A stretch of DNA of 64,000 nucleotides, from sequence record MH243438.1; one strand, 5' to 3'. Positions within the stretch are counted from its first letter, which is position 1; every line of letters starts with the position of its first letter. This DNA is from Escherichia phage vB_EcoM_NBG1. The notes under the pieces are model-generated. The model saw nothing but the letters and a program-made list of their open reading frames with translations, had not been told where the DNA came from and did no database searches. The position numbers and the translations under genes were made by a program. This document shows, one piece after another, positions 1 to 64,000 of this stretch.

Positions 1-1028
1 AAGTTGATGAACTGACGCTTAGCATCAATTTGCAATACACGATACACGTCGATAATGTTATAAGAAATATATCGTTGGTGATTGCTTTCACGAAGCTTAG
101 AAATAGGGCCGTCATATTTCAGTTTACCAACGTTCAATTCAAATTCTGAAATGTAATCCAGAGAATACGACGGTTGATTGGTAAAAGAGAATTTTTTGTA
201 AAGGTCAATGTAATCAAGAACAGAGATACCGAACAATGTAATGATTTCACGAGAACCATACATGTTTTCGATAACTTTAACACGAGTTTTACGATGTGGC
301 GATAAACGTTTCGCAGTAGATTCGCCAAAAATATTCTTGATTCGGTTATACACATATGGAATATCAAATGACTCAACGTTCCATCCAGTCAAAATGACAG
401 GAGTTTTCTGTTGCCAGAAGTTGAGATATTCCATCAATAATTCTTTTTCATTATCAAACGGCATATAAACAATTTTGTCGATAATTTCGGATGGAACTTC
501 ATCACCACCTTGTTCTTGAAGCTTAGCAGCGATTTCAATAGACCATTCTTCTACATTACCGTATGGAGAATTCAATAGATCAAATACGTAGAACCTGTCA
601 TCAATTGAGTCATAATGGGTGATAGCATCAATCGGATGTTTTGCTTGTGACGGCTCAGGGAACCCGTCCGGAGATGTTACTTCGATGTCGAAGTTAGCCA
701 CACGAATTTTTGTATGGTCATATTTGATTTCATAGTTATAAGTGTCAGACAAATACGCCAATTTGAAATCGTCCATGCCAAGTGCTTCAAGTCCGATATC
801 TTCCATGCGTTTAATCCATTGGGAAGCATCACGCATATTAGCGAACAGCTTACGAGTACACGGCTTACCGTAGATATCGAAATATTTCGTAGCCTGACTT
901 TCTGGACAATGAGCAAACAGTGATGGTTTATATTCTACTTCACGAGTACGTTCACGGCCATTAGAATCGATGTAACGTTCAAAAATTGAATCACCAATCT
1001 GTTCAACCGTTAAGTAAAATTCTTTCAT
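1..1028 (-). CDS. 43: DNA polymerase gp43, N-terminal ~342 codons (gene continues beyond window edge)
   Basis: Minus-strand ATG at 1026-1028 reads MKEFYLTVEQIGDSIFERYIDSNGRERTREVEY..., matching the T4 gp43 N-terminus; AGGA Shine-Dalgarno upstream; not in ORF track because truncated. Confidence 0.9.
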   Translation of the reverse strand, partial: MKEFYLTVEQIGDSIFERYIDSNGRERTREVEYKPSLFAHCPESQATKYFDIYGKPCTRKLFANMRDASQWIKRMEDIGLEALGMDDFKLAYLSDTYNYEIKYDHTKIRVANFDIEVTSPDGFPEPSQAKHPIDAITHYDSIDDRFYVFDLLNSPYGNVEEWSIEIAAKLQEQGGDEVPSEIIDKIVYMPFDNEKELLMEYLNFWQQKTPVILTGWNVESFDIPYVYNRIKNIFGESTAKRLSPHRKTRVKVIENMYGSREIITLFGISVLDYIDLYKKFSFTNQPSYSLDYISEFELNVGKLKYDGPISKLRESNHQRYISYNIIDVYRVLQIDAKRQFIN

Positions 1029-1109
1029 TTAATTTCCTTTAGACGAGTTATTGTCTTTTGTTTGTTGATGAACTTATTATACTCCAAATGGGACCGAAGT
1101 CCCATTGCT

Positions 1110-1478
1110 TTAATTACCAATTGTATATTTTGCTTTCAGAGTCCAGTCATCTTTCTGTTTAAAAGAGATAACACGGAAGTTATTAGTCAGGCCAAACAGA
1201 TCTTCACGAGCGGAGTCTTCAATAACAATCAAGCCCCAGTCTTCAAGCAACTGAGCAATCGAATCACGTCGTTGGTAGTCTTCACCATTGATATCAACTT
1301 GACGTCCGTCCATACGCAGCATTTCTTTAAAGTGGACGATGTAGTATTTACCTTGCTTTTGGAGGATATGACAGGACTGATAAAGGATTTTATCCTTGTT
1401 ATTAGCGATACCCATACGGGTCAGAGTCTCTTTGACTTTCAGAAAATCTTCAGGGTTCTTCAATTTAATTTCGATCAT
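1110..1478 (-). CDS. regA: RegA translational repressor
   Basis: MIEIKLKNPEDFLKVKETLTRMGIANNKDK... 122 aa from internal Met of track ORF; close match to T4 RegA. Confidence 0.85.
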   Translation of the reverse strand: MIEIKLKNPEDFLKVKETLTRMGIANNKDKILYQSCHILQKQGKYYIVHFKEMLRMDGRQVDINGEDYQRRDSIAQLLEDWGLIVIEDSAREDLFGLTNNFRVISFKQKDDWTLKAKYTIGN

Positions 1479-1480
1479 TT

Positions 1481-2044
1481 TTACCATTCCAATGCTAATT
1501 TTTTAAATTGTTTTTGTTCTTTCACATTTTTTGTAACTTCTTTGAGAAACTCATCAGTGACCATGGCCTTCAGTTCTTTAAGGACTATTGGCAGCTTGTT
1601 ATTTTTTTCAAGGAGCCGCTTATACTCGGTAGCATCATTCATGTTGATTGTGTAATGTTTCATCAACAATTTGATAACTAGTAACTCTGAAGTGTCTTCA
1701 ACCAGTTTAGCCCATTTAGAGAATCGTCGGCCACGCGGAATGGCGGCCATCATGTAGTTGAAGTGTGCTTCATCACTTAATTCAGAACCGACCAAGTTCA
1801 TCATGTAAACTGCGGGCATACATTCTGGAAACTGGGACAATGAGTTTTCAACCATAAATTTTGAGTAGTCAACCTGAGCAATTGACATCGATTTCTTTTC
1901 ATTAATTGCGTTAATGATTTTAAAGAATTCGTTCTCAGGTTTTTCTTTAAACATGTCAGCACATTTTTGAATCGCATCAGCGTCGTTAGACTTCCATGCG
2001 ATTTGGTGCTCGTTAAGTTGGACGTCATCATCAAATAAGTTCAT
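1481..2044 (-). CDS. 62: Clamp loader small subunit gp62
   Basis: 187 aa, position between regA and gene 44 as in T4. Confidence 0.8.
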
Positions 2045-2045
2045 A

Positions 2046-3008
2046 TTATTTCCAAGTCAATTCACAAGTCAATTGAAGAAGCATATACATAACATGTAAT
2101 TCAATATTACTAGCTAGTCCATGAAACTTATTATTTTCACCTGCAATTTCATAAAGCGAAATAATACTTTTACCTGGTGCGACTTTGTCATAACACTCAG
2201 AAACTAATTTATCGATGAACCATGAATAATCAGCGGCATATTTTGGAGCTAATGCACGAAGCTGTTTGATATCTTTATTTTTCATTGCTTCTATGACATC
2301 ATCTACCGTGCCACGATCATTGGTTACAATCGACAAAATACCTGCATCAAGAACACCTTTAGACGAGTACTGGTCTAATTGACCAATTGTACGACGAAAG
2401 TCCGGGAAGTTCTTTTTAACCAGAGCTGCAACAACTTTCATATCAGCGATTTCGATATTTTCGTTCTTACAGATTTCAACCATACGATGAATCATTTTCT
2501 TCATCATTGAGATTTTATCTTCTTCGGTTGGACGTCCGAATTCGATAACTCGACAACGACTACGTAACGGTTCGATAATTCCATCGATGTTGTTGGCAGT
2601 AATAATAATAGAACAGTTACTAGAGAATTCTTCCATGAATGTACGAAGGTGACGTTGTGATTCAGCGAGGCCACTACGGTCAAATTCATCAATAACAATA
2701 ACTTTAGGCTTGCCTTCCATTGAGACTGAACGAGCGAATGCAGTTAATGGACCACGCACAAAATCAATCTTACAATCAGAACCGTTGACGAACATCATTT
2801 CGGCATTGATATCATTACATAATGCTTTTGCTACGGTTGTTTTACCGGTACCAGGAGATGGAGAGTGTAAAATAATATGAGGAAGTTTTCCTTTAGATAC
2901 TAAAGACTTGAATGTTTCATGGTCATACGCAGGCAGAATACATTCGTCAATGGAAGAAGGACGATATTTCTGTTCTAGAATGTGTTCTTTGGAATTGATA
3001 GTAATCAT
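2046..3008 (-). CDS. 44: Clamp loader ATPase gp44 (RFC-like)
   Basis: 320 aa, Walker A GTGKTT, Walker B VIVIDEFD. Confidence 0.9.
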
Positions 3009-3083
3009 GTAATTTTCCTCATTATCATTAAACTGGAGGATTTCTCCTCCATAATCGTATCACAATAAACGTAAAGCTTTGAC

Positions 3084-3770
3084 TTAGAAGTCGTGAGTAG
3101 AATCGGCTTCCATCGCAATAACATAACTTACTTGAGAGCTTTCAAACTTAGCTGCAACTTTATCACCAGCTCCCCACAACATTACTTTATAGTTACCTGG
3201 CTGGATTTTCATATTAGCCATATTGATTACGAAGTTAAAGTTATTAGAACCGTCATAATCAGTAAGAGTCAAAGAATACTTAGGACGAGTTAGTCCGGAA
3301 TCTTCAACTTTATTATAGCCATTGATAACAATTTTACCATCTTTATTTGTAATAGCAATTGTATCAATCTGAAGACCACGTGAAACTCGAAGCAATTGTT
3401 GAAGGTCTTCAGCTTTAATTTCAGTAATCACAGAAGCCACTGGGAATTGAATTGGCTTATTAGGAAAAACAATGGTGCTCTTGTCGGCAGCAGGCCAATA
3501 AACTGTGGAACGTGTATCTGCAATTTTAATATTGCCATCAGTATGCATTGAAATTTCGGCATCATCAGACACTAGACTCAAAATGCTTAAGAAGCTATTC
3601 AAATCATAAAGTGCTACGTCAAAATCAATTTCATCAGAGATATTTGCTTCCGCATAAGTGGTGCCATTAACTGCACGAGTCATAATAAATTTACCTTGAC
3701 TCAGCAGAATGCCAGAGTTAATAGAGGCAAAGTTTTTCAGAATAGCGATAGTATCTTTAGACAGTTTCAT
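3084..3770 (-). CDS. 45: Sliding clamp gp45
   Basis: MKLSKDTIAILKNFASINSG... 228 aa from second Met; near identity to T4 gp45. Confidence 0.9.
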   Translation of the reverse strand: MKLSKDTIAILKNFASINSGILLSQGKFIMTRAVNGTTYAEANISDEIDFDVALYDLNSFLSILSLVSDDAEISMHTDGNIKIADTRSTVYWPAADKSTIVFPNKPIQFPVASVITEIKAEDLQQLLRVSRGLQIDTIAITNKDGKIVINGYNKVEDSGLTRPKYSLTLTDYDGSNNFNFVINMANMKIQPGNYKVMLWGAGDKVAAKFESSQVSYVIAMEADSTHDF

Positions 3771-3812
3771 TTTATTTCCTTTCAAGACAATTCAAAGTTT
3801 ATAACAAATTTA

Positions 3813-4229
3813 TTATGCAGCAACCATCTGCTTTTTAATAGCTTCAGGCAGTGATTCAATATATTCTGGAATTTTAGAAGCAACAATTTCGCCAGCTGCA
3901 ATTAGTTGTTCGTCGGCATCAACACAGTAAAAATCTTCAAGGCGTTCAGAACCGTCTTTATCAAGAACGATTTTAGCACCTGCTTCGATAGAATCTTTAT
4001 AGTGCTTACGCATCAAATGAATCCACATATCAGACACATCGTTATCAATAAAACCATAAATCATAAAACGAGTTTCTTGTGGCAAAGATTGGAGTTTTTT
4101 AGCACTTGCGTCATCACAATGCAGGACCCATGCTTTACGAACACGATTATGGTTATGCGGGTTAGCGTCAGTACGGATAGAAGTAACTTTCAGATCAGCA
4201 GCGGTAAAACCTTTAGCAGTAGTAAACAT
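3813..4229 (-). CDS. rpbA: RNA polymerase-binding protein RpbA (by position and size)
   Basis: 138-aa ORF directly upstream of gene 45 as in T4. Confidence 0.55.
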   Translation of the reverse strand: MFTTAKGFTAADLKVTSIRTDANPHNHNRVRKAWVLHCDDASAKKLQSLPQETRFMIYGFIDNDVSDMWIHLMRKHYKDSIEAGAKIVLDKDGSERLEDFYCVDADEQLIAAGEIVASKIPEYIESLPEAIKKQMVAA

Positions 4230-4241
4230 ATTATTTCTCTC

Positions 4242-4442
4242 TTATTCGTAGAAGTCGGTAACTGTCCATGCGGAATTGCGATTAGACATTATTTTATTAT
4301 ACTCATCTTTAAAAGCAGATTTGAGCATTTGTTCAGTAACAATATGTTCTTCACCTGAAAACGTATTGGTCAAAACATATTTTTTAATTTCAGGGACAAC
4401 GAGAAGATGTTGTCCAGTTGAATACTCCATGTTGTTCTCCAT
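4242..4442 (-). CDS. hypothetical protein (T4 45.2 position)
   Basis: 66-aa ORF, co-oriented, tight spacing. Confidence 0.45.
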   Translation of the reverse strand: MENNMEYSTGQHLLVVPEIKKYVLTNTFSGEEHIVTEQMLKSAFKDEYNKIMSNRNSAWTVTDFYE

Positions 4443-4484
4443 TTAATTTGATGTGGTCATTATAACCACATCGTGTTAAAGCGT

Positions 4485-6173
4485 TTATGAAACAGTCATT
4501 ACAGTAAATCGTCCAACTTTGCTCATCTGAAGATGTTGTCCATAACGTTGAGGGTCATGGTCTCTATGAGAGATAATGAACACATTAGTATTTTGTAAAC
4601 TACCAAGGATGGTATCTATAGCCTTAACAGCTTCAGAATCCACAGCGCCGTCAAAAACTTCATCTAAAATCAGAGTGTTGATTTTAACACCAGAAACCTT
4701 TTCAGCAATATCTCGCCATGTAAACAACAGTGCGATATCGATACGTGCTTTTTCACCTTGACTAAATGAAGCATAACTGAACTCTTCACGGCCACGTGAT
4801 TTTATAGACTCATTGAATTCTTCGTCAATAGAAAACACGTAATCGGCTTCCATGATTTTAAGATAATGGTTAATCTGCTTATTGAACAAAGGCACGTATT
4901 TTTTAATGATAGCACCTTTAATACCAGAATCTTTTAACATATCTGTGATAATACCACGATGGTATTTTTCAAGAACGATGTCTGATTTTGTTTTAATGAT
5001 TTTATCAAGTTCTTTTTGAAGCAAAGCTATCTCATCAGCATGGTCGATAAATTCTGCTGAGGCTTGCTCTATTGCAGCTTTAACTTTCTTAGCTTTATCA
5101 ATAGTGGCAATCATTGCTTGTTTCTTGGTACGAATATCAGATGCAAGGTCCTGTTTAGTCTTAACATTAGCTCTATATTCGTCCACTAGGACACTCAGAT
5201 TATCTCTGTGACAGGTAAGTTGCTCGAATGAGTGATTACATTCATGAAGCTTATCGGTAATCTTAGAGACAATAGGATCACCCTGGTGCAACTGTGATGC
5301 ACAAGTAGGACATGTACCGCCATCATGATACATCTTAATAACTTTGTTATATGAGTCAATTTTAGATTTAATCAAGAATGCTTCTTGTCCTATCTTGTCG
5401 AATGCCTCAGTAGGGTCTTCATCAAGAACGATATTAAGTAGTCGCTCATTAGCTTCTTCGATTTCTGCTTTTAATGAACGAGCTTCTTTGGCTAGGTCGT
5501 CATACATATTCTGTAGACGCGCTACATTATCACCGGATAATTTCTTTTGACGTTCGATATTCTCATTATAAATCTTAATTTGTTGGATAACACCATCTTT
5601 CTTGGCGTCGAGAACTTGCCCCTGGGAATTAAGTTCTCGAACTTGAGACTTATTGATTTTATCCATTTCAGCGAGCGTGCCAACTTCTAAAAGGTCTTCG
5701 ACAAGTTTTCTACGAGCAGGGGTGCTAAGAGCCATGAAAGGGGTATACCCTGCCGTCCCAAGCACAACGATTTGTTTAAAAGACGCGTATGACATTCCGA
5801 TGCTACGTTCAAATTCTTCTTGGAAGTCACGACTGCTGGCAGATTCATCGAGACGAACACCGTCAACGGAGATTTCGAAAATATTGGGCTTTTGGCCACG
5901 TTTAATGAAGTATTTTTTATCATCGAATTCCATCCAAAGCTCAACTAAGAGCTCTTTCTTGTTCGTGCTATTAATGATTTGTCCTTTCTTAACATCACGA
6001 AATGGTTTACCGAAAAGTCCGAAAGTAATGGCTTCTAACATCGTAGATTTACCACCGCCATTTTTACCAGTGATTAATGTCTTTTGGACTTTATCTAATT
6101 GGATATCAATAGGATTCCCACCTACCGACATGATGTTTTGATAACGAACACGATTTAATTTAAATGATTTCAT
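4485..6173 (-). CDS. 46: Recombination nuclease ATPase subunit gp46 (SbcC/Rad50-like)
   Basis: 562 aa, Walker A GKNGGGKST, long coiled-coil middle, C-terminal signature/Walker B LILDEVFDG. Confidence 0.9.
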   Translation of the reverse strand: MKSFKLNRVRYQNIMSVGGNPIDIQLDKVQKTLITGKNGGGKSTMLEAITFGLFGKPFRDVKKGQIINSTNKKELLVELWMEFDDKKYFIKRGQKPNIFEISVDGVRLDESASSRDFQEEFERSIGMSYASFKQIVVLGTAGYTPFMALSTPARRKLVEDLLEVGTLAEMDKINKSQVRELNSQGQVLDAKKDGVIQQIKIYNENIERQKKLSGDNVARLQNMYDDLAKEARSLKAEIEEANERLLNIVLDEDPTEAFDKIGQEAFLIKSKIDSYNKVIKMYHDGGTCPTCASQLHQGDPIVSKITDKLHECNHSFEQLTCHRDNLSVLVDEYRANVKTKQDLASDIRTKKQAMIATIDKAKKVKAAIEQASAEFIDHADEIALLQKELDKIIKTKSDIVLEKYHRGIITDMLKDSGIKGAIIKKYVPLFNKQINHYLKIMEADYVFSIDEEFNESIKSRGREEFSYASFSQGEKARIDIALLFTWRDIAEKVSGVKINTLILDEVFDGAVDSEAVKAIDTILGSLQNTNVFIISHRDHDPQRYGQHLQMSKVGRFTVMTVS

Positions 6174-6424
6174 ATGTATTCTCTTCGAATGAAGTCCTCT
6201 ACATATTTTAACATGTCATCTCTATCAGCAAAATATTCATCTAGTTCTGCATACATAACAACACCTGGTGCGTACTCACAGGTAACATACATTGTTCCAA
6301 AGAAACGAGGAGTTGATTCCTCGTAATTCTCAGTCCATTCAACGATACCAATATAACCGTCACCAATACTAAATTCATGACGATGGATTTCATAATCAGT
6401 CTTCGTCATTATACGCATCCTCAA
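6170..6424 (-). CDS. hypothetical protein (46.1 position)
   Basis: 84-aa ORF overlapping gp46 start by 4 nt. Confidence 0.5.
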   Translation of the reverse strand: MRMRIMTKTDYEIHRHEFSIGDGYIGIVEWTENYEESTPRFFGTMYVTCEYAPGVVMYAELDEYFADRDDMLKYVEDFIRREYI

Positions 6425-6653
6425 TACACGCTTCAGCCATTTTAAGAATAGAGCCGGGAGTATCGTTGTCCATTATATTAAAGCTAAATTCAATAGCCCA
6501 GTCGGTGCAGACATGAACTGCTTTAACTTCATTGCCTTCAACGCGTAATGGCTCAATCCAATACTTGATGGTGTTCTCGAATCCATCATCATCTTTAACG
6601 TCTATTTCAACTTCAAGCCCGAGCCCAGCATTGTTAAATTCATCTAAAGTCAT
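6396..6653 (-). CDS. hypothetical protein (46.2 position)
   Basis: 85-aa acidic ORF between 46.1 and 47. Confidence 0.5.
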   Translation of the reverse strand: MTLDEFNNAGLGLEVEIDVKDDDGFENTIKYWIEPLRVEGNEVKAVHVCTDWAIEFSFNIMDNDTPGSILKMAEACIEDAYNDED

Positions 6654-7669
6654 TGTGTTGCCTCAATATAAAGTTCGTTGGAATATTTGACCAGCGCTTC
6701 TCTGTCTTCGTCTGAGATATCTGGAATCGCGTCAATATATTCTTTAATGATATCTTGAAGTGATTTAATCTCGATTTCCTGGTCATCATCAGATTCAACA
6801 CTGTTATCAACTTTAGAAACCATACGAAGAGAGTGAACTACTTTTTCAAGTTCAGATTCAAACTTAGTCAACTCTGAATCAATTTCTGATACTATAACAC
6901 GTACGGCTAGATTAGTATAATCAGAATAATTAATTTTGCCTTTAAACGGATAAGTGATTCGTCGATGCCATGTTGTTTCATTAGGAATAAATTCCATACG
7001 TTCAACATCAGTGTCAAATACCCAGAATCCGCGCGGGTCGTTCTCGTCACCTGCAGTAAGGGTCCATGGTGTCCCAATATATTTGACGTTAGCAGCTTCA
7101 GAGATTGTGTGGAAGTGGCCAGACCAGACTTGTTTATAGGTCTTTAAGAAATCAGGTTCAAGCCCATGAGACTTCATTCCTTTATAGAAATAAAAGCCAT
7201 TCAGTTCCCAGTGCCCAACACAATACGCTGCGGAAGAAGTCTTGATGTGCTCTAAGATTTCACCTGTATTTTCTTCACACATCCATGGAACGATATCAAT
7301 CAGACATCCGTCAAAATCTACAGTAGTCGGATGCTCGTAAATAGTAAAGTTTTCAAATTGAGTTAACAATTCAGAAACAGTGTTAGGTGTTATTGTATTC
7401 TTAAACGCCATGTCATGGTTTCCTATCGTGACATGAACGTGAATGCCTGCTTTAGAAATCATATCAACGATTTCACGATTGAATTCCATTGTACGATGTG
7501 TTATTGCTTTACGGACGTCAAACCAATCGCCGTACTGAATCCAAGTTTTAATCCCGTGTTTCTTAGAGTATTCAATTGCTTGACGAATACCATCACGTTG
7601 AATATCTTGAACCCATGGGTCGTCTTGTTTGACTCCGATATGGAAGTCGCCTAAGTGCAAAATTTTCAT
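6650..7669 (-). CDS. 47: Recombination nuclease gp47 (SbcD/Mre11-like phosphoesterase)
   Basis: 339 aa, MKILHLGDFHIG and GNHD metallophosphatase motifs. Confidence 0.9.
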   Translation of the reverse strand: MKILHLGDFHIGVKQDDPWVQDIQRDGIRQAIEYSKKHGIKTWIQYGDWFDVRKAITHRTMEFNREIVDMISKAGIHVHVTIGNHDMAFKNTITPNTVSELLTQFENFTIYEHPTTVDFDGCLIDIVPWMCEENTGEILEHIKTSSAAYCVGHWELNGFYFYKGMKSHGLEPDFLKTYKQVWSGHFHTISEAANVKYIGTPWTLTAGDENDPRGFWVFDTDVERMEFIPNETTWHRRITYPFKGKINYSDYTNLAVRVIVSEIDSELTKFESELEKVVHSLRMVSKVDNSVESDDDQEIEIKSLQDIIKEYIDAIPDISDEDREALVKYSNELYIEATQ

Positions 7670-7713
7670 ATTATTTCCTCATTAGTTAATTCATTCTATC
7701 ATCCGTTTATAAA

Positions 7714-7739
7714 GCAAAAAAGGAACTCCGAAGAGTTCC
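7714..7739 (-). terminator. Rho-independent terminator upstream of gene 47
   Basis: Minus-strand hairpin GGAACTC-TTCG-GAGTTCC followed by TTTTTTGC. Confidence 0.55.
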
Positions 7740-7912
7740 TATCCACATAGTACACCGTACAGAGGCTCATTTGAACTTTTAAATCGAATGGGCTTGTATG
7801 TAATAGTTCCTTCGGCTTTAGCTTTATCATAAGACTCTTTAAAACGTCTCATTCTTTCTGCTTTGCCTTTACGGATTTTATCGAAATTTTCAGAAGTCGG
7901 GATGTTCGTCAT
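7739..7912 (-). CDS. small hypothetical protein (57 aa)
   Basis: MTNIPTSENFDKIRKGKAERMRRFKESYDK...; below track cutoff, hand-translated. Confidence 0.3.
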   Translation of the reverse strand: MTNIPTSENFDKIRKGKAERMRRFKESYDKAKAEGTITYKPIRFKSSNEPLYGVLCG

Positions 7913-7951
7913 GCATAAGCACCTCTCAGAAAATGCCTAAATCAATTTCTC

Positions 7952-8173
7952 TCATCGTTTCCACCATTTCTTAACTTGAAATGAATCAACCCACACGAGT
8001 TGTTTTGGGTCTGCCTTTACAATAGGCGGACAAATTTCTGTAATAGAACCGTCGTGATATTCCTTTTCAGAAATTTTAACACAAAGAGGACCTCCCAATT
8101 TAAGGGTGAACCCTGCGTTCAGCTTCAGACGTTTAAACTTTGTTTGAACTAGCGCCATTAATGATGTCCTCAA
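7952..8173 (-). CDS. hypothetical protein
   Basis: 73-aa ORF in 47-55 interval. Confidence 0.35.
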   Translation of the reverse strand: MRTSLMALVQTKFKRLKLNAGFTLKLGGPLCVKISEKEYHDGSITEICPPIVKADPKQLVWVDSFQVKKWWKR

Positions 8174-8456
8174 TAGCCTGACGAGTAGTAACCCACTGGA
8201 TTTTAATTAACTTGTCATTGTATGGTTGTCGTAGAATATCCCGAGATTTCTTAATAGCATATTCGTAAGCTTCGAAGTTGTTTTGAATTGCTGCTTCTTG
8301 AGCATGAGCATAAAGACGGTTTAGTTCAAAACGATTCTTTTTAAGAATCTTTTCGGATTTTTTACGTGCTTCAGCTTCATTTTTCTTTTGGATTTCTTGT
8401 AGCATTTTAGCTACTGCATCTTCTGCTTCTTTATTTTCAATAATCTCGGTAGTCAT
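8133..8456 (-). CDS. hypothetical protein
   Basis: 107-aa charged/helical ORF. Confidence 0.45.
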   Translation of the reverse strand: MTTEIIENKEAEDAVAKMLQEIQKKNEAEARKKSEKILKKNRFELNRLYAHAQEAAIQNNFEAYEYAIKKSRDILRQPYNDKLIKIQWVTTRQAIEDIINGASSNKV

Positions 8457-8457
8457 A

Positions 8458-8751
8458 TTATCTCATTAAATTAAAATAAAAACGTCCATCCTCTTCAATA
8501 CAGAACTCATATTCAACTGGAGTCCCGTTTATCGAAAATGACACGTCATGTGGGTTCAAAGGGTCGATGTCAAAATTAATTTTAAATTCACGACCCAACA
8601 GTTTTACCAAATAAGGGATTGCTTCGTCAAAAGGTTCTTCTAAGTAGTTAGAGATGTCAATTGTCATCCTCATATAAAAAATCCAAACTAGGCGAATCGC
8701 TAACAACTTCCTTCTTTTCAGCCCCAGGAGCTTTATAAGCGGATTCTTCAT
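8458..8751 (-). CDS. hypothetical protein (start probably internal, near 8673)
   Basis: 97-aa ORF whose 5' part overlaps gp55 3' end. Confidence 0.35.
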
Positions 8752-9232
8752 AATGCGTCATTTTATCGTAGATGTCTTGAATAAACGTTTCATCTACCAA
8801 CGCTACCATATCATCGTCATGACTGTCGTAGACATTATGAACGAAGTAACTATATTTCTTTGCAACTTCCTTACGTTCTTTTTTGATACGTTGGACAAAA
8901 GCATTAAAACAAGCTCGAGTTATGTATGCATGTGGGTTATTGTACTTAGTTTCGTCGAAATTATGAAGTCCCTTAATAGAGGCTTCAATCCCATCTGCAA
9001 TCATCTCCTGCTTCCAAGACTGGGTATATCCTGAAAAGTTGAAACGTTTGGACAGGCCTTCGGCGATAAGCATAATTGCTAAACCGATAGTATCATTCTG
9101 ACGAATAATTTTGTTTGGGTCTTTATTATTTAAGAGCTCCTTTTTCCACTCGATTATAGCGGCGAGAAGCTCTTTATTATTCACATAGTTATTTTTAGGT
9201 TTTTGTTCAGTCATAAGTACCTCTTGGCTCAA
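8657..9232 (-). CDS. 55: Late-transcription sigma factor gp55
   Basis: ...[82 protein letters not shown]... close match to T4 gp55; start may be internal Met at 9211. Confidence 0.9.
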
Positions 9233-9286
9233 TTCATAGGTCTATTATATCATAATATTTAGAGACCTATCTTAAAGCACGAGATA

Positions 9287-9556
9287 CTATCGGAGCAAAC
9301 AATAAGCCTGAAACACTTTTTCCATTAAACGTTTGAACTCATGGATATCGATATAAAGCTCAGTAAGACCGGCATTATAAAGAAAATCTAAAAAGTTCTC
9401 ATGTGTTTCGTTATAGTCGCCTTCGTTTAATTGAGATACATGAGTTTCCCAAAAACCAACACCTTTAACGAATGGAAAATACGTGACTTTCATGTATTCG
9501 TCAACATAAAATTCGCCCAGCTTTTCTTCAGTTATACTGATTCGAGTTAATTTCAT
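9287..9556 (-). CDS. hypothetical protein
   Basis: 89-aa ORF. Confidence 0.45.
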   Translation of the reverse strand: MKLTRISITEEKLGEFYVDEYMKVTYFPFVKGVGFWETHVSQLNEGDYNETHENFLDFLYNAGLTELYIDIHEFKRLMEKVFQAYCLLR

Positions 9557-9780
9557 TCTAGTTCCTTTGCTGCTTCAAGAGCAGCATCCAGCGAATCAAA
9601 TTGGTCAACGAAATCAATATTCAACGCATCGTCAACCGTAGCATATAACCACCATTGTTTGAATTCGTATTCTAGAATAAATCCAGGACCTTCAATCTGA
9701 GGAAGACCTAGACTATTTGTACCAACTTCGTAACCAGCTAGACGCAGGTCATTAATCAAAGTTTCTGTTAATACGCTCAT
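9553..9780 (-). CDS. hypothetical protein
   Basis: 75-aa acidic ORF, 4-nt overlap with neighbour. Confidence 0.45.
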   Translation of the reverse strand: MSVLTETLINDLRLAGYEVGTNSLGLPQIEGPGFILEYEFKQWWLYATVDDALNIDFVDQFDSLDAALEAAKELE

Positions 9781-10109
9781 TTTACCGCCTTAACAATTTT
9801 AAGGTCAACGAATTTTTTCTTACGTTGATTTTTCATACGACGGATAGTCTTTTCAGAGATTTCATGTTTCTGATAAGCTTTAGATTCAACACCAAATGCA
9901 GCAACGTCAAATTCAGAAAGAATATATTGTACTAGAATTTCACGAATAGAATTACGTCCAATTTTCTGGTCGTGTTTTTGCATGATTTCATAAAGACGGA
10001 ATTCCCACGCATCAAGAACTTGAGGAGTAACAATATTGCCAGATTCCAGAAGAGCAACAACTTTATCGAAAGCGAAAGAATTAACTACGTTTTTGATTTT
10101 AGTAGACAT
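9777..10109 (-). CDS. hypothetical protein
   Basis: Start reassigned to MSTKIKNVV (10109) because promoter cassette lies inside the longer track ORF; GAGGA Shine-Dalgarno upstream. Confidence 0.5.
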   Translation of the reverse strand: MSTKIKNVVNSFAFDKVVALLESGNIVTPQVLDAWEFRLYEIMQKHDQKIGRNSIREILVQYILSEFDVAAFGVESKAYQKHEISEKTIRRMKNQRKKKFVDLKIVKAVK

Positions 10110-10140
10110 ATTATTTTCCTCGGTTATTTTATTATCCAAC

Positions 10141-10176
10141 GAGAGAATTATACTCATCTCTCAAGAGTTTGTATAC
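10141..10176 (-). promoter_or_regulatory. Early (sigma70-type) promoter inside hairpin cassette
   Basis: Minus strand GTATAC -35, 18-nt spacer, TATAAT -10 sitting in loop of GAGAGA/TCTCTC inverted repeat; cassette repeated near 40919-40977. Confidence 0.5.
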
Positions 10177-10415
10177 TATTTTTTAAGCATGAAAAGTAAG
10201 TAATTTGTATCACGTGGAGTAATATCAACACCCATATCAAAGATGCCTTTATAGATTGGGTATTTGTTTTCGGTTGTATCGAAGCTGAAACTATTTCCAT
10301 CACATCTAACAGTAATAGCATCTGTTAAAATGTCATACTCAATCCTAACAATTGAATCCCCAATTTTAACGTCGAGGTGTTTTTTGAATTTGATAAAATC
10401 TAATTCTTGGGCCAT
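10176..10415 (-). CDS. hypothetical protein
   Basis: 79-aa ORF. Confidence 0.45.
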   Translation of the reverse strand: MAQELDFIKFKKHLDVKIGDSIVRIEYDILTDAITVRCDGNSFSFDTTENKYPIYKGIFDMGVDITPRDTNYLLFMLKK

Positions 10416-10478
10416 GATATTTTCCTCATTTTAAGACGATAGGAAGTCATGTTATTATCTTCCTATCGTTGTACATTA

Positions 10479-10691
10479 TTAACCGAACTTTTTAGCGCCT
10501 TTCCAGCCTTCGTACATAACTGCGCAAGTCAATAGCACGGCATGTTGGCATTCTTTGTATTTGTAAATCCAGAACCAGCGTAAAAAGTCTTCATCCTCAA
10601 CACCGTTGAGTTTCATATTGGCAAAGAATTCGGCACGTTCTTCACGAAGCTTTTGCGATAACATAGATTCAGGATTCATTTTGTGTTCCAC
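10479..10691 (-). CDS. hypothetical protein
   Basis: 70-aa ORF. Confidence 0.45.
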   Translation of the reverse strand: MEHKMNPESMLSQKLREERAEFFANMKLNGVEDEDFLRWFWIYKYKECQHAVLLTCAVMYEGWKGAKKFG

Positions 10692-10903
10692 GCCCCATTT
10701 TCATCGATGAACTTAATCCAGTCATTTACAGACCATTTAGTTGTATCACCCTTTGGATTAACATTTAAAGTATATAATCCCTGCTTAAAAAGCATTCGTT
10801 TGATATTCATAATTTCCTCAACTGTAACGATAACATTCGTTAGCTTTACGTTTGGCTTCAGTATGAGAAGTATTATAATCATACTCTTCTTTACTGTAAA
10901 CAT
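10676..10903 (-). CDS. hypothetical protein (start uncertain)
   Basis: 75-aa ORF; N-terminal part overlaps the next gene, true start may be MNIKRM near 10810. Confidence 0.3.
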   Translation of the reverse strand: MFTVKKSMIIILLILKPNVKLTNVIVTVEEIMNIKRMLFKQGLYTLNVNPKGDTTKWSVNDWIKFIDENGAWNTK

Positions 10904-11138
10904 CTTTTTTCAACTTACGAACTTCTTTGCGGAGTTGTCGATTCATTTCGTTCTTGACTTCAGAATCAACGCCTTTCATACGTTTCCATTTATCTGAGCG
11001 GAAGATGTTTTCAACCATGTCTTTGTGGCTAACACCGTCAGGAGCTTTACGCTTACCAAAATAGTCGTAATCGCGAACTTTCAAATCTTTACGACGATAT
11101 GTTTTACCCATAAGTACCTCAGAGGTTGATTGATACAA
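10818..11138 (-). CDS. hypothetical basic protein
   Basis: 106-aa Lys/Arg-rich ORF. Confidence 0.45.
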   Translation of the reverse strand: MYQSTSEVLMGKTYRRKDLKVRDYDYFGKRKAPDGVSHKDMVENIFRSDKWKRMKGVDSEVKNEMNRQLRKEVRKLKKDVYSKEEYDYNTSHTEAKRKANECYRYS

Positions 11139-11367
11139 CGCGTTTGATAAAATTCACTTCACTTACTGAAAGGTCTTTAAGACCGATTGATTCTAAACGC
11201 TGAGTAAGCGTCAACATCGGGATATAATCCCAATGAGTTTTATTTGCTTGATAAGTACGAACGCCATTAGCAATTTCAACATGCAAATCGGAAATGGTAA
11301 CGAATACCGGACGTTCGTCATTAACTTTAAGGGTTAGAACAACTTTCTTTGAATCTAAACTAATCAT
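11119..11367 (-). CDS. hypothetical protein
   Basis: 82-aa ORF. Confidence 0.45.
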   Translation of the reverse strand: MISLDSKKVVLTLKVNDERPVFVTISDLHVEIANGVRTYQANKTHWDYIPMLTLTQRLESIGLKDLSVSEVNFIKRVVSINL

Positions 11368-11546
11368 GACTTAATTTCCTTCGCAATTGAACAGAAGATA
11401 CCACGGTCACAAAGCATTTCACCAATTTCTGGATATTTGATTGAACGGTACCAAACATCCAGGCTTGAAACTTTGGTTATCTGTATTGCATTACCGTTGA
11501 CAGAATAGTACTGGTCAACCTTAATTTCTTTATCTTCAATTGTCAT
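11364..11546 (-). CDS. hypothetical protein
   Basis: 60-aa ORF with GAGGAAAATAAA-ATG initiation region. Confidence 0.45.
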   Translation of the reverse strand: MTIEDKEIKVDQYYSVNGNAIQITKVSSLDVWYRSIKYPEIGEMLCDRGIFCSIAKEIKS

Positions 11547-11679
11547 TTTATTTTCCTCTATAGTAAGATGGTGTTAATCTTAACATATCTATCGAGGATG
11601 TAAACTGGTTTTATGAAAATATTTTTGATTTGAGAGGGGCACAAGGAGATAGTGAAGTGAAGATTCCAATGGATTATAT

Positions 11680-11716
11680 TAGAAATGAGATAAAGAAGAC
11701 CAGGCGGCACCTGGTC
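11680..11716 (-). terminator. Rho-independent terminator after nrdH-like gene
   Basis: Minus-strand hairpin GACCAGG-TGCCG-CCTGGTC followed by TTCTTTATCTCATTTCT. Confidence 0.45.
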
Positions 11717-12038
11717 AATCTTCTATGATATCGGAGTCATATCCTAATGAAATCAAGGACTTTTTAAACTCTGCAATATTCTTTTGTTTCTTATCATTTA
11801 AAAATATGACAGGATAACGAATATTAAGTGAAGTGAATCCTGCACGTTTAGCAAGAGATACGATTAAAGGACGGTCATATTCAATCTTACCATTATTAGT
11901 GAGGACTTTATAAAATGTATAAGGAGCATTGAGCTCCTTTAAAAGTTTTGTAACAGCATAACATCCTGGACAACGTCCTACTTCTTCAGGGATGCCATAG
12001 ATTTCAATCTTGTTCTTTAAGTTCGAGTTTTGTTCCAC
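11715..12038 (-). CDS. nrdH: Glutaredoxin/NrdH-like redoxin
   Basis: KIEIYGIPEEVGRCPGCYAVTKLLKE... thioredoxin-fold CxxC motif; no in-frame ATG, start provisionally GTG at 12038. Confidence 0.5.
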   Translation of the reverse strand: MEQNSNLKNKIEIYGIPEEVGRCPGCYAVTKLLKELNAPYTFYKVLTNNGKIEYDRPLIVSLAKRAGFTSLNIRYPVIFLNDKKQKNIAEFKKSLISLGYDSDIIED

Positions 12039-12321
12039 GAGAAATAATTCCTTGGTAAGCCCAATAAGGAGGATTAACAGAATCCTCACCAGAGTTTTCT
12101 TCAGGAAAATAAACCTGGATAACAAATCCAGACTCATCAAAGGTAAAATAAACCGTAGGCAGTTCACCTAACAAATCGGCACGAGCGTTGATTTCTTCGA
12201 GGTCTTGTTCACGTCCAGCCCAAAAACTAGGATTTAGATTACATTCGTAAAAATAATAGTCATTACCGAACATATCAAACCCCTTCCAACTCTCTACCAC
12301 ATACCGCTCAAAACTAATCAT
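12004..12321 (-). CDS. hypothetical protein
   Basis: 105-aa ORF. Confidence 0.45.
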   Translation of the reverse strand: MISFERYVVESWKGFDMFGNDYYFYECNLNPSFWAGREQDLEEINARADLLGELPTVYFTFDESGFVIQVYFPEENSGEDSVNPPYWAYQGIISRGTKLELKEQD

Positions 12322-12323
12322 AA

Positions 12324-12539
12324 TTAAGCCTTTTTATCAAGAACAGAATTCAGTTTATTAGTAATTTTGTCCAAACGTTCATTGAATTCGCTGGAGGATA
12401 AACCCTTTTCCGGAGAAATTAAACTAATCACGAAAAATACACCAGTAAAAGGAATAAGAAAAATAGCTCCAACTGCCATAAACAAAAAGAACGTTACAGT
12501 TGTAAGAAAATCAGCTAAACCTTTACGAAATTTGTACAT
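12324..12539 (-). CDS. small membrane protein
   Basis: 71 aa with one hydrophobic helix. Confidence 0.45.
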   Translation of the reverse strand: MYKFRKGLADFLTTVTFFLFMAVGAIFLIPFTGVFFVISLISPEKGLSSSEFNERLDKITNKLNSVLDKKA

Positions 12540-12649
12540 ATTTACCCTTAATTAACTAAGCATTGATAATCATTAAACTATATTGCGAATAAAATTCTGG
12601 ACCAAAACGAAAAATCATATCATTTATAGTATCCATAATGTAATTCAAT

Positions 12650-13120
12650 TTAATCATGTTTCCACACCCCATCGGTATTTGACCAAAGTCGCTGATTATC
12701 TGATCCTCGCCACAGCTTTTTGGTCGGAAGATTTTTCTCATACTTCCCATCAATAATAACATCAACATATTTAAGCATTTCTAGTTGTTTAATATCTTCA
12801 AACTTATATCCTGTCCACAACCAAATGCTTTTACTGGGATAAAGATTTTTAATAGTTTGAACCACAGAGTGAATCACATCTCGGTTATCAGGATAGAGAG
12901 GGTCACCTCCGGTTATAGTCAATCCTTCTATATAATCATTATTCAAACATTCAATTAATTGTTCTAGTGTTTCACCAGTGAATGGAATACCATTTCTAGC
13001 ATTCCATGTTGATTTATTATAACACCCTTCACATTTATGCAAACAACCTGTAACGAAAAGAACGACCCTGCAACCAGGGCCATTCACAAAATCGCAAGGA
13101 TAAAATCTATCATAATTCAT
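12650..13120 (-). CDS. nrdG: Anaerobic ribonucleotide reductase activating protein NrdG (radical SAM)
   Basis: 156 aa, cysteine cluster GCLHKCEGCYN. Confidence 0.9.
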   Translation of the reverse strand: MNYDRFYPCDFVNGPGCRVVLFVTGCLHKCEGCYNKSTWNARNGIPFTGETLEQLIECLNNDYIEGLTITGGDPLYPDNRDVIHSVVQTIKNLYPSKSIWLWTGYKFEDIKQLEMLKYVDVIIDGKYEKNLPTKKLWRGSDNQRLWSNTDGVWKHD

Positions 13121-14934
13121 TGGTGTTTAACCCTATGCATGATTTCTTTATTTTTACCGAGATTAAATCCGCGTTCGTTCGGATTTCCCAAATAGCCGCA
13201 TGTTCTTCTTATTGTGTTCATCTTTTTAGGATCAGTTTCTCCACAGATAGAACAAACAAATCCGTTTTCAGTAGGAGTCATTTCATGAGTACTTCCGCAT
13301 GTAAAACATTTATCTACTGGCATATTAACACCAAAATAATCTAAATGTTGTGCAGCATAATCCCACACGGCCTCAAGACCTTTTAAGTTATTTTTCATAT
13401 CAGGAAGTTCAACATAAGAAATGTGACCACCTGTCGCAATGAAATGATATGGCGCTTCACGAGAAATCTTTTCAAACGGAGTAATATTTTCTTCTACTGA
13501 AACGTGGAAACTGTTAGTGTACCAGCCTTTATCGGTAACATATTTTACACTTCCATATTTTTCTGTATCAAGTTTACAGAAGCGGTAACAAAGGTTTTCA
13601 GCAGGAGTCGAATATAAACTAAAAGCAAATCCAGTTCTTTCAGTCCATTGCTTAAGATGAGCATTCATTTTAGTTAAAATTTCTTGTCCAATATCACGAC
13701 CAACAAGAATATTCAATTCGTGAATACCAATGTATCCTAAAGACACTGAACTTCTACCGTTTTTAAATAACTCAATTATGTCGTCATCAGGTTTAAGACG
13801 AACCCCGAATGCACCTTCTTGGTAAAGAATAGGAGCAACAGTCGCTTTAACTCCTTTTAAGGAACTAATTCTACACATCAAAGCTTCAAAACACAGGTCC
13901 ATTCGTTCGTTAAATAGCTCAACAAATTTCTGTTCATTGAACTGTGTTCCAATATAAGAATCTAACGCAATACGAGGAAGATTCAGTGTTACAACACCAA
14001 GATTATTACGTCCATCAAGAATTTCATTACCAGTCGAATCTTTCCATACGCTCAAGAAACTACGGCAACCCATCGGAGAAACAGGAACTGAAGAACCGGT
14101 AATAGCTTTATTATTCTTAACCGAAATAATGTCAGGATACATTCTTTTGCTTGCACATTCTAACGCAAGTTGTTTAATATCATAGTTTGGATCATCTTTA
14201 TAAAGATTAACACCTTCTTCAACAAACATAACAAGCTTAGGGAAAATAGGAGTTATCCCATCACGACCAAGACCTTTAATACGATTTTTCAGAATTGCTT
14301 TCTGAATCATTCGTTCAGTCCAGTCAGTTCCCGTACCAAATGTAATTGTTACAAAAGGCGTTTGCCCGTTTGAACTAAAAAGAGTATTTACTTCATATTC
14401 ATAAGCTTGGAATGCATCGTATACATCTTTTTCTGTTTTAGATTGAGCATAATTCAACGCATCAGCGATTTGCCATTTTTCTGCATCCTCAATATGTTTT
14501 GCATAGGTGCGTTTAACATAAGGAGAAAGTACTTTATCTACATTAGCAAAAGTCGTTCCGCCGTATTGATGGGAAGCAACTTGTGCAGTAATTTGTGCCA
14601 TAACTGCAGTAGCAACACCAATCGATTTAGGCGTTTCAATTTGAGCATTGCCTAATTTAAATCCGTTCTCAAGCATCCCCTTTAAATCGACTAAACAGCA
14701 ATTAGTAAATGGAAGAGCAGGGGAATAATCAATATCGTGGAAATGGATAATTCCGCTTTCGTGTGCTTTCATAATAAAAGACGGGACCATATTTTTGGCA
14801 ATGTGTTTAGACACAATACCAGCCATAAGGTCCCGTTGAGTTGGAAAAACACGAGAATCTTTATTAGCATTCTCGTTTAAAAGGTCTTTATTAGTTTTAT
14901 GAATCAGTCCTTCAATTTCTTTTTCAATTTTCAT
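13117..14934 (-). CDS. nrdD: Anaerobic ribonucleoside-triphosphate reductase NrdD
   Basis: 605 aa, C-terminal glycyl-radical motif RTCGYLG and Zn-ribbon cysteines; uninterrupted. Confidence 0.95.
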   Translation of the reverse strand: MKIEKEIEGLIHKTNKDLLNENANKDSRVFPTQRDLMAGIVSKHIAKNMVPSFIMKAHESGIIHFHDIDYSPALPFTNCCLVDLKGMLENGFKLGNAQIETPKSIGVATAVMAQITAQVASHQYGGTTFANVDKVLSPYVKRTYAKHIEDAEKWQIADALNYAQSKTEKDVYDAFQAYEYEVNTLFSSNGQTPFVTITFGTGTDWTERMIQKAILKNRIKGLGRDGITPIFPKLVMFVEEGVNLYKDDPNYDIKQLALECASKRMYPDIISVKNNKAITGSSVPVSPMGCRSFLSVWKDSTGNEILDGRNNLGVVTLNLPRIALDSYIGTQFNEQKFVELFNERMDLCFEALMCRISSLKGVKATVAPILYQEGAFGVRLKPDDDIIELFKNGRSSVSLGYIGIHELNILVGRDIGQEILTKMNAHLKQWTERTGFAFSLYSTPAENLCYRFCKLDTEKYGSVKYVTDKGWYTNSFHVSVEENITPFEKISREAPYHFIATGGHISYVELPDMKNNLKGLEAVWDYAAQHLDYFGVNMPVDKCFTCGSTHEMTPTENGFVCSICGETDPKKMNTIRRTCGYLGNPNERGFNLGKNKEIMHRVKHQ

Positions 14935-15404
14935 TTTAAACTCTTTCTAAGCTGCTTTTTGAATGAAGCTATTAATTGTGTTTTAGTATCAGATTCATTA
15001 TATTCAAATCCTCTTTGAAGCATCTCAGCCATCATTTCCTCTTTACCTAGTCTTGAGAACTCTTTAGTTTTGTCTGGAACAAAATTAGGATGGATATTAT
15101 TATCAGAATAATCTTGTTTCAAATAAGCAAGAAGAGCTTCAAGCCATTTGAGGTAGTCGACATCACGACCTTTAAGACCAGAACGGTTGAACTTATGCTT
15201 CATTTGGCCTTCTGCTGCGTTGCACAGATTACAGAGTAACCCACGAACTCTACCTGCTTTTGGCCCGTTTAATTCGTGGTCGTGGTCAAGATGGTTACCT
15301 TGAACATCAGGGTCTAATTCACGGTGGCAAATAGGACACTTACCGTTCTGTGCATCATAAAATTTTTGTTTTTCTTCTTTGTATAATTTGCCAGATAATA
15401 ACAT
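14931..15404 (-). CDS. 49: Endonuclease VII (Holliday junction resolvase) gp49
   Basis: MLLSGKLYKEEKQKFYDAQNGKCPICHRELD... 157 aa, close match to T4 endo VII. Confidence 0.9.
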   Translation of the reverse strand: MLLSGKLYKEEKQKFYDAQNGKCPICHRELDPDVQGNHLDHDHELNGPKAGRVRGLLCNLCNAAEGQMKHKFNRSGLKGRDVDYLKWLEALLAYLKQDYSDNNIHPNFVPDKTKEFSRLGKEEMMAEMLQRGFEYNESDTKTQLIASFKKQLRKSLK

Positions 15405-15440
15405 AATAAACCCTTACCATATTAGATAAGGGTATTTATA
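15405..15440 (-). promoter_or_regulatory. Gene 49 leader: late promoter TATAAATA (15433-15440) overlapping a hairpin next to the start codon
   Basis: Minus strand reads TATAAATACCCTTATCTAATATGGTAAGGGTTTATTATG; inverted repeat ACCCTTA/TAAGGGT. Confidence 0.5.
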
Positions 15441-15442
15441 AT

Positions 15443-15622
15443 TTAATAAATGTTATAAAAGTCACGATGGAAACGTTTGTATTGACGAATCATTCTTTTA
15501 GTAGGACGTGTTACCGAAATGATTGAAGTCCTCATGTTCGGATTGTTTGGAGCACCAATTATAACAAATTTCCAAGATTTTTGGCCGTTTGTTCTTTCGC
15601 CAAAAAATAATGCAGTTTTCAT
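15443..15622 (-). CDS. small basic protein, paralog A (59 aa)
   Basis: Hand-translated MKTALFFGERTNGQKSWKFVIIGAPNNPNMRTSIISVTRPTKRMIRQYKRFHRDFYNIY; paralog of 16047-16244. Confidence 0.45.
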   Translation of the reverse strand: MKTALFFGERTNGQKSWKFVIIGAPNNPNMRTSIISVTRPTKRMIRQYKRFHRDFYNIY

Positions 15623-15631
15623 AATAAGCCC

Positions 15632-16045
15632 TTAACTTAAACGTCTTTCTAAATATTCAATGTATTCCGCTGCGGCTTGCATCAGATTACCTTCATAACC
15701 GTCATTATTTTCTTGACCGGCTAATTTAGCTAAAGCATAAGAAATACGTTCACCTTCGAATTCGCCAAGTCCACCATCACAAACTACTTGGTCAATTTCT
15801 TCGAGTTCATCTATTGAATGGGATTCCCAGAAGCACCAAAGAGAAGTATCACGGTCATAGATGCAAAGTTTCTCACCTGTGTTCAACATCACTTCGTTAA
15901 TGCCATGGTCGCCATAACCATCTTCGGTAGTAGTACCAATTACCTTGATGATTGTTCCTTTCTTTAATTCAGGAAACTTGACTTGTAGTTCTTCATCTTC
16001 TTTAACAATCTTGAACCATTTACCGCGAGTTTCAGAAATATTCAT
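15632..16045 (-). CDS. hypothetical protein (T4 pin/49.x region)
   Basis: Start reassigned to MNISETRGKWFK; hydrophobic N-terminal extension in track ORF judged spurious. Confidence 0.5.
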   Translation of the reverse strand: MNISETRGKWFKIVKEDEELQVKFPELKKGTIIKVIGTTTEDGYGDHGINEVMLNTGEKLCIYDRDTSLWCFWESHSIDELEEIDQVVCDGGLGEFEGERISYALAKLAGQENNDGYEGNLMQAAAEYIEYLERRLS

Positions 16046-16046
16046 A

Positions 16047-16244
16047 TCAATATTCTCTATAAAAGTTACGATGAGAACGTTTAGCTTTGCGAAGCTGACG
16101 TTTAGTAGGACGAACTGTAAATGGTTGTCCAGAGAAAAAATTAGGATCGGTTTTAATAAGCAAATACCAATCATGTTTGCCATTTTTTAATAAACGGTAC
16201 AATAATTTAACTTGCATAATAATCTCTTCCCATTTCCATATCAA
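16047..16244 (-). CDS. small basic protein, paralog B
   Basis: ...NGKHDWYLLIKTDPNFFSGQPFTVRPTKRQLRKAKRSHRNFYREY shares NG-K-W...VxRPTKR...HRxFY with paralog A. Confidence 0.45.
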   Translation of the reverse strand: MIWKWEEIIMQVKLLYRLLKNGKHDWYLLIKTDPNFFSGQPFTVRPTKRQLRKAKRSHRNFYREY

Positions 16245-16345
16245 TTAATTCATTTATTGAAGGTTCATCATAACACGTTTCTTCGTCGTTGTAAACTGTT
16301 TCGACGTCTGGCTCGACCGTCTCCCATCGAGCCGAATACCACGGT

Positions 16346-16702
16346 TTAACCGCGGAGCTTATTGAGCTCTTCATAATCAATCCAGGATTCTAACCCAGAT
16401 GGCAGGTCACATTCGATGTTCCACAGAAGCTCTTCAATGGCTTGTAGACGATTGAGTTCTTCAACGGTAATAGTAACCATTGGTTCAACCGGTTTTGCCT
16501 TTTTAACCATCATGTCATTCATCAGGACGTACAAGTCGTCACGAACAACGGTATCATTCCAACCCCATGATTTGGCTGCATACGCTAATGATGATGGGAG
16601 CACATTTAAAACTTCAATAATAGATGGAGATTCAGGACCAAGCTCAGATACACAAACTTCGTATACATCTTGGAAATCTTTAAGATTTAATGAATATGTC
16701 AT
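16346..16702 (-). CDS. hypothetical protein
   Basis: 118-aa acidic ORF; start codon inside 22-bp repeat. Confidence 0.5.
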   Translation of the reverse strand: MTYSLNLKDFQDVYEVCVSELGPESPSIIEVLNVLPSSLAYAAKSWGWNDTVVRDDLYVLMNDMMVKKAKPVEPMVTITVEELNRLQAIEELLWNIECDLPSGLESWIDYEELNKLRG

Positions 16703-16721
16703 TTAAAATATTCTCGCAGTT
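16700..16721 (-). repeat. 22-bp direct repeat, copy 1 (catttaaaatattctcgcagtt)
   Basis: Identical to 17015-17036; here intergenic between stop of 16721-17017 and start of 16346-16702. Confidence 0.7.
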
Positions 16722-17017
16722 TATTGTTCTACACATGCACAGGAAACTTCGAAATCAGGACCGTCGTACTTCCAGTGATATTCACCAACAGGAATCCAGT
16801 CACCATGCTCGTTTTCTTCATAGTCCTCAGGCTCAAGGCCAACGAATCGCCATTGGACACCGATGATTCTATTACCCATCATTACTCGAAATTCGCCCCA
16901 TGGATTATCAATAGCATACTGAATATCGTTCTTAGCACGAGAGCACATTTCTTGATATAACAAAGTTTCTAATTCGTCCTGGTCATAAGGGCCTGGGAAA
17001 GTTAAATCGATATTCAT
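16721..17017 (-). CDS. hypothetical protein (candidate inserted gene)
   Basis: 98-aa acidic ORF flanked by the 22-bp direct repeats. Confidence 0.5.
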   Translation of the reverse strand: MNIDLTFPGPYDQDELETLLYQEMCSRAKNDIQYAIDNPWGEFRVMMGNRIIGVQWRFVGLEPEDYEENEHGDWIPVGEYHWKYDGPDFEVSCACVEQ

Positions 17018-17277
17018 TTAAAATATTCTCGCAGTTGGTCAAATCCACCAATGTGACTTCCGTCAGGAGCAAACACTTGAGGCATCGTCAATCCAACATG
17101 TGTTTCACGTCCAAGCTTAGCCAGAAGCTCAGCAATTTTCTCATCGTCGAACACACCTTTTTCTGGCATAACATTAATGAATTCGAATGGTTGTTTCTTA
17201 ACAGTCAGCAATCGTTTCGCATTATCACAATAAATGCATTTATGAATAGTAGAGTCATACCCGTACACTTTAAACAT
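17014..17277 (-). CDS. nrdC: Thioredoxin/glutaredoxin NrdC
   Basis: MFKVYGYDSTIHKCIYCDNAKRLLTVKKQPFEFINVMPEKGVFDDEKIAELL... near-identical to T4 NrdC; start at internal Met. Confidence 0.85.
   Translation of the reverse strand: MFKVYGYDSTIHKCIYCDNAKRLLTVKKQPFEFINVMPEKGVFDDEKIAELLAKLGRETHVGLTMPQVFAPDGSHIGGFDQLREYFK
17015..17036 (-). repeat. 22-bp direct repeat, copy 2
   Basis: Identical 22-mer; here it encodes the nrdC C-terminus (LREYFK-stop) and overlaps the next start codon. Confidence 0.7.
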
Positions 17278-17683
17278 TATTTTTCCTTTCATCAATTAAA
17301 TATGCAATGCCAAATACAATACATGTAATAAAACCTGTGATACAGATAGAAACCAACAACACTGTACCAAAGAACCAAATCAAGTTATCTTTAGTAGTTT
17401 GTTTGATATCCATCTCACGAATTTCTATAGCTATCGTATCACCTTTATTCAGAAGCGTATAAAACGATGGCGATACACGTCTGTCAAAAACTCGTCCTTG
17501 CTCATCTTTATAGACTGCAATAAATTCTAATTTAGAATATTTTCCTGTAGATTGACCTGAGATTAGCTCTACTACCTCCACAGGAATTACTTTAGTTTCC
17601 ATGTAAGTATTCTGGCTGTTCCAAATGAATGGAATAATAGCAAAAACTAAAGCTGCGATAAAACAACGAAAGCTATATCTCAT
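17270..17683 (-). CDS. membrane protein
   Basis: 137 aa with N- and C-terminal hydrophobic helices. Confidence 0.5.
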   Translation of the reverse strand: MRYSFRCFIAALVFAIIPFIWNSQNTYMETKVIPVEVVELISGQSTGKYSKLEFIAVYKDEQGRVFDRRVSPSFYTLLNKGDTIAIEIREMDIKQTTKDNLIWFFGTVLLVSICITGFITCIVFGIAYLIDERKNNV

Positions 17684-17988
17684 TATAATGTTCTCTCAAA
17701 TTTGTGGAAGCATTTACGGCATTTCAATTTCAAGTTATCACTGGTCCAGTTAACCAGTTGGACTTGGATAGTTCCACATTCCGGACATGGATGTTTTGCT
17801 GCCGATTTGGCAGCATTTTCACGTCGTTCAACCATTTTCATTATTTCGTTCCATGCTGGAGGAACGAACTCTTCTTCACCATGAATTTTATCTCGCTGAA
17901 CAAATTCAATCTTTGAACTATCATCAATAAACTTAACCAAGTCATGATTAGTGCTCATATCAATATCCTCTAAAAGACGTAGTTTCAT
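17683..17988 (-). CDS. zinc-ribbon protein
   Basis: CPECG...CRKC cysteine pairs; start may be MSTNHD at 17958. Confidence 0.5.
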   Translation of the reverse strand: MKLRLLEDIDMSTNHDLVKFIDDSSKIEFVQRDKIHGEEEFVPPAWNEIMKMVERRENAAKSAAKHPCPECGTIQVQLVNWTSDNLKLKCRKCFHKFERTL

Positions 17989-18938
17989 TATAAAACCTCA
18001 ATGGCATTTCGTAAACCATCCGCTTTCGCATTCAGAGCTTTTAACGATTTAGTTTGTTCTTTAATCTGAGCTTCGACTTCTTTCAGACGAGATTTGAGAT
18101 ATTCACGTTCTTCGGCCATAATATCTACCTTTTCTGCTTTAGGTTCTTTAATAGGCTTAGGCTTATACGTATTAGGGTTCTTCAACTTAATTTGAATGCG
18201 AGAACTGAATAACATCGAACCGTTATCTTCGGTTTCATCATGCATTTCTACCACGTCCATGATTCTTAACATCATGCGAAGTTTATAAGACAGCGAACGA
18301 ACGGTTTTATTGTGCTTCTTAATTTCTTCAGCTTTCATGGTGCCGAGATTACGTGAGTAATAATAAGGAACCTGAATATCAATTGATAATGATGCAGTAC
18401 CATTACCGGTTGGTTTGAACACTGCAGTAACCCAATCTTTAGCATGAACTGTATTTGTACGATCATCGCCGCCTGTGAATAATTTACGAGAATGTTTAAA
18501 AAGCATATTCACTTGGTTATTGAATTCACAAGCAAATTTATCAGCAAATTTAGTTTCAGGAATGGTAGATAACCAATCAGCCAAATGAGTCTTTTTAACA
18601 TCATTAACAATAGTGAATTCAACCAAATCGGTTTTAGATGTCACAGATTTAATAAAGCTCGGCTTCATAAAGTTTTTAATGTTATCGCGAGCTACAGTAG
18701 AAGATAATAAACGAGAACGTTTGAACCATTGAAGCAGTGTCCCTAATGAATGAGAATATGCATTTTGAGTATCTTTACAGATATGATTTTCTTGGCCTAT
18801 GTATGTACCAAAATCTCGAAGAATACCACTTACTACATCTCGGTGTGGAACATCAAATCCTAGTGCACCAGAAGCACGTTGGGCATGAACGTTAGCGATA
18901 AGACCTGCAAAGTATTCAATGTAATGTGAACGTGTCAT
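17988..18938 (-). CDS. hypothetical protein with C-terminal coiled coil (316 aa)
   Basis: ~250-aa globular part then heptad-rich tail EEREYLKSRLKEVEAQIKEQTKSLKALNAKADGLRNAIEVL. Confidence 0.6.
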   Translation of the reverse strand: MTRSHYIEYFAGLIANVHAQRASGALGFDVPHRDVVSGILRDFGTYIGQENHICKDTQNAYSHSLGTLLQWFKRSRLLSSTVARDNIKNFMKPSFIKSVTSKTDLVEFTIVNDVKKTHLADWLSTIPETKFADKFACEFNNQVNMLFKHSRKLFTGGDDRTNTVHAKDWVTAVFKPTGNGTASLSIDIQVPYYYSRNLGTMKAEEIKKHNKTVRSLSYKLRMMLRIMDVVEMHDETEDNGSMLFSSRIQIKLKNPNTYKPKPIKEPKAEKVDIMAEEREYLKSRLKEVEAQIKEQTKSLKALNAKADGLRNAIEVL

Positions 18939-18966
18939 AATATTTTCCTCTCGTTAAGATAAATTC

Positions 18967-18996
18967 ATTATACTCCAACCATCCTTGGTTGTAAAC
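18967..18996 (-). promoter_or_regulatory. Early promoter with spacer hairpin
   Basis: Minus strand GTTTAC -35, 18-nt spacer containing CAACCA-AGGA-TGGTTG hairpin, TATAAT -10. Confidence 0.5.
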
Positions 18997-19000
18997 TATT

Positions 19001-19960
19001 TTATGATTTTAATGCATTCATTGCGTTAAAAAGTTTAGAATACTGCAACTGGAGATTCGTTACAACACTTTGAGCATCACGAAGCTTAGCTTGTGCTTTG
19101 TCAAGTTCAACAGACAGTTGGTCCATAGTGGCCTTGATTTGATTGTAATGGTAATCTTCGGCCGGAAGAAGGTCATTAGAAACATTTAGTTTTACTGCAG
19201 ACAGTTTGCACACATTTGGCAAACCTTTAAACATTGATTTAGCCGAAGTAGAATAAGCACTTAGGACTTCGGCTTGTTCAATTGGGGTCCCAGTAAGCGA
19301 TGCTTCAAACAATGCATTTTCCTTTTTAAGATTTTGATAGTATTCAGAGTCTTTGTGCCACCATGGCGCAGGAACCTTTTTACCAATAGATACACGAGCC
19401 TGGATAGCGATATTGCCCTTATTCTTGATAGGGTCGATAATATTAAGCTCACGAGAATAAATTGCTTTAATCTGGTGAATATTATCACCTAAAACTTCCA
19501 ACGCTTGGTGGAATACACGAGCAACGTTATCATTCTTAGGTTTATACGTGAGAGTGAACTCGTTCTCACTGATAACCATGATTTCCAACTTATCGTAAGT
19601 ATATTTCAAATGTTTCATGTTAATTGCTTGAGGACGAATACGAGAAGCAATGGCCATCAGATTGTTAAGGTTATTCCGGAACTGCTTAGCGAAATATTGT
19701 CCTTCACCGCCAATACAAAAATTACGAAGTTTCTGTTTGGCCAATAAACGGCTGAACTCGCCATTTTTAATGAACTCTTTAACGGGTGTGTTAGTAACGC
19801 ATTCAAATTGAGTAAACTTACGAGAATTAATCCCATAATACGAACAGATTTCCTCAATCTCTTCAGGAGTCTTTACAGGCATACGGATAGGATTAGGTCC
19901 TGGAGTATATGCGTTCGAGGTAAATTCTTTGATAAGTTCTCTACGTGTAATAAAAGCCAT
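19001..19960 (-). CDS. hypothetical protein with C-terminal coiled coil (319 aa)
   Basis: Same architecture as neighbours. Confidence 0.6.
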   Translation of the reverse strand: MAFITRRELIKEFTSNAYTPGPNPIRMPVKTPEEIEEICSYYGINSRKFTQFECVTNTPVKEFIKNGEFSRLLAKQKLRNFCIGGEGQYFAKQFRNNLNNLMAIASRIRPQAINMKHLKYTYDKLEIMVISENEFTLTYKPKNDNVARVFHQALEVLGDNIHQIKAIYSRELNIIDPIKNKGNIAIQARVSIGKKVPAPWWHKDSEYYQNLKKENALFEASLTGTPIEQAEVLSAYSTSAKSMFKGLPNVCKLSAVKLNVSNDLLPAEDYHYNQIKATMDQLSVELDKAQAKLRDAQSVVTNLQLQYSKLFNAMNALKS

Positions 19961-19986
19961 TTTATATTCCTCATGTTGAAAAATTT

Positions 19987-20016
19987 ATTATACTCCAACC
20001 ATCCTTGGTTGTACAT
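19987..20016 (-). promoter_or_regulatory. Early promoter with spacer hairpin (copy of 18967-18996 core)
   Basis: 24 bp identical to 18968-18993 (ttatactccaaccatccttggttgta); -35 variant ATGTAC. Confidence 0.45.
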
Positions 20017-21011
20017 CATTCCTTAAGAAGTTTTACTACTTGAATAAGATTAGCTCGTTCTGTTTTATTTTTACCATTTAAGCCTGCTAATCGTGAGATT
20101 TCATCGTCAGTCTGTTGAATAGTTACATTAAGTTCGTTAATCAAAGCTTCAAAGTATTTGATTTGCTCAGCATGTTTTGATTCAAATTTCTGAACAGGAA
20201 TAACGTCTTGGTTCAGTTCATCAATAAGGTCTTTAAGAGCATCTTCTTGGTTGATATCATATTCAACTTCTTTTATTTCTTCAACGAGCTCGTCTTTATA
20301 TCTAACGTCTTTTAGTCCTGGTGCTGGTCCTGAAATCTCTTCTTTAAGAGTACAAACATATCCAATACGGTATCCAATGCCGTCTCGCTTGATATCAACT
20401 TCGTCGATAAATCCACAATGTTTAAGCCCGGAGCCGATTATGTCAAAATATCCTTGACGTCGTCCTTCAAACGTTACACGAACTACTAAGACAGTTTTAC
20501 CTGCAACCTTTTGAAGCTCACATTTATAAAAGTCAGTTGAACCTGAATAACGTGGATTAGTTTTAAAGTTCATCTGACGATCTAGGCCCATTTGTAAGCG
20601 TGCTGTTACGGCCATAAAACGTGTTTGGTTCTCGTTAAGATGAGCAACAATCCATTTCAAAGGCATTTTACACTGTTCACGGCCGAACAAATCAGTACGT
20701 CCTAAATTACGCAGGATATTGTTAGAGTTAATCATCGACAGAACGTTAAGTTTATTCAGCGCGCTGAAGATTCCATCGGCCATTGATTTTCCGTAACCTT
20801 TACACGCTTTAATAAGTGCTCGCGGTAGATTAGTATAGATTTCAGACGGCATATGAAAATCAAATTTACTAACCAGTAATTGATGAACTTGGATAGCAAT
20901 TTGTTCATAATTAAGTGCTCTGCGATCATTATGGTCTTTAAACCACACTTTAATCTGTGAAGCACATAAACCGTTAATTTCATGTTTTACCGCATCAGAT
21001 GTAATGCTCAT
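20016..21011 (-). CDS. hypothetical protein with C-terminal coiled coil (331 aa)
   Basis: Globular N-terminal part plus acidic coiled-coil tail. Confidence 0.6.
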   Translation of the reverse strand: MSITSDAVKHEINGLCASQIKVWFKDHNDRRALNYEQIAIQVHQLLVSKFDFHMPSEIYTNLPRALIKACKGYGKSMADGIFSALNKLNVLSMINSNNILRNLGRTDLFGREQCKMPLKWIVAHLNENQTRFMAVTARLQMGLDRQMNFKTNPRYSGSTDFYKCELQKVAGKTVLVVRVTFEGRRQGYFDIIGSGLKHCGFIDEVDIKRDGIGYRIGYVCTLKEEISGPAPGLKDVRYKDELVEEIKEVEYDINQEDALKDLIDELNQDVIPVQKFESKHAEQIKYFEALINELNVTIQQTDDEISRLAGLNGKNKTERANLIQVVKLLKE

Positions 21012-21073
21012 AACTATTTCCTCAGATTGAATTGGAACTCAAAACCATTATAACCCGTCCTTGGGTAAAGCGT

Positions 21074-21601
21074 TTATGCGTGAACCGTCTTTAAACGTTC
21101 TTCAAATTTCCGAAGAGTACTAATACGTTCTGCTTTCTGTTTTGTATAGTTTGCAATACGTTCTGAAGTGAGAGCGTATCGTTCGTTTACTGTTTCTTTC
21201 ATGAAGTCAGGGATTTCACGAGAAGCTTTAATTTCATCAAACTTATCGAGTACTGCCTGGTCTTCAGCAATTAAATTTTCGTACATCTCGATATCTTTCT
21301 TGATGAAGTCGATATCTTCCTGGGTTACTTTGGATAAACGAGATGCTTTATCCTTTTTGTACTGCTCGTTAGTTTCACGAGACCAGAATAATGTACGTTT
21401 TTTGTTAGTGTTTTTGTAGACTTCCACAATTCCAACTGAATCGATGATAACAATCCAATTCCAGCGAGATTTGAAAATCTGACCTCCGTCCACGGTAATC
21501 TCGTTACCATAAGCAATGTCATTAAAGAACTTACTTTGTGCTTCAGATTTAAATTTACCGTCGTTATAATTTACCAGGTTGAAAATATCTTTAGCGTTCA
21601 T
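21074..21601 (-). CDS. hypothetical protein
   Basis: 175 aa; GGAGG Shine-Dalgarno. Confidence 0.55.
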   Translation of the reverse strand: MNAKDIFNLVNYNDGKFKSEAQSKFFNDIAYGNEITVDGGQIFKSRWNWIVIIDSVGIVEVYKNTNKKRTLFWSRETNEQYKKDKASRLSKVTQEDIDFIKKDIEMYENLIAEDQAVLDKFDEIKASREIPDFMKETVNERYALTSERIANYTKQKAERISTLRKFEERLKTVHA

Positions 21602-21628
21602 GTTTTACCTCCAGTAGTTGATAGGTCT

Positions 21629-21657
21629 ATAATAACATAACCATAGACCTTGTAAAC
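21629..21657 (-). promoter_or_regulatory. Early promoter with palindrome GGTCTAT...ATAGACC
   Basis: Minus strand GTTTAC, 17-nt spacer, TATTAT. Confidence 0.5.
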
Positions 21658-21659
21658 AA

Positions 21660-21947
21660 CTAAAAGAAACTTTTTTCGGTATTTTTTCCACTGAACCAAA
21701 CAGACTTCGGGATTTTTTGTAATTTTTCAGATTTAAGTTTCTCTTCCTGTTCTTTCTTATATACACCCTTGTCGTACTGGAGCATCTCTATGGCATTCTT
21801 TTGCAAACGATCTAAGGTAATTAAGGCTTTAGTTTTTCCTTTCAAGGAAGAGTCCTGGCGAACCTCCTCACTATATTGCATCGTAGAACTAACCATACGA
21901 TGAGCATACAGTTCGACTGCGGCTTTAATTTTTTGCATAAAATCCAT
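21660..21947 (-). CDS. hypothetical protein
   Basis: 95-aa ORF. Confidence 0.5.
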   Translation of the reverse strand: MDFMQKIKAAVELYAHRMVSSTMQYSEEVRQDSSLKGKTKALITLDRLQKNAIEMLQYDKGVYKKEQEEKLKSEKLQKIPKSVWFSGKNTEKSFF

Positions 21948-22084
21948 AACATATCCTCTTTGATTTGTACATCATTATTTTAAATATTTCTATGCCCTCA
22001 GTAGGTTCCTGGTGTCCTTCTTTGAGGTAAGCCATATGATTATTCATCTTTATGGCTTTTGTTACCTCAGAACTTCCTATAAGC

Positions 22085-23086
22085 TTATTTCAGTAAAGTT
22101 ACTTCAGAGATTTCCTCCCAACCATCTTTATCAGTTGAAATAAAATCTGCTACATAAAGAGCGGTACGTAATGATACATTGCGAAGACGAGATACATTAG
22201 CCTTCATCCAGGACAATGCTTTGTACGTTTCTGCATCCGTCAGGCCACGTTTCTGCATCATGTCAGTAGATAATATTACATCTTCAACTCGAACCATAAT
22301 CTCTTCATTAGAGTGTACTCCAAGGTCGAGATACACTGAACGAGATACTAAAGCTTGAAGGTGTGGAGCAAGTTTCGAACCCCGTTCTAACTCTTTATCG
22401 ATATCAACGTTTGTAATGAAAACGATAGTACCTTCAAACTCAAATTCTTTATCAATACCCTTATCCTCGAGATAAGATGACGCAGTGCTCCAACAAACTT
22501 TGCGTTTATCGCCTGTATCTAATGCTGCTTTAAGAAGGTTCAAGATGTCCATATCTGAGAATACGTCAACGTCGTCGATTAAGAGAACGCTGTCTGCATC
22601 ACGGTTGAGCCAAAGTTGTTCGTAAAGGCCAATACCAGAGATTTTACCATTAATGCTTTTGTATTTGATGAAACCATTACCATTAGCATTATTAAGTGCT
22701 TTATCCAGAGAGTACGTCTTACCAATACCGGCTGCACCTGAAATAATGAGTGAACGAATTTTGCCATCGATAATGCCATTCGTCATCATGTTCATTACTT
22801 TAAAGCGTTTGTTGATACGAGTTTTCATATCTTCAGCGCTTTCAATAACTGCAACTGGTGACGTCTCAACTCCTTCCATTACGATGTCTGATTTGAAGAC
22901 CCATACTCCACGTTCAGAACCATCAATCATAACGAAAATTTTACCATCACCTAAGTGGGAACATTCAGGATTAAGCTTTGCCGGGAACCATGTCTTTGTG
23001 GCGACATAAGAACCAGAGATTTCGTTATTACGATAGATACCTTTTTTGATTTGAACGTTGAACATTTTATTCTCCAATTTACTCAT
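22085..23086 (-). CDS. P-loop NTPase (AAA-like) of unknown function
   Basis: Walker A GAAGIGKT, Walker B VLLIDDVD, sensor-like FITN; ~110-aa N-terminal extra domain. Confidence 0.6.
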   Translation of the reverse strand: MSKLENKMFNVQIKKGIYRNNEISGSYVATKTWFPAKLNPECSHLGDGKIFVMIDGSERGVWVFKSDIVMEGVETSPVAVIESAEDMKTRINKRFKVMNMMTNGIIDGKIRSLIISGAAGIGKTYSLDKALNNANGNGFIKYKSINGKISGIGLYEQLWLNRDADSVLLIDDVDVFSDMDILNLLKAALDTGDKRKVCWSTASSYLEDKGIDKEFEFEGTIVFITNVDIDKELERGSKLAPHLQALVSRSVYLDLGVHSNEEIMVRVEDVILSTDMMQKRGLTDAETYKALSWMKANVSRLRNVSLRTALYVADFISTDKDGWEEISEVTLLK

Positions 23087-23184
23087 TTCGTTTCGATAGG
23101 TCTATAATAACATATCCTAAAAGCATGTACACTACTTTTTTAAAAATATTTTAACCCCCTAAAGGGACCCGAAGGTCCTCGCAT

Positions 23185-23451
23185 TTACTTATCGCACTTA
23201 GCAACATAATTAGGCATATCACAGAATACGGAGCGAGTAACTATTCGTCCCTTTGACCATGCTTCAGTTGCTTGTCCGGCCGTGCTATTAATATAGCTTG
23301 ATTTGATATTCTCAATACCCTGAGAATGTGATGCATTTACCGAACCGTTGGAAGGCCCAGAAGACTGGTTACCACCAGCTCCTGTACCTGTGGTAGCACC
23401 AACAGAGAATGCCATCATTACTGCGAATAAACCAATTACTAATTTTTTCAT
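23185..23451 (-). CDS. small secreted protein
   Basis: 88 aa, N-terminal signal-like MKKLVIGLFAVMMAFSVGA, Gly/Ser-rich. Confidence 0.5.
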   Translation of the reverse strand: MKKLVIGLFAVMMAFSVGATTGTGAGGNQSSGPSNGSVNASHSQGIENIKSSYINSTAGQATEAWSKGRIVTRSVFCDMPNYVAKCDK

Positions 23452-23482
23452 ATTTACCTCAAGTTAAGAGTTATTTATCTAC

Positions 23483-24472
23483 TTATTTATAGTAAGAATT
23501 ATGATTTTCGAGATAGACTTGCTCAAGGAAATCATCCCAGAAACTCATATCTACTTTTTGTTGCATACCGTTCTTAGCGGCTTGTTCTGATGCTTGTTCT
23601 ACCTGGTCAACAATGACTTCCAGGAATTCTTGTACAGTTTTAAACGTATGTTTACCAAGCTTAACATCGAGAATAAATGGAGCATCCTGAAGTGGGTAAA
23701 CCAAGTCACCGGTTTTGTAAATTTCCAATAATTGAAGTCCACCACGACATGCATGACTCAATGCTTTCCAGTCAATACCTTCGTTAGCTTCTGCCTTACG
23801 AGCACGTTCACCATAGTTCTCTTCCAGTTTAACCAGGATGGCATTGAACTCTTTATTGGTTAACGTATCTTGGAATTTACGGTCTAACAGATTATAGAAT
23901 GTTTGCTTACCTGTTTTCTCGTTTTCGGTTTCAATCCACGAAGCAAATTCACCTACAGGCAGAACATTCTTCATATGTGATAAACGAATTACTGCGCCAT
24001 TATCAAAGTATTGTCCCCATTCATTAGAACGTTTAAGGGCTTGACGAAGAACAGCCAGTCGAGAACCCTTGACACCGTATTTAGAAGCTTGCTTACGGAC
24101 ATACCCCAAATAAGATTTCATGTTAGTGGTATAGAAACGAGACCTGTTATCTTGAATATACTTCCACACGTCAGGCAAATCAGATTTAACCACTAGACTT
24201 GGTGGAGTGTGAAGCATATCTAATGCGACAGTTTCACCATCCGCAGCTAGTTTAAAGAAATATTTGAGACTATACAACTCATGGTCCACGTCGTCTTTTG
24301 TGTTCTTAGAAGATGTGTTATTCGTGTTCTTGCTCATGTGTTCTTTAACGTTACCGGTCAAGATATCACGAGCATGAGGGACATAAATTTCTTTAAAATC
24401 GACGTCAGATTCAGGAGTAGACGTTCCATAAAGGTGGCTACCAAAGTAGCCTTTCATAATTGTTTTCATCAT
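23483..24472 (-). CDS. Nucleotidyltransferase-fold protein (Pol-beta superfamily)
   Basis: N-terminal GSHLYGTSTPESDVDF (GS-x9-SDxD) plus downstream acidic residues; ~250-aa helical C-terminal part. Confidence 0.55.
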   Translation of the reverse strand: MMKTIMKGYFGSHLYGTSTPESDVDFKEIYVPHARDILTGNVKEHMSKNTNNTSSKNTKDDVDHELYSLKYFFKLAADGETVALDMLHTPPSLVVKSDLPDVWKYIQDNRSRFYTTNMKSYLGYVRKQASKYGVKGSRLAVLRQALKRSNEWGQYFDNGAVIRLSHMKNVLPVGEFASWIETENEKTGKQTFYNLLDRKFQDTLTNKEFNAILVKLEENYGERARKAEANEGIDWKALSHACRGGLQLLEIYKTGDLVYPLQDAPFILDVKLGKHTFKTVQEFLEVIVDQVEQASEQAAKNGMQQKVDMSFWDDFLEQVYLENHNSYYK

Positions 24473-24942
24473 TTAGCCTTATATTCAAGAGTAGGACAGA
24501 CTTTTTCTTTACGAGCTTTAAGGTATTCGCCTATTAATGATTTCTTACGTTCAATAGGCTCAAGTCCATTTTTAATTCGTTCTTGGTTTTGCGCAATGAG
24601 CTCAATTTCTTTATAATATTTTCTGTCGTTATATTTGTCTAACAGCCAAGACGGACCAATTACCAACCCGGTAGCAATAAAAGCCATGACTGCTACAATT
24701 AAAATGCCCACACCAATTGAGGCCGGAACTAATGTCCATAGACTGCTAAAAACAAAGAATTTAGTTAAAATTTCCTGGCCAATGATTGTGACTGCTGCTA
24801 AAATCGCAAATCCAATAATTGAAGCAGCCAATACCGGGATTAACGTTTTCCAAAAATAAGCACACAACGTTTTCGGACGATTCCATGTACTATTGAACGC
24901 GGCATAAATTTTAAAGTGCCAAGAGTTTTCATTGATAATCAT
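24469..24942 (-). CDS. membrane protein (about 3 TM helices)
   Basis: 157 aa; stop overlaps start of NTase gene by 4 nt. Confidence 0.5.
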   Translation of the reverse strand: MIINENSWHFKIYAAFNSTWNRPKTLCAYFWKTLIPVLAASIIGFAILAAVTIIGQEILTKFFVFSSLWTLVPASIGVGILIVAVMAFIATGLVIGPSWLLDKYNDRKYYKEIELIAQNQERIKNGLEPIERKKSLIGEYLKARKEKVCPTLEYKAK

Positions 24943-24951
24943 AATAATTCC

Positions 24952-25482
24952 TTATTTCAAAGTTGGGATAATAGAATCGAGATAAGCTTTAAGAGCAACT
25001 GCTTCATCTTTGTCTAATGTAATGATATGCTGACGAAGGTCATCAATTTGGCGAATAACTACGACATCACCGTCTTCATAAGAAGGATTAACGCCTAGGA
25101 CTGTTGTATAGTCAGGGCGGTCCTGATTTGTAATAAAAGCATTACGGCATTTAGCCCATTGAAGTTTGGCCTTTTTGGCAGTTTCAGATTCTATGAATTC
25201 TTTCACCTTAGTGACGAATGTTTTCCAATTATTGATAGAAAGGCATTCATCTTCTGTTTCGATATTAACCCCACTATAAAGACCGTGATAAAAACGAACT
25301 TGAAGGTCTTCATCAATGTTAATTACAGATGCATGGCCGGGCGGATTGAGTTTCAAAATCTTGTCCAGTTCCATAGGAAGAATAGTAACAGCATCATCTT
25401 CTTGTGTCAGAACGTAAGCATAACCACGTTTTTCGATACATAAATCGCCAAACAACTCGGTTGTTTCAATTACAGTTTTCAT
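24952..25482 (-). CDS. hypothetical protein
   Basis: Track ORF begins at TTG; likely ATG start MKTVIETTELF at 25482. Confidence 0.5.
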   Translation of the reverse strand: MKTVIETTELFGDLCIEKRGYAYVLTQEDDAVTILPMELDKILKLNPPGHASVINIDEDLQVRFYHGLYSGVNIETEDECLSINNWKTFVTKVKEFIESETAKKAKLQWAKCRNAFITNQDRPDYTTVLGVNPSYEDGDVVVIRQIDDLRQHIITLDKDEAVALKAYLDSIIPTLK

Positions 25483-25483
25483 A

Positions 25484-25663
25484 TTATTCACCAATTAAAG
25501 TTTCAACAAAATTCACCAAATCATTCAGACAAGCATCAACCTGATTTTCATAAAAGTCTTCGTTATCATTTACTGCATGATAAGCTACATCATTCAAATC
25601 TGAATCGGCTTCACGTAAGTTACGGATAAGTTCCATCAATTTATTAGCTTGTTCACGGGTCAT
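25484..25663 (-). CDS. small hypothetical protein (59 aa)
   Basis: Hand-translated MTREQANKLMELIRNLREADSDLNDVAYHAV... Confidence 0.35.
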   Translation of the reverse strand: MTREQANKLMELIRNLREADSDLNDVAYHAVNDNEDFYENQVDACLNDLVNFVETLIGE

Positions 25664-25827
25664 TTTACCATACTCGTTTCAATAAGATTCACTATGCCGT
25701 TTACCATGTTATAAGTAAACATCGGATAATTGTATTGTACTACAACATAAGAGATAAGCAAAAGTTTCATTTTGTTCTCCGTTCGTTTTGGTAGGACTAC
25801 TATAACATAATCCTACCAAGATGTAAA

Positions 25828-26061
25828 CTACCGATTGTGTTTTAAATGTTGATAAAGTTCTTCAACTTGTTTAGGGTCCAAAACAATTAGGTCATTTTCT
25901 TGACGAAGATAAATCCATCCCTTATCCCCAGGTCCATTTTTACAAAACATCACCACCATATCATCATCTTCAGCGCTTTCAGGTAAAAGTTCAAGTACAC
26001 CGTCTTCAGATTTTCCAGTATAATCGTAAAGCATAATATCCTCACATAATCTCGTTAACAT
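25828..26061 (-). CDS. hypothetical protein
   Basis: 77-aa ORF. Confidence 0.45.
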   Translation of the reverse strand: MLTRLCEDIMLYDYTGKSEDGVLELLPESAEDDDMVVMFCKNGPGDKGWIYLRQENDLIVLDPKQVEELYQHLKHNR

Positions 26062-26221
26062 ACATTTGCAATTCGGAGTGGGCGATGGTCATCTTTTTCA
26101 TAGCTCTGTTAATGTCGATGTCTCCATCTTCGCAACCATGAGCATTTTCCCAATCAGATACCGCATTAGCGTACTCTTCAATCAAAAACATTAACTTTGA
26201 AATCTTTTCTTTACGCGTCAT
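26042..26221 (-). CDS. hypothetical protein (59 aa)
   Basis: Start reassigned to MTRKEK downstream of GAGGAG; longer track ORF would include its own promoter and terminator. Confidence 0.45.
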   Translation of the reverse strand: MTRKEKISKLMFLIEEYANAVSDWENAHGCEDGDIDINRAMKKMTIAHSELQMYVNEIM

Positions 26222-26277
26222 AATGTTCTCCTCTAGTAAGTAAGGACTACTATAACACAACCTGAGGAGAAGTAAAC
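26222..26277 (-). promoter_or_regulatory. Early promoter/Shine-Dalgarno cassette (near-copy of regB cassette)
   Basis: Minus strand GTTTAC-TTCTCCTC...TATAGT...CTAGAGGAGAACATT-ATG. Confidence 0.45.
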
Positions 26278-26285
26278 TGATAGAT

Positions 26286-26316
26286 GCCAAAAAGCCCCAA
26301 CCATAAGGAAGGGGCT
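26286..26316 (-). terminator. Rho-independent terminator downstream of rI
   Basis: Minus-strand hairpin GCCCC/GGGGC with inner CC/GG, then TTTTTGG; ~22-bp arm identical to element at 41863-41884. Confidence 0.55.
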
Positions 26317-26322
26317 AGTAAA

Positions 26323-26625
26323 TTAGATAGATGTAGGCTCTAATTTTATTTTCATGAACTCGGCAAATTGTCTGGCTGTTTTTATGCCTTGTTCATGACA
26401 TTCAAATGCATCATCACAGGGGCTATTTTTGTAATGCTTTGCCATATACTTATAGAATTTTTCAGAATTCTCGACATTTTGAATTTCAAACAAAGTATAT
26501 ACGTTTTTAATCCCTGATTCCATAAAGTTATCAAAATATGGGTCAACATATGCAGTGCCAACAATAGGAGTTGTTACTGCAAAAAACCCCAGCATCACCA
26601 TGACGGCTATCGCTCTTAAGGCCAT
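26323..26625 (-). CDS. rI: Lysis inhibition regulator RI (periplasmic antiholin)
   Basis: MALRAIAVMVMLGFFAV...YVDPYFDNFMESGIKNVY...SPCDDAFECHEQG matches T4 RI. Confidence 0.8.
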   Translation of the reverse strand: MALRAIAVMVMLGFFAVTTPIVGTAYVDPYFDNFMESGIKNVYTLFEIQNVENSEKFYKYMAKHYKNSPCDDAFECHEQGIKTARQFAEFMKIKLEPTSI

Positions 26626-26637
26626 ATAGGCCTCCTG

Positions 26638-26850
26638 TTAATTTTGGCCAGTATTTATTTTTCGCCTTTGGACGGCCTTAACATCTGCGAGGTATTTTTC
26701 CAGCTTGCGCTTGCGTGTATAATCAGCTTTAGAACCAGTTTGACGGATATCCTCGTTTAAATGAGAAATAGAATGTCCTAATTCTCTTCGGATTTCATCC
26801 AATTGGGTTACAGTAAGATTACGAAGTTGTCTTTCGTTTAATTGCTGCAT
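26638..26850 (-). CDS. hypothetical protein (rI-flanking)
   Basis: 70-aa basic ORF. Confidence 0.5.
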
Positions 26851-26874
26851 ATATACCTCTTGGTTAGATATTAG

Positions 26875-26882
26875 TATTTATA
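26875..26882 (-). promoter_or_regulatory. Late promoter TATAAATA
   Basis: Exact octamer on minus strand ~25 nt upstream of ORF 26638-26850, overlapping tk stop codon. Confidence 0.4.
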
Positions 26883-27459
26883 ACAATCCTGTTAAATCAT
26901 TCCAATGCTTCCGGCATAATGACACATATCTATCGGTATCACCAATTTCAATTTGACTGCCATCTGTAATTGGAAGACCGTCTTCCGTGACTCTAGCTAC
27001 CATTGTGGCCTTTTTACCACAATGACAGACACCTTTAAGTTCAACAAGCTTATCGGCAATAGCCATTAATGCTTGAGAACCTTCAAATAGATTACCTTTA
27101 AAATCTGTTCGTAGTCCATATGCCATTACCGGCACATTGTATACGTCAACAATACGACTAAGTTGATACACCTTTTCAGTAGTTAAGAACTGAGCTTCGT
27201 CAACAAATACGCAGTGAATATCCTTTTGTGCTGCAGCCCATTTATAGAATTCAAAGATATCCATGTCTTTTGTAATTATATTGGCGTCCTGACGAATACC
27301 AATACGAGAGACTATTTCACCTTTTGAATCGCGAGTATCAATAGCCGGTTTAAGAACTAATACACCCATGCCACGTTCTTTATAGTTATGTGCGGCAGTA
27401 AGTAATGAAGCAGACTTACCAGCGTTCATAGCGGCATAGGTAAAAATTAAACTAGCCAT
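26878..27459 (-). CDS. tk: Thymidine kinase
   Basis: MASLIFTYAAMNAGKSASLLTAAHNYKERG... 193 aa, close match to T4 Tk. Confidence 0.9.
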   Translation of the reverse strand: MASLIFTYAAMNAGKSASLLTAAHNYKERGMGVLVLKPAIDTRDSKGEIVSRIGIRQDANIITKDMDIFEFYKWAAAQKDIHCVFVDEAQFLTTEKVYQLSRIVDVYNVPVMAYGLRTDFKGNLFEGSQALMAIADKLVELKGVCHCGKKATMVARVTEDGLPITDGSQIEIGDTDRYVSLCRKHWNDLTGLL

Positions 27460-27468
27460 AAGAGTCCC

Positions 27469-27651
27469 TTATAGTGAATTCACGTAGTCAATGAGTTCTT
27501 GTTCTTTCCTGTCAAATGATTCCAACAATGCTTGATATTCTTCGTCCGTCAAAGGAGCATATTCATCATACGCATTGGTGGCTGCTTGCTCATCCAATAG
27601 GTCATGGATAAGTTCAAACAGTTTAGTTTTCTCTTCTTTAGTCAATTTCAT
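27469..27651 (-). CDS. hypothetical protein
   Basis: 60-aa acidic ORF. Confidence 0.45.
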   Translation of the reverse strand: MKLTKEEKTKLFELIHDLLDEQAATNAYDEYAPLTDEEYQALLESFDRKEQELIDYVNSL

Positions 27652-27875
27652 TTAGGTTCACCTTCTTTAACGAAATCTGGGTAAGGGTAAAATCCTGAGT
27701 AAAACCATTCACCTTTATGATTGCTACAACCTTTGTTCGAACAGTAACACCAATAATCAAAATCACAAGCCATTTCGTCATTGCATAAAGCAAAAACTAC
27801 AGGCCATTCGCATTTTTCGCATTTAGCACCTGTAAGAATTTTTGTTTGACTCATAGCCATGTCACCTTTAAGCAA
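27648..27875 (-). CDS. cysteine-rich small protein
   Basis: 75 aa with multiple Cys pairs. Confidence 0.5.
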   Translation of the reverse strand: MLKGDMAMSQTKILTGAKCEKCEWPVVFALCNDEMACDFDYWCYCSNKGCSNHKGEWFYSGFYPYPDFVKEGEPK

Positions 27876-28078
27876 TATTCTTCTACATGTTGTTTACGGC
27901 CTTTCTTATCAATAAAGGTATATTCAACGAATGTTCCGATGTAGTCTTTATCTACATCATGTGGACTATTAATTGGACATTTAGTACGACAAATGCGTTC
28001 CCATTGACGAATAATTACTGCCTTATTCTTTGGATCGTATGGATGTGGATAATGTATATTCATAATAACGGTTCCCAA
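27851..28078 (-). CDS. hypothetical protein
   Basis: 75-aa ORF. Confidence 0.45.
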   Translation of the reverse strand: MGTVIMNIHYPHPYDPKNKAVIIRQWERICRTKCPINSPHDVDKDYIGTFVEYTFIDKKGRKQHVEEYCLKVTWL

Positions 28079-28557
28079 TCAACAATCACAATTTCTAGTT
28101 TAGTAGAATACGTATCTAAAATCTCTTCGATGACATCCCAGTTTCCACCACCAATACCTGCACCAATTCTTGGCATATAAATTACAGGCTTTGTTATCTT
28201 ATTCTTTCCGAATTCATTTAATTCTATTATACAATTCATTAAAGCAGAGTACTCAAAATTAGGTCCCGGCTCAAACTGTGTATAAAGATTAAAGCAATAA
28301 GCTTTATAGGTCTTAAAATATTTTTCATAAACCGAATAAGTCCCGAGTTTAGACTTGTCTCCGAATTCGGTTTGAAGTTTATCGGCTTCTAAAATTTTTG
28401 GATAAGCCTTTGCTAATTGGCCTGCTACACCGGCGCCCATTGTATGAAAACAATTACACCCATGAGCAATATTATTACCTTTAGAAAACAGGGCGACAAT
28501 ATCGCCCTTGATATAGTTTTTAATCACTTGCTGCAAGTCCTCTATTATAAGAGTCAA
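28060..28557 (-). CDS. Macro-domain-like protein (possible ADP-ribose binding/processing)
   Basis: GNNIAHGCNCFHTMGAGVAGQL and MPRIGAGIGGG resemble the two macro-domain glycine-rich motifs. Confidence 0.5.
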   Translation of the reverse strand: MTLIIEDLQQVIKNYIKGDIVALFSKGNNIAHGCNCFHTMGAGVAGQLAKAYPKILEADKLQTEFGDKSKLGTYSVYEKYFKTYKAYCFNLYTQFEPGPNFEYSALMNCIIELNEFGKNKITKPVIYMPRIGAGIGGGNWDVIEEILDTYSTKLEIVIVDWEPLL

Positions 28558-28867
28558 CTAGACGGTCCACCATAGAATTGCATGCTGCCTTATCTTTAGG
28601 TTCCGCCACTGAGCATTCTAATATTTGCCATTTTTTATAGTATCTTTTAATTAAGGTAGACGCCTTGAACCTACTAGACGCCCCATCTTTTTCTCCGTCT
28701 TTATACGCGTATAACAATTTTTGTGAAAAATCTACTTTACACTCTTGACTTTTACCACAATAATCAGACGCCGTTCTGTTTGTATACTCCGTTACATCAG
28801 TATATGTAGTATTAGCAAGAGCGTTAAATGAAACCAAGCTAACTATTAAAGCCAACATTTTGGTCAT
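28520..28867 (-). CDS. secreted protein
   Basis: 115 aa with N-terminal signal-like MTKMLALIVSLVSFNALA and four Cys. Confidence 0.5.
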   Translation of the reverse strand: MTKMLALIVSLVSFNALANTTYTDVTEYTNRTASDYCGKSQECKVDFSQKLLYAYKDGEKDGASSRFKASTLIKRYYKKWQILECSVAEPKDKAACNSMVDRLVDSYNRGLAASD

Positions 28868-29406
28868 TCTTTTATTTCCAGTAGTTTATTTGATTTAAGG
28901 TAATTAGCCTTTTCTAGGACTTCAGAAGCATATTTACTTCCAGCACTTGTCTTCCATCCCGCATTATATGAGGATATAGCTTTTCTTATATCCCCGTTAT
29001 GTATATTTAACCAATAAGAAAATTCGATATAAGCCCATCTGGCTGAATTAGACCGCTTAGATAGCATTTTCTTAATTTGGGCATCAGTCATATTATAACC
29101 AAGCTGGTTAATTCTTGCCCTCATTGTTGGTAGATAATTTTGGAACATTCCATACGCATGGTGACCTTTCTTATCTTTAAGATTAATACCGGCAGATGAT
29201 TCCTGCCATAGTATTGCGGCCATTATGTATCCAAGTCCTTTCTTATGCATATTTTCATGCGTTTTAAATTTTCCGTCCTTAGAAAACTGTTCCCCAAACT
29301 GATAAGCATAATTCAAGTTATCGAGTTGGACATTACTAAAAGTATGCTCGGAGCTATGTGCTGATAACGAAAGAGCAAATAGACCAGCGAGTAGTGCTTT
29401 TCTCAT
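28864..29406 (-). CDS. Periplasmic lytic transglycosylase-like protein (SLT domain)
   Basis: Signal peptide MRKALLAGLFALSLSA; motifs LWQESSAG, GMFQ, SSYNAGW. Confidence 0.6.
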   Translation of the reverse strand: MRKALLAGLFALSLSAHSSEHTFSNVQLDNLNYAYQFGEQFSKDGKFKTHENMHKKGLGYIMAAILWQESSAGINLKDKKGHHAYGMFQNYLPTMRARINQLGYNMTDAQIKKMLSKRSNSARWAYIEFSYWLNIHNGDIRKAISSYNAGWKTSAGSKYASEVLEKANYLKSNKLLEIKE

Positions 29407-29414
29407 GTTTACCT

Positions 29415-29873
29415 CTAGATTTTAATCACTGCTTTAGAAGCTTTTCCTGGTAGTCGTTTACTGTTAATAATAGCCATTCTGCATTGAAGAGTCTTCATTT
29501 TGAATGCCGGATTTTCGCGACAAACTGTAAGTCCTAACCAAAGATTTCCGTCAGTTATTTCTAAACGGCCTGGACGATACTCGACACCTTCGACAAAATC
29601 TTCATCAACATCTGGACGTGCCGGCATTGATAAAAATTCTGCAACTTCTTTAACGTGATTTTTTACTTTATGAAATAATTCAAAAACGTAATTCTCATCT
29701 ATTTCTCTCTGGATGGCACGATCTAAGAGATGTTGAGAATACTTGATATGAAAGCCTGGTAGTCCAAGAGACTTTGCAGCATCTTTTATACCGGCATTTA
29801 TTTTGCGGAACTCCGTTTCAAAGATTCGACGGAGTTTATTACGGCGGATAAAAACTTCCGAATTGATAGTCAT
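29415..29873 (-). CDS. regB: RegB endoribonuclease
   Basis: MTINSEVFIRRNKLRR...LKYSQHLLDRAIQREIDE...RPGRLEITDGNLWLG...QCRMAIINS.RLPGKASKAVIK matches T4 RegB. Confidence 0.85.
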   Translation of the reverse strand: MTINSEVFIRRNKLRRIFETEFRKINAGIKDAAKSLGLPGFHIKYSQHLLDRAIQREIDENYVFELFHKVKNHVKEVAEFLSMPARPDVDEDFVEGVEYRPGRLEITDGNLWLGLTVCRENPAFKMKTLQCRMAIINSKRLPGKASKAVIKI

Positions 29874-29880
29874 TTTGATT

Positions 29881-29930
29881 TCTCCTCTAGTTGACAAGTC
29901 TATAGTAACACAACTAGAGGAGAAGTAAAC
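29881..29930 (-). promoter_or_regulatory. regB early promoter with anti-SD/SD stem
   Basis: Minus strand GTTTAC-TTCTCCTCTAG-TTGTGT-TACTAT-...-CTAGAGGAGA-AATCAAA-ATG; 10-bp perfect inverted repeat. Confidence 0.55.
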
Positions 29931-30229
29931 TACTCTTTGAAAGGAATTAACTTTTTAACTGCTTTAGATACTTCGTCACGAACCTGATGGAAGTTCTTGA
30001 GCTGTTCAAGGCGTTGTTCGTAATACGCAATCTCATCTTCTTCAAGACAATCGTCAGCGTCTTCTTTCAGATATGCCTTGTACTCATTAAAGAGGGCCCA
30101 TAGGCGGTTCTCAAAGTCATCAAGGCTTTGAATTTTCTTGTGCTTCGGAACAAGGCCAAAAGGATTGCTTTCAGTTATGCGTCTAGATGCTTCATAATGA
30201 GTTCCAAAGCCTGATAGGATTTGAGCCAT
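29930..30229 (-). CDS. hypothetical protein
   Basis: 99-aa ORF. Confidence 0.5.
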
Positions 30230-30510
30230 TAGTATTTTTCCTCAGGTCGAAATACTGCACGACATGCCCACATGCTGGCTTCTTTTAGATGTTGCTTAGC
30301 ATACTTAAGAGCCTGTACTGCATCCATATCTTCTTTGGTTTGTTGCTCTGTTTCATTTTCTTTCAAGATATATGCTTCTTCAATCAGAGCATCAAACAAC
30401 AATCCAAGACGGACTTCTGCATCTTTAATAGCGTTCACTTTACCGATTTTATCATCGGTATGCGGCTTGTAGCCTTTGATGTCTTCAATCGACATAAGGA
30501 ATTTCCTCAT
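30229..30510 (-). CDS. hypothetical protein (T4 vs.4 position)
   Basis: 93 aa from internal Met [13 protein letters not shown]; assignment positional only. Confidence 0.4.
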
Positions 30511-30709
30511 CGGTGGCAAGGTCATATTCGACCAATTGGATAGGCTCATTAATACCATATCCACGTACAGTGATATCAGTTGCCGGATAGTTTCCAGTAA
30601 TATCACCCATTCTAAATGCTTCAATGAATGATTGCTCGCCTGAGCAACTAAACCAGGCGGCAAAACATTTTAAAACATCTTCAGACCCTTCTATAATCAA
30701 TTTAGCCAT
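30485..30709 (-). CDS. hypothetical protein
   Basis: 74-aa ORF. Confidence 0.45.
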   Translation of the reverse strand: MAKLIIEGSEDVLKCFAAWFSCSGEQSFIEAFRMGDITGNYPATDITVRGYGINEPIQLVEYDLATDEEIPYVD

Positions 30710-31071
30710 TATAGACTCTCAGTAAAGGTACGAGCGATAACGTCGCGCTGCTGTTCCGGAGTCAGAGAGTTAAAGCGAACTGCATAACCGGATACACGGA
30801 TGGTCAACTGCGGATATTTTTCTGGATGCTTAACTGCATCTTCCAGAGTTTCACGACGCAGAACATTAACGTTCAGGTGTTGACCACCTTCAATTTTAAC
30901 TTTAGGTTGATGTTCAATTTCAATTTCACGGGCATTCAAACCGTAGAAAATTTCCGGGTCTACAATAGCGTCTTCTTTAAAAGTCTTAGAGACAATAATC
31001 CGGGCTTGAGTACCGTCTTCAAAATAAATAGTGCCTTTGTGTGTGCCTTCAAGAATTTGATATGCTTTCAT
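30709..31071 (-). CDS. Autonomous glycyl-radical cofactor (GrcA/YfiD-like; T4 Y06I equivalent)
   Basis: C-terminal [29 protein letters not shown] is the glycyl-radical motif. Confidence 0.8.
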
Positions 31072-31077
31072 ATAACC

Positions 31078-31386
31078 TCAATTAGAAAATAAATTTATCC
31101 AAGTTTTTTCTTTAATCAAAAATGGGTCGGAATTAAACGCCATTAAACTTTGAGTGATTAATCCCTTAAATGGCCCATCAATAAATTCCATTTTGAAATG
31201 TGGAATACTAGTCATCAACCGTGCATTAGGAGCAGTACAAAGAACCTGCTGCCCTGCGAACGGACCTTTAGTCAAACGGTATCGTTTAGGTTTAAAATGG
31301 TAAATCTCGTAATTTTCTACAAGGGCCCTTTTATTGCATACTGGGCTGGTATAACAATATTCAAAAACTTCAATAGTGGTCATCAT
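31078..31386 (-). CDS. hypothetical protein
   Basis: 102-aa ORF. Confidence 0.5.
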   Translation of the reverse strand: MMTTIEVFEYCYTSPVCNKRALVENYEIYHFKPKRYRLTKGPFAGQQVLCTAPNARLMTSIPHFKMEFIDGPFKGLITQSLMAFNSDPFLIKEKTWINLFSN

Positions 31387-31958
31387 TGCATTCCAATCAC
31401 AAAAAATTGAGGACGAGCATTACCGCCGATGCAATATTTGCTTTTGCAACAGTGTTGGACTGTTTTAATATGTACATTGTAAATCTTATCCATATCAGGA
31501 GCTTTAATAGGCTCGTCAATTATATACAGAATACGAGAAAGCGTTAATCCACGGAATTTAGAACCTTCATTGCCAATAAAACTACGAACAGAATCAGTAA
31601 ATAAACGGAATCGAATATCGTCGCTAGAATAACGAGAAAATTCTTTTTCAATGTTGCCAGCAGAAATTTTAGCATAAGCTGAAGTATTAGAAAGAACAAT
31701 AACTGTTCCGCCATCATACAGCCAATTAGCAGCAAAGTTAGTCACAGCAATTGATTTACCTGATTGTCGGCCGCCGTCTAAACGAAGTGTACAGTACTGC
31801 TTGAGTACGTCTTCAAATGGTGGGACGTAACCGTTCTTACAAATTTCTTCTACTCTAGCATCAGAATGGTGTGTAAAAGCATTCATCAGGGATAGATAAG
31901 GTCCAGTTAAAAATGTTCTCATATTATTTCTCTTAAGGTTGGGGCCCTTCCGTGGCAC
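31383..31958 (-). CDS. hypothetical protein with P-loop-like motif
   Basis: 191 aa; GGRQSGKS motif. Confidence 0.45.
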   Translation of the reverse strand: MPRKGPNLKRNNMRTFLTGPYLSLMNAFTHHSDARVEEICKNGYVPPFEDVLKQYCTLRLDGGRQSGKSIAVTNFAANWLYDGGTVIVLSNTSAYAKISAGNIEKEFSRYSSDDIRFRLFTDSVRSFIGNEGSKFRGLTLSRILYIIDEPIKAPDMDKIYNVHIKTVQHCCKSKYCIGGNARPQFFVIGMQ

Positions 31959-32094
31959 ATGTTAGGTCCTTCGACTCGCTATGTAAACCCATTACCGCAT
32001 TGCGCTCGACCTTATTACAGGTTGGAAAAGGTACATCACTCAGAGGACTCGACGTTCATGAGGAGAGGTTGCGTTTCCCTTTATTAGGCAAGAA

Positions 32095-32424
32095 TTATAC
32101 TCTAGGCTTTTGAGCTTGTTTGGTATTGGATTCCCATGCGGCTTTGGTAATTTTGTTAGCGGCATAACCAAAGGCATTAGATAGAACACCTTTAGAGTTG
32201 AATACATCCAATCCAATAAGTACACCGGCTGTGTTAAATTTAGGAGCAAAGTACGCATTAGTTTTAGAAAGAGCTTTTTTCAATTCAGGGTCTTGAACCA
32301 AGCCATCAAAAACGCCTTTACTATTTACTTTGTATGTTACTTTGGGATTTTTACCTTCTTCGATAGCAGCTTTCTGTTCCGCAGATAATGTAACTTCAGT
32401 GATAAACTCCTGATATGTTTTCAT
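32095..32424 (-). CDS. Internal-protein-like capsid protein with N-terminal targeting sequence
   Basis: Starts MKTYQEFITE, the conserved T4 internal-protein targeting sequence. Confidence 0.6.
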   Translation of the reverse strand: MKTYQEFITEVTLSAEQKAAIEEGKNPKVTYKVNSKGVFDGLVQDPELKKALSKTNAYFAPKFNTAGVLIGLDVFNSKGVLSNAFGYAANKITKAAWESNTKQAQKPRV

Positions 32425-32449
32425 TTTGTTCCTATTGTTTTAATTTATG

Positions 32450-32764
32450 TTATTCTTTAGGGAAGTTTTTAGAGTATGCATCATAAAGTTTATTACCAAT
32501 ACGACGGAAGACTTTAGCTGCAAAACGGTTTTCAGGGTTTTTAATCATGATTTGCATCATGTAAGTTCCTGCATCCGAAAGAGCTTCTTCATAGTACCCA
32601 TTAATTTCTTTAAGAGTCCTACGTTTACCACCAGGACCATCAACAGTAATTTTCCATTTACCTGTAGAAGTGCGGCTCGGTGGCTCAACTTGTTCAATCC
32701 AAATATAACCACCTTCAACGCGTTGGTTGGCGGATTCTGCAATAAATTCTTTATACGTTTTCAT
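32450..32764 (-). CDS. Internal-protein-like protein
   Basis: Starts MKTYKEFIAE. Confidence 0.6.
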   Translation of the reverse strand: MKTYKEFIAESANQRVEGGYIWIEQVEPPSRTSTGKWKITVDGPGGKRRTLKEINGYYEEALSDAGTYMMQIMIKNPENRFAAKVFRRIGNKLYDAYSKNFPKE

Positions 32765-32828
32765 TTTTTGTTTCCTTGTTTGTTTTGATAGAGTAATTAT
32801 ACCATATTAATACTTAAGCGTAAACAAT

Positions 32829-33089
32829 TTAAGCTTTACCGCCAGAAATAATTCCGAAGTTGTTAAAATCGTATCCAGTATCGTCAACATCCACTTTAGG
32901 ACTTGCTACAACATAAGCAATTTCACTACGTTTTGCATAGGTGTTGATTTCTTTACCATCGCCACCTAAGAAAGAATACCCATTACGTTTTAATGAGCCA
33001 AAGTCTTCGGCATCACCAATGAAAGCTTTAACTTTAAATTTAGGACATTTGGCATCTGCTTCAATGATAAATTCTTGATACATTTTCAT
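32829..33089 (-). CDS. Internal-protein-like protein
   Basis: Starts MKMYQEFIIE. Confidence 0.55.
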   Translation of the reverse strand: MKMYQEFIIEADAKCPKFKVKAFIGDAEDFGSLKRNGYSFLGGDGKEINTYAKRSEIAYVVASPKVDVDDTGYDFNNFGIISGGKA

Positions 33090-33095
33090 TTTTCC

Positions 33096-33509
33096 TTAGT
33101 AAATTGATTTACCATAGTATTTGTACCAAGTCGGACGTTGAGCAATTTTTTCATCTAAGCGTGCTTGACTTATCGCAATGGACTCTTCGGACGGGATGTA
33201 ATTATTACGAAATTCTACAGGAATGTCGGAAATATCCTGGACTGTCGTGTCCTTGATTTTGAAACCACGTTTCAAACATTCGGCTATTAGCTCGATTTGA
33301 CGTAAACGTAAAAATTCGAGTTTGTCGTAAAAGAATGTTACGTGACCTGTGCCTAAGATAAATGTTGGAGAGATTTTAAAATCTTTTACACGTTTACCAT
33401 TTTGAACATGTTTACGGACTGCACCAAATACGCGTGGTAATTCACGATACTCAGCCATAAGATGTTGGTCGGACAGTTCAGAAACAAGTGTTAAATTGAT
33501 ACGAGTCAT
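33096..33509 (-). CDS. denV: Endonuclease V (pyrimidine-dimer DNA glycosylase)
   Basis: [35 protein letters not shown]... close match to T4 DenV. Confidence 0.9.
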
Positions 33510-33513
33510 AATT

Positions 33514-33566
33514 TCCTCCAAGTAGTTGATAGATGTATAGTATCAAAGTCCTTGGAGGAAGTAAAC
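33514..33566 (-). promoter_or_regulatory. denV early promoter with anti-SD/SD stem
   Basis: Minus strand GTTTAC-TTCCTCCAAG-...TACTAT...-CTTGGAGGAA-ATT-ATG; 10-bp perfect inverted repeat. Confidence 0.55.
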
Positions 33567-33567
33567 A

Positions 33568-33849
33568 CTATTTTTCTGAAGCGCCTGAAATATATTTTTC
33601 AAGACGTTGTTTCATTAGCGAGCCGTTCTTAGCGATTTCTTCTGGTTTATCGCACATACGCAACAAGGCTTCAAGCTTAGCGATATCGCTGGTACGTTCA
33701 AATTTGCGAGTATCTATCTTACTAGCAAGTTCAGAAATACGTGCTAATAGACTTTCGGCTTCAACCAAAGCTGCACCTAACTTAGTTGCAAATGTGTCAG
33801 TAGCTTCATTAAGAATAGATTCTGATAAAAATTCACTATATGTTTTCAT
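33568..33849 (-). CDS. Internal-protein-like protein
   Basis: Starts [10 protein letters not shown] at internal Met of track ORF. Confidence 0.55.
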
Positions 33850-34334
33850 ATATACGCTTTCCAAGTTCCTGTTTTAAATGTTGAGATTACGCGTTTCGCG
33901 CGATTAGGTGTCTGACGATACCATTTAGATTGGGCTAGATTTACTGCCGCTTCATCCCAACGTTTCTGTTGAAGCATACGAAGAGAATTAGTAAAACCGG
34001 CGACGCCTGCTACGCCCATTTGGAAGACCATATTGACCAATGCACATCGACGAACCGCATCTAAAGAATCATATACCGGTTTAAGTTTAGCATTACCCAA
34101 GATTCCGCGAACGGCTTTATCAACGTCTTCATTAAATAGCTTTTCAGCCTCATCAAGGGTAATTGTACCGTTGCATTTACGACCGATCATTCTGTCAAGT
34201 TCAGCTTTAGCTACGGCTAAAGACGGGTTCTTTGTTACTAAATGGCCTATGCCAATCGTCCAAAAGCCTTCAGTGTCTTTGTATAAAGTCAGTCTAAGAC
34301 CTTCGTCATTACGAAGCATTTCAAATATATTCAT
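33846..34334 (-). CDS. e: Lysozyme (endolysin) e
   Basis: [32 protein letters not shown]... near-identical to T4 lysozyme. Confidence 0.9.
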
Positions 34335-34362
34335 AATACCTCCCACGTTTATAGGAGGTATT
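34335..34362 (-). promoter_or_regulatory. Hairpin sequestering the lysozyme Shine-Dalgarno
   Basis: 9-bp stem AATACCTCC/GGAGGTATT; 3' arm abuts ATG; loop TATAAACGTG resembles late-promoter core. Confidence 0.55.
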
Positions 34363-34368
34363 TATTAC

Positions 34369-34827
34369 TTATAGTAGGGTAGTGAGTACCTTATATAACG
34401 ATTTGCCCATCACATATTCCCATTGAGAAGGTTTAATTAAAGCGAATGCATCAAATTCAGGAATCTGTCGTCCGTCTGGGAATGTATGATAGGAATTACA
34501 AACACTGTTTCTGAATTGCTCGTGCTCTACAGGGATGGTATATAGGAACAGATGAATATTCTTATTGTCTGAGTAATGATGTTCACCTAGGTCTTTCAGG
34601 AAGGCAGGGTCGTATTGTGTAAACCCAGTTTCTTCTTCGCATTCACGAATAGCGGCTTCAATAGGAGATTCGCCAGGTTCGACACGGCCTTTAGGAATAT
34701 CCCACCTATGAGCTAATGCACCTTTAGAACGAGAACCAGTTACACGCCCCATGAATAATTCTTTATCTTCGGTAAGGAAAATAATACCGGCTGATAGTTC
34801 TTTCACTTTATTTTTCTTACTCATCAT
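34369..34827 (-). CDS. nudE: Nudix hydrolase
   Basis: Nudix box GRVEPGESPIEAAIRECEEETGF. Confidence 0.8.
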   Translation of the reverse strand: MMSKKNKVKELSAGIIFLTEDKELFMGRVTGSRSKGALAHRWDIPKGRVEPGESPIEAAIRECEEETGFTQYDPAFLKDLGEHHYSDNKNIHLFLYTIPVEHEQFRNSVCNSYHTFPDGRQIPEFDAFALIKPSQWEYVMGKSLYKVLTTLL

Positions 34828-35068
34828 CTCGGTCCCATGATTTGGCCATTAATTCGGACATAAATTCTTCAATGCGCGTTTCTTTAGATGGACTTTCACT
34901 ATTAGAGACCGCAAGTTTGTAATCTGCAATAGGACAGAACATATCAAGGTCCATATTAAGGTCGTCTTTGATTTTTTCTTCTGACACATCTTTATCGTAT
35001 GTGTACAGATAACTATCACATGATTCTGATTTAATGTAAATTGCTATACTCATCTCAAATTCCTGCAT
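34817..35068 (-). CDS. hypothetical protein
   Basis: 83-aa acidic ORF. Confidence 0.45.
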   Translation of the reverse strand: MQEFEMSIAIYIKSESCDSYLYTYDKDVSEEKIKDDLNMDLDMFCPIADYKLAVSNSESPSKETRIEEFMSELMAKSWDRDDE

Positions 35069-35541
35069 TCGGTAATAAAACGTTCAACTTCATTATTCTT
35101 GGCCTTTATCTTGTCTTTACGTTCCTGTAAACTACTTTTAACAAGATTAATAATGATGCCTACAGTACCGCCGCCAATGATGCCGCCAACAACACTTATG
35201 ATAATAGATGCTAATAAGATAGCAATAATATCAACAAAACCGAAAGAACTCACCTTAGTACTAAAAAACCATACCGACGGTACAAATATAATCCATCCTG
35301 TTATCCATTGGCACTTATTGAAAAACTTTTCAAGCTCAGCTTGAGTTGTTCGTATTACTTCATCGATAGGTTGATATCCATTAATGTATCTGTTCACGAT
35401 AATACCTGCTGGCTGGTCGATTTTAAATTCTTGGCAAATATGTTTCACTAAGTAGGATGGACATCCTGTCCAATCTACTGAATAGTATGAAATACCTTCG
35501 TTGCCATCGTCTATATTAGACCAATATGTTTTGTTAATCAT
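35050..35541 (-). CDS. membrane protein with C-terminal FITECR tail
   Basis: 163 aa, two hydrophobic helices, ends ...EVERFITECRNLR. Confidence 0.5.
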   Translation of the reverse strand: MINKTYWSNIDDGNEGISYYSVDWTGCPSYLVKHICQEFKIDQPAGIIVNRYINGYQPIDEVIRTTQAELEKFFNKCQWITGWIIFVPSVWFFSTKVSSFGFVDIIAILLASIIISVVGGIIGGGTVGIIINLVKSSLQERKDKIKAKNNEVERFITECRNLR

Positions 35542-36227
35542 TACCAGCCTTCCATAGGGAATTCCAGATAAACTTGAGCATTGACACGAATTTCATTGGT
35601 AATCTTTTTAACTCGGTCTGTATTACGAGATACACGTCCGAACCAACGCCATCCGTTACTAATTGCACGAGAACCAGTGTGCCATGTTTGCCAATCAAAC
35701 TGAAGAAGAGTACGATCTGGAGCTTCCCATTTCTCTAGTTCACCTTTTTCAATTTTTTCGAGGACTTCTTTGTGCCACTGGCGATAGATAAGTTCGCCAT
35801 CAGGAATCTGACTGAACTCTGCAGTTCCTGTTGCAAAATGAGTAGGACACACGTCAGCGTTAACAAGACCAAGAATATGTTCAGAATGGTAACGAGGGTT
35901 GTCATAGTCAGGTTGTCCTGCAGTAATAAAGTGTTGACCAACTGGAATATCAGGGCGAGGAACATCATCATGGTGGTATCCAGGAATAGCAGGATACCAA
36001 CCAGGCATCAGCATATGAACCCGAGAATCAAATACAACATGTTGATTAGTCCAATCAATTGGGAGATTGGCAATAAAGCTACGAGTGATTGAGCCACCAT
36101 TATCCCAAGCAAAACCCAAATCACAATTAAAGAACATTGGTTCATTTTTGATTCGGTCATTTTGTACGTTATGTGCAAAACTACCAACTGCACGAGCTTG
36201 ACTATTAAAAGTTTTAGAACTATTCAT
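35541..36227 (-). CDS. hypothetical protein (228 aa, His/Trp-rich)
   Basis: No recognised motif. Confidence 0.5.
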   Translation of the reverse strand: MNSSKTFNSQARAVGSFAHNVQNDRIKNEPMFFNCDLGFAWDNGGSITRSFIANLPIDWTNQHVVFDSRVHMLMPGWYPAIPGYHHDDVPRPDIPVGQHFITAGQPDYDNPRYHSEHILGLVNADVCPTHFATGTAEFSQIPDGELIYRQWHKEVLEKIEKGELEKWEAPDRTLLQFDWQTWHTGSRAISNGWRWFGRVSRNTDRVKKITNEIRVNAQVYLEFPMEGW

Positions 36228-36228
36228 A

Positions 36229-36534
36229 TTATTTTCCTCGACATTCTTTAATGAAATTTTCTAGATTGGTAGATTCAATAGCTTTTTTACGAGCTTCTGC
36301 ATGTTCTTCTTCAGACAATTTACATTTATAATTAACCCAGACATTATGGTCGAAACTAGTCGTGGCATATAATAACAATGCTCCAACGAATAGCAAAAAC
36401 GGCGATAAGAATACAAAACCAGGAACACCATCCATATCGTAAGCCTTTTGTAATACTGCAACAGAAAGAGCTGCGTAAAAAGGTGATGCAAATATTGTTA
36501 AAAGACCAATTCGGTTGGTTTCGCCTAATTTCAT
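36229..36534 (-). CDS. membrane protein with C-terminal FIKECR tail
   Basis: 101 aa, two TM helices, ends ...NLENFIKECRGK. Confidence 0.5.
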   Translation of the reverse strand: MKLGETNRIGLLTIFASPFYAALSVAVLQKAYDMDGVPGFVFLSPFLLFVGALLLYATTSFDHNVWVNYKCKLSEEEHAEARKKAIESTNLENFIKECRGK

Positions 36535-36592
36535 AATATTCTCCTCATGTTTTAATAGGACTACTATAATATATCCCTATCAGTTTGTACAC

Positions 36593-36811
36593 TTATTTTG
36601 ACATTTCTTCGATGTCACGACGATACCCATCACGAACTTCACGAAGAGCTTCAAGGCCACACATAGGCTCGATACCAGTAATGTGAACTTGATTAATCTG
36701 ATACTCTACATCTTCTAACTGAGCGAAAACATAACGACGTTCTGCTGCACAACCGGGTTTAGCTTTACCGAAACGTTTATTCAAAGTAGTCATTTTTATA
36801 TCTCCATTCAC
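36593..36811 (-). CDS. hypothetical protein
   Basis: 72-aa ORF. Confidence 0.45.
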   Translation of the reverse strand: MNGDIKMTTLNKRFGKAKPGCAAERRYVFAQLEDVEYQINQVHITGIEPMCGLEALREVRDGYRRDIEEMSK

Positions 36812-36873
36812 TCATTTGTTTTGATAGGTCTATAGTATCAACAACTACAGACCTTGTAAACTGTTTTGTGAAA

Positions 36874-37830
36874 TTATTTGAAAGGTTTTACCATATGAAA
36901 GTTTTGTTTGAAACGCTTGACGTAATCGTCGTGTCCTAAGCTTTGGTACATACTTACTACTTTGCTATAATTTTCCCAAGCGAACTCACGGAACCATCCT
37001 GATGTGATTGATGTACAGACCTTTTCAAGGGCCATCATAAAACTATCACGTGGATGGATTTTAAAGTCGTTAGGAATCTGTGAACGTTCAAGAGCTAATA
37101 CACAAGCTTCTTCATATACACCGGCTAATTTAACCATTTCTGGTAATGATTTGAACTTCTCGCGTGATGTCATAACTTCTGAGCCTTCTTTCATATAAAA
37201 CTTATAAGCAGGCTGGTCAGTTAGTGCAATGGCTTCATGAATAGTATCATGGTCATATGTATAGATGTCATCTTTAAAGAACGCACTTTTAGAAGTGTCA
37301 AGAACTGGGTGAGCATAATTCAAGGTTTCTTTCTGGCGTTTCAGCATAATTTCAGTAAGTTCATCGTTCAGTGTAACACCTTTACCACGAAGATACTGAA
37401 TATGATTCATAGTCTTTAAAAAGAATGGATTATTTTTCTTGAAACGATGAGACATCTTAATTGCAAGACATATCTCGGGAGTTGCCCAGTAAAACCCGTT
37501 CAAACGGTCTTTAGTCAAATTTTTCTTGGCGTATTTTAAAAGGTCATAAGAAGACGTGAAATCTTCAGGAGTGAGTTCACCAACTAATTCACGGACATTA
37601 GTGATTGCCGGAACAATATATGCTTCAAAATGAGTTTCGCGTCCATTATGGAAGCATTTGAAAACTTGGACGTCAGGGTTATCTTGGTGAACGTATACAC
37701 CCATCATTTGATTTTTGAATGCATTCCAAGAACATTGGTCCGCAATAAAATCCCAATCACTATTTTTGATAGCGCTAGAATCAATAAGACCATGATAGTG
37801 AAGTGCACGAGAACCAATAACTAACATCAT
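36874..37830 (-). CDS. hypothetical protein (318 aa)
   Basis: N-terminal GSRALHYHG...DWDF loosely nucleotidyltransferase-like; not convincing. Confidence 0.5.
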   Translation of the reverse strand: MMLVIGSRALHYHGLIDSSAIKNSDWDFIADQCSWNAFKNQMMGVYVHQDNPDVQVFKCFHNGRETHFEAYIVPAITNVRELVGELTPEDFTSSYDLLKYAKKNLTKDRLNGFYWATPEICLAIKMSHRFKKNNPFFLKTMNHIQYLRGKGVTLNDELTEIMLKRQKETLNYAHPVLDTSKSAFFKDDIYTYDHDTIHEAIALTDQPAYKFYMKEGSEVMTSREKFKSLPEMVKLAGVYEEACVLALERSQIPNDFKIHPRDSFMMALEKVCTSITSGWFREFAWENYSKVVSMYQSLGHDDYVKRFKQNFHMVKPFK

Positions 37831-37855
37831 AATAATTTCCTCGAATTTAGATTAC

Positions 37856-38107
37856 TTAAATTTCACGACATGCGATATTATATTCATCCCAGAGGTCATC
37901 ATGTGAAGCCTCTACCAATGGAACGATTGTACCGTTTATGTCTTCATTATAAGGGCAAATTGTACAGTGCGCATCTTCGAATCGGATGCCTTTGTGTTCA
38001 GATTTTTTATAACGCATATCGAATATCTTTGCAAACTTTTCACGAGTAATAGTTTTAGCAACCACTTTGGTTCCGATACTTTCGTAATAAATCATTGTGG
38101 ACTCCAT
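37856..38107 (-). CDS. hypothetical protein
   Basis: 83-aa ORF. Confidence 0.45.
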   Translation of the reverse strand: MESTMIYYESIGTKVVAKTITREKFAKIFDMRYKKSEHKGIRFEDAHCTICPYNEDINGTIVPLVEASHDDLWDEYNIACREI

Positions 38108-38157
38108 TTGTTTTGATAGGACTACTATAACATAGCCCTATCTTGTTGTAAACTGTT

Positions 38158-38355
38158 TTAGCAAGAATAACTAGATGATACCCAGCCTTGAACAGTGATA
38201 CTATTGTGGGATAATGAGATCGCGTCCTGGAGATTCAGACCTGCGTTATCTTCAATCCATAATGTAACTTCTTCGCGTTCTTCTGTTGCAATTTGGAACA
38301 GGTTTTCCAGAGCAGCTACTGCCGTACGTACAGCACAATCTAATTCACGAGACAT
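38158..38355 (-). CDS. small protein, GxWVSSSxxC family member A
   Basis: 65 aa ending QGWVSSSYSC. Confidence 0.5.
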   Translation of the reverse strand: MSRELDCAVRTAVAALENLFQIATEEREEVTLWIEDNAGLNLQDAISLSHNSITVQGWVSSSYSC

Positions 38356-38364
38356 ATTGTTTCC

Positions 38365-38637
38365 TTAGCAAGTGTGAGAAGATGCGACCCAACCACCAGT
38401 TTCGAGGCTCAGGTTGTAGTCGTATTGGTAAACGTCAGCCCATTCAGCATAGCCGTTTTTTGTACAACGTTCAAGATCGGCTTTAAGATGTCCGGGTGAA
38501 TGATAGGTTCCACCCATACCATAAGCTGGATACAAGTCGAATGTTGTGTTTTGTTTATCAGCAATTTCTTTGGCAGCCTCAATAGCTGCATAGATTTTTG
38601 CTACAGCTTCAGCCAGTTCGGTTTGTTCTTTAGACAT
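38365..38637 (-). CDS. small protein, GxWVSSSxxC family member B
   Basis: 90 aa ending GGWVASSHTC. Confidence 0.5.
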   Translation of the reverse strand: MSKEQTELAEAVAKIYAAIEAAKEIADKQNTTFDLYPAYGMGGTYHSPGHLKADLERCTKNGYAEWADVYQYDYNLSLETGGWVASSHTC

Positions 38638-38646
38638 AATGATTCC

Positions 38647-38952
38647 TTAGCACAACGCAGAAGACGAAACCCAAGCACCTTCAGTAATAACGTAACCGTT
38701 ACCTTCACGCTTAACATCGCCACCATTATTTTCAATTTCATCTTTCATCCACTGGGATACGATTTCACCCTTAGGATAATAAGTACGACCACTACCATAA
38801 TCACCTACAGAAAATGATACAGCATATTGGTCTGCGATCTTTGTTGCTTCTTCTTCGATACGTTCAGCTTGATTCAGAAGTTTATAAATTGCATCTGAAG
38901 CGGATTTGGCATCATTAAACTCTGGTACTTTAATTTCAATAATCTTACTCAT
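38647..38952 (-). CDS. small protein, GxWVSSSxxC family member C
   Basis: 101 aa ending GAWVSSSALC. Confidence 0.5.
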   Translation of the reverse strand: MSKIIEIKVPEFNDAKSASDAIYKLLNQAERIEEEATKIADQYAVSFSVGDYGSGRTYYPKGEIVSQWMKDEIENNGGDVKREGNGYVITEGAWVSSSALC

Positions 38953-39308
38953 TTTCTACATTCCTTAATAAAGTTTTCGATTGTTTCATTTTCACGTTTA
39001 GCTAGGAGTTCATTATAACTAATCATTTGAGAAGCGTAAACCTTTTTATTTTTCTTGTTATGGTTTATAAAATCGTAGTAAAAATAGACCACAGTACAAA
39101 ATGATGCGATGGATGCAAAGGCTTGGGTATACCGTAAGTCCTGCCATTGGTCTGTGAATCCACCGGTATTCCCTATAAATCCTAACACAACTCCGTCAAT
39201 AAGAAATCCAACTAATCCAAAGGCAAATCCCATGCCAATACTCATAATAAAAATTAGAATGTTCTCGCCGAGAGAAGGCCGAACAGTTAAGAGTTTAGGT
39301 TTTTGCAT
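38949..39308 (-). CDS. membrane protein with C-terminal FIKECR tail
   Basis: 119 aa, ends ...ETIENFIKECRK. Confidence 0.5.
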   Translation of the reverse strand: MQKPKLLTVRPSLGENILIFIMSIGMGFAFGLVGFLIDGVVLGFIGNTGGFTDQWQDLRYTQAFASIASFCTVVYFYYDFINHNKKNKKVYASQMISYNELLAKRENETIENFIKECRK

Positions 39309-39712
39309 CTTATTTCCTTAACGAATTCCATAGCTTCTTCGTATTCGTACTTTTTAACAGCTTCGTCATACTGAGCTTGGGCTTTTGCGCACTGAACTTT
39401 CCATTCGCGTACTCGAGCTCTATAATGACGTCCTTGGTACCAATATCCCACCCAGTTAATAGGCATTAATAAAAATGGCACAATAAACGACCCGGCTATA
39501 ATAAGTAAAAACACTGCATCAGACGATATAACTTCACTAGAATCTAAAACAGCTCCTATAATCATAAAGATTAAAAATGCTAAAGCTAAAATAGGGCCAA
39601 ATAGTACTTCGTTTGGGATTAATTTACGTTTGTATTCGTATGCCCAGGGCTTAATTGGTTGATAAAGGGTTGGCTTTGACATATTCTCTACATTCCATAA
39701 TAAATTGCTCAA
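39287..39712 (-). CDS. membrane protein with FVKEIRC tail variant
   Basis: 141 aa (or 131 from MSKPTLY), ends ...EEAMEFVKEIRCKNLNS. Confidence 0.5.
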   Translation of the reverse strand: MSNLLWNVENMSKPTLYQPIKPWAYEYKRKLIPNEVLFGPILALAFLIFMIIGAVLDSSEVISSDAVFLLIIAGSFIVPFLLMPINWVGYWYQGRHYRARVREWKVQCAKAQAQYDEAVKKYEYEEAMEFVKEIRCKNLNS

Positions 39713-40253
39713 GGATTAAATTGTTAGTGAAATTAGGACTAACAACCATAGTTTCATAAAGCGCATCAATAGCACTTAAAGCATCAACTCTCTTAAGCAA
39801 AGGCTTGCCTTCATACATAGTTTCAGAATCGACGATTAAAGTGAAGTAGTATTTTTTATTATTGACCAGAACTTCTGTATCAATATAAAACATGTTAGAC
39901 CTCAGAAGCTTATCTCTAAAACCATAATAATCTTTAGAGCGTTCGCTGATATATTCCCATTCAGTGTTTAAACAACAAACAGACCATGTAGGAGCAACGA
40001 AATCGGTGAATCTAATATCATGGTCTGCAACTAGTTTAGCAATAGCTCCGATATCATGAATCATAATACCTGGGGTTAATAAAGATTTTCTGCTATGGCT
40101 AGCCGTTTTCTCAGTAGTCTCATAAGAAGACGACCAGTACCATTTACGTCCAGTTGCAACATATCGTAATGAATCAACTAAAGACGTAGGTGGATTTACC
40201 TTATCTCGGAACTCTTCGAACATTGAGTCAATATCATTATTTTGGTTTCGCAT
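39651..40253 (-). CDS. hypothetical protein with FIMECR near C-terminus
   Basis: Start reassigned to MRNQNNDIDSMFEEF (AAGGAG upstream); ends ...LEQFIMECREYVKANPLSTN. Confidence 0.5.
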   Translation of the reverse strand: MRNQNNDIDSMFEEFRDKVNPPTSLVDSLRYVATGRKWYWSSSYETTEKTASHSRKSLLTPGIMIHDIGAIAKLVADHDIRFTDFVAPTWSVCCLNTEWEYISERSKDYYGFRDKLLRSNMFYIDTEVLVNNKKYYFTLIVDSETMYEGKPLLKRVDALSAIDALYETMVVSPNFTNNLILEQFIMECREYVKANPLSTN

Positions 40254-40272
40254 GTTAACTCCTTTATTATCC

Positions 40273-40294
40273 AAAAGGAGGACCGGAGTCCTCC
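40273..40294 (-). terminator. Hairpin terminator after gene 40303-40896
   Basis: GGAGGAC-CGGA-GTCCTCC with T-rich tracts on both sides. Confidence 0.5.
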
Positions 40295-40302
40295 GTATTA
40301 TT

Positions 40303-40896
40303 TTATTTCAAAGAGTTAATATATTCTTGTACATCAGCAGAAGTGGTTTCGACACCAGCTGGAGTGCCATTGAACGTTTCAACACGAGTCAGAGTGTCTT
40401 CGATATCAACCTTAGTCAGTGCAGCGATTTCAATTACATCATCAGCCGTAGAGATACCAAGGGCATTGGCTGCTCGAGTTTCACGAATGTATTCGAGTTT
40501 GATTGCCAGATTCTGACGAGCATCATCAAGTTCAACCACCTTACGAGCAATTTCAATTCGCATAGCGGCATACCCGTCAGCTTTTGTATTAAGTTGTTCG
40601 GCAGTTCGACGATACAGAAGACCAAGCTTAGCATGCATAGTAACATCTTGTCCTTCAGCCAGGAGCTTACGAATTTCACGTTCCTTAGAAGCGGCTTGCT
40701 TGTTCTTTTCATTAACAAGTTCGCGAATACGTTTTTCTTCATTAATAGATTTAACAGAAGCCGTTTTTAGTTCTTTGATTTGGGTAATCAACTTATCTGC
40801 AGCTGCGTTATACTGTTCTTCGACAGTCAGATTTTTAGCCATAGCAGTACCCAGTTTAGTGCGGATGAATTCAACAAGTTTCTTCAGTGTGTTCAT
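40303..40896 (-). CDS. coiled-coil protein
   Basis: 197 aa from [14 protein letters not shown] (track uses upstream TTG). Confidence 0.5.
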
Positions 40897-40918
40897 ATTA
40901 TTACCTTTCAATTGGTGG

Positions 40919-40977
40919 TTTATTATCCAACGAGAGCATTATACTCTGCTCTCAAGAGTTTGTAAATTATTTTTTAA
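40919..40977 (-). promoter_or_regulatory. Early promoter hairpin cassette (copy of 10128-10186)
   Basis: ~59 bp, 5 differences from the 10.1-kb copy; stem arms GAGAGC/GCTCTC show compensatory change. Confidence 0.5.
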
Positions 40978-41194
40978 TCAAATTGACATAAAACTCGGCG
41001 TCTTCCGGGTGCATGCCTTCGCAGTATTCTTCAACCATGAACTTCTTAACAGCTTCATAAGGACCACTCAGATTAAGCTCAGTTGTCCAGAACTTGGAAT
41101 CTTGGGCTGAATCGATACGAACTTCAGGGTGTCGGTTGCGAATAACTTCTTCGGTGTATTCATAATCAACGACATCAATACTAACTTTAGCCAT
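40967..41194 (-). CDS. hypothetical protein
   Basis: 75-aa ORF. Confidence 0.45.
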   Translation of the reverse strand: MAKVSIDVVDYEYTEEVIRNRHPEVRIDSAQDSKFWTTELNLSGPYEAVKKFMVEEYCEGMHPEDAEFYVNLIKK

Positions 41195-41240
41195 TTTGTT
41201 TTCCTCTTGATTTGATGTGATTACTATAACATAAACTTAC

Positions 41241-41405
41241 TTAGATGTAAATTATTTCAACGTCACCTTTAGCTGCTTTATAACCTTCAGCCCAAGATAC
41301 AACAGAGTTTTTATCCGAGGATTCAAATTCAGGCATTGGACTTTCACCAATATTCACACAGTATGTTTCTTCATTTTCATCGAACCAAATAATTAAAGTA
41401 GTCAT
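41241..41405 (-). CDS. small hypothetical protein (54 aa)
   Basis: Hand-translated MTTLIIWFDENEETYCVNIGESPMPEF... Confidence 0.3.
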   Translation of the reverse strand: MTTLIIWFDENEETYCVNIGESPMPEFESSDKNSVVSWAEGYKAAKGDVEIIYI

Positions 41406-41473
41406 TTTGTTTACTCCTCTGTAGTTGATAAGTCTATAGTATCACCGTCCTTGGTGCTTGTACATCGTTATTT

Positions 41474-41779
41474 TTAATTTTTCCAACTTAACAACTTGTA
41501 GTGTCCTTCATTCATACATGGTTTATCCCAAGAAATACTAATATATGATTCACCGTCAATAGAAGTCGCCGGGTTTTTCTCTACCGTAAGACCTTCACTT
41601 TCCAGCCATTCAATAGTATTTGCGCATAAATCGGAAGAACACCTCATCGGAAACCTGCAAGATTTTTCACCTTTAGCTGCAGTGTTATACATCTTTTCTA
41701 AAATACGCTTTTGCACGTTTTTAAAAATAGTTTCAGCAGATTCTTCAGATTTTTTATTCAGTTCAGTGTAAAGACTCAT
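41474..41779 (-). CDS. hypothetical protein
   Basis: 101-aa ORF. Confidence 0.5.
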   Translation of the reverse strand: MSLYTELNKKSEESAETIFKNVQKRILEKMYNTAAKGEKSCRFPMRCSSDLCANTIEWLESEGLTVEKNPATSIDGESYISISWDKPCMNEGHYKLLSWKN

Positions 41780-41865
41780 AATATTTTCCTCATGTTTTTA
41801 TAGGTCTATAGTAACACATCTAGGGAAGAAGTAAACAACTTTATGAAATATTTTTATGCCCTAGA

Positions 41866-41896
41866 TGCCAAAAAGCCCCAACCTTTCGGAAGGGGC
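41866..41896 (-). terminator. Rho-independent terminator closing the tRNA transcription unit
   Basis: Hairpin GCCCC..CC-TTTC-GG..GGGGC followed by TTTTTGG; sequence copy of terminator at 26286-26316. Confidence 0.55.
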
Positions 41897-41939
41897 TATG
41901 CCTTGCGGCAACCTTGTCGGGGTTCCACCTGCTAAGGCA

Positions 41940-42205
41940 AGTGTTTGTACGAAACGCCGGGATTCGAACCCGGTTATTAAGCAGTTGACGCTACTCAATA
42001 TTTTTAAAAGGCCATATCTCGACCATATCCGAACGTTCCGTCAAAAACGCTACTCGGCTTACGGCAAATATATTTCCTCGAATCGATAATTCTGTGCGCC
42101 GTTTCTGCTGTGATGTAAGGGGATATTAACAAATCGTAAAGATTTATTAAGACCAGTCCTTACTCAGGGAACATCAGTCCGACGACTTACCGGTAGCGAC
42201 CCGGC
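41940..42205 (-). ncRNA. candidate small stable RNA(s) with tRNA-like 3' domain
   Basis: Perfect T-arm ACCGGG-TTCGAAT-CCCGG followed by acceptor-like CGTTTCG able to pair with upstream CGGAACG; no canonical cloverleaf found. Confidence 0.3.
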
Positions 42206-42208
42206 TTC

Positions 42209-42553
42209 TTATTTTGGCATATCATCAATTTGCTCTCGACGCCGACGCCATAGATTAATCGCTTCATTGGCACATTCTGCGTTTGGTATATGACGGCAGT
42301 AATATAATGATTCGCGTTTCTGGAACCGATGTTGCAACGGGATTTCGTTTAAAAGGTCTTTACGGTCAAAGTATTCAAAACTAGTTAACCCAGAACGGTT
42401 TTTAATGAACTTCCAATGGCCGAATTCATTTTGAACATAGATGTAATCTGCATGTTGGTATAACAAATTAATCAATCGGTCTGAAATAACTGTATCATTT
42501 TCGTTAAAATAAAACGTTAAATCATGAACTACCAAATAAATATTGCCTTTCAT
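42209..42553 (-). CDS. hypothetical protein abutting tRNA-Arg
   Basis: 114 aa from MKGNIYLVVHDL; longer track ORF would overlap the tRNA. Confidence 0.45.
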   Translation of the reverse strand: MKGNIYLVVHDLTFYFNENDTVISDRLINLLYQHADYIYVQNEFGHWKFIKNRSGLTSFEYFDRKDLLNEIPLQHRFQKRESLYYCRHIPNAECANEAINLWRRRREQIDDMPK

Positions 42554-42571
42554 ATTTTCCTCACTTAAAGT

Positions 42572-42648
42572 TGGCCGAGACAGAAGGATTCTAACCTTCA
42601 ACCTACGGATTAGAATTCCGTTGCTCTATACAATTGAGCTATGCCTCG
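42572..42648 (-). tRNA. tRNA-Arg (anticodon UCU)
   Basis: 77-nt cloverleaf folded by hand with 7-bp acceptor stem, GCTC/GAGC D-stem, anticodon loop AUUCUAA, T-arm GAAGG-TTAGAAT-CCTTC, encoded CCA. Confidence 0.7.
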
Positions 42649-42654
42649 AATATA

Positions 42655-42728
42655 TGACCCAGACCAGATTCGAACTGGTAACCTTTCCCTTATGAGGGGA
42701 CTGCTGCTAACCATTGAGCTACAGGGCC
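42655..42728 (-). tRNA. tRNA with CAU anticodon (Met or Ile2 type)
   Basis: 74 nt, anticodon loop CUCAUAA, T-arm ACCAG-TTCGAAT-CTGGT; one acceptor mismatch and unclear D-stem in my reading. Confidence 0.6.
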
Positions 42729-42805
42729 TAAATAACTTTCTATTATGAAAGGCACTTTAGAGCACCTTTGGTAATAGAGGGTAGATTAATAATAACACAT
42801 AATTC

Positions 42806-43321
42806 TTAAAGCAAATCAATCATTTTAACAGTCGGCAAAACAATTTCTTCTTCAATATAAGCGAATTCAACACGTTCAACTACACGCAAGAAATCATAGT
42901 CGTAGTATTCGGAAGCATAGCCAAGAATATCAATAAGTCCTTGAGATATCTCATCGCCTTTCACAAAGAACAGGTCGAATACGCGGGCTTCGTCTTCTTC
43001 AGATTTATCACCAAGGTCTACTTCGATACCAAAGACCTTTTTAATAAATTCCGGTTGGAGTTGGTCTGAGAACAGTCCTTCAACCAAGTATTCATAGATT
43101 AAAAGCGAGCAATCACTGAATGGTGTATTACCACAATAACGTTCGGCTTTAGTGCTAGAATGACGACTCTTAAATTTCTTCAAGAGATATTTAAACTGTT
43201 GGAGCTCATGCTCTTCTACACCAAATAATGTTTTGGTTTTATAGTTGTCGCCGTCATTTTCCCAAGTAGTGACATCAATTACGTAACCCTTAGGAATTGT
43301 ACTGCCTAAACAAATATTCAT
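42806..43321 (-). CDS. hypothetical protein
   Basis: 171-aa acidic ORF. Confidence 0.5.
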   Translation of the reverse strand: MNICLGSTIPKGYVIDVTTWENDGDNYKTKTLFGVEEHELQQFKYLLKKFKSRHSSTKAERYCGNTPFSDCSLLIYEYLVEGLFSDQLQPEFIKKVFGIEVDLGDKSEEDEARVFDLFFVKGDEISQGLIDILGYASEYYDYDFLRVVERVEFAYIEEEIVLPTVKMIDLL

Positions 43322-43325
43322 TTAC

Positions 43326-43616
43326 TCACCGTACCATATTAATGTAATTATATTCAATGCAACGTAATTTCAAAGGATTCTTGAAAATATCATATTCAAG
43401 AGGGCCTTTTTCTGTTTCAATAAAGAAATCAAAGTTAACTGTGTTAAATTTATCGTCTTCACAAAATAATTTAACCTGTGAAGATGAACGGTCGATATAA
43501 ACCTTTTCAACCTCAAAGTTGGTCAGAATACCGTAGTCATCGACTAGTGCTTTAGCTGCACGTTGATCGCTTTCGTATCCGTTCTCAATAGATGACACTT
43601 TAGCATAAAGAATCAT
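43326..43616 (-). CDS. hypothetical protein
   Basis: 96-aa ORF. Confidence 0.5.
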   Translation of the reverse strand: MILYAKVSSIENGYESDQRAAKALVDDYGILTNFEVEKVYIDRSSSQVKLFCEDDKFNTVNFDFFIETEKGPLEYDIFKNPLKLRCIEYNYINMVR

Positions 43617-43993
43617 GAGTGTTCCACCACTTCAAAGGTATGAGCATCAACAATATGATACCAGTCAAAATTTTCTTCTGCGTTTTTATAAATTTCACGA
43701 AGAGCCTCAACAGTTTTTCCTGTAGCAACAAGGTCGTCAATACCGCCAAGAGGATAACAGTCGTAACCAGCAAACAGAAGGAAATTAACAGTTTCTGTAG
43801 GTTCTGGATGCAGAACACCGTTATCGTCTACCACTTCAAAGAAAGTGTAAGAAGGAGTACAAGTTTTAATCCAAGCCCATGCTTGAGCTGCTGAATCAAA
43901 TGGTCTGCGTATCAAACGACAATCAGGGTCTTTAGAAGGATTTGCTTCAAAATCAGCATATACGTGATATTTCATTTTACTCACCTTTTGCAA
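43613..43993 (-). CDS. hypothetical protein
   Basis: 126 aa; start may be MKYHVY at 43975. Confidence 0.5.
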   Translation of the reverse strand: MQKVSKMKYHVYADFEANPSKDPDCRLIRRPFDSAAQAWAWIKTCTPSYTFFEVVDDNGVLHPEPTETVNFLLFAGYDCYPLGGIDDLVATGKTVEALREIYKNAEENFDWYHIVDAHTFEVVEHS

Positions 43994-44183
43994 TTTTATC
44001 CATAACGATAGCGATTAAACCGATTAGAAATGCTACTACCAATGAGATAGAATTTTCTGTTGTTGTCAGTAGTCCACAAATGAATCCTACAAACATCGAA
44101 AAACTAAAAGCCATTGAAGCAATTACTACAGCAACATTACGAATCAGTTCAGCGCGTTTCATTTTATTTCTCCATTTACTCAT
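43977..44183 (-). CDS. small membrane protein
   Basis: 68 aa, one or two hydrophobic helices. Confidence 0.45.
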   Translation of the reverse strand: MSKWRNKMKRAELIRNVAVVIASMAFSFSMFVGFICGLLTTTENSISLVVAFLIGLIAIVMDKIAKGE

Positions 44184-44232
44184 TTGTTTTGATAGGACTA
44201 CTATAACATAGTCCTATCAGCATGTAAACTAC

Positions 44233-44520
44233 TTACAGAAGAGTTTTTGCAATAATTTTAAGCTGAGCTACAGAAATATGCTTAGCTTTAAACAGTGCAG
44301 TCTCTTCGGCCGGAGAGATAACAATAGTAGCGCCGTCTTTCTTAGCAGACCATCCATCCCCTAAGTAAACAGTACCTTTTACTTCTTCACCGTCAACCAG
44401 ACTAATCATTGGTTTACCCTCACGTCCTTTATTTGCTTTAATAACTTCGGAAGTAAGGGTTGCTTCGGTCAGAGTAGAAACGTTAGCAACAGGTGATATA
44501 AATTCTTTATAGGTTTTCAT
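44233..44520 (-). CDS. ipI: Internal protein I-like
   Basis: 95 aa starting MKTYKEFIS; positioned upstream of 57B as T4 ipI. Confidence 0.6.
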   Translation of the reverse strand: MKTYKEFISPVANVSTLTEATLTSEVIKANKGREGKPMISLVDGEEVKGTVYLGDGWSAKKDGATIVISPAEETALFKAKHISVAQLKIIAKTLL

Positions 44521-44597
44521 TTTATTTCCTTGAGGTTGTTTATTTGATAGGATGATAGTAACACACCATCATCCTTATGTAAACTGTTTTGTGAAAA

Positions 44598-45283
<686 letters not shown>

Positions 45284-45287
45284 TTTA

Positions 45288-46022
45288 TTACCTTAAGATT
45301 GTTTCAATTTTAGAATAAAGCTCTTCTAAAGAGCCGTCGTTTGTAATAACTAAATCGCCTTCTTCAATAGGCAACCCAGCTTCTGTAATATGTTTATCAG
45401 TGGATTCCGTACCAGAGCGAACCACATGAATAACTGTAGCACCCATCGCTCTAGCGGTTTCCATTTCATGGACTTGGCGTGTATCGGTCACAACATAGTA
45501 ATCGAAATCACTTCCAATATAATCCATATAGTTTAATGCAAAAAGTTTAACCCAATACATACGGTCAAATAAATTAACGACAACATCCGTACCGAGGGCT
45601 TGCATAAGACGGCGGATTGACCATGTGTCGTTGATATTATTTATAGCTTCACGCAGGGCTTCATATGGTTTAATATCTAGATACGAATATCCACCTTCTA
45701 ACGATGATAATACTTTAACATTATTAATCGGTAAATATTGACTTTGCAAATAAATTAGCGCTTCTTCCAATAATTCAATAACATCCAACTTATTGAGATT
45801 TAATGGTGTTTCACGGTCGTATCCAATGCCTTCAAAGTATTCGTATTTCAACTCTGTGAATACATCAGGATTTTCAGCATGTTTACGCCCCCAGGCTATT
45901 GCTAGAGCGTCTTTAATCGGATACGCCAATTGGTATTTTACGGATTTAAAGTTTGAATTGATGTAATCAGCAGTGGTGTCTTTACCACTACGTTTGATGC
46001 CACTTAAAAAGATTAGCTCCAT
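45288..46022 (-). CDS. 1: Deoxynucleoside monophosphate kinase gp1
   Basis: MELIFLSGIKRSGKDTTADYI... P-loop; close match to T4 gp1. Confidence 0.9.
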   Translation of the reverse strand: MELIFLSGIKRSGKDTTADYINSNFKSVKYQLAYPIKDALAIAWGRKHAENPDVFTELKYEYFEGIGYDRETPLNLNKLDVIELLEEALIYLQSQYLPINNVKVLSSLEGGYSYLDIKPYEALREAINNINDTWSIRRLMQALGTDVVVNLFDRMYWVKLFALNYMDYIGSDFDYYVVTDTRQVHEMETARAMGATVIHVVRSGTESTDKHITEAGLPIEEGDLVITNDGSLEELYSKIETILR

Positions 46023-46076
46023 AGGTTTTTCCTCATATAATTTATGAGTGATTATAACATACGGAGCTAGAAGCGA

Positions 46077-46667
46077 TTAACGCAAGGAAGGGTGTCTAGA
46101 AATGGATTTAGATTCGACTGCTTGACGTGGTTGTTGAGATACAATGACTTCACCATCCTTTTCTATCGTCATATACGCATAGTGAATAGTTGCTACGCAC
46201 GTAACGGCAGGGTCAGAGTCTTCGGTGTAACTAAATTCAATTTCACTCAAATCAGAAATCCATGGTTTATAGAAATTCGCCGTCAAAACTACTTCTGTCT
46301 TATTGTTATTTAAAATGTGCAAAGTAACAAACTCAGGACCATCGGAGTGGGCCGTATTATGTCCGGTTATATAGTTATTAGTGCTGAGCATCCATTTATA
46401 CATGTTCAACCAGGACGTCATGTCTTCATCAACTATAAATCGTACAATAAAAGGGTCATATTCAAATGTGGTGCCTGCACGCATTGCACGTCCTAACCCC
46501 ATCGTGCCTGTCACAGTTTCAACAACAGGAATTCTCACACCTGGCAATGGAGCTGTTTGGGCATTGAGCACAAAACCTGAAGTTCGTGTACTATCTGGGA
46601 TATCCACAACAAAGTTTGTTATATTTGTTTGGTTAAAAATCTGTCTCGTTGGACGAGTCATAAGCAC
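46077..46667 (-). CDS. 3: Tail completion/sheath stabiliser gp3
   Basis: Position between genes 1 and 2; start may be a few codons internal. Confidence 0.6.
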   Translation of the reverse strand: MLMTRPTRQIFNQTNITNFVVDIPDSTRTSGFVLNAQTAPLPGVRIPVVETVTGTMGLGRAMRAGTTFEYDPFIVRFIVDEDMTSWLNMYKWMLSTNNYITGHNTAHSDGPEFVTLHILNNNKTEVVLTANFYKPWISDLSEIEFSYTEDSDPAVTCVATIHYAYMTIEKDGEVIVSQQPRQAVESKSISRHPSLR

Positions 46668-46763
46668 CTCAAAAACGCTTTAATAAAAATGCAGTATAAT
46701 GGTTTTAGGTCTCTTCCATTAATCCGGTTCAACAGAATATCAGAAGAACGGAAGAGAATAGAA

Positions 46764-47585
46764 TTAAGATTTCCAAACAGTATTCGCGGAGAAACGTTTT
46801 CCTTTTGACATAAACTGCTGAGTAGGTAACATGATTATGTTAGCCCAGTCTTTAGGAGCTATTTCTGTTATTGTTCCTCTAATGTGGCCTGGCAGGTATG
46901 CTTTAATCATTTTGTCAGCACCTTGAAATCCTTTCACCTTGCTCCAGTCTATCTTCAACTTTGTGTTATTAGTAATAGTGGTTGTGCTAGCATATTGCTT
47001 CAGCAATTCTTCAAGAAACTGTTGTCGTGCTTTAGGTGGGATGTAGTGCAAGTTTAACCCATACATCAAATTATGTTTACCTAATCCTAAATAAATAATC
47101 AAAGGATATCTGTCCCAGTATGGCAGAGTATCTTTATGTTTAGCATCATACACGTAAGTATAAATTTTGCCTGGCGTAGGCTTGACTACTTTATGGCCTT
47201 TTACACTTTTCTTAATTGTTTCAACAAACCACTTAGATGATTTGTTGTTTACTGCTGCGCCTTCATTTCTAATCTTTTCTCGTATTGAACTGCGAAACGA
47301 GTTTATCATCAGAAGTTGACGTTCTTGCTTATTGAGTTTATTTTTAGGTTTAGATTCAAGCGTTTCAATTTTCTGTGCAGTCTTAATAGATGATGCATAT
47401 CTAGACATTGCAGATGTAAATGACGAGTATTTTATTCCTTTTGATTCTGCAAATGCTTTTGCAGTGATTCCTTTCTCTTTAGCTTTCTTGTATTCTAATC
47501 CTATCTCAATCCATTTTCTTTCATTCATAGACTGAGCAATCTTAGGGGCTTGTACGCCTTCAGATATAATTTGGAATATGCTCAT
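46764..47585 (-). CDS. 2: DNA end protector gp2
   Basis: 273 aa, position and size as T4 gp2. Confidence 0.7.
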
Positions 47586-47587
47586 AA

Positions 47588-48040
47588 TTACCCCTTGTAT
47601 CCGAGTTTTCTAAGACCATCTTCGGTTAGAACTCGAAATTTTATATTTCTCTTTTCAGCAACAGCTGAGGCAGCTTTCCATTTGTCACAGTTCACAGACC
47701 AGGTATATATTTCATTCATATAACGTTTCTTTGCTGCGGTAGTAAGATTTGCAGGCTTAATAGGTGGTTGAGTTTCTTTCTTTGGTTTTATTTCTACAAA
47801 GAACTCTTGACCTGATGCATCTTTCATCCATATGTCCATATAGTATCGACGTTTCTTACCTTCTGCGTTACAGAAATATGGAATTACTGCTGTTTCACTA
47901 CCCCATGCAATAATTTCTGGATTTTTATCCAACCATTCGAAAAAGAATTTTTCCCAGTTTGAACGATACGTTATTTTGGTATGGTCTCCACGGTATTTTT
48001 TTAAATTTTTTGGGACCCATTTACCAGAGTAGGCCATGTT
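47588..48040 (-). CDS. 4: Head completion protein gp4
   Basis: [18 protein letters not shown]... 150 aa from internal Met; near-identical to T4 gp4. Confidence 0.85.
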
Positions 48041-48048
48041 GTCCTCCT

Positions 48049-48056
48049 TATAAATA
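48049..48056 (+). promoter_or_regulatory. Late promoter TATAAATA for gene 53
   Basis: Exact octamer ~43 nt upstream of gene 53 start. Confidence 0.6.
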
Positions 48057-48063
48057 GTATTAT

Positions 48064-48071
48064 TATTTATA
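48064..48071 (-). promoter_or_regulatory. Late promoter TATAAATA for gene 4 (divergent)
   Basis: Exact octamer on minus strand ~24 nt upstream of gene 4 start. Confidence 0.55.
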
Positions 48072-48098
48072 CCAATTTCATATTGGAAGGAGACTATC

Positions 48099-48674
48099 TT
48101 GTTATTTACATTCTTCGACCCAATAGGATATAGTGCTAAAACAGTTGATAAGAATGCACCTACTATTCCTATGACAGACATATTTCGTAACTATAAAGAG
48201 TACTTTAAGCGTGTTGCTGCCAATTATAGATTACGTTCTTATTATATTAAAGGCTCTCCACGTCCTGAAGAACTAGCTAATATCATTTATGGCAACCCGC
48301 AATTATACTGGGTTCTTTTGATGTGCAACGATAACTACGACCCGTATTATGGTTGGATTACATCTCAGGAAGCAGCGTATCAAGCTTCTATTCAGAAATA
48401 TGCTAATGCCGGTGGAGACCAAATTCTTTACCATATTAACGAGAACCGTGAGAAATTTTACAATTTAGTTTCATATCCAGACGAGCCTTTAGTGTGGTAC
48501 GATAAAGGTGATGAAGCTCGTAAGTATCCGCAATATAAAGGACCTTTAGCTGCAGTAGATATTTATGAAGCGGCTGTATTAGATAACGAAAAACTTCGTA
48601 AAATAAAAATTGTTGCAAAAGAAGATATAAACTCGTTTATTACTGATTTGATTCGTGAGATGGAGATTGCATAA
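48099..48674 (+). CDS. 53: Baseplate wedge protein gp53
   Basis: MLFTFFDPIGYSAKTVDKNAPTIPMTDIF...; apparent TTG initiation codon. Confidence 0.85.
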   Translation: MLFTFFDPIGYSAKTVDKNAPTIPMTDIFRNYKEYFKRVAANYRLRSYYIKGSPRPEELANIIYGNPQLYWVLLMCNDNYDPYYGWITSQEAAYQASIQKYANAGGDQILYHINENREKFYNLVSYPDEPLVWYDKGDEARKYPQYKGPLAAVDIYEAAVLDNEKLRKIKIVAKEDINSFITDLIREMEIA

Positions 48675-50407
48675 TGGAAATGATTAGCAGTAGCCTTAAT
48701 TGGTTCGTGGGTGTTGTCGAGGACAGAATGGACCCATTAAAACAAGGGCGAGTTCGAGTGCGAGTGGTTGGACTTCATCCCGCACAGAGAGTACAAGGCG
48801 ATGTGCAGGGTATTCCTACAGAAAAACTTCCATGGATGACTGTTATTCAACCTATTACGTCTGCATCAATGTCAGGTATTGGTGGTTCTGTTACAGGTCC
48901 TGTTGAAGGAACTCGAGTATATGGTCATTTCTTAGACAAATGGAAAACAAACGGGATTGTACTTGGTACATACGGCGGAATCGTACGTGAAAAGCCTAAT
49001 AGACTTGAAGGTTTTTCAGACCCGACAGGCCAATATCCGCGACGTTTAGGTAATGATACGAACGTATTAAACCAAGGTGGTGAAGCTGGTTATTATTCGA
49101 ACTCTAACGTAATTCAAGATAACAACTTGGATTATGGTATAAACCCAGACGATACAGATTTAGCAAATATTCCAGAAGATGATGACCCTAATTTTACAAT
49201 AACAGAAATGTTACGTCGTGACGAAGGTCTTCGTGATAAAGTGTATTGGGACCATCTCGGATATCCTACCGTAGGTATTGGACACCTTATCGTAATGGAA
49301 AAGACCCGAGATATGTCTCGAATTAATAAATTGTTATCCGATCAAGTAGGGCGTGAAGTAACAGGAAATCCGGGAACTATTACATTAGAAGAAGCAACAG
49401 CGTTATTTGAGAAAGACCTTGCTAAGATGCAGAAAGACATTCGTTCTAATTCTAAAGTAGGTCCTGTTTATGCTAAAATGAACAGGTCTCGTCAAATGGC
49501 ATTAGAAAACATGTGTTTCCAAATGGGCGTTGGTGGTGTAGCAAAATTCAATACTATGCTTAAAGCAATGGCCACAGGCGATTGGAAAACTGCATACAAA
49601 TCTGGACGCGATTCATTATGGTTCCAACAGACTAAAGGACGCGCTTCACGTGTAACAACAATTATTTTAACCGGTAACATGGAATCATACGGTGTTCCTG
49701 TTAAAACTCCGCCTTCACCAGGAGTTGGTGCCGATTTAGTTACTAGAAATACCGATCCAGAAGACCCGGCCGGTCCTCCTGTTCCATTAGATTCACGTAT
49801 CCTTTTTAAAGAACCAGAATCAAGTTATCGTGGTGAGTATCCATACGTTCATGCTATGGAAACAGAAAGTGGTCATATCCAAGAATTTGACGATACTCCA
49901 GGTAATGAACGTTATCGCTTAGTTCATCCAACAGGGTCATATGAGGAAGTTTCTCCATCCGGCCGTCGTACTCGTAAAACTGTAGAAGACCTTTTTGACA
50001 TCACTAATGGCGATGGGAACTTTTTGATTTCTGGCGATAAGCTTGTTAACGTTGGTGCTAATGAAATATATTATAACATGGCAGACCGCCTCCATCAAAT
50101 AGACGGCAATGACACAATCTTTATTCGTGGTAACCAATCTAAAACTGTTGAAGGCGATGGAACTCTTTACGTTAAGGGTAATATCAAAATAGTTGTTGAC
50201 GGAAATGCAGATATTCTTGTTAAAGGTGATGCTAAAACTCAGGTCGAAGGGAATCATGATTACACCGTCAACGGAAACGTTAAATGGACTGTTAATGGTA
50301 ATGTTGATATGACTGTTGCCGGGGATTGGGCAGAAACAATGTCTACAATGAGCTCAGTAGCTTCAGGACAATACACCGTTGACGGATCTCGTATTGATAT
50401 TGGGTAA
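48674..50407 (+). CDS. 5: Baseplate hub/cell-puncturing protein gp5 with lysozyme domain
   Basis: 577 aa; OB-fold N-terminus, lysozyme domain (DEGLRDKVYWDHLGYPTVGIGHL), C-terminal beta-helix repeats. Confidence 0.9.
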   Translation: MEMISSSLNWFVGVVEDRMDPLKQGRVRVRVVGLHPAQRVQGDVQGIPTEKLPWMTVIQPITSASMSGIGGSVTGPVEGTRVYGHFLDKWKTNGIVLGTYGGIVREKPNRLEGFSDPTGQYPRRLGNDTNVLNQGGEAGYYSNSNVIQDNNLDYGINPDDTDLANIPEDDDPNFTITEMLRRDEGLRDKVYWDHLGYPTVGIGHLIVMEKTRDMSRINKLLSDQVGREVTGNPGTITLEEATALFEKDLAKMQKDIRSNSKVGPVYAKMNRSRQMALENMCFQMGVGGVAKFNTMLKAMATGDWKTAYKSGRDSLWFQQTKGRASRVTTIILTGNMESYGVPVKTPPSPGVGADLVTRNTDPEDPAGPPVPLDSRILFKEPESSYRGEYPYVHAMETESGHIQEFDDTPGNERYRLVHPTGSYEEVSPSGRRTRKTVEDLFDITNGDGNFLISGDKLVNVGANEIYYNMADRLHQIDGNDTIFIRGNQSKTVEGDGTLYVKGNIKIVVDGNADILVKGDAKTQVEGNHDYTVNGNVKWTVNGNVDMTVAGDWAETMSTMSSVASGQYTVDGSRIDIG

Positions 50408-50410
50408 TAT

Positions 50411-50926
50411 ATGGCACAAATACTTCCTTTAAATACCGACTTAGGAGAAGACATGGAAGGGGCGTCTATTGACGTCCTTTTTACTCCACAGTTAGAAACA
50501 ACCGAAACTTTGGTGTCAATAAATATAACAGATTATGAACCGACACAAGGCATTACGGTAGATGGTAATCGTTTATATGGAACATATGAAAGTGTGTTTA
50601 GCTTTTCTTCGGACGCATTGAAATACCGATTAAATGATGATTTTGAAACTGCATCTTCATGGGATGATTTACCAAAAGATGAGTCTACACAGTTATATTT
50701 GTGGAGAGCTCCTCAGAATCTTCGTAAAGTGTTTAGTTATACGGTTGAAATGATTTATAACTACCAAGAAGAAAGTTCATCAGGCGGTTCTAGAAGTGAC
50801 TCTGGTACAGAACCTCCACCGGCTCCAGTACAAAAAACTCTTACTAAGGTTTATACAAAAACTATAGTAGGAAATTGGAGCAAATGGGCTCATCAATTAC
50901 GAAACTATGTTTATGTGAGGCCGTGA
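50411..50926 (+). CDS. gp5.1-like protein
   Basis: 171-aa ORF after gene 5. Confidence 0.55.
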
Positions 50927-50928
50927 AA

Positions 50929-51222
50929 ATGTCTGGCTTAAGTTACGACAAGTGCGTTACAACAGGTCATGAAGCATGGCCTCCTACTGTAATAAATGCT
51001 TCCCAATCTAAAGTGTTCACCGGCGGTATTCCTGTTCTTGTGGCAGGAGACCAAATAACACCTCATACAGAAATTAAAAAACCATACGAGACTCATGGAG
51101 GTGTTACTGAACCTCGTACATCTAAAGTATACGTCACCGGTAAAAAGGCCGTTCAAATGGCTGACCCAATTTCATGCGGGGATACTGTTTCTCAGGCCTC
51201 GTCAAAAGTCTTTATAAAATAG
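50929..51222 (+). CDS. 5.4: PAAR-repeat spike-tip protein gp5.4
   Basis: 97 aa from [16 protein letters not shown]...; small Gly/Pro-rich PAAR-like fold. Confidence 0.7.
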
Positions 51223-51230
51223 GAATTAAA

Positions 51231-53204
51231 ATGGCAAACACTCCTGTAAATTATCAATTAACCCGAACAGCGAATGCTATTCCCGAGATTTTTATCGGGG
51301 GCACATTTGCCGAAATCAAACAGAACATTATCGAATGGCTTAATGGGCAGAATGAATTTCTTGATTATGATTTTGAAGGTTCGCGTTTAAACGTATTGTG
51401 TGACCTTTTAGCATATAACACTCTTTACATCCAACAGTTCAGTAATAGTGCAGTGTATGAAAGTTTTATGCGTACTGCAAACTTGCGTAGTTCTGTTGTA
51501 CAAGCGGCTCAAGATAACGGATATCTGCCTTCATCTAAATCAGCGGCACAAACAGAAATTATGCTCACATGTACGGATGCATTAAATAGAAACTATATCA
51601 CCATTCCGCGTGGCACTCGTTTCTTAGCATACGCTAAAGATACTTCTGTTAACCCGTATAACTTTGTTTCTACTGAAGATGTCATTGTAGTTAAAGACAA
51701 AAATAACCAATATTTCCCACGTCTTCGATTAGCTCAGGGTCGTATTGTTCGCACTGAATTAACATTTGATAGATTAAAACCTATCATTATTCGTGATAAG
51801 AATATTGACCGTAATTTGGTTAAGTTGTATGTTGACGGGGCAGAATGGATTAACTGGACTCGTAAGTCGATGGTTCACGCTGGTTCTACGTCAACAATCT
51901 ATTATATGCGTGAAACAGTTGATGGGAACACCGAATTTTATTTTGGTGAAGGCGAAATCTCTATTAACACGTCAGAAGGTGCGTTAACATCTAACTATAT
52001 TGGTGGCCTTAAACCTGTTCAGGGTTCTAAAATCGTAATTGAGTATATTTCTACTAATGGCGCAGATGCTAACGGTGCTGTAGGATTTTCTTATGCTGAT
52101 ACATTAGCTAATATCACGGTAATCGATATTAATGAGAACCCTAGCAATAACCCAGACTTTGTCGGGGCCGATGGTGGCGGTGACCCTGAAGATATTGAAC
52201 GTATCCGCGAATTAGGCACAATTAAACGCGAAACTCAACAACGTTGTGTAACCGCTTCCGACTATGACACATTCGTCTCTGAGCGGTTTGGTTCTATTAT
52301 TCAAGCGGTTCAAACATTCACAGATTCATCTAAACCAGGGTACGCATATATTGCTGCTAAGCCTAAATCTGGATTGTATTTGACTTCTGTCCAACGCGAT
52401 GATATCAAAAACTATTTGAATGATTATAACTTAGGGACTATTACACCTGTTGTTATTTCGCCTGATTATTTGTTTATCAAAATGAATATCAAAGTTACAT
52501 ACGCGTTGAATAAACTCCAAGAATCAGAACAATATCTTGAAGGGCAGATTATTAATAAAATAGACCGTTATTATATTGAAGATGTAGAAATTTTTAACTC
52601 ATCGTTTGCAAAATCTAAAATGCTAACTTATGTCGATGATGCAGATATTTCTATTATTGGTTCTTCAGCTACTATTCAAATGGTTCGCGAAGTACAAAAC
52701 TTCTATAAAACGCCTGAGGCCGGTATTAAATACAATAATCAGATTAAAGATAGATCGATGGAATCTAATATATTCTCGTTTGATTCGCACAGACCTAATC
52801 CAGAAAATGCAAACGAAACTATTAAATATGGTGTTCGCATAGTATCTTCTGACCGTAATGACCGTGGCATAGGTCAAGTTATTATTGGTCCATTTGCAGA
52901 CGGTGATGTTGTTGAAAACGAAAATATACAACCTTATACAGGTAATGATTTTAATAAACTTACTGTTACTGACGGACGAAACAAATACTATTCAATTGGT
53001 GAAGTGAATTATCCTGCCGATTCGATTTATTGGAACATTGCTAAAATTGACCTCACTTCAGACCGTTTTGAAGTTCAAACAATTGAACTTTATTCCGACC
53101 CTGCAGATGATATTATTTTTACAAAGGATGGTTCTTTAATCGTATTCGAAAATGACTTACGTCCTCAGTACTTAACTATAGATTTGGAGCCTATTTCACA
53201 ATGA
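51231..53204 (+). CDS. 6: Baseplate wedge protein gp6
   Basis: MANTPVNYQLTRTANAIPEIFIGGTFAEIKQN... matches T4 gp6 N-terminus. Confidence 0.9.
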   Translation: MANTPVNYQLTRTANAIPEIFIGGTFAEIKQNIIEWLNGQNEFLDYDFEGSRLNVLCDLLAYNTLYIQQFSNSAVYESFMRTANLRSSVVQAAQDNGYLPSSKSAAQTEIMLTCTDALNRNYITIPRGTRFLAYAKDTSVNPYNFVSTEDVIVVKDKNNQYFPRLRLAQGRIVRTELTFDRLKPIIIRDKNIDRNLVKLYVDGAEWINWTRKSMVHAGSTSTIYYMRETVDGNTEFYFGEGEISINTSEGALTSNYIGGLKPVQGSKIVIEYISTNGADANGAVGFSYADTLANITVIDINENPSNNPDFVGADGGGDPEDIERIRELGTIKRETQQRCVTASDYDTFVSERFGSIIQAVQTFTDSSKPGYAYIAAKPKSGLYLTSVQRDDIKNYLNDYNLGTITPVVISPDYLFIKMNIKVTYALNKLQESEQYLEGQIINKIDRYYIEDVEIFNSSFAKSKMLTYVDDADISIIGSSATIQMVREVQNFYKTPEAGIKYNNQIKDRSMESNIFSFDSHRPNPENANETIKYGVRIVSSDRNDRGIGQVIIGPFADGDVVENENIQPYTGNDFNKLTVTDGRNKYYSIGEVNYPADSIYWNIAKIDLTSDRFEVQTIELYSDPADDIIFTKDGSLIVFENDLRPQYLTIDLEPISQ

Positions 53205-56200
53205 CAGTAAAAGCGCCAGCAGTCACAAGTCTCAGAATATCCAAGTTGTCCGCTAACCAAGTTCAAATACGCTGGGATGACGTTGGTGCTAATTTCTACT
53301 ATTTCGTAGAAATCGCTGAGACTAAAACGGCAGACGGGGAAATAATTCCCCCTGCCAGCTACAGATGGATAAATTTAGGATATACTCCTAATAGCAACTG
53401 GTTCGAAAGTAGCTTAGACCCATTAACTTCTTATATTATTCGTGTATCAACTGCCGCCGAAGGCTTCGAGAGATCTGATTGGGTATATACCGAAATATTT
53501 GAATCATTTCAGACTAACGCGTATACATTTCAACATATGATTGAAATGCAATTGGCTAACACTTTTATTAGAGAAAAATTTACAAATAACAACATGGCTT
53601 ATGTCGATTTTAATAACGACACTATAATGGCAGCTCTAATGAATGAATCGTTCCAATTTAGCCCTGCTTATGCGGATATTTCATCTATTAAAAATTTCAT
53701 TATTGGCGAAAATGAGTATCATGAAATTCAAGGTTCGATTCAACAGGTGTGTCATGATATAAACCGTGTTTATTTGATGGAATCCGAAGGAATTCTTTAT
53801 TTGTTTGAACGGTATCAGCCCGTGGTTAAAGTCTCTAATGATAAGGGACAAACCTGGAAATCGGTTAAATTGTTTAATGACCGTGTAGGGTACCCTGTAT
53901 CAAGAACAGTGTATTACCAGACAGATTACACCACGTATGTTCTTGGGTATGATAAGTTATTTTACGGTCGTAAATCAACTGACGTTCGTTGGTCTGCTGA
54001 TGATGTGAGATTTAGTTCTCAAGATATAACATTTGCTAAAATTGGTGACCAGTTAAATTTAGGATTTGACGTAGAAATATTTGGTAACTACGCATCATTA
54101 CCTGCTAACGTATCACGTATTGCAGAAGCTATCGTTTGCAATGACGATTATGTGTACGTCGCTGCTCGAGATAAAGTTCGTTTTATTAAAACTAGTAATG
54201 CCCCTATTGATTCAGACCCGTTATCTCCGACATATTCCGAACGTTTGTTTGAACAAGAAACATTTAACATCACAGGTAACCCTAAGGCAGTTTGCTATAA
54301 AATGGATTCTGTCGGTGGTAAAATATTTGCACTGATTATCGGCGAAGTTGTTAATCTTAACGACGACCCGAGGACCACTCCTATTGTTGATTCTGCTGAT
54401 AAGGGTGTTTACGTTCTAGACCATGATGCTGGCACATTTAAACGTGTGTTTGGTAATACTGAAGAAGAACGTCGTCGTATTGAACCTGGGTACACCAGTA
54501 TGTCTACTGATGGTGTTGAGTTATCTATTTCATCTAGTAATTTTAAATTTCTAGAATCGGATATTGTTGATGACCCAAAAACACAAATCAAGTACGGTTT
54601 AATCGGTGCTGTTAAATATGAGTATCCTCGCGAATGGTTGGCTGATAAACATTATCATATGATGGCATTTATTTCAACTGAAGACTCTCAATGGGAATCG
54701 TTCACTCCTCAACCGATGGAATACTATGCTGAGCCATTCTTTAGTTATTCTAGAAAGTCCGGTACTCGATGTTGGATTAATAACTCAGACAAGGCTGTTG
54801 TAATTTATTCTGATTTACTTTACACTAAGGTTATTGAGAATCATCCACTTAGTTCTTCAGACCGTGAAGTTCATGAATATTGGAAGGACGGTGACTGTAC
54901 AATAGTGATGCCTAACGTAGATTTCACCGGATTTAAAAAATATGCATCCGGCATGATTTTCTATAAATCATCAGGTGAGATTATTTCTTATTATGATTTT
55001 AGTTATCGTGTTAGAGATAATGTTTCTATAATTTGGAAGCCTACTAATATATTCTTAACAGCATCGTTACAAAACCAAGAAAAAGATACCACATGGACTC
55101 CTGTAGAAGAGAACGGTATTGCAGACCCAGATTTACGACCATTGCTCACTACAATGATGCCGGAGTCTTATCTTTTAGATAATACAAACTTCGAAGCATT
55201 CTGCGAGGCTTATATTCAGTATCTTTCTGACGGTTATGGGACTCATTATAACAACCTTTTAAATCTTATTAAAAATCAATATCCGCGAGAAGAACATGCG
55301 TGGGAATATTTATGGTCTGAGATTTATAAACGAAACATTTACTTAAACGCCGAAAAACGCGACTTAGTGTCTCGTTTCTTTGAATCAAGAAGTTATGACT
55401 TCTATTCAACTAAAGGAACTGAAGCATCATATAAATTCTTGTTTAAAGTGCTTTATAACGAAGATGTTGAAATTGAAATTGAATCTAGTTCCGGGACCGA
55501 ATATGATATCATCATTGAATCTGATTCGTTGACAGAAGATTTGGTCGGACAAACCATATACACCGCTACAGGACGTTGTAATGTGACGTATATCGAGAGA
55601 AGTTACTCTAAAGGTAAATTACAATGGACTGTAACAATTCACAACCTCTTAGGTCGTTTAATCCAAGGACAGGAAGTTAAAGCTGAAAGACTCCCTGGTT
55701 TTGAAGGTGAAATTGTTCGTGGTATTAAAGGTAAAGAGCTTTCTCAGAACAACATCGATTACATAAATCGTGGTAGAGCATACTACGTAATGAAGATTAA
55801 ATCTAAACTTCCATCATCTCGTTGGAAATCAGACGTATTACGTTTTGTTCATCCGGTTGGATTTGGATTTATCGCAATTACCCTTCTCACAATGTTTATT
55901 AACACCGGATTAACACTTAAACATGTTGAAACCATTATTAATAAATACAAAAACTATAAGTGGGATTCTGGATTACCGACTAAATATGCAGACCGAGTGG
56001 CTAAATTAGACCCACAAGGAAATGTTGAGTTTGACCCTATTACAGGTAAAGCGATATATGAAATAGGCCCTATGGCTGGTCAAGATTATCCATTGCCTGA
56101 AGATTATAACGCTGAAAACAATAACTCCATATTTCAAGGTCAACTTCCATCGGAACGACGTAAATTGATGAGCCCATTATTTGATGCGTCCGGAACAACA

Positions 56201-56299
56201 TTCTCTAGATTTAGAGATTTGGTTGAACAACGGTTAATCGATAATGTAGGAAATCCAAGAGACCCCGTGAATCCACCACAGGTTAAATTAGATGAATGA
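53201..56299 (+). CDS. 7: Baseplate wedge protein gp7
   Basis: 1032 aa, same length as T4 gp7; 4-nt overlap with gene 6. Confidence 0.85.
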   Translation: MTVKAPAVTSLRISKLSANQVQIRWDDVGANFYYFVEIAETKTADGEIIPPASYRWINLGYTPNSNWFESSLDPLTSYIIRVSTAAEGFERSDWVYTEIFESFQTNAYTFQHMIEMQLANTFIREKFTNNNMAYVDFNNDTIMAALMNESFQFSPAYADISSIKNFIIGENEYHEIQGSIQQVCHDINRVYLMESEGILYLFERYQPVVKVSNDKGQTWKSVKLFNDRVGYPVSRTVYYQTDYTTYVLGYDKLFYGRKSTDVRWSADDVRFSSQDITFAKIGDQLNLGFDVEIFGNYASLPANVSRIAEAIVCNDDYVYVAARDKVRFIKTSNAPIDSDPLSPTYSERLFEQETFNITGNPKAVCYKMDSVGGKIFALIIGEVVNLNDDPRTTPIVDSADKGVYVLDHDAGTFKRVFGNTEEERRRIEPGYTSMSTDGVELSISSSNFKFLESDIVDDPKTQIKYGLIGAVKYEYPREWLADKHYHMMAFISTEDSQWESFTPQPMEYYAEPFFSYSRKSGTRCWINNSDKAVVIYSDLLYTKVIENHPLSSSDREVHEYWKDGDCTIVMPNVDFTGFKKYASGMIFYKSSGEIISYYDFSYRVRDNVSIIWKPTNIFLTASLQNQEKDTTWTPVEENGIADPDLRPLLTTMMPESYLLDNTNFEAFCEAYIQYLSDGYGTHYNNLLNLIKNQYPREEHAWEYLWSEIYKRNIYLNAEKRDLVSRFFESRSYDFYSTKGTEASYKFLFKVLYNEDVEIEIESSSGTEYDIIIESDSLTEDLVGQTIYTATGRCNVTYIERSYSKGKLQWTVTIHNLLGRLIQGQEVKAERLPGFEGEIVRGIKGKELSQNNIDYINRGRAYYVMKIKSKLPSSRWKSDVLRFVHPVGFGFIAITLLTMFINTGLTLKHVETIINKYKNYKWDSGLPTKYADRVAKLDPQGNVEFDPITGKAIYEIGPMAGQDYPLPEDYNAENNNSIFQGQLPSERRKLMSPLFDASGTTFSRFRDLVEQRLIDNVGNPRDPVNPPQVKLDE

Positions 56300-57296
56300 T
56301 TCAAGTGTTATCTATCGTGCAATAGTTACATCAAAATTTAGAACAGAGAAAATGCTGAATTTTTATAATTCAGTTGGGGATGGAGATGATAAGAACTCCA
56401 TTTATATTACGTTTGGACGTTCAGAGCCTTGGGCGTCAAATGAAAATGAGGTGGGCTTCGCCCCACCTTATCCTACAGATTCTGTTCTTGGTGTTACTGA
56501 TATGTGGACCCATATGATGGGTACCGTTAAAGTTTTACCTTCAATGTTAGATTCTGTTATTCCTAGACGTGATTGGGGAGATGTGCGATATCCAGACCCT
56601 TACACGTTTAGAATTAACGATATAGTCGCATGTAATACTGCTCCGTACAACGCGACAGAAGTTGGAGCTGGTTGGTTAATTTACCGTTGTTTAGATGTCC
56701 CTGACGTAGGGCTCTGTTCAATAGAATCTTTAGATAATAAAGATGAATGTCTTAAATTAGGTGGTAAATGGACCCCGTCTGTTCGTTCTATGTCTCCTCC
56801 TGAAGGCAGAGGCGATGCTAATGGGGTTATCGAAACCGGTGATGGATATATTTGGGAATACCTTTATGAGATTCCTGCCGATGTGTCAATTAACCGTTGC
56901 ACTAACGAATATCTTGTAGTTCCATGGCCGGAAGAAATTAAAGAAGACCCCACCCGTTGGGGATATGAAAATAACTTAACTTGGCAACAAGATGACTACG
57001 GTTTGATTTACCGTGTTAAAGCTAATACGATGCGGTTTAAAGCATATTTTGATTCTGTTTATTTCCCTGAGGCAGCTTTGCCTGGTAACAAGGGTTTTAG
57101 ACAGATATCAATTATCGCAAACCCGTTAGAAGCTAAGAAAAATCCAAATGACCCTAATGTTAAAGCAGAAAAGGATTATTACGACCCTAGAGACCTGCAA
57201 CGTCATTCCGGTGAAATGATTTATATGGAAAACCGACCACCTGTTATTATGGCAATGGACCAAACAGAAGAAATTAACATTTTGTTTATGTTTTAA
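56292..57296 (+). CDS. 8: Baseplate wedge protein gp8
   Basis: 334 aa, same length as T4 gp8. Confidence 0.85.
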   Translation: MNDSSVIYRAIVTSKFRTEKMLNFYNSVGDGDDKNSIYITFGRSEPWASNENEVGFAPPYPTDSVLGVTDMWTHMMGTVKVLPSMLDSVIPRRDWGDVRYPDPYTFRINDIVACNTAPYNATEVGAGWLIYRCLDVPDVGLCSIESLDNKDECLKLGGKWTPSVRSMSPPEGRGDANGVIETGDGYIWEYLYEIPADVSINRCTNEYLVVPWPEEIKEDPTRWGYENNLTWQQDDYGLIYRVKANTMRFKAYFDSVYFPEAALPGNKGFRQISIIANPLEAKKNPNDPNVKAEKDYYDPRDLQRHSGEMIYMENRPPVIMAMDQTEEINILFMF

Positions 57297-57299
57297 TTA

Positions 57300-57324
57300 G
57301 GGAGCCTTCGGGCTCCCATTTTTG
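57300..57324 (+). terminator. Rho-independent terminator after gene 8
   Basis: GGGAGCC-TTCG-GGCTCCC followed by ATTTTTG. Confidence 0.65.
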
Positions 57325-57328
57325 TATC

Positions 57329-57336
57329 TATAAATA
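57329..57336 (+). promoter_or_regulatory. Late promoter TATAAATA for gene 9
   Basis: Exact octamer 33 nt upstream of gene 9 ATG. Confidence 0.6.
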
Positions 57337-57368
57337 GAATATAATATCGGACAACAAAAGGCAGAATT

Positions 57369-58241
57369 ATGGCATTTTTTAAGCAAACTCCTAAACAATT
57401 AATCGATACCGGCGAAATTGGTAATGCCTCAACAGGTGATATCTTATTCGACGGTGGTAATAAAATAAATGACGATATCAACGCTATTTACAATGCATTT
57501 GGCGATCAACGTAAAATGGCCGTAGCAGATGGAACCGGACCTACAGGTCAAACTATTCATGCCACAGGTTATTATCAAAAAGGAAAGGCGGTCGATTATC
57601 AAACTCCTATTAAACCAGGCACTATGCATGATATTGATGCTTCTGATGGTGGTGTGATTGTTATTATTGACCGTCCTGAATTAGGTGACTCTGTAGAATT
57701 CATAAACTCTAATGGGTCTATTTCTGTTAACAATCCTTTAAGTATCCAAGTAACCGATGGTTCGATTAAAGGTGTTCTTAATAATCTTGTTATTTCAACC
57801 CCTTATACCCATGTTGTTCTTCGTTGTGTTGAACTTAATGGGCCAACTTCAGTATGGAATTATTCTACTGATAGCATGTTTGGGCAGAAAGAATCTCCTG
57901 TCGATGGGACTTGGAGTCTTACAGGAAACACAGTTTCTATTCCTCTGTTTTATCGCACAGATTATAACATGGCTAAATTGCTTGTTACATGCCAATCCGC
58001 TGACGGTAGAAAAATAAAAACATGCGAAATAAATATTCTAATAGATACAATTAACTCAGAAGTTCTTTCTACCGAATTTGCAGTAATGCGAGTTGGTAAT
58101 GTAGATGAAACAGACGAGATTGCTAATATTAGCTTTAGTATTATTAACAACTTTGCTACTATGACGATTACATCCGATATTATTGGATTACGTTCAGCAG
58201 TTAAAATTATCTCAACTCAGAAAATTGGGGTCGCTCAATAA
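57369..58241 (+). CDS. 9: Baseplate wedge/long tail fibre socket gp9
   Basis: 290 aa; position and size. Confidence 0.8.
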   Translation: MAFFKQTPKQLIDTGEIGNASTGDILFDGGNKINDDINAIYNAFGDQRKMAVADGTGPTGQTIHATGYYQKGKAVDYQTPIKPGTMHDIDASDGGVIVIIDRPELGDSVEFINSNGSISVNNPLSIQVTDGSIKGVLNNLVISTPYTHVVLRCVELNGPTSVWNYSTDSMFGQKESPVDGTWSLTGNTVSIPLFYRTDYNMAKLLVTCQSADGRKIKTCEINILIDTINSEVLSTEFAVMRVGNVDETDEIANISFSIINNFATMTITSDIIGLRSAVKIISTQKIGVAQ

Positions 58242-60046
58242 TGAAACAAAATATTAAAATTGGTAACGTCGTTGATGACGGACAAGGCGATTACCTTCGT
58301 CGAGGTGGTGAAAAAATAAATGAGAACTTTGACGAAATCTATTATGAATTAGGTGATGGTGAAGTTCCTTACGCCGCTGGTGCGTGGAAGACTTATGATG
58401 CGGCTGATGGTCTTAATCTTAAGGCCGCTTGGGGTAAATCTTATGCAATTAATACTACTTCTGGACGAGTTTCGGTAAATCTTCCTAAAGGGACAATTGC
58501 AGACTATAATAAAGTTATTCGTGCTCGTGACGTATTTGCAACTTGGAACATTAACCCTGTTACTTTAATTCCGGCAAACGGAGACACGATTAAAGGTTCT
58601 TCATCTCCGGTAGAAATTAACGTTCAGTTCTCTGATTTAGAATTAGTTTATTGTGCTCCTGGACGTTGGGAATACATCAAGAACAAACAAATTGATAAAA
58701 TAGTTAGCTCTGACATTAGTAATGTTGCTCGTAGAGAATATCTGGTTGAAACCCAAGGTCAGACCGATTTCATGGATGTTTTTAATGGAACCTCTTATAA
58801 CGTTAACAACATTCGCGTAAAACATCGTGGCAACGAATTGTATTATGGTGATGTATTCAGTGATAATAGTGATTTTGGTTCTCCAGGCGCTAATCCTGGT
58901 GAACTGGTTGCACTCGATGGATTTAATATTAGATTACGCCAACCATGTAATGTTGGCGACACTGTACAAATTGAGACATTCCTAGACGGTGTTTCTCAGT
59001 GGCGTAGTTCATATACTCGTCGCCAAGTTCGCATTTTAGATAGTAAATTGACTGCTAAAAAGTCTATTGACGGAAGTATTTACGTCACTGATTTGAGTAC
59101 ATTCAGGTCTATTCCATTTACAGCATTTGGTATTAATCCTACGGAACCACCTAACCCGAATTCATTAGAAGTTCGCTTCAATGGTATTCTCCAAGAATTA
59201 GCTGGTACTGTTGGAACTCCTATTTTCCGTTGTGAAGGTGTGGATGCTGATTCTGAAGAGTCATGCGCTAATCTCGGTGGGACATGGACTCAATCGTATA
59301 CAGATTATGCGATTGAATATACTGATAATATCCCTAGCGCAATTCTGTTTGACCGTCAATTTGAAGACCAAGACATTATTACCATCACATGGTTTAATAA
59401 CGATTTAGGAACTCTTCTTGAAATGGAAGAAATCCTTGATGCCACTGACGAGAAATATGTTTCTCAAGGGTCTAACATTGAAATTACTGGCGATGTTGCA
59501 TTAACCGATTTTGATAAAATCGGCTGGCCTAATGTAGAACCTGTTCCTACATATGAACGTGAATTCTCGACTATCTCAGCAATATTTGACACAATTTATC
59601 CTGTTGGGACTATTTACGAAAATGCGGTTAACCCTAATAATCCAGCCACTTATTTAGGTTTTGGTTCGTGGAAAATTTGGGGACAAGGCAAAGTATTAGC
59701 AGGTTGGAATGATGACGCGTCGGATCCTAATTTTGCATTAAATAATAATGACCTTGACATCAATGGTAACCCTACTCATACCGCAGGTGGTACCGTTGGT
59801 GTAACAACCATCACATTAGAAAATGCTGATTTACCAGCTACACAAACCGATGAAAAGGTTCTTATTTCTGATGATAATGGTACAGTAATTATAGGCGGTT
59901 GCCAATATGACCCGGATGAAGAAGGTCCTATTTACACTAAATATCGTGAAGACCATGCAAAGACTAATGGATCTCATGTTCCAGCGCGTTCTATAACTAA
60001 TATTCAGCCATCTATAACTGTATACCGTTGGGTAAGGATTGCATAA
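58241..60046 (+). CDS. 10: Baseplate wedge protein gp10
   Basis: 601 aa; position and size. Confidence 0.8.
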
Positions 60047-60705
60047 TGACTGTACTTAATACAAAGGCGGGAGTTATTTCCCGTCATGCTGATTTTTTGA
60101 ATTACAGAAAAAATCCAGATCAAATTGATGTTTTAAACAACCAAGCTGTAGGTTCCGTGACTATTTCTCAGTTAGCTCGCGGTTTTTATGATGCTAACGT
60201 AGAATCTGCAATAAATGATGTCCATAATATGGCACGAGCTGATATTGGTACTGTTGTCACAAACACTTCAGGCATATCGCCTGAAGGTACAGCACAAGTT
60301 GATTATTGGACTTTTTCTGGTGATGTTCTCGACGATACTTTGGCCCCTGGAACGCCGGTCGTTATTAACGTATTTGGACTTGCGGTTAAAGCAACAATCG
60401 GTATGACTGATAACGAATTAACGGCACAAGTTCGTATAGCTTTACAAGAAGCCATTGCTAATCAAATCGCTATTTCTTCTTATAAAGACCATCCGTCCGA
60501 AGGTAATAAACTTCAGGTGACATATTTAGATAACCAACGTCATGTGTTGCCAACATATGCTTCGTTTGGTGTAACAATTTCGCAAGAAATTTTGTCTGAA
60601 GCAAAATCCGGATACGGAACATGGAATTTATTGGGTGCCCAAACGGTTACTCTTGATAACCATAATACTCCTACCGTTTTCTACCACTTTGTGAGAGCCT
60701 CATGA
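60046..60705 (+). CDS. 11: Baseplate wedge/short tail fibre connector gp11
   Basis: [22 protein letters not shown]... 219 aa from internal Met; matches T4 gp11. Confidence 0.85.
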
Positions 60706-62285
60706 GTAATAACAATACATACCAACACGTTTCAAACGAATCCATTTACGTTGAATTCGACCCTACGGGGTCGAATTTTCCAGATACAGTCACTAATGTC
60801 CAAGCCGCATTAGCTGCTATTTCTCCTTCAGGTGTTAATGGTGTACCGGAAGCAACAACTACTACACCAGGAATTATTCAAATAGCTACTCCACAAGAAG
60901 TTATTGATGGATTAGATAATAGTAAAGCTGTTACTCCGGCATCACTGAATGCTCGTCTACAATATCCTAATGCAACCGAAACTCAATATGGCTTAACTCG
61001 TTATGCTACTGAAGATGAAGCAGTAACAGGAACTATTGACGATGCATCAATTACTCCGCTTAAATTGAATCAAAAAATAGACGATGTATTTCAGACAAAA
61101 GTGTCAACAGAAGCAACAAATGGTGTAATTAAAATTTCAACTTCTGCTGCGGCATTAGCTGGTTCTGATGATACAACGGCAATGACCCCGTTAAAAACAC
61201 AACAATTAGCAATTAAACTTATTTCACAAATTGCTCCAAATAATAGTGACGCCACCGAATCTATTACCGGTGTTGTTCGTTTGGCTACAGTTGCTCAAGC
61301 ACAACAAGGCACCCTGCGTGAAGGCTATGCAATTTCACCTTATACCTTTATGAATTCAGTAGCATCAGAAACTAATAAAGGTGTCGTTAAACTAGGGACA
61401 CAGACTGAAGTAAATAGTAACAACTCTTCAGTTGTAGTGACCGGCGCAACATTAAACGGACGTGGTGCTACAACTTCTTTACGTGGAGTTGTTCGTTTAA
61501 CTACACAAGCGGGTAGCCAATCAGGTGGTGATGGTTCTTCTGCCCTTGCTTGGAATGCTGATGTTATCCACCAACGAGGCGGACAAACTATTAATGGCAC
61601 GCTTCGCATTAATAATACGTTGACGGTTGGTTCTGGTGGCGCTAATATAACGGGTAATGTCAATATGACCGGTGGTTATATTCAAGGCAATCGTATTGTG
61701 ACTCAAAATGAATTAGACCGAATTCTTCCAGTTGGCGCTATTACAATGTGGGCTGCAGATAGTTTACCGAGTTCTGACTGGCGCTTCTGTCACGGTGGGA
61801 CCGTTTCTGCTTCAGAATGTCCGGTATATGCTTCCAGAATTGGGACACGATATGGCGGTAGTTCTTCTAACCCAGGCTTGCCTGATATGCGTGGATTATT
61901 TGTTCGTGGCTCAGGTCGTGGCTCTCACTTAACAAATCCAAATGTTAATGGTAATGACCAGTTTGGTAAGCCTAGATTAGGTGTAGGTTGTACTGGTGGA
62001 TATGTTGGTGAAGTACAGAAACAACAGATGTCTTATCATAAACACGCTGGCGGATTTGGTGAGCATGATGATTCTGGAGCATTTGGTAATACCCGTAGAT
62101 CAAATTTTGTTGGTACACGTAAAGGACTTGACTGGGATAACCGTTCATACTTCACCAATGACGGATACGAAATTGACCCGGCATCACAACGAAATTCCAA
62201 ATATACATTAAATCGTCCTGAATTAATTGGAAATGAAACACGTCCATGGAACATTTCTTTAAACTATATTATTAAGGTAAAATAA
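60702..62285 (+). CDS. 12: Short tail fibre gp12
   Basis: 527 aa, same length as T4 gp12. Confidence 0.85.
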
Positions 62286-63733
62286 TGACTGATATAACTC
62301 TGGTAGATTTACCATATGTTGACGGTCCGCCAGACGCGGGTCAGAGTCGTATTGAATGGATTAAAAACGATGAAGAAATAACAGGCGCTGACACAAAATA
62401 CGGTTCTGAAGGTGTAATGAACCGTCCTATTGTTGAAGTTCAACGTAACGTAGAAGCGTTAGATGTTAATATTAAAACTATAGCATCTTCTTTGAATACG
62501 GCCAATGAAGATATCAAAGTTATTCAAGGTATTTTAGATGTTTCTGGGGATGTTGATGCTCTTGCACAGATAGGTCAGAACACCCAAGATATCGATGTCA
62601 TTAAAGTCACAGTTCAAACCCATGCTAGTGAATTGAATGATTTGAATGAACATATTGATGCGAATACTGATGATATTGGTGTTTATAATCAGGAAACAGA
62701 TTCAGTTTATAGAACGGTTCGTAACGACCTGCTTTGGATTAAAAATGAATTAGGACAATATACTGGTCAAGATATTAATGGGGTTCCTACTCCAGGAAAT
62801 GATAGCACTGGTATGAAACGCCGTATTATGACTAATAGCTCCGTAATTGTTGACCATGGCGTTCGATTAACTGATTTAGAAACTAAATTTGCTGATTCTG
62901 ATGTTGGCTCTTTAACTATTGAAGTCGAACACTTGCGCGAAGAAATGGGGCCTCGTACTTCTTTCACTACCCCGGTGTTTAGTCGTCTTTCCAGTATTGA
63001 TTTAACTTTGTCGCGTCAAAATGCTGACTTGGATGGCATTAAACAGTCTATTGGGTATCCTAATACGACTTCTATTATTACTACCACTAATGCAAATAGT
63101 TCAGCAATAAATGACATTAATCTTGAGCTCAATCAATCAGGTGGTATTAAACCTCGTTTGACTACGGTAGAAACTGCCATTGGCGCTGATGATTTGCCTA
63201 CTACAATCCAAGGACGTATTAAACTCAATACTGATGCTATCGGAGCATTGAACACTGTTGTCGGCTCTGATTCTTCGTCAGGACTGCGTTTTAATGTGTC
63301 ATGGTTAAATAACGTAGTCGGTGTTGACGCTTCAGGTGGGAAACCGGAACCAGACGGCTCTTTGCTTTATCGTACTCGAGAGCTTGAAGGAACTATCAGT
63401 GGGATGAGTAATGACATTCAGAACATTCAAACTGATGTTGGGACTAATAGCACAGGAATTAAGGGTTCTGTAAACACATTAAATACTCTTATAAATGGCA
63501 CCAACCCAAATGGTTCGACTGTTGAAGAACGCGGTATATTGCCTACAGTTAAAAGTCATGATACGACAATTAATGGTTTAACTTCTAGAATTGCTACTCT
63601 TGAAACTGATTTGGCCGCTGCAGAAGCTGAAATCCAAACTCTTAAGGAAGCTGGATATATTGAAGATGCTCCTTCAGACGGTAAATTCTATGTTCGCAAA
63701 GATGGTGCATGGGTTGAACTTCCTACAGCTTAA
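62285..63733 (+). CDS. wac: Fibritin (whisker) wac
   Basis: 482 aa coiled-coil-rich; ends ...GYIEDAPSDGKFYVRKDGAWVELPTA (foldon-like). Confidence 0.85.
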   Translation: MTDITLVDLPYVDGPPDAGQSRIEWIKNDEEITGADTKYGSEGVMNRPIVEVQRNVEALDVNIKTIASSLNTANEDIKVIQGILDVSGDVDALAQIGQNTQDIDVIKVTVQTHASELNDLNEHIDANTDDIGVYNQETDSVYRTVRNDLLWIKNELGQYTGQDINGVPTPGNDSTGMKRRIMTNSSVIVDHGVRLTDLETKFADSDVGSLTIEVEHLREEMGPRTSFTTPVFSRLSSIDLTLSRQNADLDGIKQSIGYPNTTSIITTTNANSSAINDINLELNQSGGIKPRLTTVETAIGADDLPTTIQGRIKLNTDAIGALNTVVGSDSSSGLRFNVSWLNNVVGVDASGGKPEPDGSLLYRTRELEGTISGMSNDIQNIQTDVGTNSTGIKGSVNTLNTLINGTNPNGSTVEERGILPTVKSHDTTINGLTSRIATLETDLAAAEAEIQTLKEAGYIEDAPSDGKFYVRKDGAWVELPTA

Positions 63734-63739
63734 TGAAAA

Positions 63740-63753
63740 GGGCCTTCGGGCCC
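63740..63753 (+). other. Stable stem-loop (UUCG tetraloop) after wac
   Basis: GGGCC-TTCG-GGCCC; no clear U-tract. Confidence 0.4.
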
Positions 63754-63765
63754 TAAAGGATTTAT

Positions 63766-64000
63766 ATGTCAGGTTATAATGCACAAAACCCTAAAGAATT
63801 AAAGGACGTAATATTACGTCGTTTAGGCGCTCCTATTGTAAATGTTGAATTAACTACAGACCAAATTTATGATTGTATTTCACGAGCGTTAGAACTTTAT
63901 GGCGAATACCATTTTGACGGGTTGAATAAAGGTTTCCATGTATTTTTTGTTGATGACGAAGAAAAATACCGTCACGGCGTATTTGATATGCGTGGTTCTA
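63766..64000 (+). CDS. 13: Neck protein gp13, N-terminal part (continues beyond window)
   Basis: [57 protein letters not shown]... matches T4 gp13 N-terminus. Confidence 0.85.

Follow-up and report, generated by a model that had tools for sequence, protein, structure and literature searches.

Two copies of a PeSL-type cassette with a covarying hairpin at gene-indel breakpoints of a Mosigvirus genome

Why does the same short sequence stand upstream of two unrelated genes, 30 kb apart in one phage genome, and why do its copies differ within the arms of an inverted repeat that can nevertheless pair in both? The question was raised by an initial annotation of a 64,000-nucleotide stretch of Escherichia phage vB_EcoM_NBG1 (MH243438.1; this whole stretch is hereafter called the window), which described a mobile early-promoter cassette of ~59 bp with five substitutions between its two copies. 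Judged by its sequence, the window is a Mosigvirus (RB69-like T-even) genome; the 3-kb stretch around copy 1 (10128-10189) is 99.1% identical to Shigella phage JK42 and 98-99% identical to many other Mosigvirus phages.

Sequence and layout of the two copies

The genes in both cassette regions are on the minus strand. Copy 1 (10128-10189, minus strand) is flanked by the stop of a 79-aa ORF, a homologue of RB69ORF075c, and by a 110-aa homologue of 55.2 (phrog_1475); the neighbours of copy 2 (40919-40980, minus strand) are the stop of a 75-aa ORF, named e.6 in RB69, and a 197-aa homologue of Frd.3 (phrog_1203). All four flanking ORFs fall into PHROG families of unknown function. Local BLAST aligned the copies with 54/59 identities (E = 3e-17), and a repeat finder (family D8) carried the match to 62 nt at 90% identity over the full coordinates of both copies; the string printed in the initial annotation is 57 nt long (10128-10184), and the homology continues to 10189/40980. 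The repeat, its 30-kb spacing and its five substitutions were thus confirmed, and the downstream genes are indeed unrelated, since the 110-aa and 197-aa proteins share no similarity. The gene downstream of copy 2 (40303-40896, minus strand) corresponds to frd.3 of RB69, where it lies beside e.6. In T4, frd.3 presumably adjoins frd; if so, the neighbourhood of this gene differs between T4 and Mosigvirus.

The gene-strand sequence of copy 1 is AAAAAATAG-TATACA-AACTCTT-GAGAGA-TGAG-TATAAT-TCTCTC-GTTGGATAATAAA and that of copy 2 is AAAAAATAA-TTTACA-AACTCTT-GAGAGC-AGAG-TATAAT-GCTCTC-GTTGGATAATAAA. The segments directly 5' of the -35 hexamer (AAAAAATAG and AAAAAATAA, respectively) consist of the final codons and stop of the upstream ORFs, and the Shine-Dalgarno (SD) sequence and start codon of the downstream gene stand at the 3' end of each copy (GAGGAAAATAATATG and AAAGGTAATAATATG). 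Read on the minus strand, two of the substitutions (G/A and A/T) fall in or next to the -35, two (C/A and A/T) in the spacer and one (G/T) right after the -10. Two of the five are the two sides of a single base pair.

A consensus scan of the minus strand identified TATACA-17-TATAAT in copy 1 (10/12) and TTTACA-17-TATAAT in copy 2 (11/12), in agreement with the -35-like GTATAC/ATTTAC and the TATAAT in the loop of a 6-bp inverted repeat that had been reported. In copy 1, an UP-element-like A-tract (AAAAAA) together with the TAG stop of the 79-aa ORF (10176-10186) lies inside the repeat and precedes the -35 hexamer TATACA (10170-10175; GTATAC in T4 numbering). The 5' arm GAGAGA (10157-10162) occupies the promoter spacer (-22 to -17), the -10 hexamer TATAAT (10147-10152) is inside the hairpin loop, and the 3' arm TCTCTC (10141-10146) occupies the discriminator (-6 to -1). 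The transcription start is predicted at the G at 10140, 7 nt after the -10, followed (10107-10139) by the leader UUGGAUAAUAAA, the SD sequence GAGGAAA and the ATG (10107-10109) of the 55.2 homologue. In copy 2, the TAA stop of the upstream ORF (40967-40969) abuts the -35 hexamer TTTACA (40961-40966), and the 5' arm GAGAGC (40948-40953), the -10 hexamer TATAAT in the loop (40938-40943) and the 3' arm GCTCTC (40932-40937) lead to a predicted start at 40931 and a downstream ATG at 40894-40896. The extended -10 (TGn), which is common but non-obligatory in the T4-type early promoter (Pe) family, was absent from both copies in the consensus scan, GAG preceding the -10 instead. The features of the family that are present are GTATAC/ATTTAC, AAAAAA and TATAAT, and we infer that both copies are early promoters. 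In GenBank record ATK48, a host-consensus promoter is annotated under its match to a 201-bp query spanning copy 2.

The arms differ between the copies and remain complementary, as had been claimed. The predicted RNA fold is weak for copy 1 (about -6.7 to -8.5 kcal/mol, z -1.7) and reaches -12.6 kcal/mol (z -3.2) for copy 2, which has an extra inner A-U pair that is lost from copy 1; in both copies, a U·G pair and three outer pairs, formed by UCU and the GGA of a conserved GGAU, can lengthen the stem. The start is predicted just 3' of the stem, at the G directly after the 3' arm (~10140 and ~40931). Because the 5' arm lies upstream of this position, the cassette's own transcript should be unable to form the hairpin, which would be possible only in RNA entering from an upstream promoter. 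No U-run follows the stem at either copy, where the tail is GUUGGAUAAUAAA, and a terminator scan gave no match at copy 1 or copy 2. Lacking a U-tract, the hairpin of the two copies is, on its sequence, no canonical terminator, and the terminator-like hairpins of the same genome differ from it, with AGCCCC..GGGGCU followed by U5 (41862-41898 and 26281-26317).

Several other repeats and RNA features occur in the window. The two terminator-like hairpins just mentioned, both on the minus strand, are copies of a 37-nt repeat (92% identical) running from AGCCCC..GGGGCU into UUUUU, and sit a few bases upstream of early promoters at ~41813 and ~26254; repeat and promoter together make a second, different promoter-hairpin composite that does have a terminator signature. 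A 33-nt repeat (32395-32427, 32735-32767, 33060-33092, 33820-33852 and 44491-44523) lies over the start codons of small minus-strand ORFs, which, at a spacing of ~330 bp, look like a tandem paralogous small-gene family. An Rfam scan found no family at either cassette copy and only two tRNAs in the whole window, encoded by adjacent minus-strand genes at 42575-42648 and 42655-42728 (RF00005, 65.6 and 54 bits).

The cassette family and covariation of the arms

JK42 contains two more paralogues outside the region covered by the window, which gives a subfamily of four copies in the window plus JK42. The paralogue upstream of ndd has the arms GAGAGC/GCTCTC, and that in the pseT region has AGGAGC/GCTCCT, with two further pairs changed on both sides. 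IMG/VR and the JGI metagenomes were scanned for the wider family with the pattern TACAAACTC-N9-GAGTATAAT, in which the arms were left free, returning 37 and 33 loci, respectively; a stricter pattern had given only 3 loci in IMG/VR and was relaxed. The 18 promoter positions fixed by the pattern are invariant by construction, and their invariance is uninformative. Flanks of 180 bp were clustered with strict links, and the family was found at at least seven genomic sites, upstream of motB, 55.2, ndd, a frd.3-like gene and three more genes whose products begin M(K/T)LLENY, MSLRDN and MSKVFF. It spans Tequatrovirus, Mosigvirus, JS98-like, VR-like and metagenomic phages. GAGAG-type arms are present at three Mosigvirus sites where other genera have GGG-type arms; the arm types thus track lineage, not site, a pattern that points to exchange or conversion between cassettes.

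In INPHARED, 369 records match the cassette. BLAST placed one member of the same family in T4, upstream of motB (NC_000866 ~7166-7219), with the sequence TTTACAAACTC-TTGGGACCA-GAGTATAAT-GGTCCCGT-GGAG. Its hairpin (-19.7 kcal/mol) is in the same register as those of the window copies, although its arms (GGGACC/GGUCCC) and its flanking genes are different. The GenBank and RefSeq records of T4 annotate no promoter at motB, nor is one mapped in the MotB paper. Searches of the literature found no transcript data for NBG1 or the T4 motB copy, nor genome-wide maps of 5' or 3' ends for T4 or RB69.

The complementarity of the differing arms had been presented as evidence of covariation. The two window copies by themselves supply one compensatory event, and it is the further copies that make the evidence robust. 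Covariation was counted on a named 8-pair helix, over 26 distinct cassettes and then over 39. In the set of 39, standard pairs filled 96.2% of the cells, compared to 82.6 +/- 1.2% when the 3' letters were shuffled (0/500), and the covariation score was 0.514 versus 0.246 in the shuffles (0/500). When the partner was slid by 1-3 columns, pairing fell to 36-55%. Changes on both sides occurred in five of the eight pairs, and eight fully Watson-Crick arm haplotypes were observed (GAGAGA, GAGAGC, AGGAGC, GAGGAC, GGGAGC, GGGACC, GGGAGT and GGGGTC). The search for uncompensated arm changes in additional copies, run on the 39 distinct cassettes, thus came out in favor of the stem. At the orthologous copy 1 site, the arms are GAGAGC/GCUCUC in AV115 and SQ17 and GAGAGA/UCUCUC in the window and RB69, which places the compensated change within that lineage. 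The seventh pair at this site is U-A in AV115 and SQ17, U·G in the window and C-G in RB69.

The pairs also carry information on the strand. In 38 of the 39 cassettes (counted over 29 distinct arm combinations), the six core pairs included 17 G·U positions and no A·C or other mismatches; the exception was a cassette located between tRNA genes. Since a G·T on the gene strand is an A·C on the opposite strand, this pattern speaks against a symmetric structure in DNA and against a palindrome bound by protein, as does the fact that the arm sequence is not conserved. A sense bias of G·U can also be read in a GATAGG/CCTATC subfamily. Sense and antisense folding energies did not differ significantly over ~38 early promoters (p = 0.46 over the full set, p = 0.10 over the strong hairpins), and the argument for the RNA strand accordingly rests on the pair census and the GATAGG/CCTATC subfamily. 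Because the arms covary and G·U pairs are found only on the gene strand, the hairpin is evidently selected for pairing and appears to act in the sense strand, most likely in read-through RNA; RNA, rather than sense-strand ssDNA, would most simply be the folding molecule.

The cassettes are part of a larger set. About 38 hairpin-bearing early-type promoters were catalogued in the window and JK42, clustering in variable early regions, and a pair encloses the -10 in 32 of 37 early promoters from the two sequences. The real left and right halves of 38 early promoters folded at -11.2 kcal/mol, versus -8.0 +/- 0.44 kcal/mol for permuted halves (0/5000). Several early promoters pair the spacer with the downstream SD sequence, for example at 29907 and 33542 in the window. 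Spacers complementary to the downstream SD were noted at ~29872-29944, 33507-33580 and 26219-26291, and at ~7402 and ~19552 of JK42 (L005); they read TCTCCTC... directly after GTTTACT and form stems of 10-14 bp (-19 to -24 kcal/mol). The ribosome-binding site of these promoters would be buried in read-through RNA and free in the promoter's own RNA.

Two further observations concern the surroundings of the stem. The family member between two tRNA genes (L048; metagenome Ga0228698_1000130, ~3107-3145) has intact promoter boxes and non-complementary arms (GTTTCACTA / GTAAAAGT), and was the sole hairpin-less copy found. The boxes of this one copy are kept without pairing arms, and therefore the stem does not seem to be required for the promoter; from this single case in a tRNA cluster, the stem may be linked with an mRNA context. 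The 3' arm is immediately followed, at ~+3 of the predicted transcript, by (U)GGAG or GGAU and then a stretch rich in A and U (alignment A2; T4 copy L041, ~440-460). This conserved motif pairs with a conserved ACUCU 5' of the stem. It could be a site of a nuclease such as RegB or RNase E, whose preferences it would fit, or a pseudo-SD.

Gene-indel breakpoints at the cassettes

The initial annotation had proposed looking for the copies at synteny breakpoints between related phages, and both copies do sit at breakpoints of gene indels. At the copy 1 site, Mosigvirus AV115, like the JS98-like phages, lacks the 79-aa ORF, and 55.3 is joined straight to the cassette. On the far side of the 79-aa ORF, a degraded cassette (10436-10476, minus strand), in which ATGTACA has been kept and the -10 lost, forms the left border of the ORF indel. 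The degraded cassette also has a perfect 11-bp hairpin, ACGATAGGAAG/CTTCCTATCGT (-14.8 kcal/mol, z -5.1); at this position, the hairpin has outlived the promoter.

At the copy 2 site, an extra ORF of ~300 bp is present between e.6 and frd.3 in IMG/VR contig L004, SA35RD and JN02. The extra ORF in L004 is flanked by two cassettes, and the single cassette of the window is a chimera of these whose crossover lies within (T/C)ACAAAC. In the case of RPN187 and TH58, homology at this site sets in precisely at the 5' boundary of the -35, and the upstream gene is a different one. A third indel involves positions 44229-44578 of the window, a segment located between a pair of neighbouring cassettes whose -10 elements are at 44560 and 44205. 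It is absent from L004, and the junction is the GTTTACA common to the two cassettes. The three indel junctions all fall in the -35 motif, upstream of the stem. Since only 7-10 bp are shared at these junctions, the events could as plausibly have been mediated by microhomology as by true homologous exchange.

One nearby deletion is not bounded by cassettes. In a comparison of the JS98-like contigs L034 and L030, one ORF (product M(S/T)LRDN...) is deleted precisely, from its ATG to the next ATG. This deletion was considered as a cassette-bounded event and rejected, as the junction is a TATGA microhomology at two start codons and there is no second cassette; read from the two contigs, it is a counter-example to cassette-mediated shuffling. 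The description of the element as mobile holds in the sense of recombination or gene conversion between resident cassettes, but not in the sense of autonomous mobility.

Relation to PeSL cassettes and possible roles of the hairpin

Promoter-early stem-loop (PeSL) cassettes of T4-type phages were described in 2010 and 2014 (PMC2839356; PMC4122927). They consist of an upstream stop codon in an AT-rich tract, -35 and -10 boxes, a stem-loop, usually between the boxes or overlapping the -10 and tolerant of G-T pairs, and an SD sequence with ATG; they favor variable early regions and orphan ORFs, and are involved in insertions, deletions and replacements (PMC2839356; PMC4122927). The described carriers are RB49/phi1, PST/T4 and nt-1/KVP40; RB69 is not mentioned in Arbiol et al. 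2010, and RB69-type phages are not named as carriers in the PeSL papers (PMC2839356; PMC4122927). One RB49 PeSL stem-loop lowered lacZ expression to the same extent as the rrnB T1 terminator (PMC2839356; PMC4122927), and one mini-circle crossover in RB49 was mapped within the loop (PMC2839356). The match to PeSL cassettes drawn in the initial annotation is borne out, as every sequence-level feature of the published description is present in both copies; they belong to this published class and do not constitute a new class of element. The promoter form of the T4/PST PeSLs, TTTACW-N17-TAYWAT, also fits both copies. However, published PeSL stems are of the form Gn/Cn or AGnA/TCnT, whereas the window copies have GAGAGN/NCTCTC stems and no terminator signature.

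The promoters at these positions have been predicted before. Nolan et al. 2006 listed the RB69 early promoters Pe:42515 and Pe:72069 (PMC1524935, Additional file 3), which correspond, as orthologues, to copy 1 and copy 2. The T4-type Pe consensus has a GTTTAC-like element at -36 to -31, an A-rich segment at -40 to -44, a TATAAT-like -10 and a C-rich segment at -3 to -1 (PMC1524935), and the window copies match it as Pe:42515 and Pe:72069 do. In that study only the promoters were scored, and hairpins or inverted repeats do not occur in its text (PMC1524935).

Each copy is probably, on the sequence evidence, a PeSL-type composite of a sigma-70 early promoter, a hairpin boundary element that acts in the sense RNA, and a recombination site. 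In this scheme, the small downstream gene would be driven by a strong early promoter of the sigma-70 type (A-rich tract, T(A/T)TACA, 17 bp, TATAAT), whose spacer and discriminator would also encode both arms of the hairpin; the hairpin itself would be dispensable for promoter activity. The hairpin would mark the boundary between adjacent early transcription units in the sense RNA, either by attenuation or pausing or, more likely, as a protected 3' end or processing site beside the AU-rich GGAU/GGAG leader; attenuated or processed ends would be expected just after the stem or in GGAUAAUAAA. Related genomes would recombine in sequence common to the cassettes, above all the -35 motif, thereby adding or removing single small ORFs and homogenizing the cassettes within a lineage.

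We considered whether the stem-loop might instead be an intrinsic (Rho-independent) terminator that stops upstream transcription, as proposed for PeSLs. Its intergenic position directly after the upstream stop codon and the effect of the RB49 stem-loop on lacZ fit such a role; the tail GUUGGAUAAUAAA without a U-run, the blank terminator scan at both copies, the short stems (-8.5 and -12.6 kcal/mol) and the different appearance of the genome's own AGCCCC..GGGGCU + U5 hairpins do not, and we regard a terminator as unlikely here. The inverted repeat could also act in DNA, either as the palindromic operator of a dimeric regulator or as a cruciform that modulates promoter melting, and the arms do bracket the -10, where a bound protein or an extrusion would affect the open complex. 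An operator would conserve its sequence, however, whereas eight arm haplotypes have kept complementarity alone, and the non-Watson-Crick core pairs in the 38 cassettes, which are G·T when read on the gene strand, A·C on its complement, would make the duplex asymmetric. Arms of 6-8 bp with a loop of 8-10 nt, as in these cassettes, are poor cruciform formers, and the family member without complementary arms retains all promoter boxes. An action in duplex DNA is consequently very unlikely.

That the hairpin might form in gene-strand ssDNA during replication or recombination, promoting template switching or crossovers without any function in RNA, agrees with the tolerance of G·T in DNA hairpins, by which the bias fits either RNA or sense ssDNA, and with the one RB49 mini-circle crossover inside the loop. 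Against it, the three resolved indel junctions lie in the -35 motif and none is in the stem or loop, and the strong hairpin that the degraded cassette (10436-10476) has kept, in an intergenic region that is expressed, fits a role in RNA equally well or better; we hold this explanation to be improbable. A hairpin without function, its complementarity a by-product of promoter paralogy and gene conversion, would account for the weak fold of copy 1 and for the homogenization of cassettes within lineages (GAGAG-type in Mosigvirus versus GGG-type elsewhere, at three sites). Conversion copies sequence, though, and would not create eight self-complementary arm pairs, and it leaves the U-A, U·G, C-G series at one orthologous site unexplained, so that this is the explanation to which we give hardly any credence.

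A broader role of the hairpin has a precedent in T4. In the lysozyme gene e, soc, 49 and I-TevI, the ribosome-binding site is buried in a hairpin of the long transcript and freed when the transcript starts inside the hairpin. The window copies follow a like logic in that a promoter lies within the hairpin and only read-through RNA folds; the T4 genes differ in that their promoters are late or middle and the real SD is buried, while in the window copies the real SD is outside the stem and only the GGAU/GGAG near the start is paired. It is conceivable, although we are doubtful of it, that the hairpin works as a transcript-origin switch throughout the early regions of T-even phages, making expression of small genes dependent on the promoter of origin. 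With the 5' arm upstream of the start, only read-through RNA would fold, and the fold would bury GGAG/GGAU in the cassette subfamily or the real SD in other subfamilies of the window, or would make a protected processing site. If true, such a switch would extend the logic of a few T4 genes with late or middle promoters to dozens of early promoters.

For the PeSL idea, these results provide independent comparative support from Mosigvirus, a genus unnamed in the PeSL papers, and add formal covariation, the sense G·U bias, a stem upstream of the predicted start, the lack of a terminator signature and three junctions in the -35. The strand-specific pairing and the position of the stem upstream of the predicted start imply that it would act on read-through RNA or on sense-strand ssDNA, and since the subfamily of the two copies has no terminator signature, the label "promoter-terminator" is probably wrong for it. 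In the annotation of T-even genomes, the cassettes are useful for marking where transcription units meet and where indels are likely.

Follow-up and report, generated by a model that had tools for sequence, protein, structure and literature searches.

The pin locus of the phage genome analysed here raises the question of what two small genes for highly basic proteins are doing on either side of pin: whether they are genuine and related genes, how they come to bracket it, and what their products might contribute to infection. The window, by which we mean the whole stretch of 64,000 nucleotides of Escherichia phage vB_EcoM_NBG1 (MH243438.1) that was analysed, is from a Mosigvirus (RB69-like T-even) genome and shares 95–97% DNA identity with Mosigvirus phages, with phiC120 as the closest DNA match of the region. 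The minus strand carries every gene of the locus (Table 1), in the transcription order nrdC, two small open reading frames (ORFs), a 49.1-like gene, copy 2, pin, copy 1, a hairpin, gene 49 and nrdD, where copies 1 and 2 denote the two small basic-protein genes. The 49.1-like gene carries a gp49.1 annotation in RB69 and ATK48. Packing is tight, with the stop codon of copy 2 lying 1 nt before the pin ATG and that of pin 9 nt before the copy 1 ATG, and the start of copy 2 overlaps the 49.1-like gene by 11 nt, an overlap of the same length as in Salmonella phage S16. The central gene had been placed at the position of T4 pin in the original prediction, and this is borne out by the match of its product to PF10465 at 5.8e-49 (166 bits, against a cut-off of 27 bits) and to phrog_2167 at 3.3e-51, by 52% identity to T4 PinA, and by synteny with T4, in which pin likewise lies between the 49.x genes and gene 49. 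These matches identify it as a member of the PinA (Inhibitor_I24) family, and inhibition of Lon is predicted.

Table 1. Positions of genes, repeats and putative regulatory sites at the pin locus of the window.
Feature	Position	Strand	Remarks
Gene 49 (endonuclease VII)	14931–15404	−	Conserved downstream neighbour; annotated as endonuclease VII in all related records
Putative late promoter and hairpin/terminator	15410–15440	−	Promoter TATAAATA (15433–15440) and hairpin/terminator (15410–15433), after the stop codon of copy 1 and before the ATG of gene 49
Copy 1	15443–15622	−	59 aa, DUF7279, RB69 ORF087c type; closes the putative early unit; the gene 49 hairpin follows directly
D1 repeat arm in copy 1	15454–15508	−	Codes for the predicted basic helix; crossover block ACTTTTATA at 15454–15462
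pin	15632–16045	−	137 aa, predicted PinA-type inhibitor of host Lon protease, between the two paralogues
Copy 2	16047–16217	−	56 aa, DUF7279, RB69 ORF089c type; divergent, Mosigvirus-specific paralogue
D1 repeat arm in copy 2	16058–16112	−	Block ACTTTTATA at 16058–16066
49.1-like gene	16207–16374	−	55 aa from its ATG; directly upstream of copy 2 and overlapping it; phrog_2382 at 1.3e-28
Early-promoter-like site	16267–16295	−	GTTTACA ... TG.TATGAT; predicted by consensus scan, 10/12 matches, extended -10

The relationship between the two small proteins is clear from several directions. Aligned over their full lengths they share 21 of 59 positions (36%; E = 4e-11, BLASTP, single comparison), with the identities concentrated in the C-terminal half (13/21) relative to the N-terminal half (8/35). 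Both match phrog_3272, a profile of 59 positions, copy 1 at 1.8e-30 (residues 1–59 of 59) and copy 2 at 5.8e-27 (residues 1–56 on profile positions 1–59), and both match Pfam PF23945 (DUF7279; 53 positions, gathering threshold 24.5 bits), with scores of 53.8 bits for copy 1 (residues 10–56 on positions 4–53) and 54.5 bits for copy 2 (residues 7–53 on positions 1–53); DUF7279 is the sole Pfam family matched by either. Likeness by chance or through an artefact of alignment is ruled out by the BLASTP E-value together with the phrog_3272 and PF23945 matches, so that the similarity persists after proper alignment. Because the common Pfam and PHROG membership is joined by the same predicted fold and by purifying selection on both genes (see below), we take the two ORFs to be true paralogues within one small family, DUF7279/phrog_3272. 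The proposal of diverged paralogues bracketing pin therefore stands, and the motif quoted in support of it, NG..W ... RPTKR..R..KR.HR.FY, is correct; the similarity reported at the DNA level is likewise real, and amounts to a 55-nt direct repeat with 76% identity.

The family itself is already catalogued, for example as RB69 ORF087c and ORF089c, and has no described function or structure. The window proteins are full-length members that do not differ from these in sequence terms, and proteins 100% identical to each of them have been deposited as 'hypothetical protein' in Mosigvirus genomes. DUF7279 is not mentioned in the literature that we searched, nor are the two-copy arrangement, the lineage split or the role in recombination described there; a literature match to the name 'ORF087c' concerns Aeromonas phage Aeh1 and is not relevant. 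Members of the family were found in T-even-type phages only. An exhaustive HMMER search over 1.84 billion cluster representatives returned a handful of true relatives, all of them T-even-type phage proteins of 54–61 aa, and word-indexed protein searches found near-identical phage proteins only. Ankyrin, PQQ-propeller and fibronectin-like repeat proteins also appeared among the HMMER matches, and were rejected because what they share is no more than a generic hairpin motif ('NGxKxWxF' or 'ADPN') whose score is raised by the repeats. No true relative was found by sequence search of the PDB, and a Foldseek search of the PDB gave no match below E = 1; against the BFVD viral models the only neighbours were uncharacterised proteins of phages S16, CBH8 and Merlin. 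None of the sequence or structure searches found a characterised nucleic-acid-binding relative.

Of the two ORFs as originally delimited, the 59-aa ORF (15443–15622, minus strand) is unchanged, and the 65-aa ORF (16047–16244, minus strand) is retained with a corrected start. In copy 1 the ATG is preceded, at a distance of 6 nt, by the ribosome-binding site AAGGG. For copy 2 a comparable signal, GGAAGAG, lies 6–12 nt upstream of the ATG at 16217, the alignment with copy 1 begins at the methionine of this codon, which corresponds to Met1 of copy 1, and the equivalent ATG is the one used by the annotated homologues of phiC120, G53, a20 and LF82-5. For these reasons copy 2 most likely starts at ATG 16217 and encodes 56 aa, rather than starting at TTG 16244 and encoding 65 aa.

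Both genes also bear the mark of selection. Nei–Gojobori distances between orthologues from a dozen Mosigvirus records give dN/dS values of 0.04–0.22 for copy 1, at dS up to 0.76, and of 0.09–0.25 for divergent pairs of copy 2. Values so far below 1 in both copies argue that both are translated, rule out a pseudogene reading of either ORF, and identify both as genes under purifying selection; the doubt raised at the outset, that one copy might go untranslated, thus finds no support. Conservation of the family spans four genera. Two frameshifts in homopolymer runs interrupt this pattern. In the RB69 reference, copy 2 has one additional A in an A6 run (A7) near its 5′ end, at about 690–700 of the RB69 stretch compared, as a consequence of which ORF089c is annotated at only 38 aa, and in the metagenomic IMG/VR contig L008 copy 1 has one additional T in a T6 run (T7), also near the 5′ end, at about 2510–2520. 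These could be either true inactivations or sequencing errors.

The two copies belong to different lineages. Copy 1 is 53–62% identical to the single DUF7279 gene of Tequatrovirus and Dhakavirus; in Tequatrovirus G50 this gene has pin before it and gene 49 after it, and in Dhakavirus JS98 it immediately precedes gene 49. Copy 2 is only 34–45% identical to copy 1 or to the Tequatrovirus and Dhakavirus genes and sits on a long branch. By these identities copy 1 is the counterpart of the single Tequatrovirus/Dhakavirus gene and copy 2 a divergent paralogue specific to Mosigvirus. Copy 2 and the S16 protein both have a short β2–β3 loop, but orthology between them is not supported, as their identity is 24%, against 39% between the S16 protein and copy 1. 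At 80% identity or above, copy 2 is found in about 145 phage records and copy 1 in about 54.

Mosigvirus genomes present the locus in three arrangements. In type c, represented by the window, phiC120, RB69, G53 and ATK48, the order is 49.1, copy 2, pin, copy 1, 49; type b phages (LF82-5, RPN187, NicPhage and F27) have 49.1, copy 2, pin, 49, and so carry pin and lack copy 1; in type a phages (a20, phiE142, PHB12, Shf125875, ST0 and others) a single hybrid gene lies between 49.1 and 49, and pin is absent. The type a gene, as seen in a20 and phiE142, reads as copy 2 as far as ...HRNFY and then continues with NVY*, the tail of copy 1, and the DNA downstream of it matches the flank of copy 1. An explanation is offered by the direct repeat retained in the 3′ halves of the two genes (repeat family D1), whose arms are spaced 604 nt apart and include the exact blocks CGTCCTACTAAA and ACTTTTATA. 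The hybrid junction of a20 and phiE142 maps within the common ACTTTTATA block, and the type a locus is 603–604 nt shorter, equal to the D1 spacing. The same junction, in frame, is present in 28 records representing about 24 distinct phages. The paralogues thus act as recombination substrates: these features are explained by a single in-register crossover between them in a type c genome, within the ACTTTTATA block, which deletes 604 nt comprising the tail of copy 2, pin and the body of copy 1, and leaves one in-frame hybrid gene. Type a is read as the deletion, because an insertion would need a donor that already held both repeats; we infer loss of pin with regeneration of an intact hybrid ORF, the direction being given by parsimony. 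Type b differs from type c in another way, in that the 3′ third of pin is only 82–85% identical between the two and contains a 12-nt indel (window 15632–15800 compared with L006 1100–1256), whereas the 5′ two-thirds are 98–99% identical; this divergence implies a mosaic recombination breakpoint inside pin.

T4 has no intact DUF7279 gene, and the last 15 residues of its PinA (161 aa), MIQQYKRLHQMFYNT, are a DUF7279 tail with two Arg-to-Gln changes. Compared with G50, T4 has a 137-nt deletion that has joined pin, in the same reading frame, to the final 15 codons of the small gene (T4 NC_000866, 6898–7383, minus strand; compared with L002 2380–2740), and the C-terminus of T4 PinA is thus a DUF7279 relic. 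We had also considered that a crossover within pin might have yielded T4, with no copy, and the window, with two, as its reciprocal products; for T4 this model is ruled out because T4 is a 137-nt deletion derivative of the G50 arrangement. Yersinia phage ZN18 (L014 2440–2840) carries a T4-type fused pin, behind which lie a repeated 37 nt from the 3′ end of pin and, after these, a full DUF7279 gene; this tandem arrangement implies unequal recombination between T4-type and G50-type genomes. The locus is thus a hot spot of small rearrangements. Given the deletion in T4, the loss of copy 1 in type b phages and the frameshifts in RB69 and L008, the role of DUF7279 is dispensable in many hosts; the gene is dispensable in some backgrounds, yet under purifying selection where it is intact.

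The signals around the genes are consistent with expression early in infection. About 50 nt upstream of copy 2 is an early-promoter-like site from which all three genes would be transcribed, and its equivalent in phage SA79RD is annotated as a T4 early-type promoter. At the other end, the late promoter beyond copy 1 is annotated in SA79RD and the terminator in G53 and ATK48; the hairpin has a predicted RNA folding energy of −13.4 kcal/mol (z = −2.8) and was also found by a terminator scan. With ribosome-binding sites, tight packing, the early-promoter-like site upstream, and the late promoter and hairpin following copy 1, copy 2, pin and copy 1 seem to form a single early unit. The Shine–Dalgarno sequence of gene 49 (AAGGG) sits within the 3′ arm of the hairpin (window 15404–15445, minus strand), and by analogy this looks like the early/late translational switch that Barth and co-workers are said to have described for T4 gene 49 in 1988. 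The MKT... start of the small proteins had suggested capsid-targeted internal proteins similar to T4 IPI–III, and this reading was rejected, since the genes belong to an early-type unit that precedes the late promoter, the L/I-x-E cleavage motif is absent, and residues 2–9 form strand 1 of the predicted fold. We also note that the initiation regions of gene 49, copy 1 and copy 2 (15402–15421, 15620–15639 and 16215–16234) are 80–85% alike over 20 nt, constituting a repeat family D2, (T)AAGGGnTTATTATG, which may provide further short repeats usable for rearrangement.

Structure prediction with AlphaFold2, which had been proposed as a check, gives both copies the same topology of three antiparallel strands followed by a C-terminal helix (β-β-β-α), with mean pLDDT of 86 (copy 1) and 80 (copy 2). 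The Arg/Lys-rich character noted from the start is confirmed, with pI values of 11.4 (copy 1) and 10.8 (copy 2) and a net charge of about +10 each, and 7–9 Arg and Lys residues fall within the last 22. On a helical wheel the conserved basic residues (R39, K42, R43, R46, K49, R50 and R53 in copy 1) all lie within a 120-degree arc, and the hydrophobic residues occupy the opposite face, which in the models would pack against the sheet. The positions invariant throughout the family are G13, W17, T41, R46, K49, R50, R53 and F55. Each protein would thus be a module of about 7 kDa, in which a three-stranded antiparallel sheet supports an amphipathic C-terminal helix with an unbroken solvent-facing stripe of conserved Arg/Lys. 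The proteins are basic rather than acidic and have a different predicted fold from T4 PinA (Inhibitor_I24, PF10465). DNA-binding domains built from a three-stranded sheet and a helix, such as the integrase arm-binding N-domain and AP2/ERF, offer another comparison: there the DNA-contacting basic and aromatic residues are expected on the sheet, whereas the invariant basic residues of DUF7279 are on the C-terminal helix and the sheet keeps only G13 and W17 invariant. Arginine-rich-motif RNA-binding peptides (e.g. lambda N and HIV Rev/Tat) resemble DUF7279 in their Arg/Lys-dense helix, but are disordered until bound, whereas the models of DUF7279 have the helix packed against a folded sheet; we know of no sequence relationship between them.

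What these proteins do can be argued from such models and from the distribution of the genes. Composition and the predicted basic helix face together make nucleic-acid binding plausible, as had been suggested, and we infer that binding of nucleic acid or another polyanion through this face is the best candidate for their function. The account that we prefer, and hold tentatively, joins four elements: paralogues kept by selection, recombination between the repeats that they contain, an Arg/Lys stripe that early in infection would bind a polyanion, RNA or DNA being the likeliest, and a dispensable host-takeover or accessory role that would be independent of PinA. The basic face of the helix might just as well bind to an acidic protein, and on a somewhat less likely reading the proteins are instead protein-binding inhibitors of a host factor, serving anti-defence or host takeover as PinA does. 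Against this, the uniform positive charge of their conserved surface is commoner among polyanion binders, no family in PADLOC or NCBIfam was matched at E up to 1, and the Acr matches are generic sub-structure matches. That one or both ORFs are non-functional leftovers of duplication or recombination, with a similarity devoid of functional meaning, might be suggested by their very short length and by the frequency of losses and frameshifts at the locus; it is nevertheless very improbable, being already largely refuted by dN/dS of 0.04–0.25 at dS up to 0.76 across both copies, and sitting poorly with intact start codons and ribosome-binding sites in both, with conservation over four genera, and with a hybrid gene kept in frame in 28 records.

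The position of the genes invites a connection with PinA or Lon, in which the small proteins would be partners, modulators, or Lon-sensitive clients shielded by PinA. The genes lie very close together, translational coupling between them is probable, the charges are complementary (PinA has a net charge of −15 against +10 for the small proteins), and T4 PinA carries a fused DUF7279 tail. Against this, some two dozen Mosigviruses have retained a hybrid DUF7279 gene and have no pin, S16 has its DUF7279 gene with no adjacent pin, the T4 tail has lost two arginines, and the PinA of T4, a phage with no intact DUF7279 gene, is active on Lon (PMC8835725). Because the distributions of DUF7279 and pin are uncoupled in this way, we rank a partnership with PinA or Lon below independent action and regard it as unlikely. 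Returning to polyanion binding, we speculate that DUF7279 may constitute an unrecognised class of arginine-stripe nucleic-acid binders of about 7 kDa that act early on host or phage RNA or DNA, with Mosigviruses keeping two sub-functionalised versions and the T4 PinA tail aiding engagement of Lon, which itself binds DNA and polyanions; in this extended form the proposal is a long shot.

The genes having already been deposited as hypothetical proteins within a catalogued DUF, their identification as such adds little. The additional results, namely the lineage split, the hybrid gene formed where the repeats mediated loss of pin, and the tail that T4 PinA has kept from DUF7279, are solid and mainly of interest to specialists in T-even phages. 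The locus is a clean natural example of short in-register repeats within paralogues driving the loss of an anti-host gene, pin, while an intact hybrid ORF is regenerated. The T4 PinA of 161 aa (UniProt P07068) is the protein used in Lon-inhibition biochemistry (PMC8835725), and it is a chimera carrying a relic of a neighbouring gene, which is relevant for mapping the determinants of Lon binding. Absence from T4 also explains how a conserved, selectively maintained basic protein of 7 kDa went unnoticed through 60 years of T4 genetics; RB69 and other isolates offer the means of studying it. Lastly, upstream of the pair, a 118-aa ORF (window 16346–16702, minus strand) matches phrog_3402 ('antitoxin from a toxin-antitoxin system') in its C-terminal half at 3e-32 and has a weak Pfam match to the T7 gp5.9 RecBCD inhibitor (E = 0.048), and may be another anti-host gene of the same early block.

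Follow-up and report, generated by a model that had tools for sequence, protein, structure and literature searches.

Several routes by which T4-type phages exchange single genes have been described. Illegitimate recombination has been proposed as a main route of gene addition and replacement among T4 relatives, and junctions of imported DNA usually carry no clue to the mechanism (Petrov et al. 2010, PMC2993671). Small homologies of less than 50 bp recombine in T4-type phages, and an ORFan has been shown to be excised between repeats on either side of it (Arbiol et al. 2010, PMC2839356); deletions and duplications in T4 resulting from short-homology recombination are attributed there to Singer et al. 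(1982). In PeSL shuffling, a cassette consisting of a promoter and a stem-loop is held to drive modular shuffling (Arbiol et al. 2010, PMC2839356; Comeau et al. 2014, PMC4122927). Finally, the gp49.1-nrdC.1 locus of T6 amplifies in tandem under OLD pressure, depending on SegB, UvsX and UvsY; Gp49.2 inhibits OLD, while Gp49.3 itself has no effect on OLD (Nat Commun 2026, PMC13096335). No literature was found on the junction of nrdC, 49.3 and a 118-aa gene that is described below.

Results

The repeat and its two copies

The window, i.e., the whole 64-kb stretch of DNA analyzed, belongs to a Mosigvirus (RB69-like, T4-type). It contains exactly two copies of the 22-mer CATTTAAAATATTCTCGCAGTT, at 16700-16721 and 17015-17036, in agreement with an earlier note on this DNA, which gave both the coordinates and the perfect identity correctly. 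Using a repeat finder, the match was extended by an adjacent T to 23 nt (16699-16721 and 17014-17036, spacing 315). No third copy of the 22-mer was detected in the 64-kb window, even with 3 mismatches tolerated, and no match occurred in 100 dinucleotide-preserving shuffles, none being expected by chance. The genes at the nrdC/49.3/118-aa locus are all encoded on the minus strand, and the repeat written in their sense is AACTGCGAGAATATTTTAAATG(A). The features are as follows.

17014..17277, minus strand: nrdC, glutaredoxin/thioredoxin, 87 aa (Pfam Glutaredoxin, E 5.6e-07; phrog_22; 92% identity to T4 NrdC)
17014..17036, minus strand: proximal repeat copy, containing the last 6 nrdC codons and the TGA stop, and the ATG and translation-initiation region of 49.3
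16721..17017, minus strand: gene 49.3 homologue, 98 aa, the variable cargo (phrog_4203, E 3.6e-45)
16722..17036, no strand assigned: presence/absence unit of 315 bp, comprising a 293-bp unique part and one 22-mer
16699..16721, minus strand: distal repeat copy, a non-coding remnant of the nrdC 3′ end, forming an 18-nt spacer and the ATG(A) of the 118-aa gene
16346..16702, minus strand: 118-aa gene, equivalent to RB69 ORF092c+091c (phrog_11244, E 1.4e-74)

The roles assigned to both copies in the earlier note were confirmed. The right copy encodes the nrdC C-terminus (...Q-L-R-E-Y-F-K-stop) in the frame indicated, its TGA overlapping the ATG of the 98-aa ORF at 16721-17017 (ATGA), and the left copy provides the initiation region of 16346-16702 as spacer and start codon. 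The distal copy begins on the final A of the TAA stop of 49.3 (16721), marking this position as a novel recombination joint. The boundaries of the 315-bp unit can be slid by up to 22-23 bp.

Genes at the locus

The conserved left anchor of a variable slot is formed by nrdC. Residues 2-98 of the 98-aa protein match the phrog_4203 profile (E 3.6e-45), BLASTP against T4 gp49.3 gave 38% identity (E 9e-24), and homologues carry precomputed Pfam PF26871; judged by these similarities, the protein belongs to the gp49.3 family (phrog_4203/PF26871). The gene is intact in all 13 insert-carrying genomes of the comparison described below, with a pN/pS of 0.11 indicating purifying selection. Searches of gp49.3 and the 118-aa protein against local Pfam, NCBIfam, PADLOC and PDB sequences yielded nothing significant, and a deep protein search for homologues returned 6, all close. 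AlphaFold2 models of the 98-aa protein were of moderate confidence (best pLDDT 82, others 56-67), and Foldseek comparison of the predicted fold with the PDB gave no match (best E 0.69).

In the 118-aa gene, two modules that other genera carry as separate genes are fused, N63 (16514-16702) and B (16346-16513); residues 64-118 match phrog_3402 (E 3.3e-32), and B is a stand-alone 56-aa gene in contigs L006, L016 and L017. Identity of the 118-aa gene with T4 49.2 was considered and dropped, as no similarity was found. A foreign composition of 49.3 was likewise rejected, its GC content (0.418) not being distinctive relative to the 118-aa gene (0.401) and the window (0.374).

The earlier note interpreted the arrangement as insertion of a cassette. 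As a formal scheme, a single gene between direct repeats and the precise empty sites reported below would suit a transposon-like element with target-site duplication, a homing-endonuclease cassette or an integron-like cassette, and T-even phages often carry homing endonucleases in this part of the genome (PMC2993671). Such a mobile element is nevertheless very improbable here. The insert is one 98-aa ORF in which no nuclease, transposase or integrase domain was detected (phrog, Pfam, NCBIfam, PADLOC); the protein specifically contains no GIY-YIG, HNH or LAGLIDADG domain, its predicted fold is without PDB neighbour, and no convincing terminal inverted repeats were observed at the insert. Target-site duplications are usually far shorter than 22-23 bp. 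Moreover, the proximal junction is already present in T4, so that it does not count as a new joint, and 49.3 was found only at this slot, with a single place in each of 300 matching records and two places in one further record.

A regulatory cassette of the PeSL type is more improbable still, even though the topology, with an ORFan between two motif copies and a single motif in a sister phage, corresponds to the published case (PMC2839356) and true PeSL-like repeats occur 2 kb away in the window, where the motif at 18958-19000 shows the expected CAACCA/TGGTTG stem. In a scan of 15400-19200, no gene-strand sigma-70 -35/-10 promoter was found at 16699-16721 or 17014-17036, the only nearby match (16680-16709, score 9/12) being on the opposite strand. 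Nor is there a stem-loop: 81-nt contexts of both copies fold like shuffled sequence (z -0.39 and +0.68). In addition, the repeat measures 22 bp instead of about 100 bp, one copy is coding, and the motif is present only twice in 64 kb.

Filled and empty sites among relatives

RB69 represents a precise empty site, in which nrdC runs straight into the 118-aa gene homologue (ATGA overlap) with one copy of the 22-mer; on alignment, exactly 315 columns are absent in RB69. Within a panel of 24 genomes and contigs, 13 were filled and 11 empty (RB69 and 10 others), and a metagenome scan added one empty and one filled site, the latter with a spacing of 315 bp. Mosigvirus junctions were taken from 22 annotated regions in a phage collection, IMG/VR containing few such contigs. 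The insert was carried by 56 database records, 42 with the 118-aa downstream allele and about 14 with a 111-aa allele, while ~61 matched only the 118-aa start plus the 22-mer and are empty (RB69 and about 60 others); both duplicated RefSeq/GenBank entries and 13 clustered, near-identical LF82 phages contribute to these counts. About half of the related phages are without 49.3, and single ICTV species contain both filled and empty members. The earlier note had proposed a search for empty sites in T4-like relatives: the nrdC-118-aa junction is present in RB69 and many other Mosigvirus, their DNA being shorter by exactly 315 bp, so that the 98-aa gene is not invariably present and its absence coincides with a single repeat copy.

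The distal joint, consisting of the 49.3 stop followed by the nrdC remnant, is identical in all 56 insert-carrying records, in 13 of the 13 filled genomes examined and in one metagenome contig. The 315-bp spacing is likewise constant in all filled genomes examined. One joint and one spacing throughout point to a single origin. The two copies are identical (22/22) in 5 of the 13 filled genomes and match at 19-21 of 22 positions in the others. Other cargo between the same repeats, also anticipated in the earlier note, was encountered neither in the phage-collection rows inspected nor in IMG/VR or the metagenome scan.

The nrdC slot in other genera

The slot between nrdC and 49.1/pin was compared across T4, Tequatrovirus-like contigs, Moonvirus, Dhakavirus and Mosigvirus. 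Differing subsets and orders of A, N63, 49.3, B and 49.2 were found across genera. The proximal repeat copy is homologous to the T4 nrdC 3′ end (T4 nrdC ends with CAATTGCGGGAATACTTTAAATGA), and nrdC in the Tequatrovirus-like contigs L004-L006 ends with the same 22-mer. In these Tequatrovirus-like contigs, another gene (A, 71 aa) comes after the 22-mer, of which there is no second copy.

The nrdC/49.3 ATGA junction is common to T4 and filled Mosigvirus. This boundary is therefore homologous or ancestral, leaving the distal joint as the only novel one. Homology of the T4 nrdC 3′ end to the distal copy in turn indicates that the 118-aa gene adjoined nrdC before 49.3 came between them. The claim that 16346-16702 once followed nrdC directly is hence upheld, both by the empty sites and by the distal copy, which is an nrdC-derived remnant. 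What survives of the proposed cassette insertion is the later placement of the 98-aa gene between its neighbours, with one new joint; cassette does not here mean a mobile element. In Dhakavirus CLB_P2, nrdC is followed immediately by a stand-alone N63-like gene, so this adjacency is old. Adjoining or near nrdC in T4, Moonvirus and other genera, 49.3 is native to the slot in several of them, which argues for re-placement by inter-phage recombination and against foreign cargo. The nearest 49.3 outside Mosigvirus shows only about 60% protein identity, and no donor lineage was found.

A separate deletion of 49.3 in another T4-type genus was observed in IMG/VR by comparing L016 (empty) with L017 (filled). 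In L016, the empty site still contains the 3′-terminal ~18 nt of 49.3, with the Shine-Dalgarno sequence of the following gene, and is not flanked by a repeat, which marks it as a simple deletion.

With 49.3 next to or near nrdC in T4, Moonvirus and other genera, the filled order agrees with outgroups; the ultimate ancestral slot may therefore have held 49.3, in which case the model set out below needs an earlier loss. The adjacency of 49.3 to the B module, syntenic in Moonvirus and L017, would support a different history, in which nrdC-49.3-118aa with an unrelated spacer was ancestral, the end of nrdC subsequently gave rise to the distal 22-mer (by ectopic gene conversion, or through selection for a good initiation region), and all empty sites are deletions between the repeats. 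The nested position and lower diversity of the empty genomes, reported below, also suit this history, and deletion through repeats is plausible, 49.3 having been lost separately in L016. We regard it as decidedly unlikely, however. Conversion of ~22 bp without flanking homology is not known as an efficient process, and the distal copy retains the codon choice of nrdC at synonymous sites while its end coincides exactly with the empty-type ATGA junction, for which a carried-over remnant is a much simpler explanation. The clear deletion case, L016, left a remnant of 49.3 and not of the upstream gene, without a repeat, and Dhakavirus has the nrdC-N63 adjacency independently.

Proposed mechanism

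The locus is best read as the footprint of one old illegitimate (unequal) recombination, followed by repeat-mediated loss or exchange, a reading to which we assign a probability of roughly 0.7. In short, two T4-type parents with unlike gene content downstream of nrdC would have recombined: parent 1 carrying nrdC-49.3 (T4-type, ATGA overlap) and parent 2 carrying nrdC-118aa (RB69-type, same overlap). A non-homologous joint would have connected the 49.3 stop codon of parent 1 to a position ~20 nt before the nrdC stop of parent 2, and homologous exchange in conserved flanking genes would have completed the recombinant. The resulting product, nrdC-49.3-[nrdC 3′ remnant]-118aa, would carry the 22-23 bp of the nrdC end and initiation region twice. 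Such a recombinant was presumably viable because the remnant kept the initiation region of the 118-aa gene intact and the joint fell exactly at the ORF boundary. Microhomology at the distal joint is at most 1-2 nt, so that the sequence does not discriminate between break-join and copy-choice.

Subsequently, the direct repeats may have offered the recombination/replication machinery of the phage a short stretch of homology. Through their use, 49.3 could be lost precisely, restoring the RB69-type junction, and/or ectopic exchange could occur, and the filled/empty polymorphism could thereby be maintained across the genus Mosigvirus. From the comparisons we infer the two-parent origin, the use of the repeat by the phage recombination system and selection for a functional initiation region. 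In its variable slot, single novel joint and homologous other boundary, the sequence of the locus fits an illegitimate or short-homology indel in a hyperplastic region of the T4 type.

Tandem duplication or segmental amplification, extending from ~20 nt before the nrdC stop to the 49.3 stop and followed by collapse, with the second 49.3 replaced by the 118-aa gene through RB69-type exchange, could produce the same end point. The joint of such a duplication would match the observed structure exactly, and the T6 amplification at this locus provides a precedent. It is still unlikely, requiring at least two events, one of which is again a crossover within the 22-mer. No second full tandem copy was seen in any genome, the unit being present in just 1.07 copies, and the search for a two-copy 49.3 genome found none (302 places in 301 records, one record with two). 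The SegB motif RAWTSGAAC is absent within about 4 kb of the junction; the window contains 5 matches, a number not above chance, the nearest at 21030.

Age of the arrangement and probable reuse of the repeat

Mean pairwise divergence of the insert is 6.4% (maximum 11.3%) versus about 3% for the flanks, and pS is 0.225 for 49.3 versus 0.165 for nrdC. The two repeat copies have diverged independently, a synonymous G-to-A change being found only in the nrdC copy and A2C and T13A only in the distal one. Judged by this divergence, the arrangement is old and was inherited by this genome, in which it did not arise recently.

The 118-aa and 111-aa downstream alleles differ from the first base past the ATG, and the 22-mer is the sole homology between the indel and the allele boundary. 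The 118-aa allele is filled in the window and empty in RB69; the 111-aa allele is filled in Mizar, LF82-1 and TH12 and empty in AV109. With all four combinations of state and downstream allele present and only the 22-mer between them, the 22-mer appears to have been reused as a crossover or deletion site.

Filled and empty genomes interleave in trees of the flanks, with at least 4-5 state changes needed in these midpoint-rooted trees, which are themselves affected by recombination. Phages of opposite state may be closely related: Shf125875 (filled) and ST2 (empty) differ by 0.2% downstream, and phiC120 (filled) and RB69 (empty) by 1.0% upstream. No flank SNP is associated with state at r2 > 0.34. 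Downstream diversity amounts to 1.5% among empty versus 4.3% among filled genomes, and the empty ones nest among filled lineages. Given this lower, nested diversity, many empty sites may be secondary repeat-mediated deletions instead of descendants of the original empty parent; some individual present-day empty sites may thus be secondary losses and not never-filled sites.

Discussion

The nrdC-pin slot is a recombination-prone anti-defence region in T6 (PMC13096335), making 49.3 a reasonable candidate accessory or counter-defence gene. Its presence varies even inside single phage species used for therapy. About 120 sequenced relatives supply both alleles, and the two downstream alleles constitute a natural four-gamete test of reuse.

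A broader proposal would be that stop/start-overlap junctions (ATGA plus the last upstream codons) act as portable, self-generated linkers for reversible excision and integration of single genes, as a promoter-less counterpart of PeSL. The 49.3 gene plus one 22-mer might then circulate as a 315-bp circle or exchange unit, with gain and loss under balancing selection from host defence. The latter is suggested by the location in an anti-defence island, recognizable by the inhibition of OLD by Gp49.2 and the antitoxin-like annotation of the B module. We put this forward tentatively and give it low odds.

Current understanding is not challenged by these results. The event is of a known kind, of which this locus is a new example; its value is that of a well-documented, experimentally tractable and unusually legible case of ordinary gene shuffling.

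Compared with PeSL shuffling (Arbiol et al. 2010; Comeau et al. 2014), both systems bracket a small ORF with two short copies that have the ATG and initiation region of the following gene at their end. Both are located in a hyperplastic region, a sister phage without the ORF has one copy (chimeric in PeSL), and the phage's own homologous recombination is proposed for excision or insertion. In contrast to PeSL, the repeat described here is without early promoter or stem-loop, measures 22-23 bp versus about 100 bp and is confined to one junction. It is also derived from the coding 3′ end of nrdC and was made by the rearrangement itself, whereas PeSL is a pre-existing dispersed linker.

The amplification of gp49.1-nrdC.1 in T6 (PMC13096335) concerns the same locus and gene neighbourhood (49.1, 49.2, 49.3, nrdC) and is likewise a recombination-dependent rearrangement. 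There, however, a multi-copy tandem array of about 1.3 kb was selected in the laboratory, whereas in Mosigvirus the gene is stable and single-copy, 22 bp of its junction are duplicated, and the arrangement is old in nature. The deletion distinguishing L016 from L017 involves the same family in the same slot, is ORF-precise and also shows its direction by a remnant; in L016 this is a remnant of 49.3 in the empty allele, in Mosigvirus a remnant of nrdC in the filled allele.

The short-homology and illegitimate recombination described for T4 relatives (Petrov et al. 2010) shares with this locus a non-homologous joint that falls at an ORF boundary and is accompanied by homologous exchange in the flanks, direct repeats left for deletion, and a plastic region between conserved genes. 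It differs in that the 22-bp remnant of a neighbouring gene here preserves the order of events and population data support reuse of the repeat. As a junction at which the nrdC remnant fixes the event order, the locus provides a clean counter-example to the signature-less junctions described in that work.

Repeat pair and flanked genes

The region shared 95.7% identity with that of Escherichia phage phiC120 and 95% with that of RB69, which places the window, as judged from sequence identity, among the Mosigviruses. All genes of the region were encoded on the minus strand, in the order nrdC.3, nrdC.2, nrdC.7, nrdC, 98-aa ORF, 118-aa ORF, 49.1, pin, 59-aa ORF and endonuclease VII. An exact-match search of the window confirmed the two positions of the 22-mer CATTTAAAATATTCTCGCAGTT reported in the earlier note, 16700-16721 and 17015-17036. 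A third copy was not detected in the 64-kb window, even with three mismatches allowed, and 100 dinucleotide-preserving shuffles yielded no match. The repeat could be extended to 23 nt (spacing 315), reading AACTGCGAGAATATTTTAAATG(A) in gene sense. The reading frames described earlier were also correct: the right copy encodes the nrdC C-terminus and overlaps the 98-aa start, and the left copy supplies the initiation region of the 118-aa ORF.

Repeat copies and flanked ORFs in the window
17014-17036, minus strand: proximal copy; nrdC end (…QLREYFK and TGA), stop overlapped by the ATG of the 98-aa ORF (ATGA)
16721-17017, minus strand: 98-aa ORF
16699-16721, minus strand: distal copy; starts on the last A of the TAA of the 98-aa ORF, with an 18-nt spacer and the ATG of the 118-aa ORF
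16346-16702, minus strand: 118-aa ORF

The 98-aa protein matched the phrog_4203 profile (E 3.6e-45) and T4 gp49.3 (38% identity, E 9e-24), PF26871 being precomputed on its homologues, and is a gp49.3 homologue. For the AlphaFold model of gp49.3, which was moderately confident, no fold neighbours were found in the PDB. The 118-aa protein (phrog_11244) was unrelated to T4 gp49.2 and consisted of two modules. Residues 64-118 (module B) matched phrog_3402, a 56-aa family annotated as 'antitoxin', and B is a stand-alone gene in Tequatrovirus-like, Moonvirus and other contigs. Residues 1-63 (N63) had homologues of ~35-43% identity (tblastn), found as a stand-alone small gene in Dhakavirus. The pin ORF (15632-16183, minus strand) reaches 183 aa; the PinA domain and most annotations begin at an internal ATG (137 aa, ~16045), and the long form is annotated in some records, e.g. 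JN02 and ESh15.

Filled and empty sites among relatives

Sites carrying 49.3 between nrdC and the downstream gene, with two 22-mer copies, are called filled, and those with one copy empty. The empty site predicted in the earlier note, with nrdC directly followed by the 118-aa homologue, was found in RB69: the ATGA overlap was the same, the 22-mer was single, and in the alignment exactly 315 columns set RB69 apart from the window and phiC120. In RB69 (AY303349; L001 in our numbering of compared genomes and contigs) the 118-aa gene at 1647-2004 is annotated as ORF091c and ORF092c owing to a single extra base (…GGAACGGACAC… vs …GGAAC-GACAC…). Unlike in RB69, the ORF was intact in 10/10 other empty genomes examined; either a genuine frameshift or an error in the old sequence underlies the RB69 split.

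Of the 24 members of a comparison panel of genomes and contigs, 13 were filled (window included) and 11 empty. The 315-bp spacing and an identical distal joint (…GAACAATAA abutting ACTGCGAG…) were shared by all 13 filled members. Database-wide, the Mosigvirus-type insert was present in 56 phage records; a 111-bp probe over the distal joint gave 42 full-length matches (filled, 118-aa allele), ~14 records matching the 49.3 end and 22-mer only (filled, 111-aa allele) and ~61 matching the 118-aa start and 22-mer only (empty), counts in which duplicate RefSeq/GenBank entries and 13 LF82 phages of near-identical sequence are included. Two further contigs, one empty and one filled with 315-bp spacing, came from a metagenome scan. 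Neither a filled genome without the repeat nor other cargo between the copies was seen in the panel, the phage records inspected or the metagenome scan.

The novel junction

In T4 the order is nrdC-49.3-49.2-49.1-pin-49 with ATGA overlaps, and the 22-mer has its homologue in the nrdC 3' end, CAATTGCGGGAATACTTTAAATGA. The 22-mer is therefore natively nrdC sequence, and the proximal nrdC/49.3 junction is common to T4 and the window. The distal joint, setting the 49.3 stop against a point ~20 nt before the nrdC stop, is the only novel one; microhomology there was at most 1-2 nt. The part of the distal copy to the right of the joint was identical to the RB69-type nrdC/118-aa junction, overlapping TGA included, so that the nrdC-to-118-aa adjacency is older than the filled arrangement, as proposed earlier. 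N63 directly follows nrdC in Dhakavirus CLB_P2 too.

In another T4-type genus, IMG/VR contig L016 lacked 49.3 relative to contig L017 (2142-2468) but retained the last ~18 nt of the gene (2447-2464), including the Shine-Dalgarno of the next gene, with no repeat. This remnant, CATGAGGAAAAACTATGA, is the initiation region of gene B. L016 is thus a plain 49.3 deletion, independent of the Mosigvirus case, and serves as a control for the remnant logic.

Age of the duplication and probable reuse of the 22-mer

All 13 filled genomes carried an intact 49.3, which was under purifying selection (pN/pS 0.11). Synonymous divergence was 0.225 for 49.3, 0.165 for nrdC and 0.079 for the 118-aa gene, and mean divergence of the insert was 6.4% (maximum 11.3%) against ~3% in the flanks. 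The nrdC copy carried a synonymous CTG-to-CTA change in 6/13 filled and 8/11 empty members; the distal copy had CTG throughout, with A2C in five genomes and T13A in three. Only five of the 13 filled genomes, the window among them, had identical copies. Given this independent drift, the duplication is old, and the identical copies of the window have been retained rather than homogenised.

On either flank the two states interleaved. Shf125875 (filled) and ST2 (empty) differed by 0.2% downstream, phiC120 (filled) and RB69 (empty) by 1.0% upstream, and each of the species Mosigvirus JS09 and Mosigvirus mar005p1 had members of both states. Across the flank SNPs, those 8-26 bp from the junction included, r2 with the state never exceeded 0.34; state changes on neighbour-joining flank trees numbered at least 4-5, against 7-8 expected at random (p ~0.015). 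Because empty sites were less diverse downstream (1.5% vs 4.3%) and nested among filled lineages, there are hints that many extant empties may be secondary losses.

The 111-aa and 118-aa alleles of the downstream gene part immediately after the ATG, and their sequences come together again where N63 meets B. The 118-aa allele was filled in the window and empty in RB69; the 111-aa allele was filled in Mizar, LF82-1 and TH12 and empty in AV109 and, by annotation, in ZQ3, G2285 and ESCO47. Since all filled sites share one joint and only the 22-mer separates the indel from the allele boundary, the 22-mer would have been the substrate of one or more later events, either repeat-mediated deletion or ectopic crossover. 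Such reuse would fit T4-type recombination, which can act on homologies below 50 bp, and also the finding that ORFans flanked by repeats are excised as mini-circles (PMC2839356).

Gene shuffling between nrdC and 49.1/pin

Five small genes occupied the slot between nrdC and 49.1/pin, with subset and order varying across T4-type phages.

Slot content, nrdC to 49.1/pin (A, N63 and B are small genes or modules; :: is a fusion)
T4: 49.3-49.2
Tequatrovirus-like contig L006: A-B
L015: A::B, then 49.2
Moonvirus: A-49.3-B-49.2
L017: A-49.3-B-49.2'
L016: A-B-49.2'
Dhakavirus: N63-49.3
Mosigvirus, empty: N63::B
Mosigvirus, filled: 49.3-[22-mer]-N63::B

Compared module loci were 16346-16702 (minus strand) in the window, L038 1307-1483, L017 2465-2635 and L015 2363-2752. 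The other fusion, A::B of 129 aa, lies in a Tequatrovirus-like contig, and gene fusion by loss of intervening DNA appears recurrent in the slot.

The recurrence of 49.3 marks it as a native slot member and not as foreign cargo; recombination between two types of phage genome is the best description of the 'insertion'.

Other differences were noted nearby. By annotation coordinates, endonuclease VII is directly followed by an ORF089c-like gene in Shf125875 (L022), OLB35 (L023) and ST0 (L024), and presence of pin and the RB69ORF087c-like 59-aa gene varies among Mosigviruses, compared with S143_2 (L028) and JS09 (L031); this indel polymorphism lies at most 1.5 kb from the 49.3 locus. In AV109 (L039, 635-1048 and 2447-2792) the nrdC.7 homologue is apparently split into two short ORFs, and an annotated homing endonuclease gene, another mobile-element difference, directly follows endonuclease VII, in place of the nrdD found there in other Mosigviruses.

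Proposed mechanism

The best-supported explanation, to which we assign a probability of roughly 0.7, is one illegitimate joint followed by repeat-mediated loss or exchange. An nrdC-49.3 genome would have been joined illegitimately to an nrdC-N63::B genome, homologous exchange in the flanks completing the recombinant. The recombinant would have survived because the 22-bp remnant left the initiation region functional and the joint coincided with an ORF boundary; afterwards the repeats would have mediated loss or exchange. The main rival, tandem duplication or amplification of the 22-mer with 49.3 and later replacement of the second copy, gains plausibility from the homologous gp49.1-nrdC.1 locus of T6, which amplifies in tandem under OLD pressure in a SegB/UvsX/UvsY-dependent manner (PMC13096335), but it needs more steps, no tandem 49.3 was seen, and we regard it as improbable. 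In T6 the OLD inhibitor is Gp49.2, Gp49.3 being inactive against OLD (PMC13096335); the Mosigvirus slot lacks 49.2 and has N63::B instead.

Overall, empty sites and the nrdC-derived distal copy support, with caveats, the earlier interpretation of the repeat-flanked gene. A literature search found no published description of the nrdC/49.3 22-mer junction. What makes the junction valuable is the unusual legibility of its recombination footprint, together with the wealth of natural-population data, at a locus that is now recognised as an anti-defence hotspot.

Comparison with known systems

Neither 22-mer copy had a gene-strand sigma-70 promoter, a terminator or a stem-loop (z -0.39 and +0.68). 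The insert had no terminal inverted repeats, no nuclease, transposase or integrase domains and no distinctive composition, and no SegB motif was found near the junction.

PeSL-like repeats (-35, CAACCA/TGGTTG stem, -10) were present 2 kb upstream in the window. Direct repeats of 42-43 nt flank single genes at 18958-19000 and 19978-20020 (spacing 1020 bp) and at 21620-21661 and 23095-23136 (1475 bp). On the minus strand the first pair reads -35 TTTACA, stem-loop CAACCA-AGGA-TGGTTG and -10 TATAAT, a PeSL-type early promoter/stem-loop architecture; these repeats are candidate sites of PeSL-mediated shuffling around the gene that follows nrdC.3. An 18-nt motif in six copies, AGGACTACTATAACATAA (83-100% identical), spread over ~18 kb of the window (25793-25810, 26243-26260, 36557-36574, 38118-38135, 41217-41234 and 44194-44211), is probably regulatory and promoter-like on the minus strand.

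The 49.3 locus works similarly to PeSL shuffling (PMC2839356, PMC4122927), but the 22-mer fails the defining PeSL features and is therefore not a member of that family. The locus is one of the short-homology or illegitimate recombination indels already known as a class from T4-type hyperplastic regions (PMC2993671).

Follow-up and report, generated by a model that had tools for sequence, protein, structure and literature searches.

Three coiled-coil-tailed early genes of a Mosigvirus lie in a PeSL-type cassette array with putative counter-defence function

Among described systems, the closest to the locus analysed here is the promoter-early stem-loop (PeSL) cassette of T4-type phages (Arbiol et al. 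2010, PMC2839356; Comeau et al. 2014, PMC4122927). The likeness concerns both composition, i.e. an intergenic AT-rich stretch with a sigma-70-like early promoter, a stem-loop, an SD and an ATG, and behaviour: the repeats lie between non-essential genes of hyperplastic regions, and neighbouring copies recombine to delete or insert the gene that they enclose. The nrdC region treated here is one in which PeSLs were already marked in PST/T4, at about 47-51 kb (Comeau et al. 2014, PMC4122927). The second comparison is functional. T4 NrdC.5 counters the sirtuin defence Dsr1, restoring the infection of Dsr1-carrying cells (Srikant, Guegler & Laub 2022, PMC9391042). Genes neighbouring it act on other systems: OLD is countered by gp49.2, Septu by nrdC.1, and Druantia III is inhibited by Bas37_0203 (= nrdC.8). 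T4 nrdC.3-.8 and their Bas37 counterparts are non-essential.

The T-even anti-defence islands (dmd/tifA/adfA, the internal-protein locus and 49.2/nrdC.1/nrdC.8) resemble our locus in being clusters of non-essential early genes of small to medium size, in which every gene counters its own host system and the content varies among close relatives. They differ in that their members are mostly unrelated, whereas here at least nrdC.3, nrdC.4 and nrdC.5 appear to be paralogues sharing one architecture. A more distant candidate analogue of the NrdC.5 family is DSAD1, the phage inhibitor of DSR2, which blocks a defence-associated sirtuin by direct binding; however, it acts on a sirtuin system other than Dsr1, and we infer the functional analogy with NrdC.5.

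The window, i.e. the whole stretch of DNA that was analysed, is 64 kb long. As judged by its sequence, the source phage is a Mosigvirus, an RB69/phAPEC2-like T-even phage: Mosigviruses match the window DNA at 98% nucleotide identity, and T4 nrdC.2-.11 could be matched in it gene by gene. The three open reading frames under study (A, B and C) were found on the minus strand exactly where a reading of the sequence alone had placed them (Table 1). They make up the nrdC.3-nrdC.6 stretch of the hyperplastic region of non-essential early genes that nrdC and nrdC.11 flank in T-even phages, and about 130 genomes keep the three-gene arrangement. Our main explanation, to which we assign as a whole a probability of roughly 0.78, is that this nrdC.3-nrdC.6 block is a PeSL-type cassette array of putative counter-defence genes, of which A and B encode remote paralogues.

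Table 1. Positions in the window of the three genes, their flanking genes and the associated regulatory elements.
Feature	Coordinates	Strand	Details
nrdC.2 orthologue, zinc-ribbon protein	17683..17988	-	50% identity to T4 NrdC.2
Gene A, 316 aa, Mosigvirus allele of nrdC.3	17988..18938	-	57% identity to T4 NrdC.3 over 316 aa
Cassette copy 1, upstream of A	18958..19000	-	-35 TTTACA 18990-18995; hairpin CAACCA-AGGA-TGGTTG 18976-18991; -10 TATAAT 18967-18972
Gene B, 319 aa, NrdC.5 family DUF7235	19001..19960	-	Pfam PF23882 at E = 1e-122
Cassette copy 2, upstream of B	19978..20020	-	-35 TGTACA 20010-20015; same hairpin 19996-20011; -10 TATAAT 19987-19992
Gene C, 331 aa, Mosigvirus counterpart of nrdC.6	20016..21011	-	tblastn ~33% identity to Tequatrovirus nrdC.6
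Degenerate cassette relative, upstream of C	21047..21066	-	hairpin ACCC-AAGGAC-GGGT 21053-21066; TATAAT 21047-21052 immediately after
nrdC.8 orthologue, 175 aa	21074..21601	-	83% identity to T4 NrdC.8
nrdC.8 early promoter TTTACA-N16-TATTAT	21629..21656	-	member of second cassette family

Each gene was assigned to its family by similarity and, for A and C, by position. Gene A resembles T4 NrdC.3 over its full length and occupies the same place upstream of nrdC.2, the conserved anchor downstream of the array across T4-like phages; its homologues are tagged PF26897 and fall into three allele classes among 653 phage records. The stop of A overlaps the start of nrdC.2, and A, nrdC.2 and the next open reading frame are translationally coupled. 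For gene B, membership of PF23882 was defined as a full-length match exceeding the Pfam gathering score, and the match is near end-to-end (409.7 bits against a cut-off of 30, profile positions 1-307), with T4 NrdC.5 matching the same profile at E = 5e-126 and 420.6 bits. Gene C, whose homologues are tagged PF26899, aligns over 92-100% of its length with Tequatrovirus NrdC.6 in 587 records (tblastn), reaches 38% identity with T4 NrdC.6 at aa 37-158 and lies in the same place downstream of nrdC.8, whose own position is held in Bas37 by the 528-nt gene Bas37_0203. All three are strongly diverged: identity to the T4 counterparts is 57% for A, 24% for B (BLASTP) and about 33% for C, against 77-83% for the flanking genes. 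Word-index protein searches returned close relatives only (33 for A, 19 for B and 4 for C), and six cluster representatives among 1.84 billion proteins were all that an exhaustive search with the C-family profile retrieved.

The intergenic gaps upstream of A and B carry two copies of one repeat, 27 nt of which are identical while 43 nt match at 88% (18958-19000 and 19978-20020). A 26-nt string taken from it occurs exactly twice in the 64 kb, with none expected (100 shuffles). The sequence-only reading had described a 24-bp core ahead of the first two genes; the two copies are where it put them, but the core is 26-27 nt long. It had also noted sigma70-like -10/-35 elements and a CAACCA/TGGTTG hairpin within the repeat, and both are there, the hairpin as a perfect inverted repeat in the promoter spacer. 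On the coding strand, copy 1 reads TTTACA-N17-TATAAT (18995-18967, 11/12 to consensus), followed by the SD GAGAGG and then the ATG, and copy 2 reads TGTACA-N17-TATAAT (20015-19987). Promoter-like sites in the region were not above chance in number (23 found versus 26 expected), so these promoters are argued from where they lie, which strand they are on, how well they match and how they agree with the T4 early-promoter consensus: the region's best sigma-70 matches are precisely those on the coding strand within the two intergenic gaps, and both fit the published PST/T4 PeSL consensus TTTACW-N17-TAYWAT. Genes A and B are each preceded by a predicted T4-type sigma-70 early promoter.

In contrast to the earlier suggestion that each of the three genes stands behind its own copy, the element upstream of gene C is a degenerate relative that lacks a -35 at the right distance (a TTTAC motif lies just 11 nt upstream). 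This degenerate short form is also found downstream of nrdC.8 in T4 and L007. Gene C is most likely co-transcribed with nrdC.8 and expressed from the nrdC.8 transcript.

The -35 and -10 stand about 17 nt apart on the coding strand of an intergenic gap, and the copies flank an accessory gene that is inserted or deleted by recombination between them (see below); by these features the repeat is a PeSL-type regulatory cassette. It departs from the described PeSLs in two respects: the stem-loop lies within the -35/-10 spacer, whereas in those it lies upstream of the promoter, and the stem is short, contains A/T and is closed by an invariant AGGA loop, rather than being a stem of G-tract and C-tract. 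A terminator role for the hairpin (perfect 6-bp stem, 4-nt loop) is doubtful, as it is weak (-5.3 kcal/mol; range -4 to -7 kcal/mol), lacks a U-run and went unflagged in a terminator scan.

The hairpin is found again in T-even arrays, where its stem has undergone compensatory changes. In an alignment of 10 related elements, 91.7% of cells are paired and three of the five pairs show compensatory changes; the covariation score is 0.54 versus 0.11 in shuffles and was reached by none of 500, a statistic somewhat inflated by the choice of elements with at least 4 pairs. The core CAAGGA(Y)G and the -10 are kept in all T-even array spacers, and cassettes with this same core display six different stem sequences. 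The hairpin would act on read-through RNA as an attenuator, a 3' stabiliser or a RegB site. An invariant loop on a covarying stem makes a small, testable regulatory element, which descriptions of T4 early promoters leave unexplained.

The last of these roles can be taken further. In concrete but rather doubtful form, the AGGA-loop hairpin would be chiefly a RegB cleavage site (unpaired GGA, constrained fourth base, often a GGAG just 3'), with the consequence that read-through early transcripts would be cut between cistrons and each gene expressed from its own promoter only. RegB cleaves early mRNAs at GGAG/U between genes, and efficiently cuts a small RNA in which the GGA is unpaired and the fourth base constrained (review PMC3014915). 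Its gene lies in the window (29415-29876, Pfam E = 4e-69), where both cassette copies have a GGAG after the hairpin, as do L007 and the stretch between T4 nrdC.4 and nrdC.3. However, four of the 10 elements have GGAC, which is no known RegB motif, and 3' of the GGAG only four of seven positions match the strong-site consensus GGAGRAYARAA. Such putative cleavage concerns the hairpin alone and is compatible with the main explanation.

Whether the cassette copies act as recombination sites can be read from natural variation. About 20 sequenced Mosigviruses lack precisely gene B, with A joined directly to C through one hybrid cassette; a synthetic junction with B deleted was matched by 20 genomes over 657/657 nt at 97-98.6%. 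In phage G2469 the order is nrdC.2-A-C-nrdC.8, and the cassette takes its left flank from copy 2 and its right flank from copy 1, with the switch inside the identical 27-nt core. Gene B is present in 132 phage records (every one at 80% identity or more) and gene C in about 151, and the species Mosigvirus mar005p1 has both the B-plus and the B-minus state. Presence/absence polymorphism, which the sequence-only reading had proposed as its own check, is therefore borne out. Deletion or insertion of gene B between cassette copies has occurred in nature, with either loss or gain possible as the direction, and the hybrid junction is new evidence for PeSL-type recombination in Mosigviruses. A direct repeat of 27-43 nt would provide enough homology for phage recombination to excise or insert the gene between copies, while the same cassette would also drive immediate-early transcription of the gene behind it.

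It could be argued that the copies are identical through functional constraint on a promoter plus RNA signal, play no part in recombination, and sit in what is an operon-like block. The conservation of the hairpin core and -10 throughout T-even array spacers and the stability of the three-gene order in about 130 genomes speak for such a fixed block, but the six stem sequences found among equivalent cassettes imply that function does not require the observed 27-nt identity, and the B-less genomes carry a crossover inside the core itself. We consider this reading very improbable. With recombination between cassettes as the preferred reading, the array provides a clean natural case of T-even phages gaining or losing an entire, self-expressed gene by crossover within a 27-nt promoter repeat. 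The locus is a modular PeSL-type cassette array; it adds an example to a type of phage counter-defence locus already known and is not a new kind of system.

We compared the three proteins with each other and with their T-even relatives. BLASTP finds no similarity among A, B and C (best E = 8), as had been stated from the sequence, and direct profile comparisons between them give non-significant scores of 19-29. This apparent lack of relationship did not hold for A and B once intermediate families were included. With hhalign, A matches NrdC.4 at 98% probability (score 97), NrdC.4 matches T4-type NrdC.5 at 84% (72% with the tails removed), and T4-type NrdC.5 matches B at about 95-98%, while reversed sequences score 21 or less and unrelated families stay below 10% probability. 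According to these profile matches nrdC.3, nrdC.4 and nrdC.5 are remote paralogues, A and B being linked through NrdC.4 and T4-type NrdC.5. The globular part of C is tied to the other families weakly, via single-copy genes of distant phages and mainly by the tail. Distant T4-like phages have one copy of the family, Mosigvirus three and T4 four.

The heptad-rich, coiled-coil tail noted earlier on each protein was seen at all three C-termini as above-chance periodicity in a proline-free helix. By an in-house heptad score, segments above the 95th percentile of shuffled sequences are aa 267-316 of A (following a globular N-terminal part, with a weaker segment at 203-231), the tail helix of B at aa 267-319, and aa 278-309 in the helical tail of C. 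As controls, NrdC.10 has no such segment and NrdC.11 a single marginal one (residues 274-301, 0.84 versus a threshold of 0.83). All family members show C-terminal heptads, including the single-copy genes of distant phages, and the tails are better conserved than the bodies (44% versus 23% in B, 60% versus 31% in C). Each member would combine a fast-diverging globular part with a better-conserved C-terminal coiled coil, presumably for oligomerisation.

None of the relatives has a solved structure. Shallow alignments leave the AlphaFold2 models of the B and C families at low confidence (pLDDT 43 and 48), and only their order of secondary structure is usable. The two models share this order, which runs from N-terminal helices through a beta-alpha-beta sheet region and a disordered linker to C-terminal helices. 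In B the last element is a single long helix (266-318), the best-scored part of a poor model; in C helices are predicted at 256-330. Foldseek searches of BFVD with the poor B model gave nothing informative beyond RB69 NrdC.5, and with the poor C model mainly 300-380-aa proteins of other T4-like phages, which is suggestive at most.

The proteins might instead be three ORFans of separate origin that acquired their C-terminal coiled coils by convergence and serve a general early function (host takeover or nucleotide/redox metabolism) rather than counter-defence. Their lack of direct similarity, the weak link of C, and the many database records that call A, B and C thioredoxin are in line with this. 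The name, however, is a spill-over from the gene label nrdC.x: A, B and C have no thioredoxin/glutaredoxin match and no enzymatic domain in Pfam. The transitive A-B profile matches are significant and well above controls, the genes are dispensable in the laboratory, their divergence far exceeds that of the neighbouring genes, and one family member has a demonstrated anti-Dsr1 phenotype. We regard convergence of unrelated proteins as unlikely.

Under the main explanation, A, B and C would be counter-defence proteins, each binding directly to a host immune protein and neutralising it, with the variable domain giving specificity. The presence/absence of B, the high divergence, the dispensable counterparts and the activity of NrdC.5 agree with the idea, put forward in the sequence-only reading, of a diversified array of interchangeable host-interaction or anti-defence modules, apart from the cassette standing at two of the three genes only. 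Gene B shares with T4 NrdC.5 the DUF7235 family, length class, array position, early context and coiled-coil tail. It differs in that the globular parts are 23% identical and that the anti-Dsr1 activity is known for the T4 protein alone; as B is only 23-24% identical to that protein, its target may differ or be absent. The crossover mechanism is now tied to a family in which one gene has a proven counter-defence role, and the three Mosigvirus genes together with T4 nrdC.3, nrdC.4 and nrdC.6 are candidates for an anti-defence screen. B-plus and B-minus isolates of one species offer a ready-made experiment for the target of B.

A broader proposal, which we advance tentatively, unites NrdC.3, NrdC.4, NrdC.5 and perhaps NrdC.6 as immune antagonists with coiled-coil tails. 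They would be a single, rapidly evolving family that arose by expansion of one ancestral gene beside nrdC.2, each paralogue or allele being adapted to its own protein of host defence. The hairpin with the AGGA loop in their promoters would then be under selection as a signal, either in recombination or in RegB/RNA processing, and would turn the genes into plug-and-play units. Alleles can also be exchanged outside the cassette: in the replacement of the nrdC.3 allele between T4 and Bas37, the breakpoints fall just within the ends of the open reading frame.

Three genes, A, B, and C, were found at the positions proposed by the sequence-only reading, all on the minus strand; with small corrections, its description of the locus was confirmed as a whole. 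Window genes were named by comparison with the annotated T4 genome (see table), and many Mosigvirus genomes (RB69/phAPEC2 group, e.g. Bas47 AlbertHofmann) are 97-98.6% identical to the region. Pfam DUF7235 is matched along its entire length by both B (E = 1e-122) and T4 NrdC.5 (5e-126), and Tequatrovirus nrdC.6 aligns by tblastn with 92-100% of the length of C at ~33% identity. Many records label the three products 'thioredoxin'; none of them has a thioredoxin domain, and the label is a carry-over from the nrdC.x gene names. The locus belongs to kinds already known: a hyperplastic region of T-even phages with cassettes of the promoter-early stem-loop (PeSL) type and the NrdC.5 counter-defence family.

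Genes and elements of the array and its surroundings
Feature	Position	Strand	Description	Identity to T4 counterpart
A	17988-18938	minus	316 aa; nrdC.3 counterpart	57%
B	19001-19960	minus	319 aa; nrdC.5 counterpart	24% over 304 aa
C	20016-21011	minus	331 aa; nrdC.6 counterpart	38%, N-terminal 127 aa
Endonuclease VII	14931-15404			90%
NrdC	17014-17295			92%
nrdC.2	17683-17988			50%
nrdC.8	21074-21601	minus		83%
nrdC.10	22085-23086			78%
nrdC.11	23483-24472			78%
Copy 1 promoter	18995-18967		coding strand, TTTACA-N17-TATAAT, gap upstream of A	
Copy 2 promoter	20015-19987		coding strand, TGTACA-N17-TATAAT, gap upstream of B	
nrdC.8 promoter	21656-21629			
Second cassette family	21618-21661, 23093-23136, 25788-25815		upstream of nrdC.8, nrdC.10, and one further gene	
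Pin-flanking ORFs	15443-15622, 16047-16244	minus	59 and 65 aa	
ORF at T4 49.2 position	16346-16702	minus	118 aa	
nrdC.7-like membrane ORF	17270-17683	minus	between nrdC and nrdC.2	
23-nt direct repeat	16699-16721, 17014-17036		exact	
regB	29415-29876	minus	endoribonuclease; Pfam REGB_T4, E = 4e-69	
regB early promoter	29902-29929			
Further early promoter	41436-41464	minus	TGTACA-N17-TACTAT	

The promoter/hairpin cassette upstream of A (copy 1) recurs upstream of B (copy 2). The 26-nt string previously noted at 18968-18993 and 19988-20013 indeed occurs in exactly two copies in the 64-kb window (none expected from shuffles), with the correction that exact identity covers 27 nt, or 43 nt at 88% identity when extended. 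The two cassette promoters are the top sigma-70 matches of the region, and the spacer of each holds a CAACCA/TGGTTG inverted repeat whose loop is AGGA. That every gene stands behind its own copy held for A and B; C is preceded merely by a relative, in which the hairpin ACCC-AAGGAC-GGGT is followed immediately by TATAAT, and a TTTAC motif only 11 nt upstream leaves it without a properly spaced -35. Therefore, C is probably transcribed from the nrdC.8 promoter. Both copies fit the PST/T4 promoter consensus TTTACW-N17-TAYWAT given for PeSLs, which published figures map at ~47-51 kb of PST/T4 (Arbiol et al. PMC2839356; Comeau et al. PMC4122927), the nrdC region treated here. Early-promoter cassettes of a second repeated family read TTTACA/TGTACA-N16-TATTAT followed by AGACCTATCAAC, and the nrdC.8 copy forms a strong hairpin across the -10 and the Shine-Dalgarno (SD) region (-21 kcal/mol, z = -3.4).

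We built a test sequence as if the repeats had recombined, in which a single cassette links the 5' part of A to the 3' part of C. The presence/absence polymorphism suggested for related phages was found: this B-less sequence matched end to end in 20 phage genomes (657/657 nt, 97-98.6%), which carry a hybrid cassette. In phage G2469, with the gene order nrdC.2-A-C-nrdC.8, the sole cassette combines the left flank of copy 2 with the right flank of copy 1, the junction falling within the identical core. The cassette is thus a recombination point, and the natural hybrid junction, a new detail from the present analysis, is what the PeSL model describes (Arbiol et al. PMC2839356; Comeau et al. PMC4122927). 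B occurs in 132 records, against ~151 with C-type genes; it is therefore missing from about one Mosigvirus in eight, and the species Mosigvirus mar005p1 includes both B-plus and B-less genomes.

In agreement with the sequence-only reading, BLASTP detected no mutual similarity among A, B, and C, and direct hhalign comparisons of their families gave nothing significant. Family alignments were built from 50 related loci collected in IMG/VR. The A/NrdC.3 family matched the NrdC.4 family with 98% probability (score 97), NrdC.4 matched T4-type NrdC.5 with 84% (72% without the last 62 residues), and T4-type NrdC.5 matched the B family with 98% (95% without tails); reversed-sequence controls scored at most 21, and the unrelated neighbours NrdC.10, NrdC.11, and a 260-aa family never exceeded 10%. 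Set against the controls, this chain of profile matches makes A and B remote paralogues; the NrdC.3/.4/.5 paralogy is likewise new. C matched the single 330-390-aa gene just upstream of nrdC.2 in distant T4-like phages with 81-87% probability, falling to 12-51% after tail removal, and homology of its globular part to the others is not established. Distant T4-like phages carry one copy of the family, Mosigvirus three, and T4 four. In two IMG/VR contigs, ORFs of 704 aa (L052 2146-4260) and 847 aa (L053 2443-4986) just upstream of nrdC.2 occupy the place of the 300-390-aa family gene of other T4-like phages.

The proposed heptad-rich tails were borne out by a purpose-made heptad score, which exceeded the 95th percentile of shuffles at the C-termini alone in A, B, and C, and equally in T4 NrdC.3, T4 NrdC.5, and every single-copy homologue; of the two controls, NrdC.10 lacked such a segment, and NrdC.11 had a single marginal one, right at the threshold. 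The poor AlphaFold models of B and C (pLDDT 43 and 48) share the same element order, that of B ending in a single long helix (266-318). Relative to the T4-group counterparts, the tail is more conserved than the body both in B (44% versus 23%) and in C (60% versus 31%).

The locus shows further traces of shuffling. Between the Tequatroviruses T4 (L001) and Bas37 (L003), the nrdC.3 body is replaced (47-80% nucleotide identity) within flanks about 97% (95-100%) identical, with breakpoints just within the ORF ends. The Bas37 allele shares 76% of its amino acids with the Mosigvirus allele versus 60% with that of T4. The location of the nrdC.7-like gene differs from T4, and some genomes carry a chimeric nrdC.5/nrdC.3 ORF. 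One such protein (P0033, 167-kb phage contig) fuses NrdC.5 residues 146-272 to NrdC.3 residues ~135 to 309, and at another locus (L010 14400-15432) nrdC.4 is broken into 193-aa and 158-aa ORFs, both signs of decay and deletion inside the array. The T4 reference nrdC.6 is annotated at 275 aa, the Bas37 and T4D versions having 295-296 aa; past its stop, in the gap to nrdC.5 (L001 9997-10066), the conserved tail end SKAKSEREKLIKIVDLLKS is still encoded, making the annotated T4 gene a truncated or shifted version.

The hairpin core CAAGGA(T/C)G is present on the coding strand of every intergenic spacer of T-even arrays, 44-52 nt ahead of the start codon and immediately 5' of the -10. Its arms vary in sequence and stay complementary (ACCC/GGGT, CAACCA/TGGTTG, CATCCA/GGATG, TTATACCA/TGGTATAA, TGCCACA/TGTGGTA, AGCCA/TGGCT). 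All these intergenic copies have stems of 4-8 pairs, versus mostly 1-3 (one with 4) for core copies within ORFs. In ten elements, preselected for at least 4 pairs, which favours the statistic, 91.7% of cells pair and compensatory changes occur in 3/5 pairs; the covariation score of 0.54, versus 0.11 in shuffles (0/500 reach 0.54), collapses on shifting the partner by a single column. This covarying AGGA-loop hairpin is a further new detail. With stems of low stability (-3.7 to -7.4 kcal/mol) and no U-run, the elements do not resemble terminators. We consider it unlikely that the hairpin is a RegB site: GGA is unpaired in the loop, GGAG often comes next after the hairpin, and the phage encodes RegB, but four of the ten elements carry GGAC. 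Since the local start site is downstream of it, the hairpin exists solely in read-through RNA from the preceding gene. The same hairpin (CACC-AAGGAC-GGTG) lies in the spacer of the further early promoter, so the element extends beyond the nrdC array. At the regB early promoter, the spacer and the GGAG SD region are paired by a 13-nt inverted repeat, so the SD could be masked in read-through transcripts alone.

The literature presents this region as an island of counter-defence genes. In Dsr1 cells, growth of a deletion mutant is restored by T4 nrdC.5 in trans (Srikant, Guegler & Laub 2022, PMC9391042). OLD is inhibited by T6 gp49.2, Septu by T4 nrdC.1, and Druantia III by Bas37_0203 (528 nt), which by coordinates and sequence is the nrdC.8 orthologue; the window orthologue of this reported inhibitor is probably an anti-defence gene too. 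Transposon maps show T4 nrdC.3-.8 and Bas37_0198-0203 to be non-essential. The earlier interpretation as an array of interchangeable modules is supported; the anti-defence role of A, B, and C we infer from the island setting, extreme divergence, and presence/absence polymorphism, by which they most likely neutralise host immune proteins. The variable globular part would set target specificity, with the coiled coil serving for oligomerisation.

The T4 positions of 49.2 and nrdC.1 are occupied differently here, that of 49.2 by an unrelated ORF with no Pfam match, and we detected no homologue of nrdC.1. The small ORFs flanking the pin gene are paralogous (36% identity); at the DNA level they share a repeat of 55 nt at 76%. 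The 23-nt repeat lies where the adjacent 118-aa and 49.3-like ORFs start.
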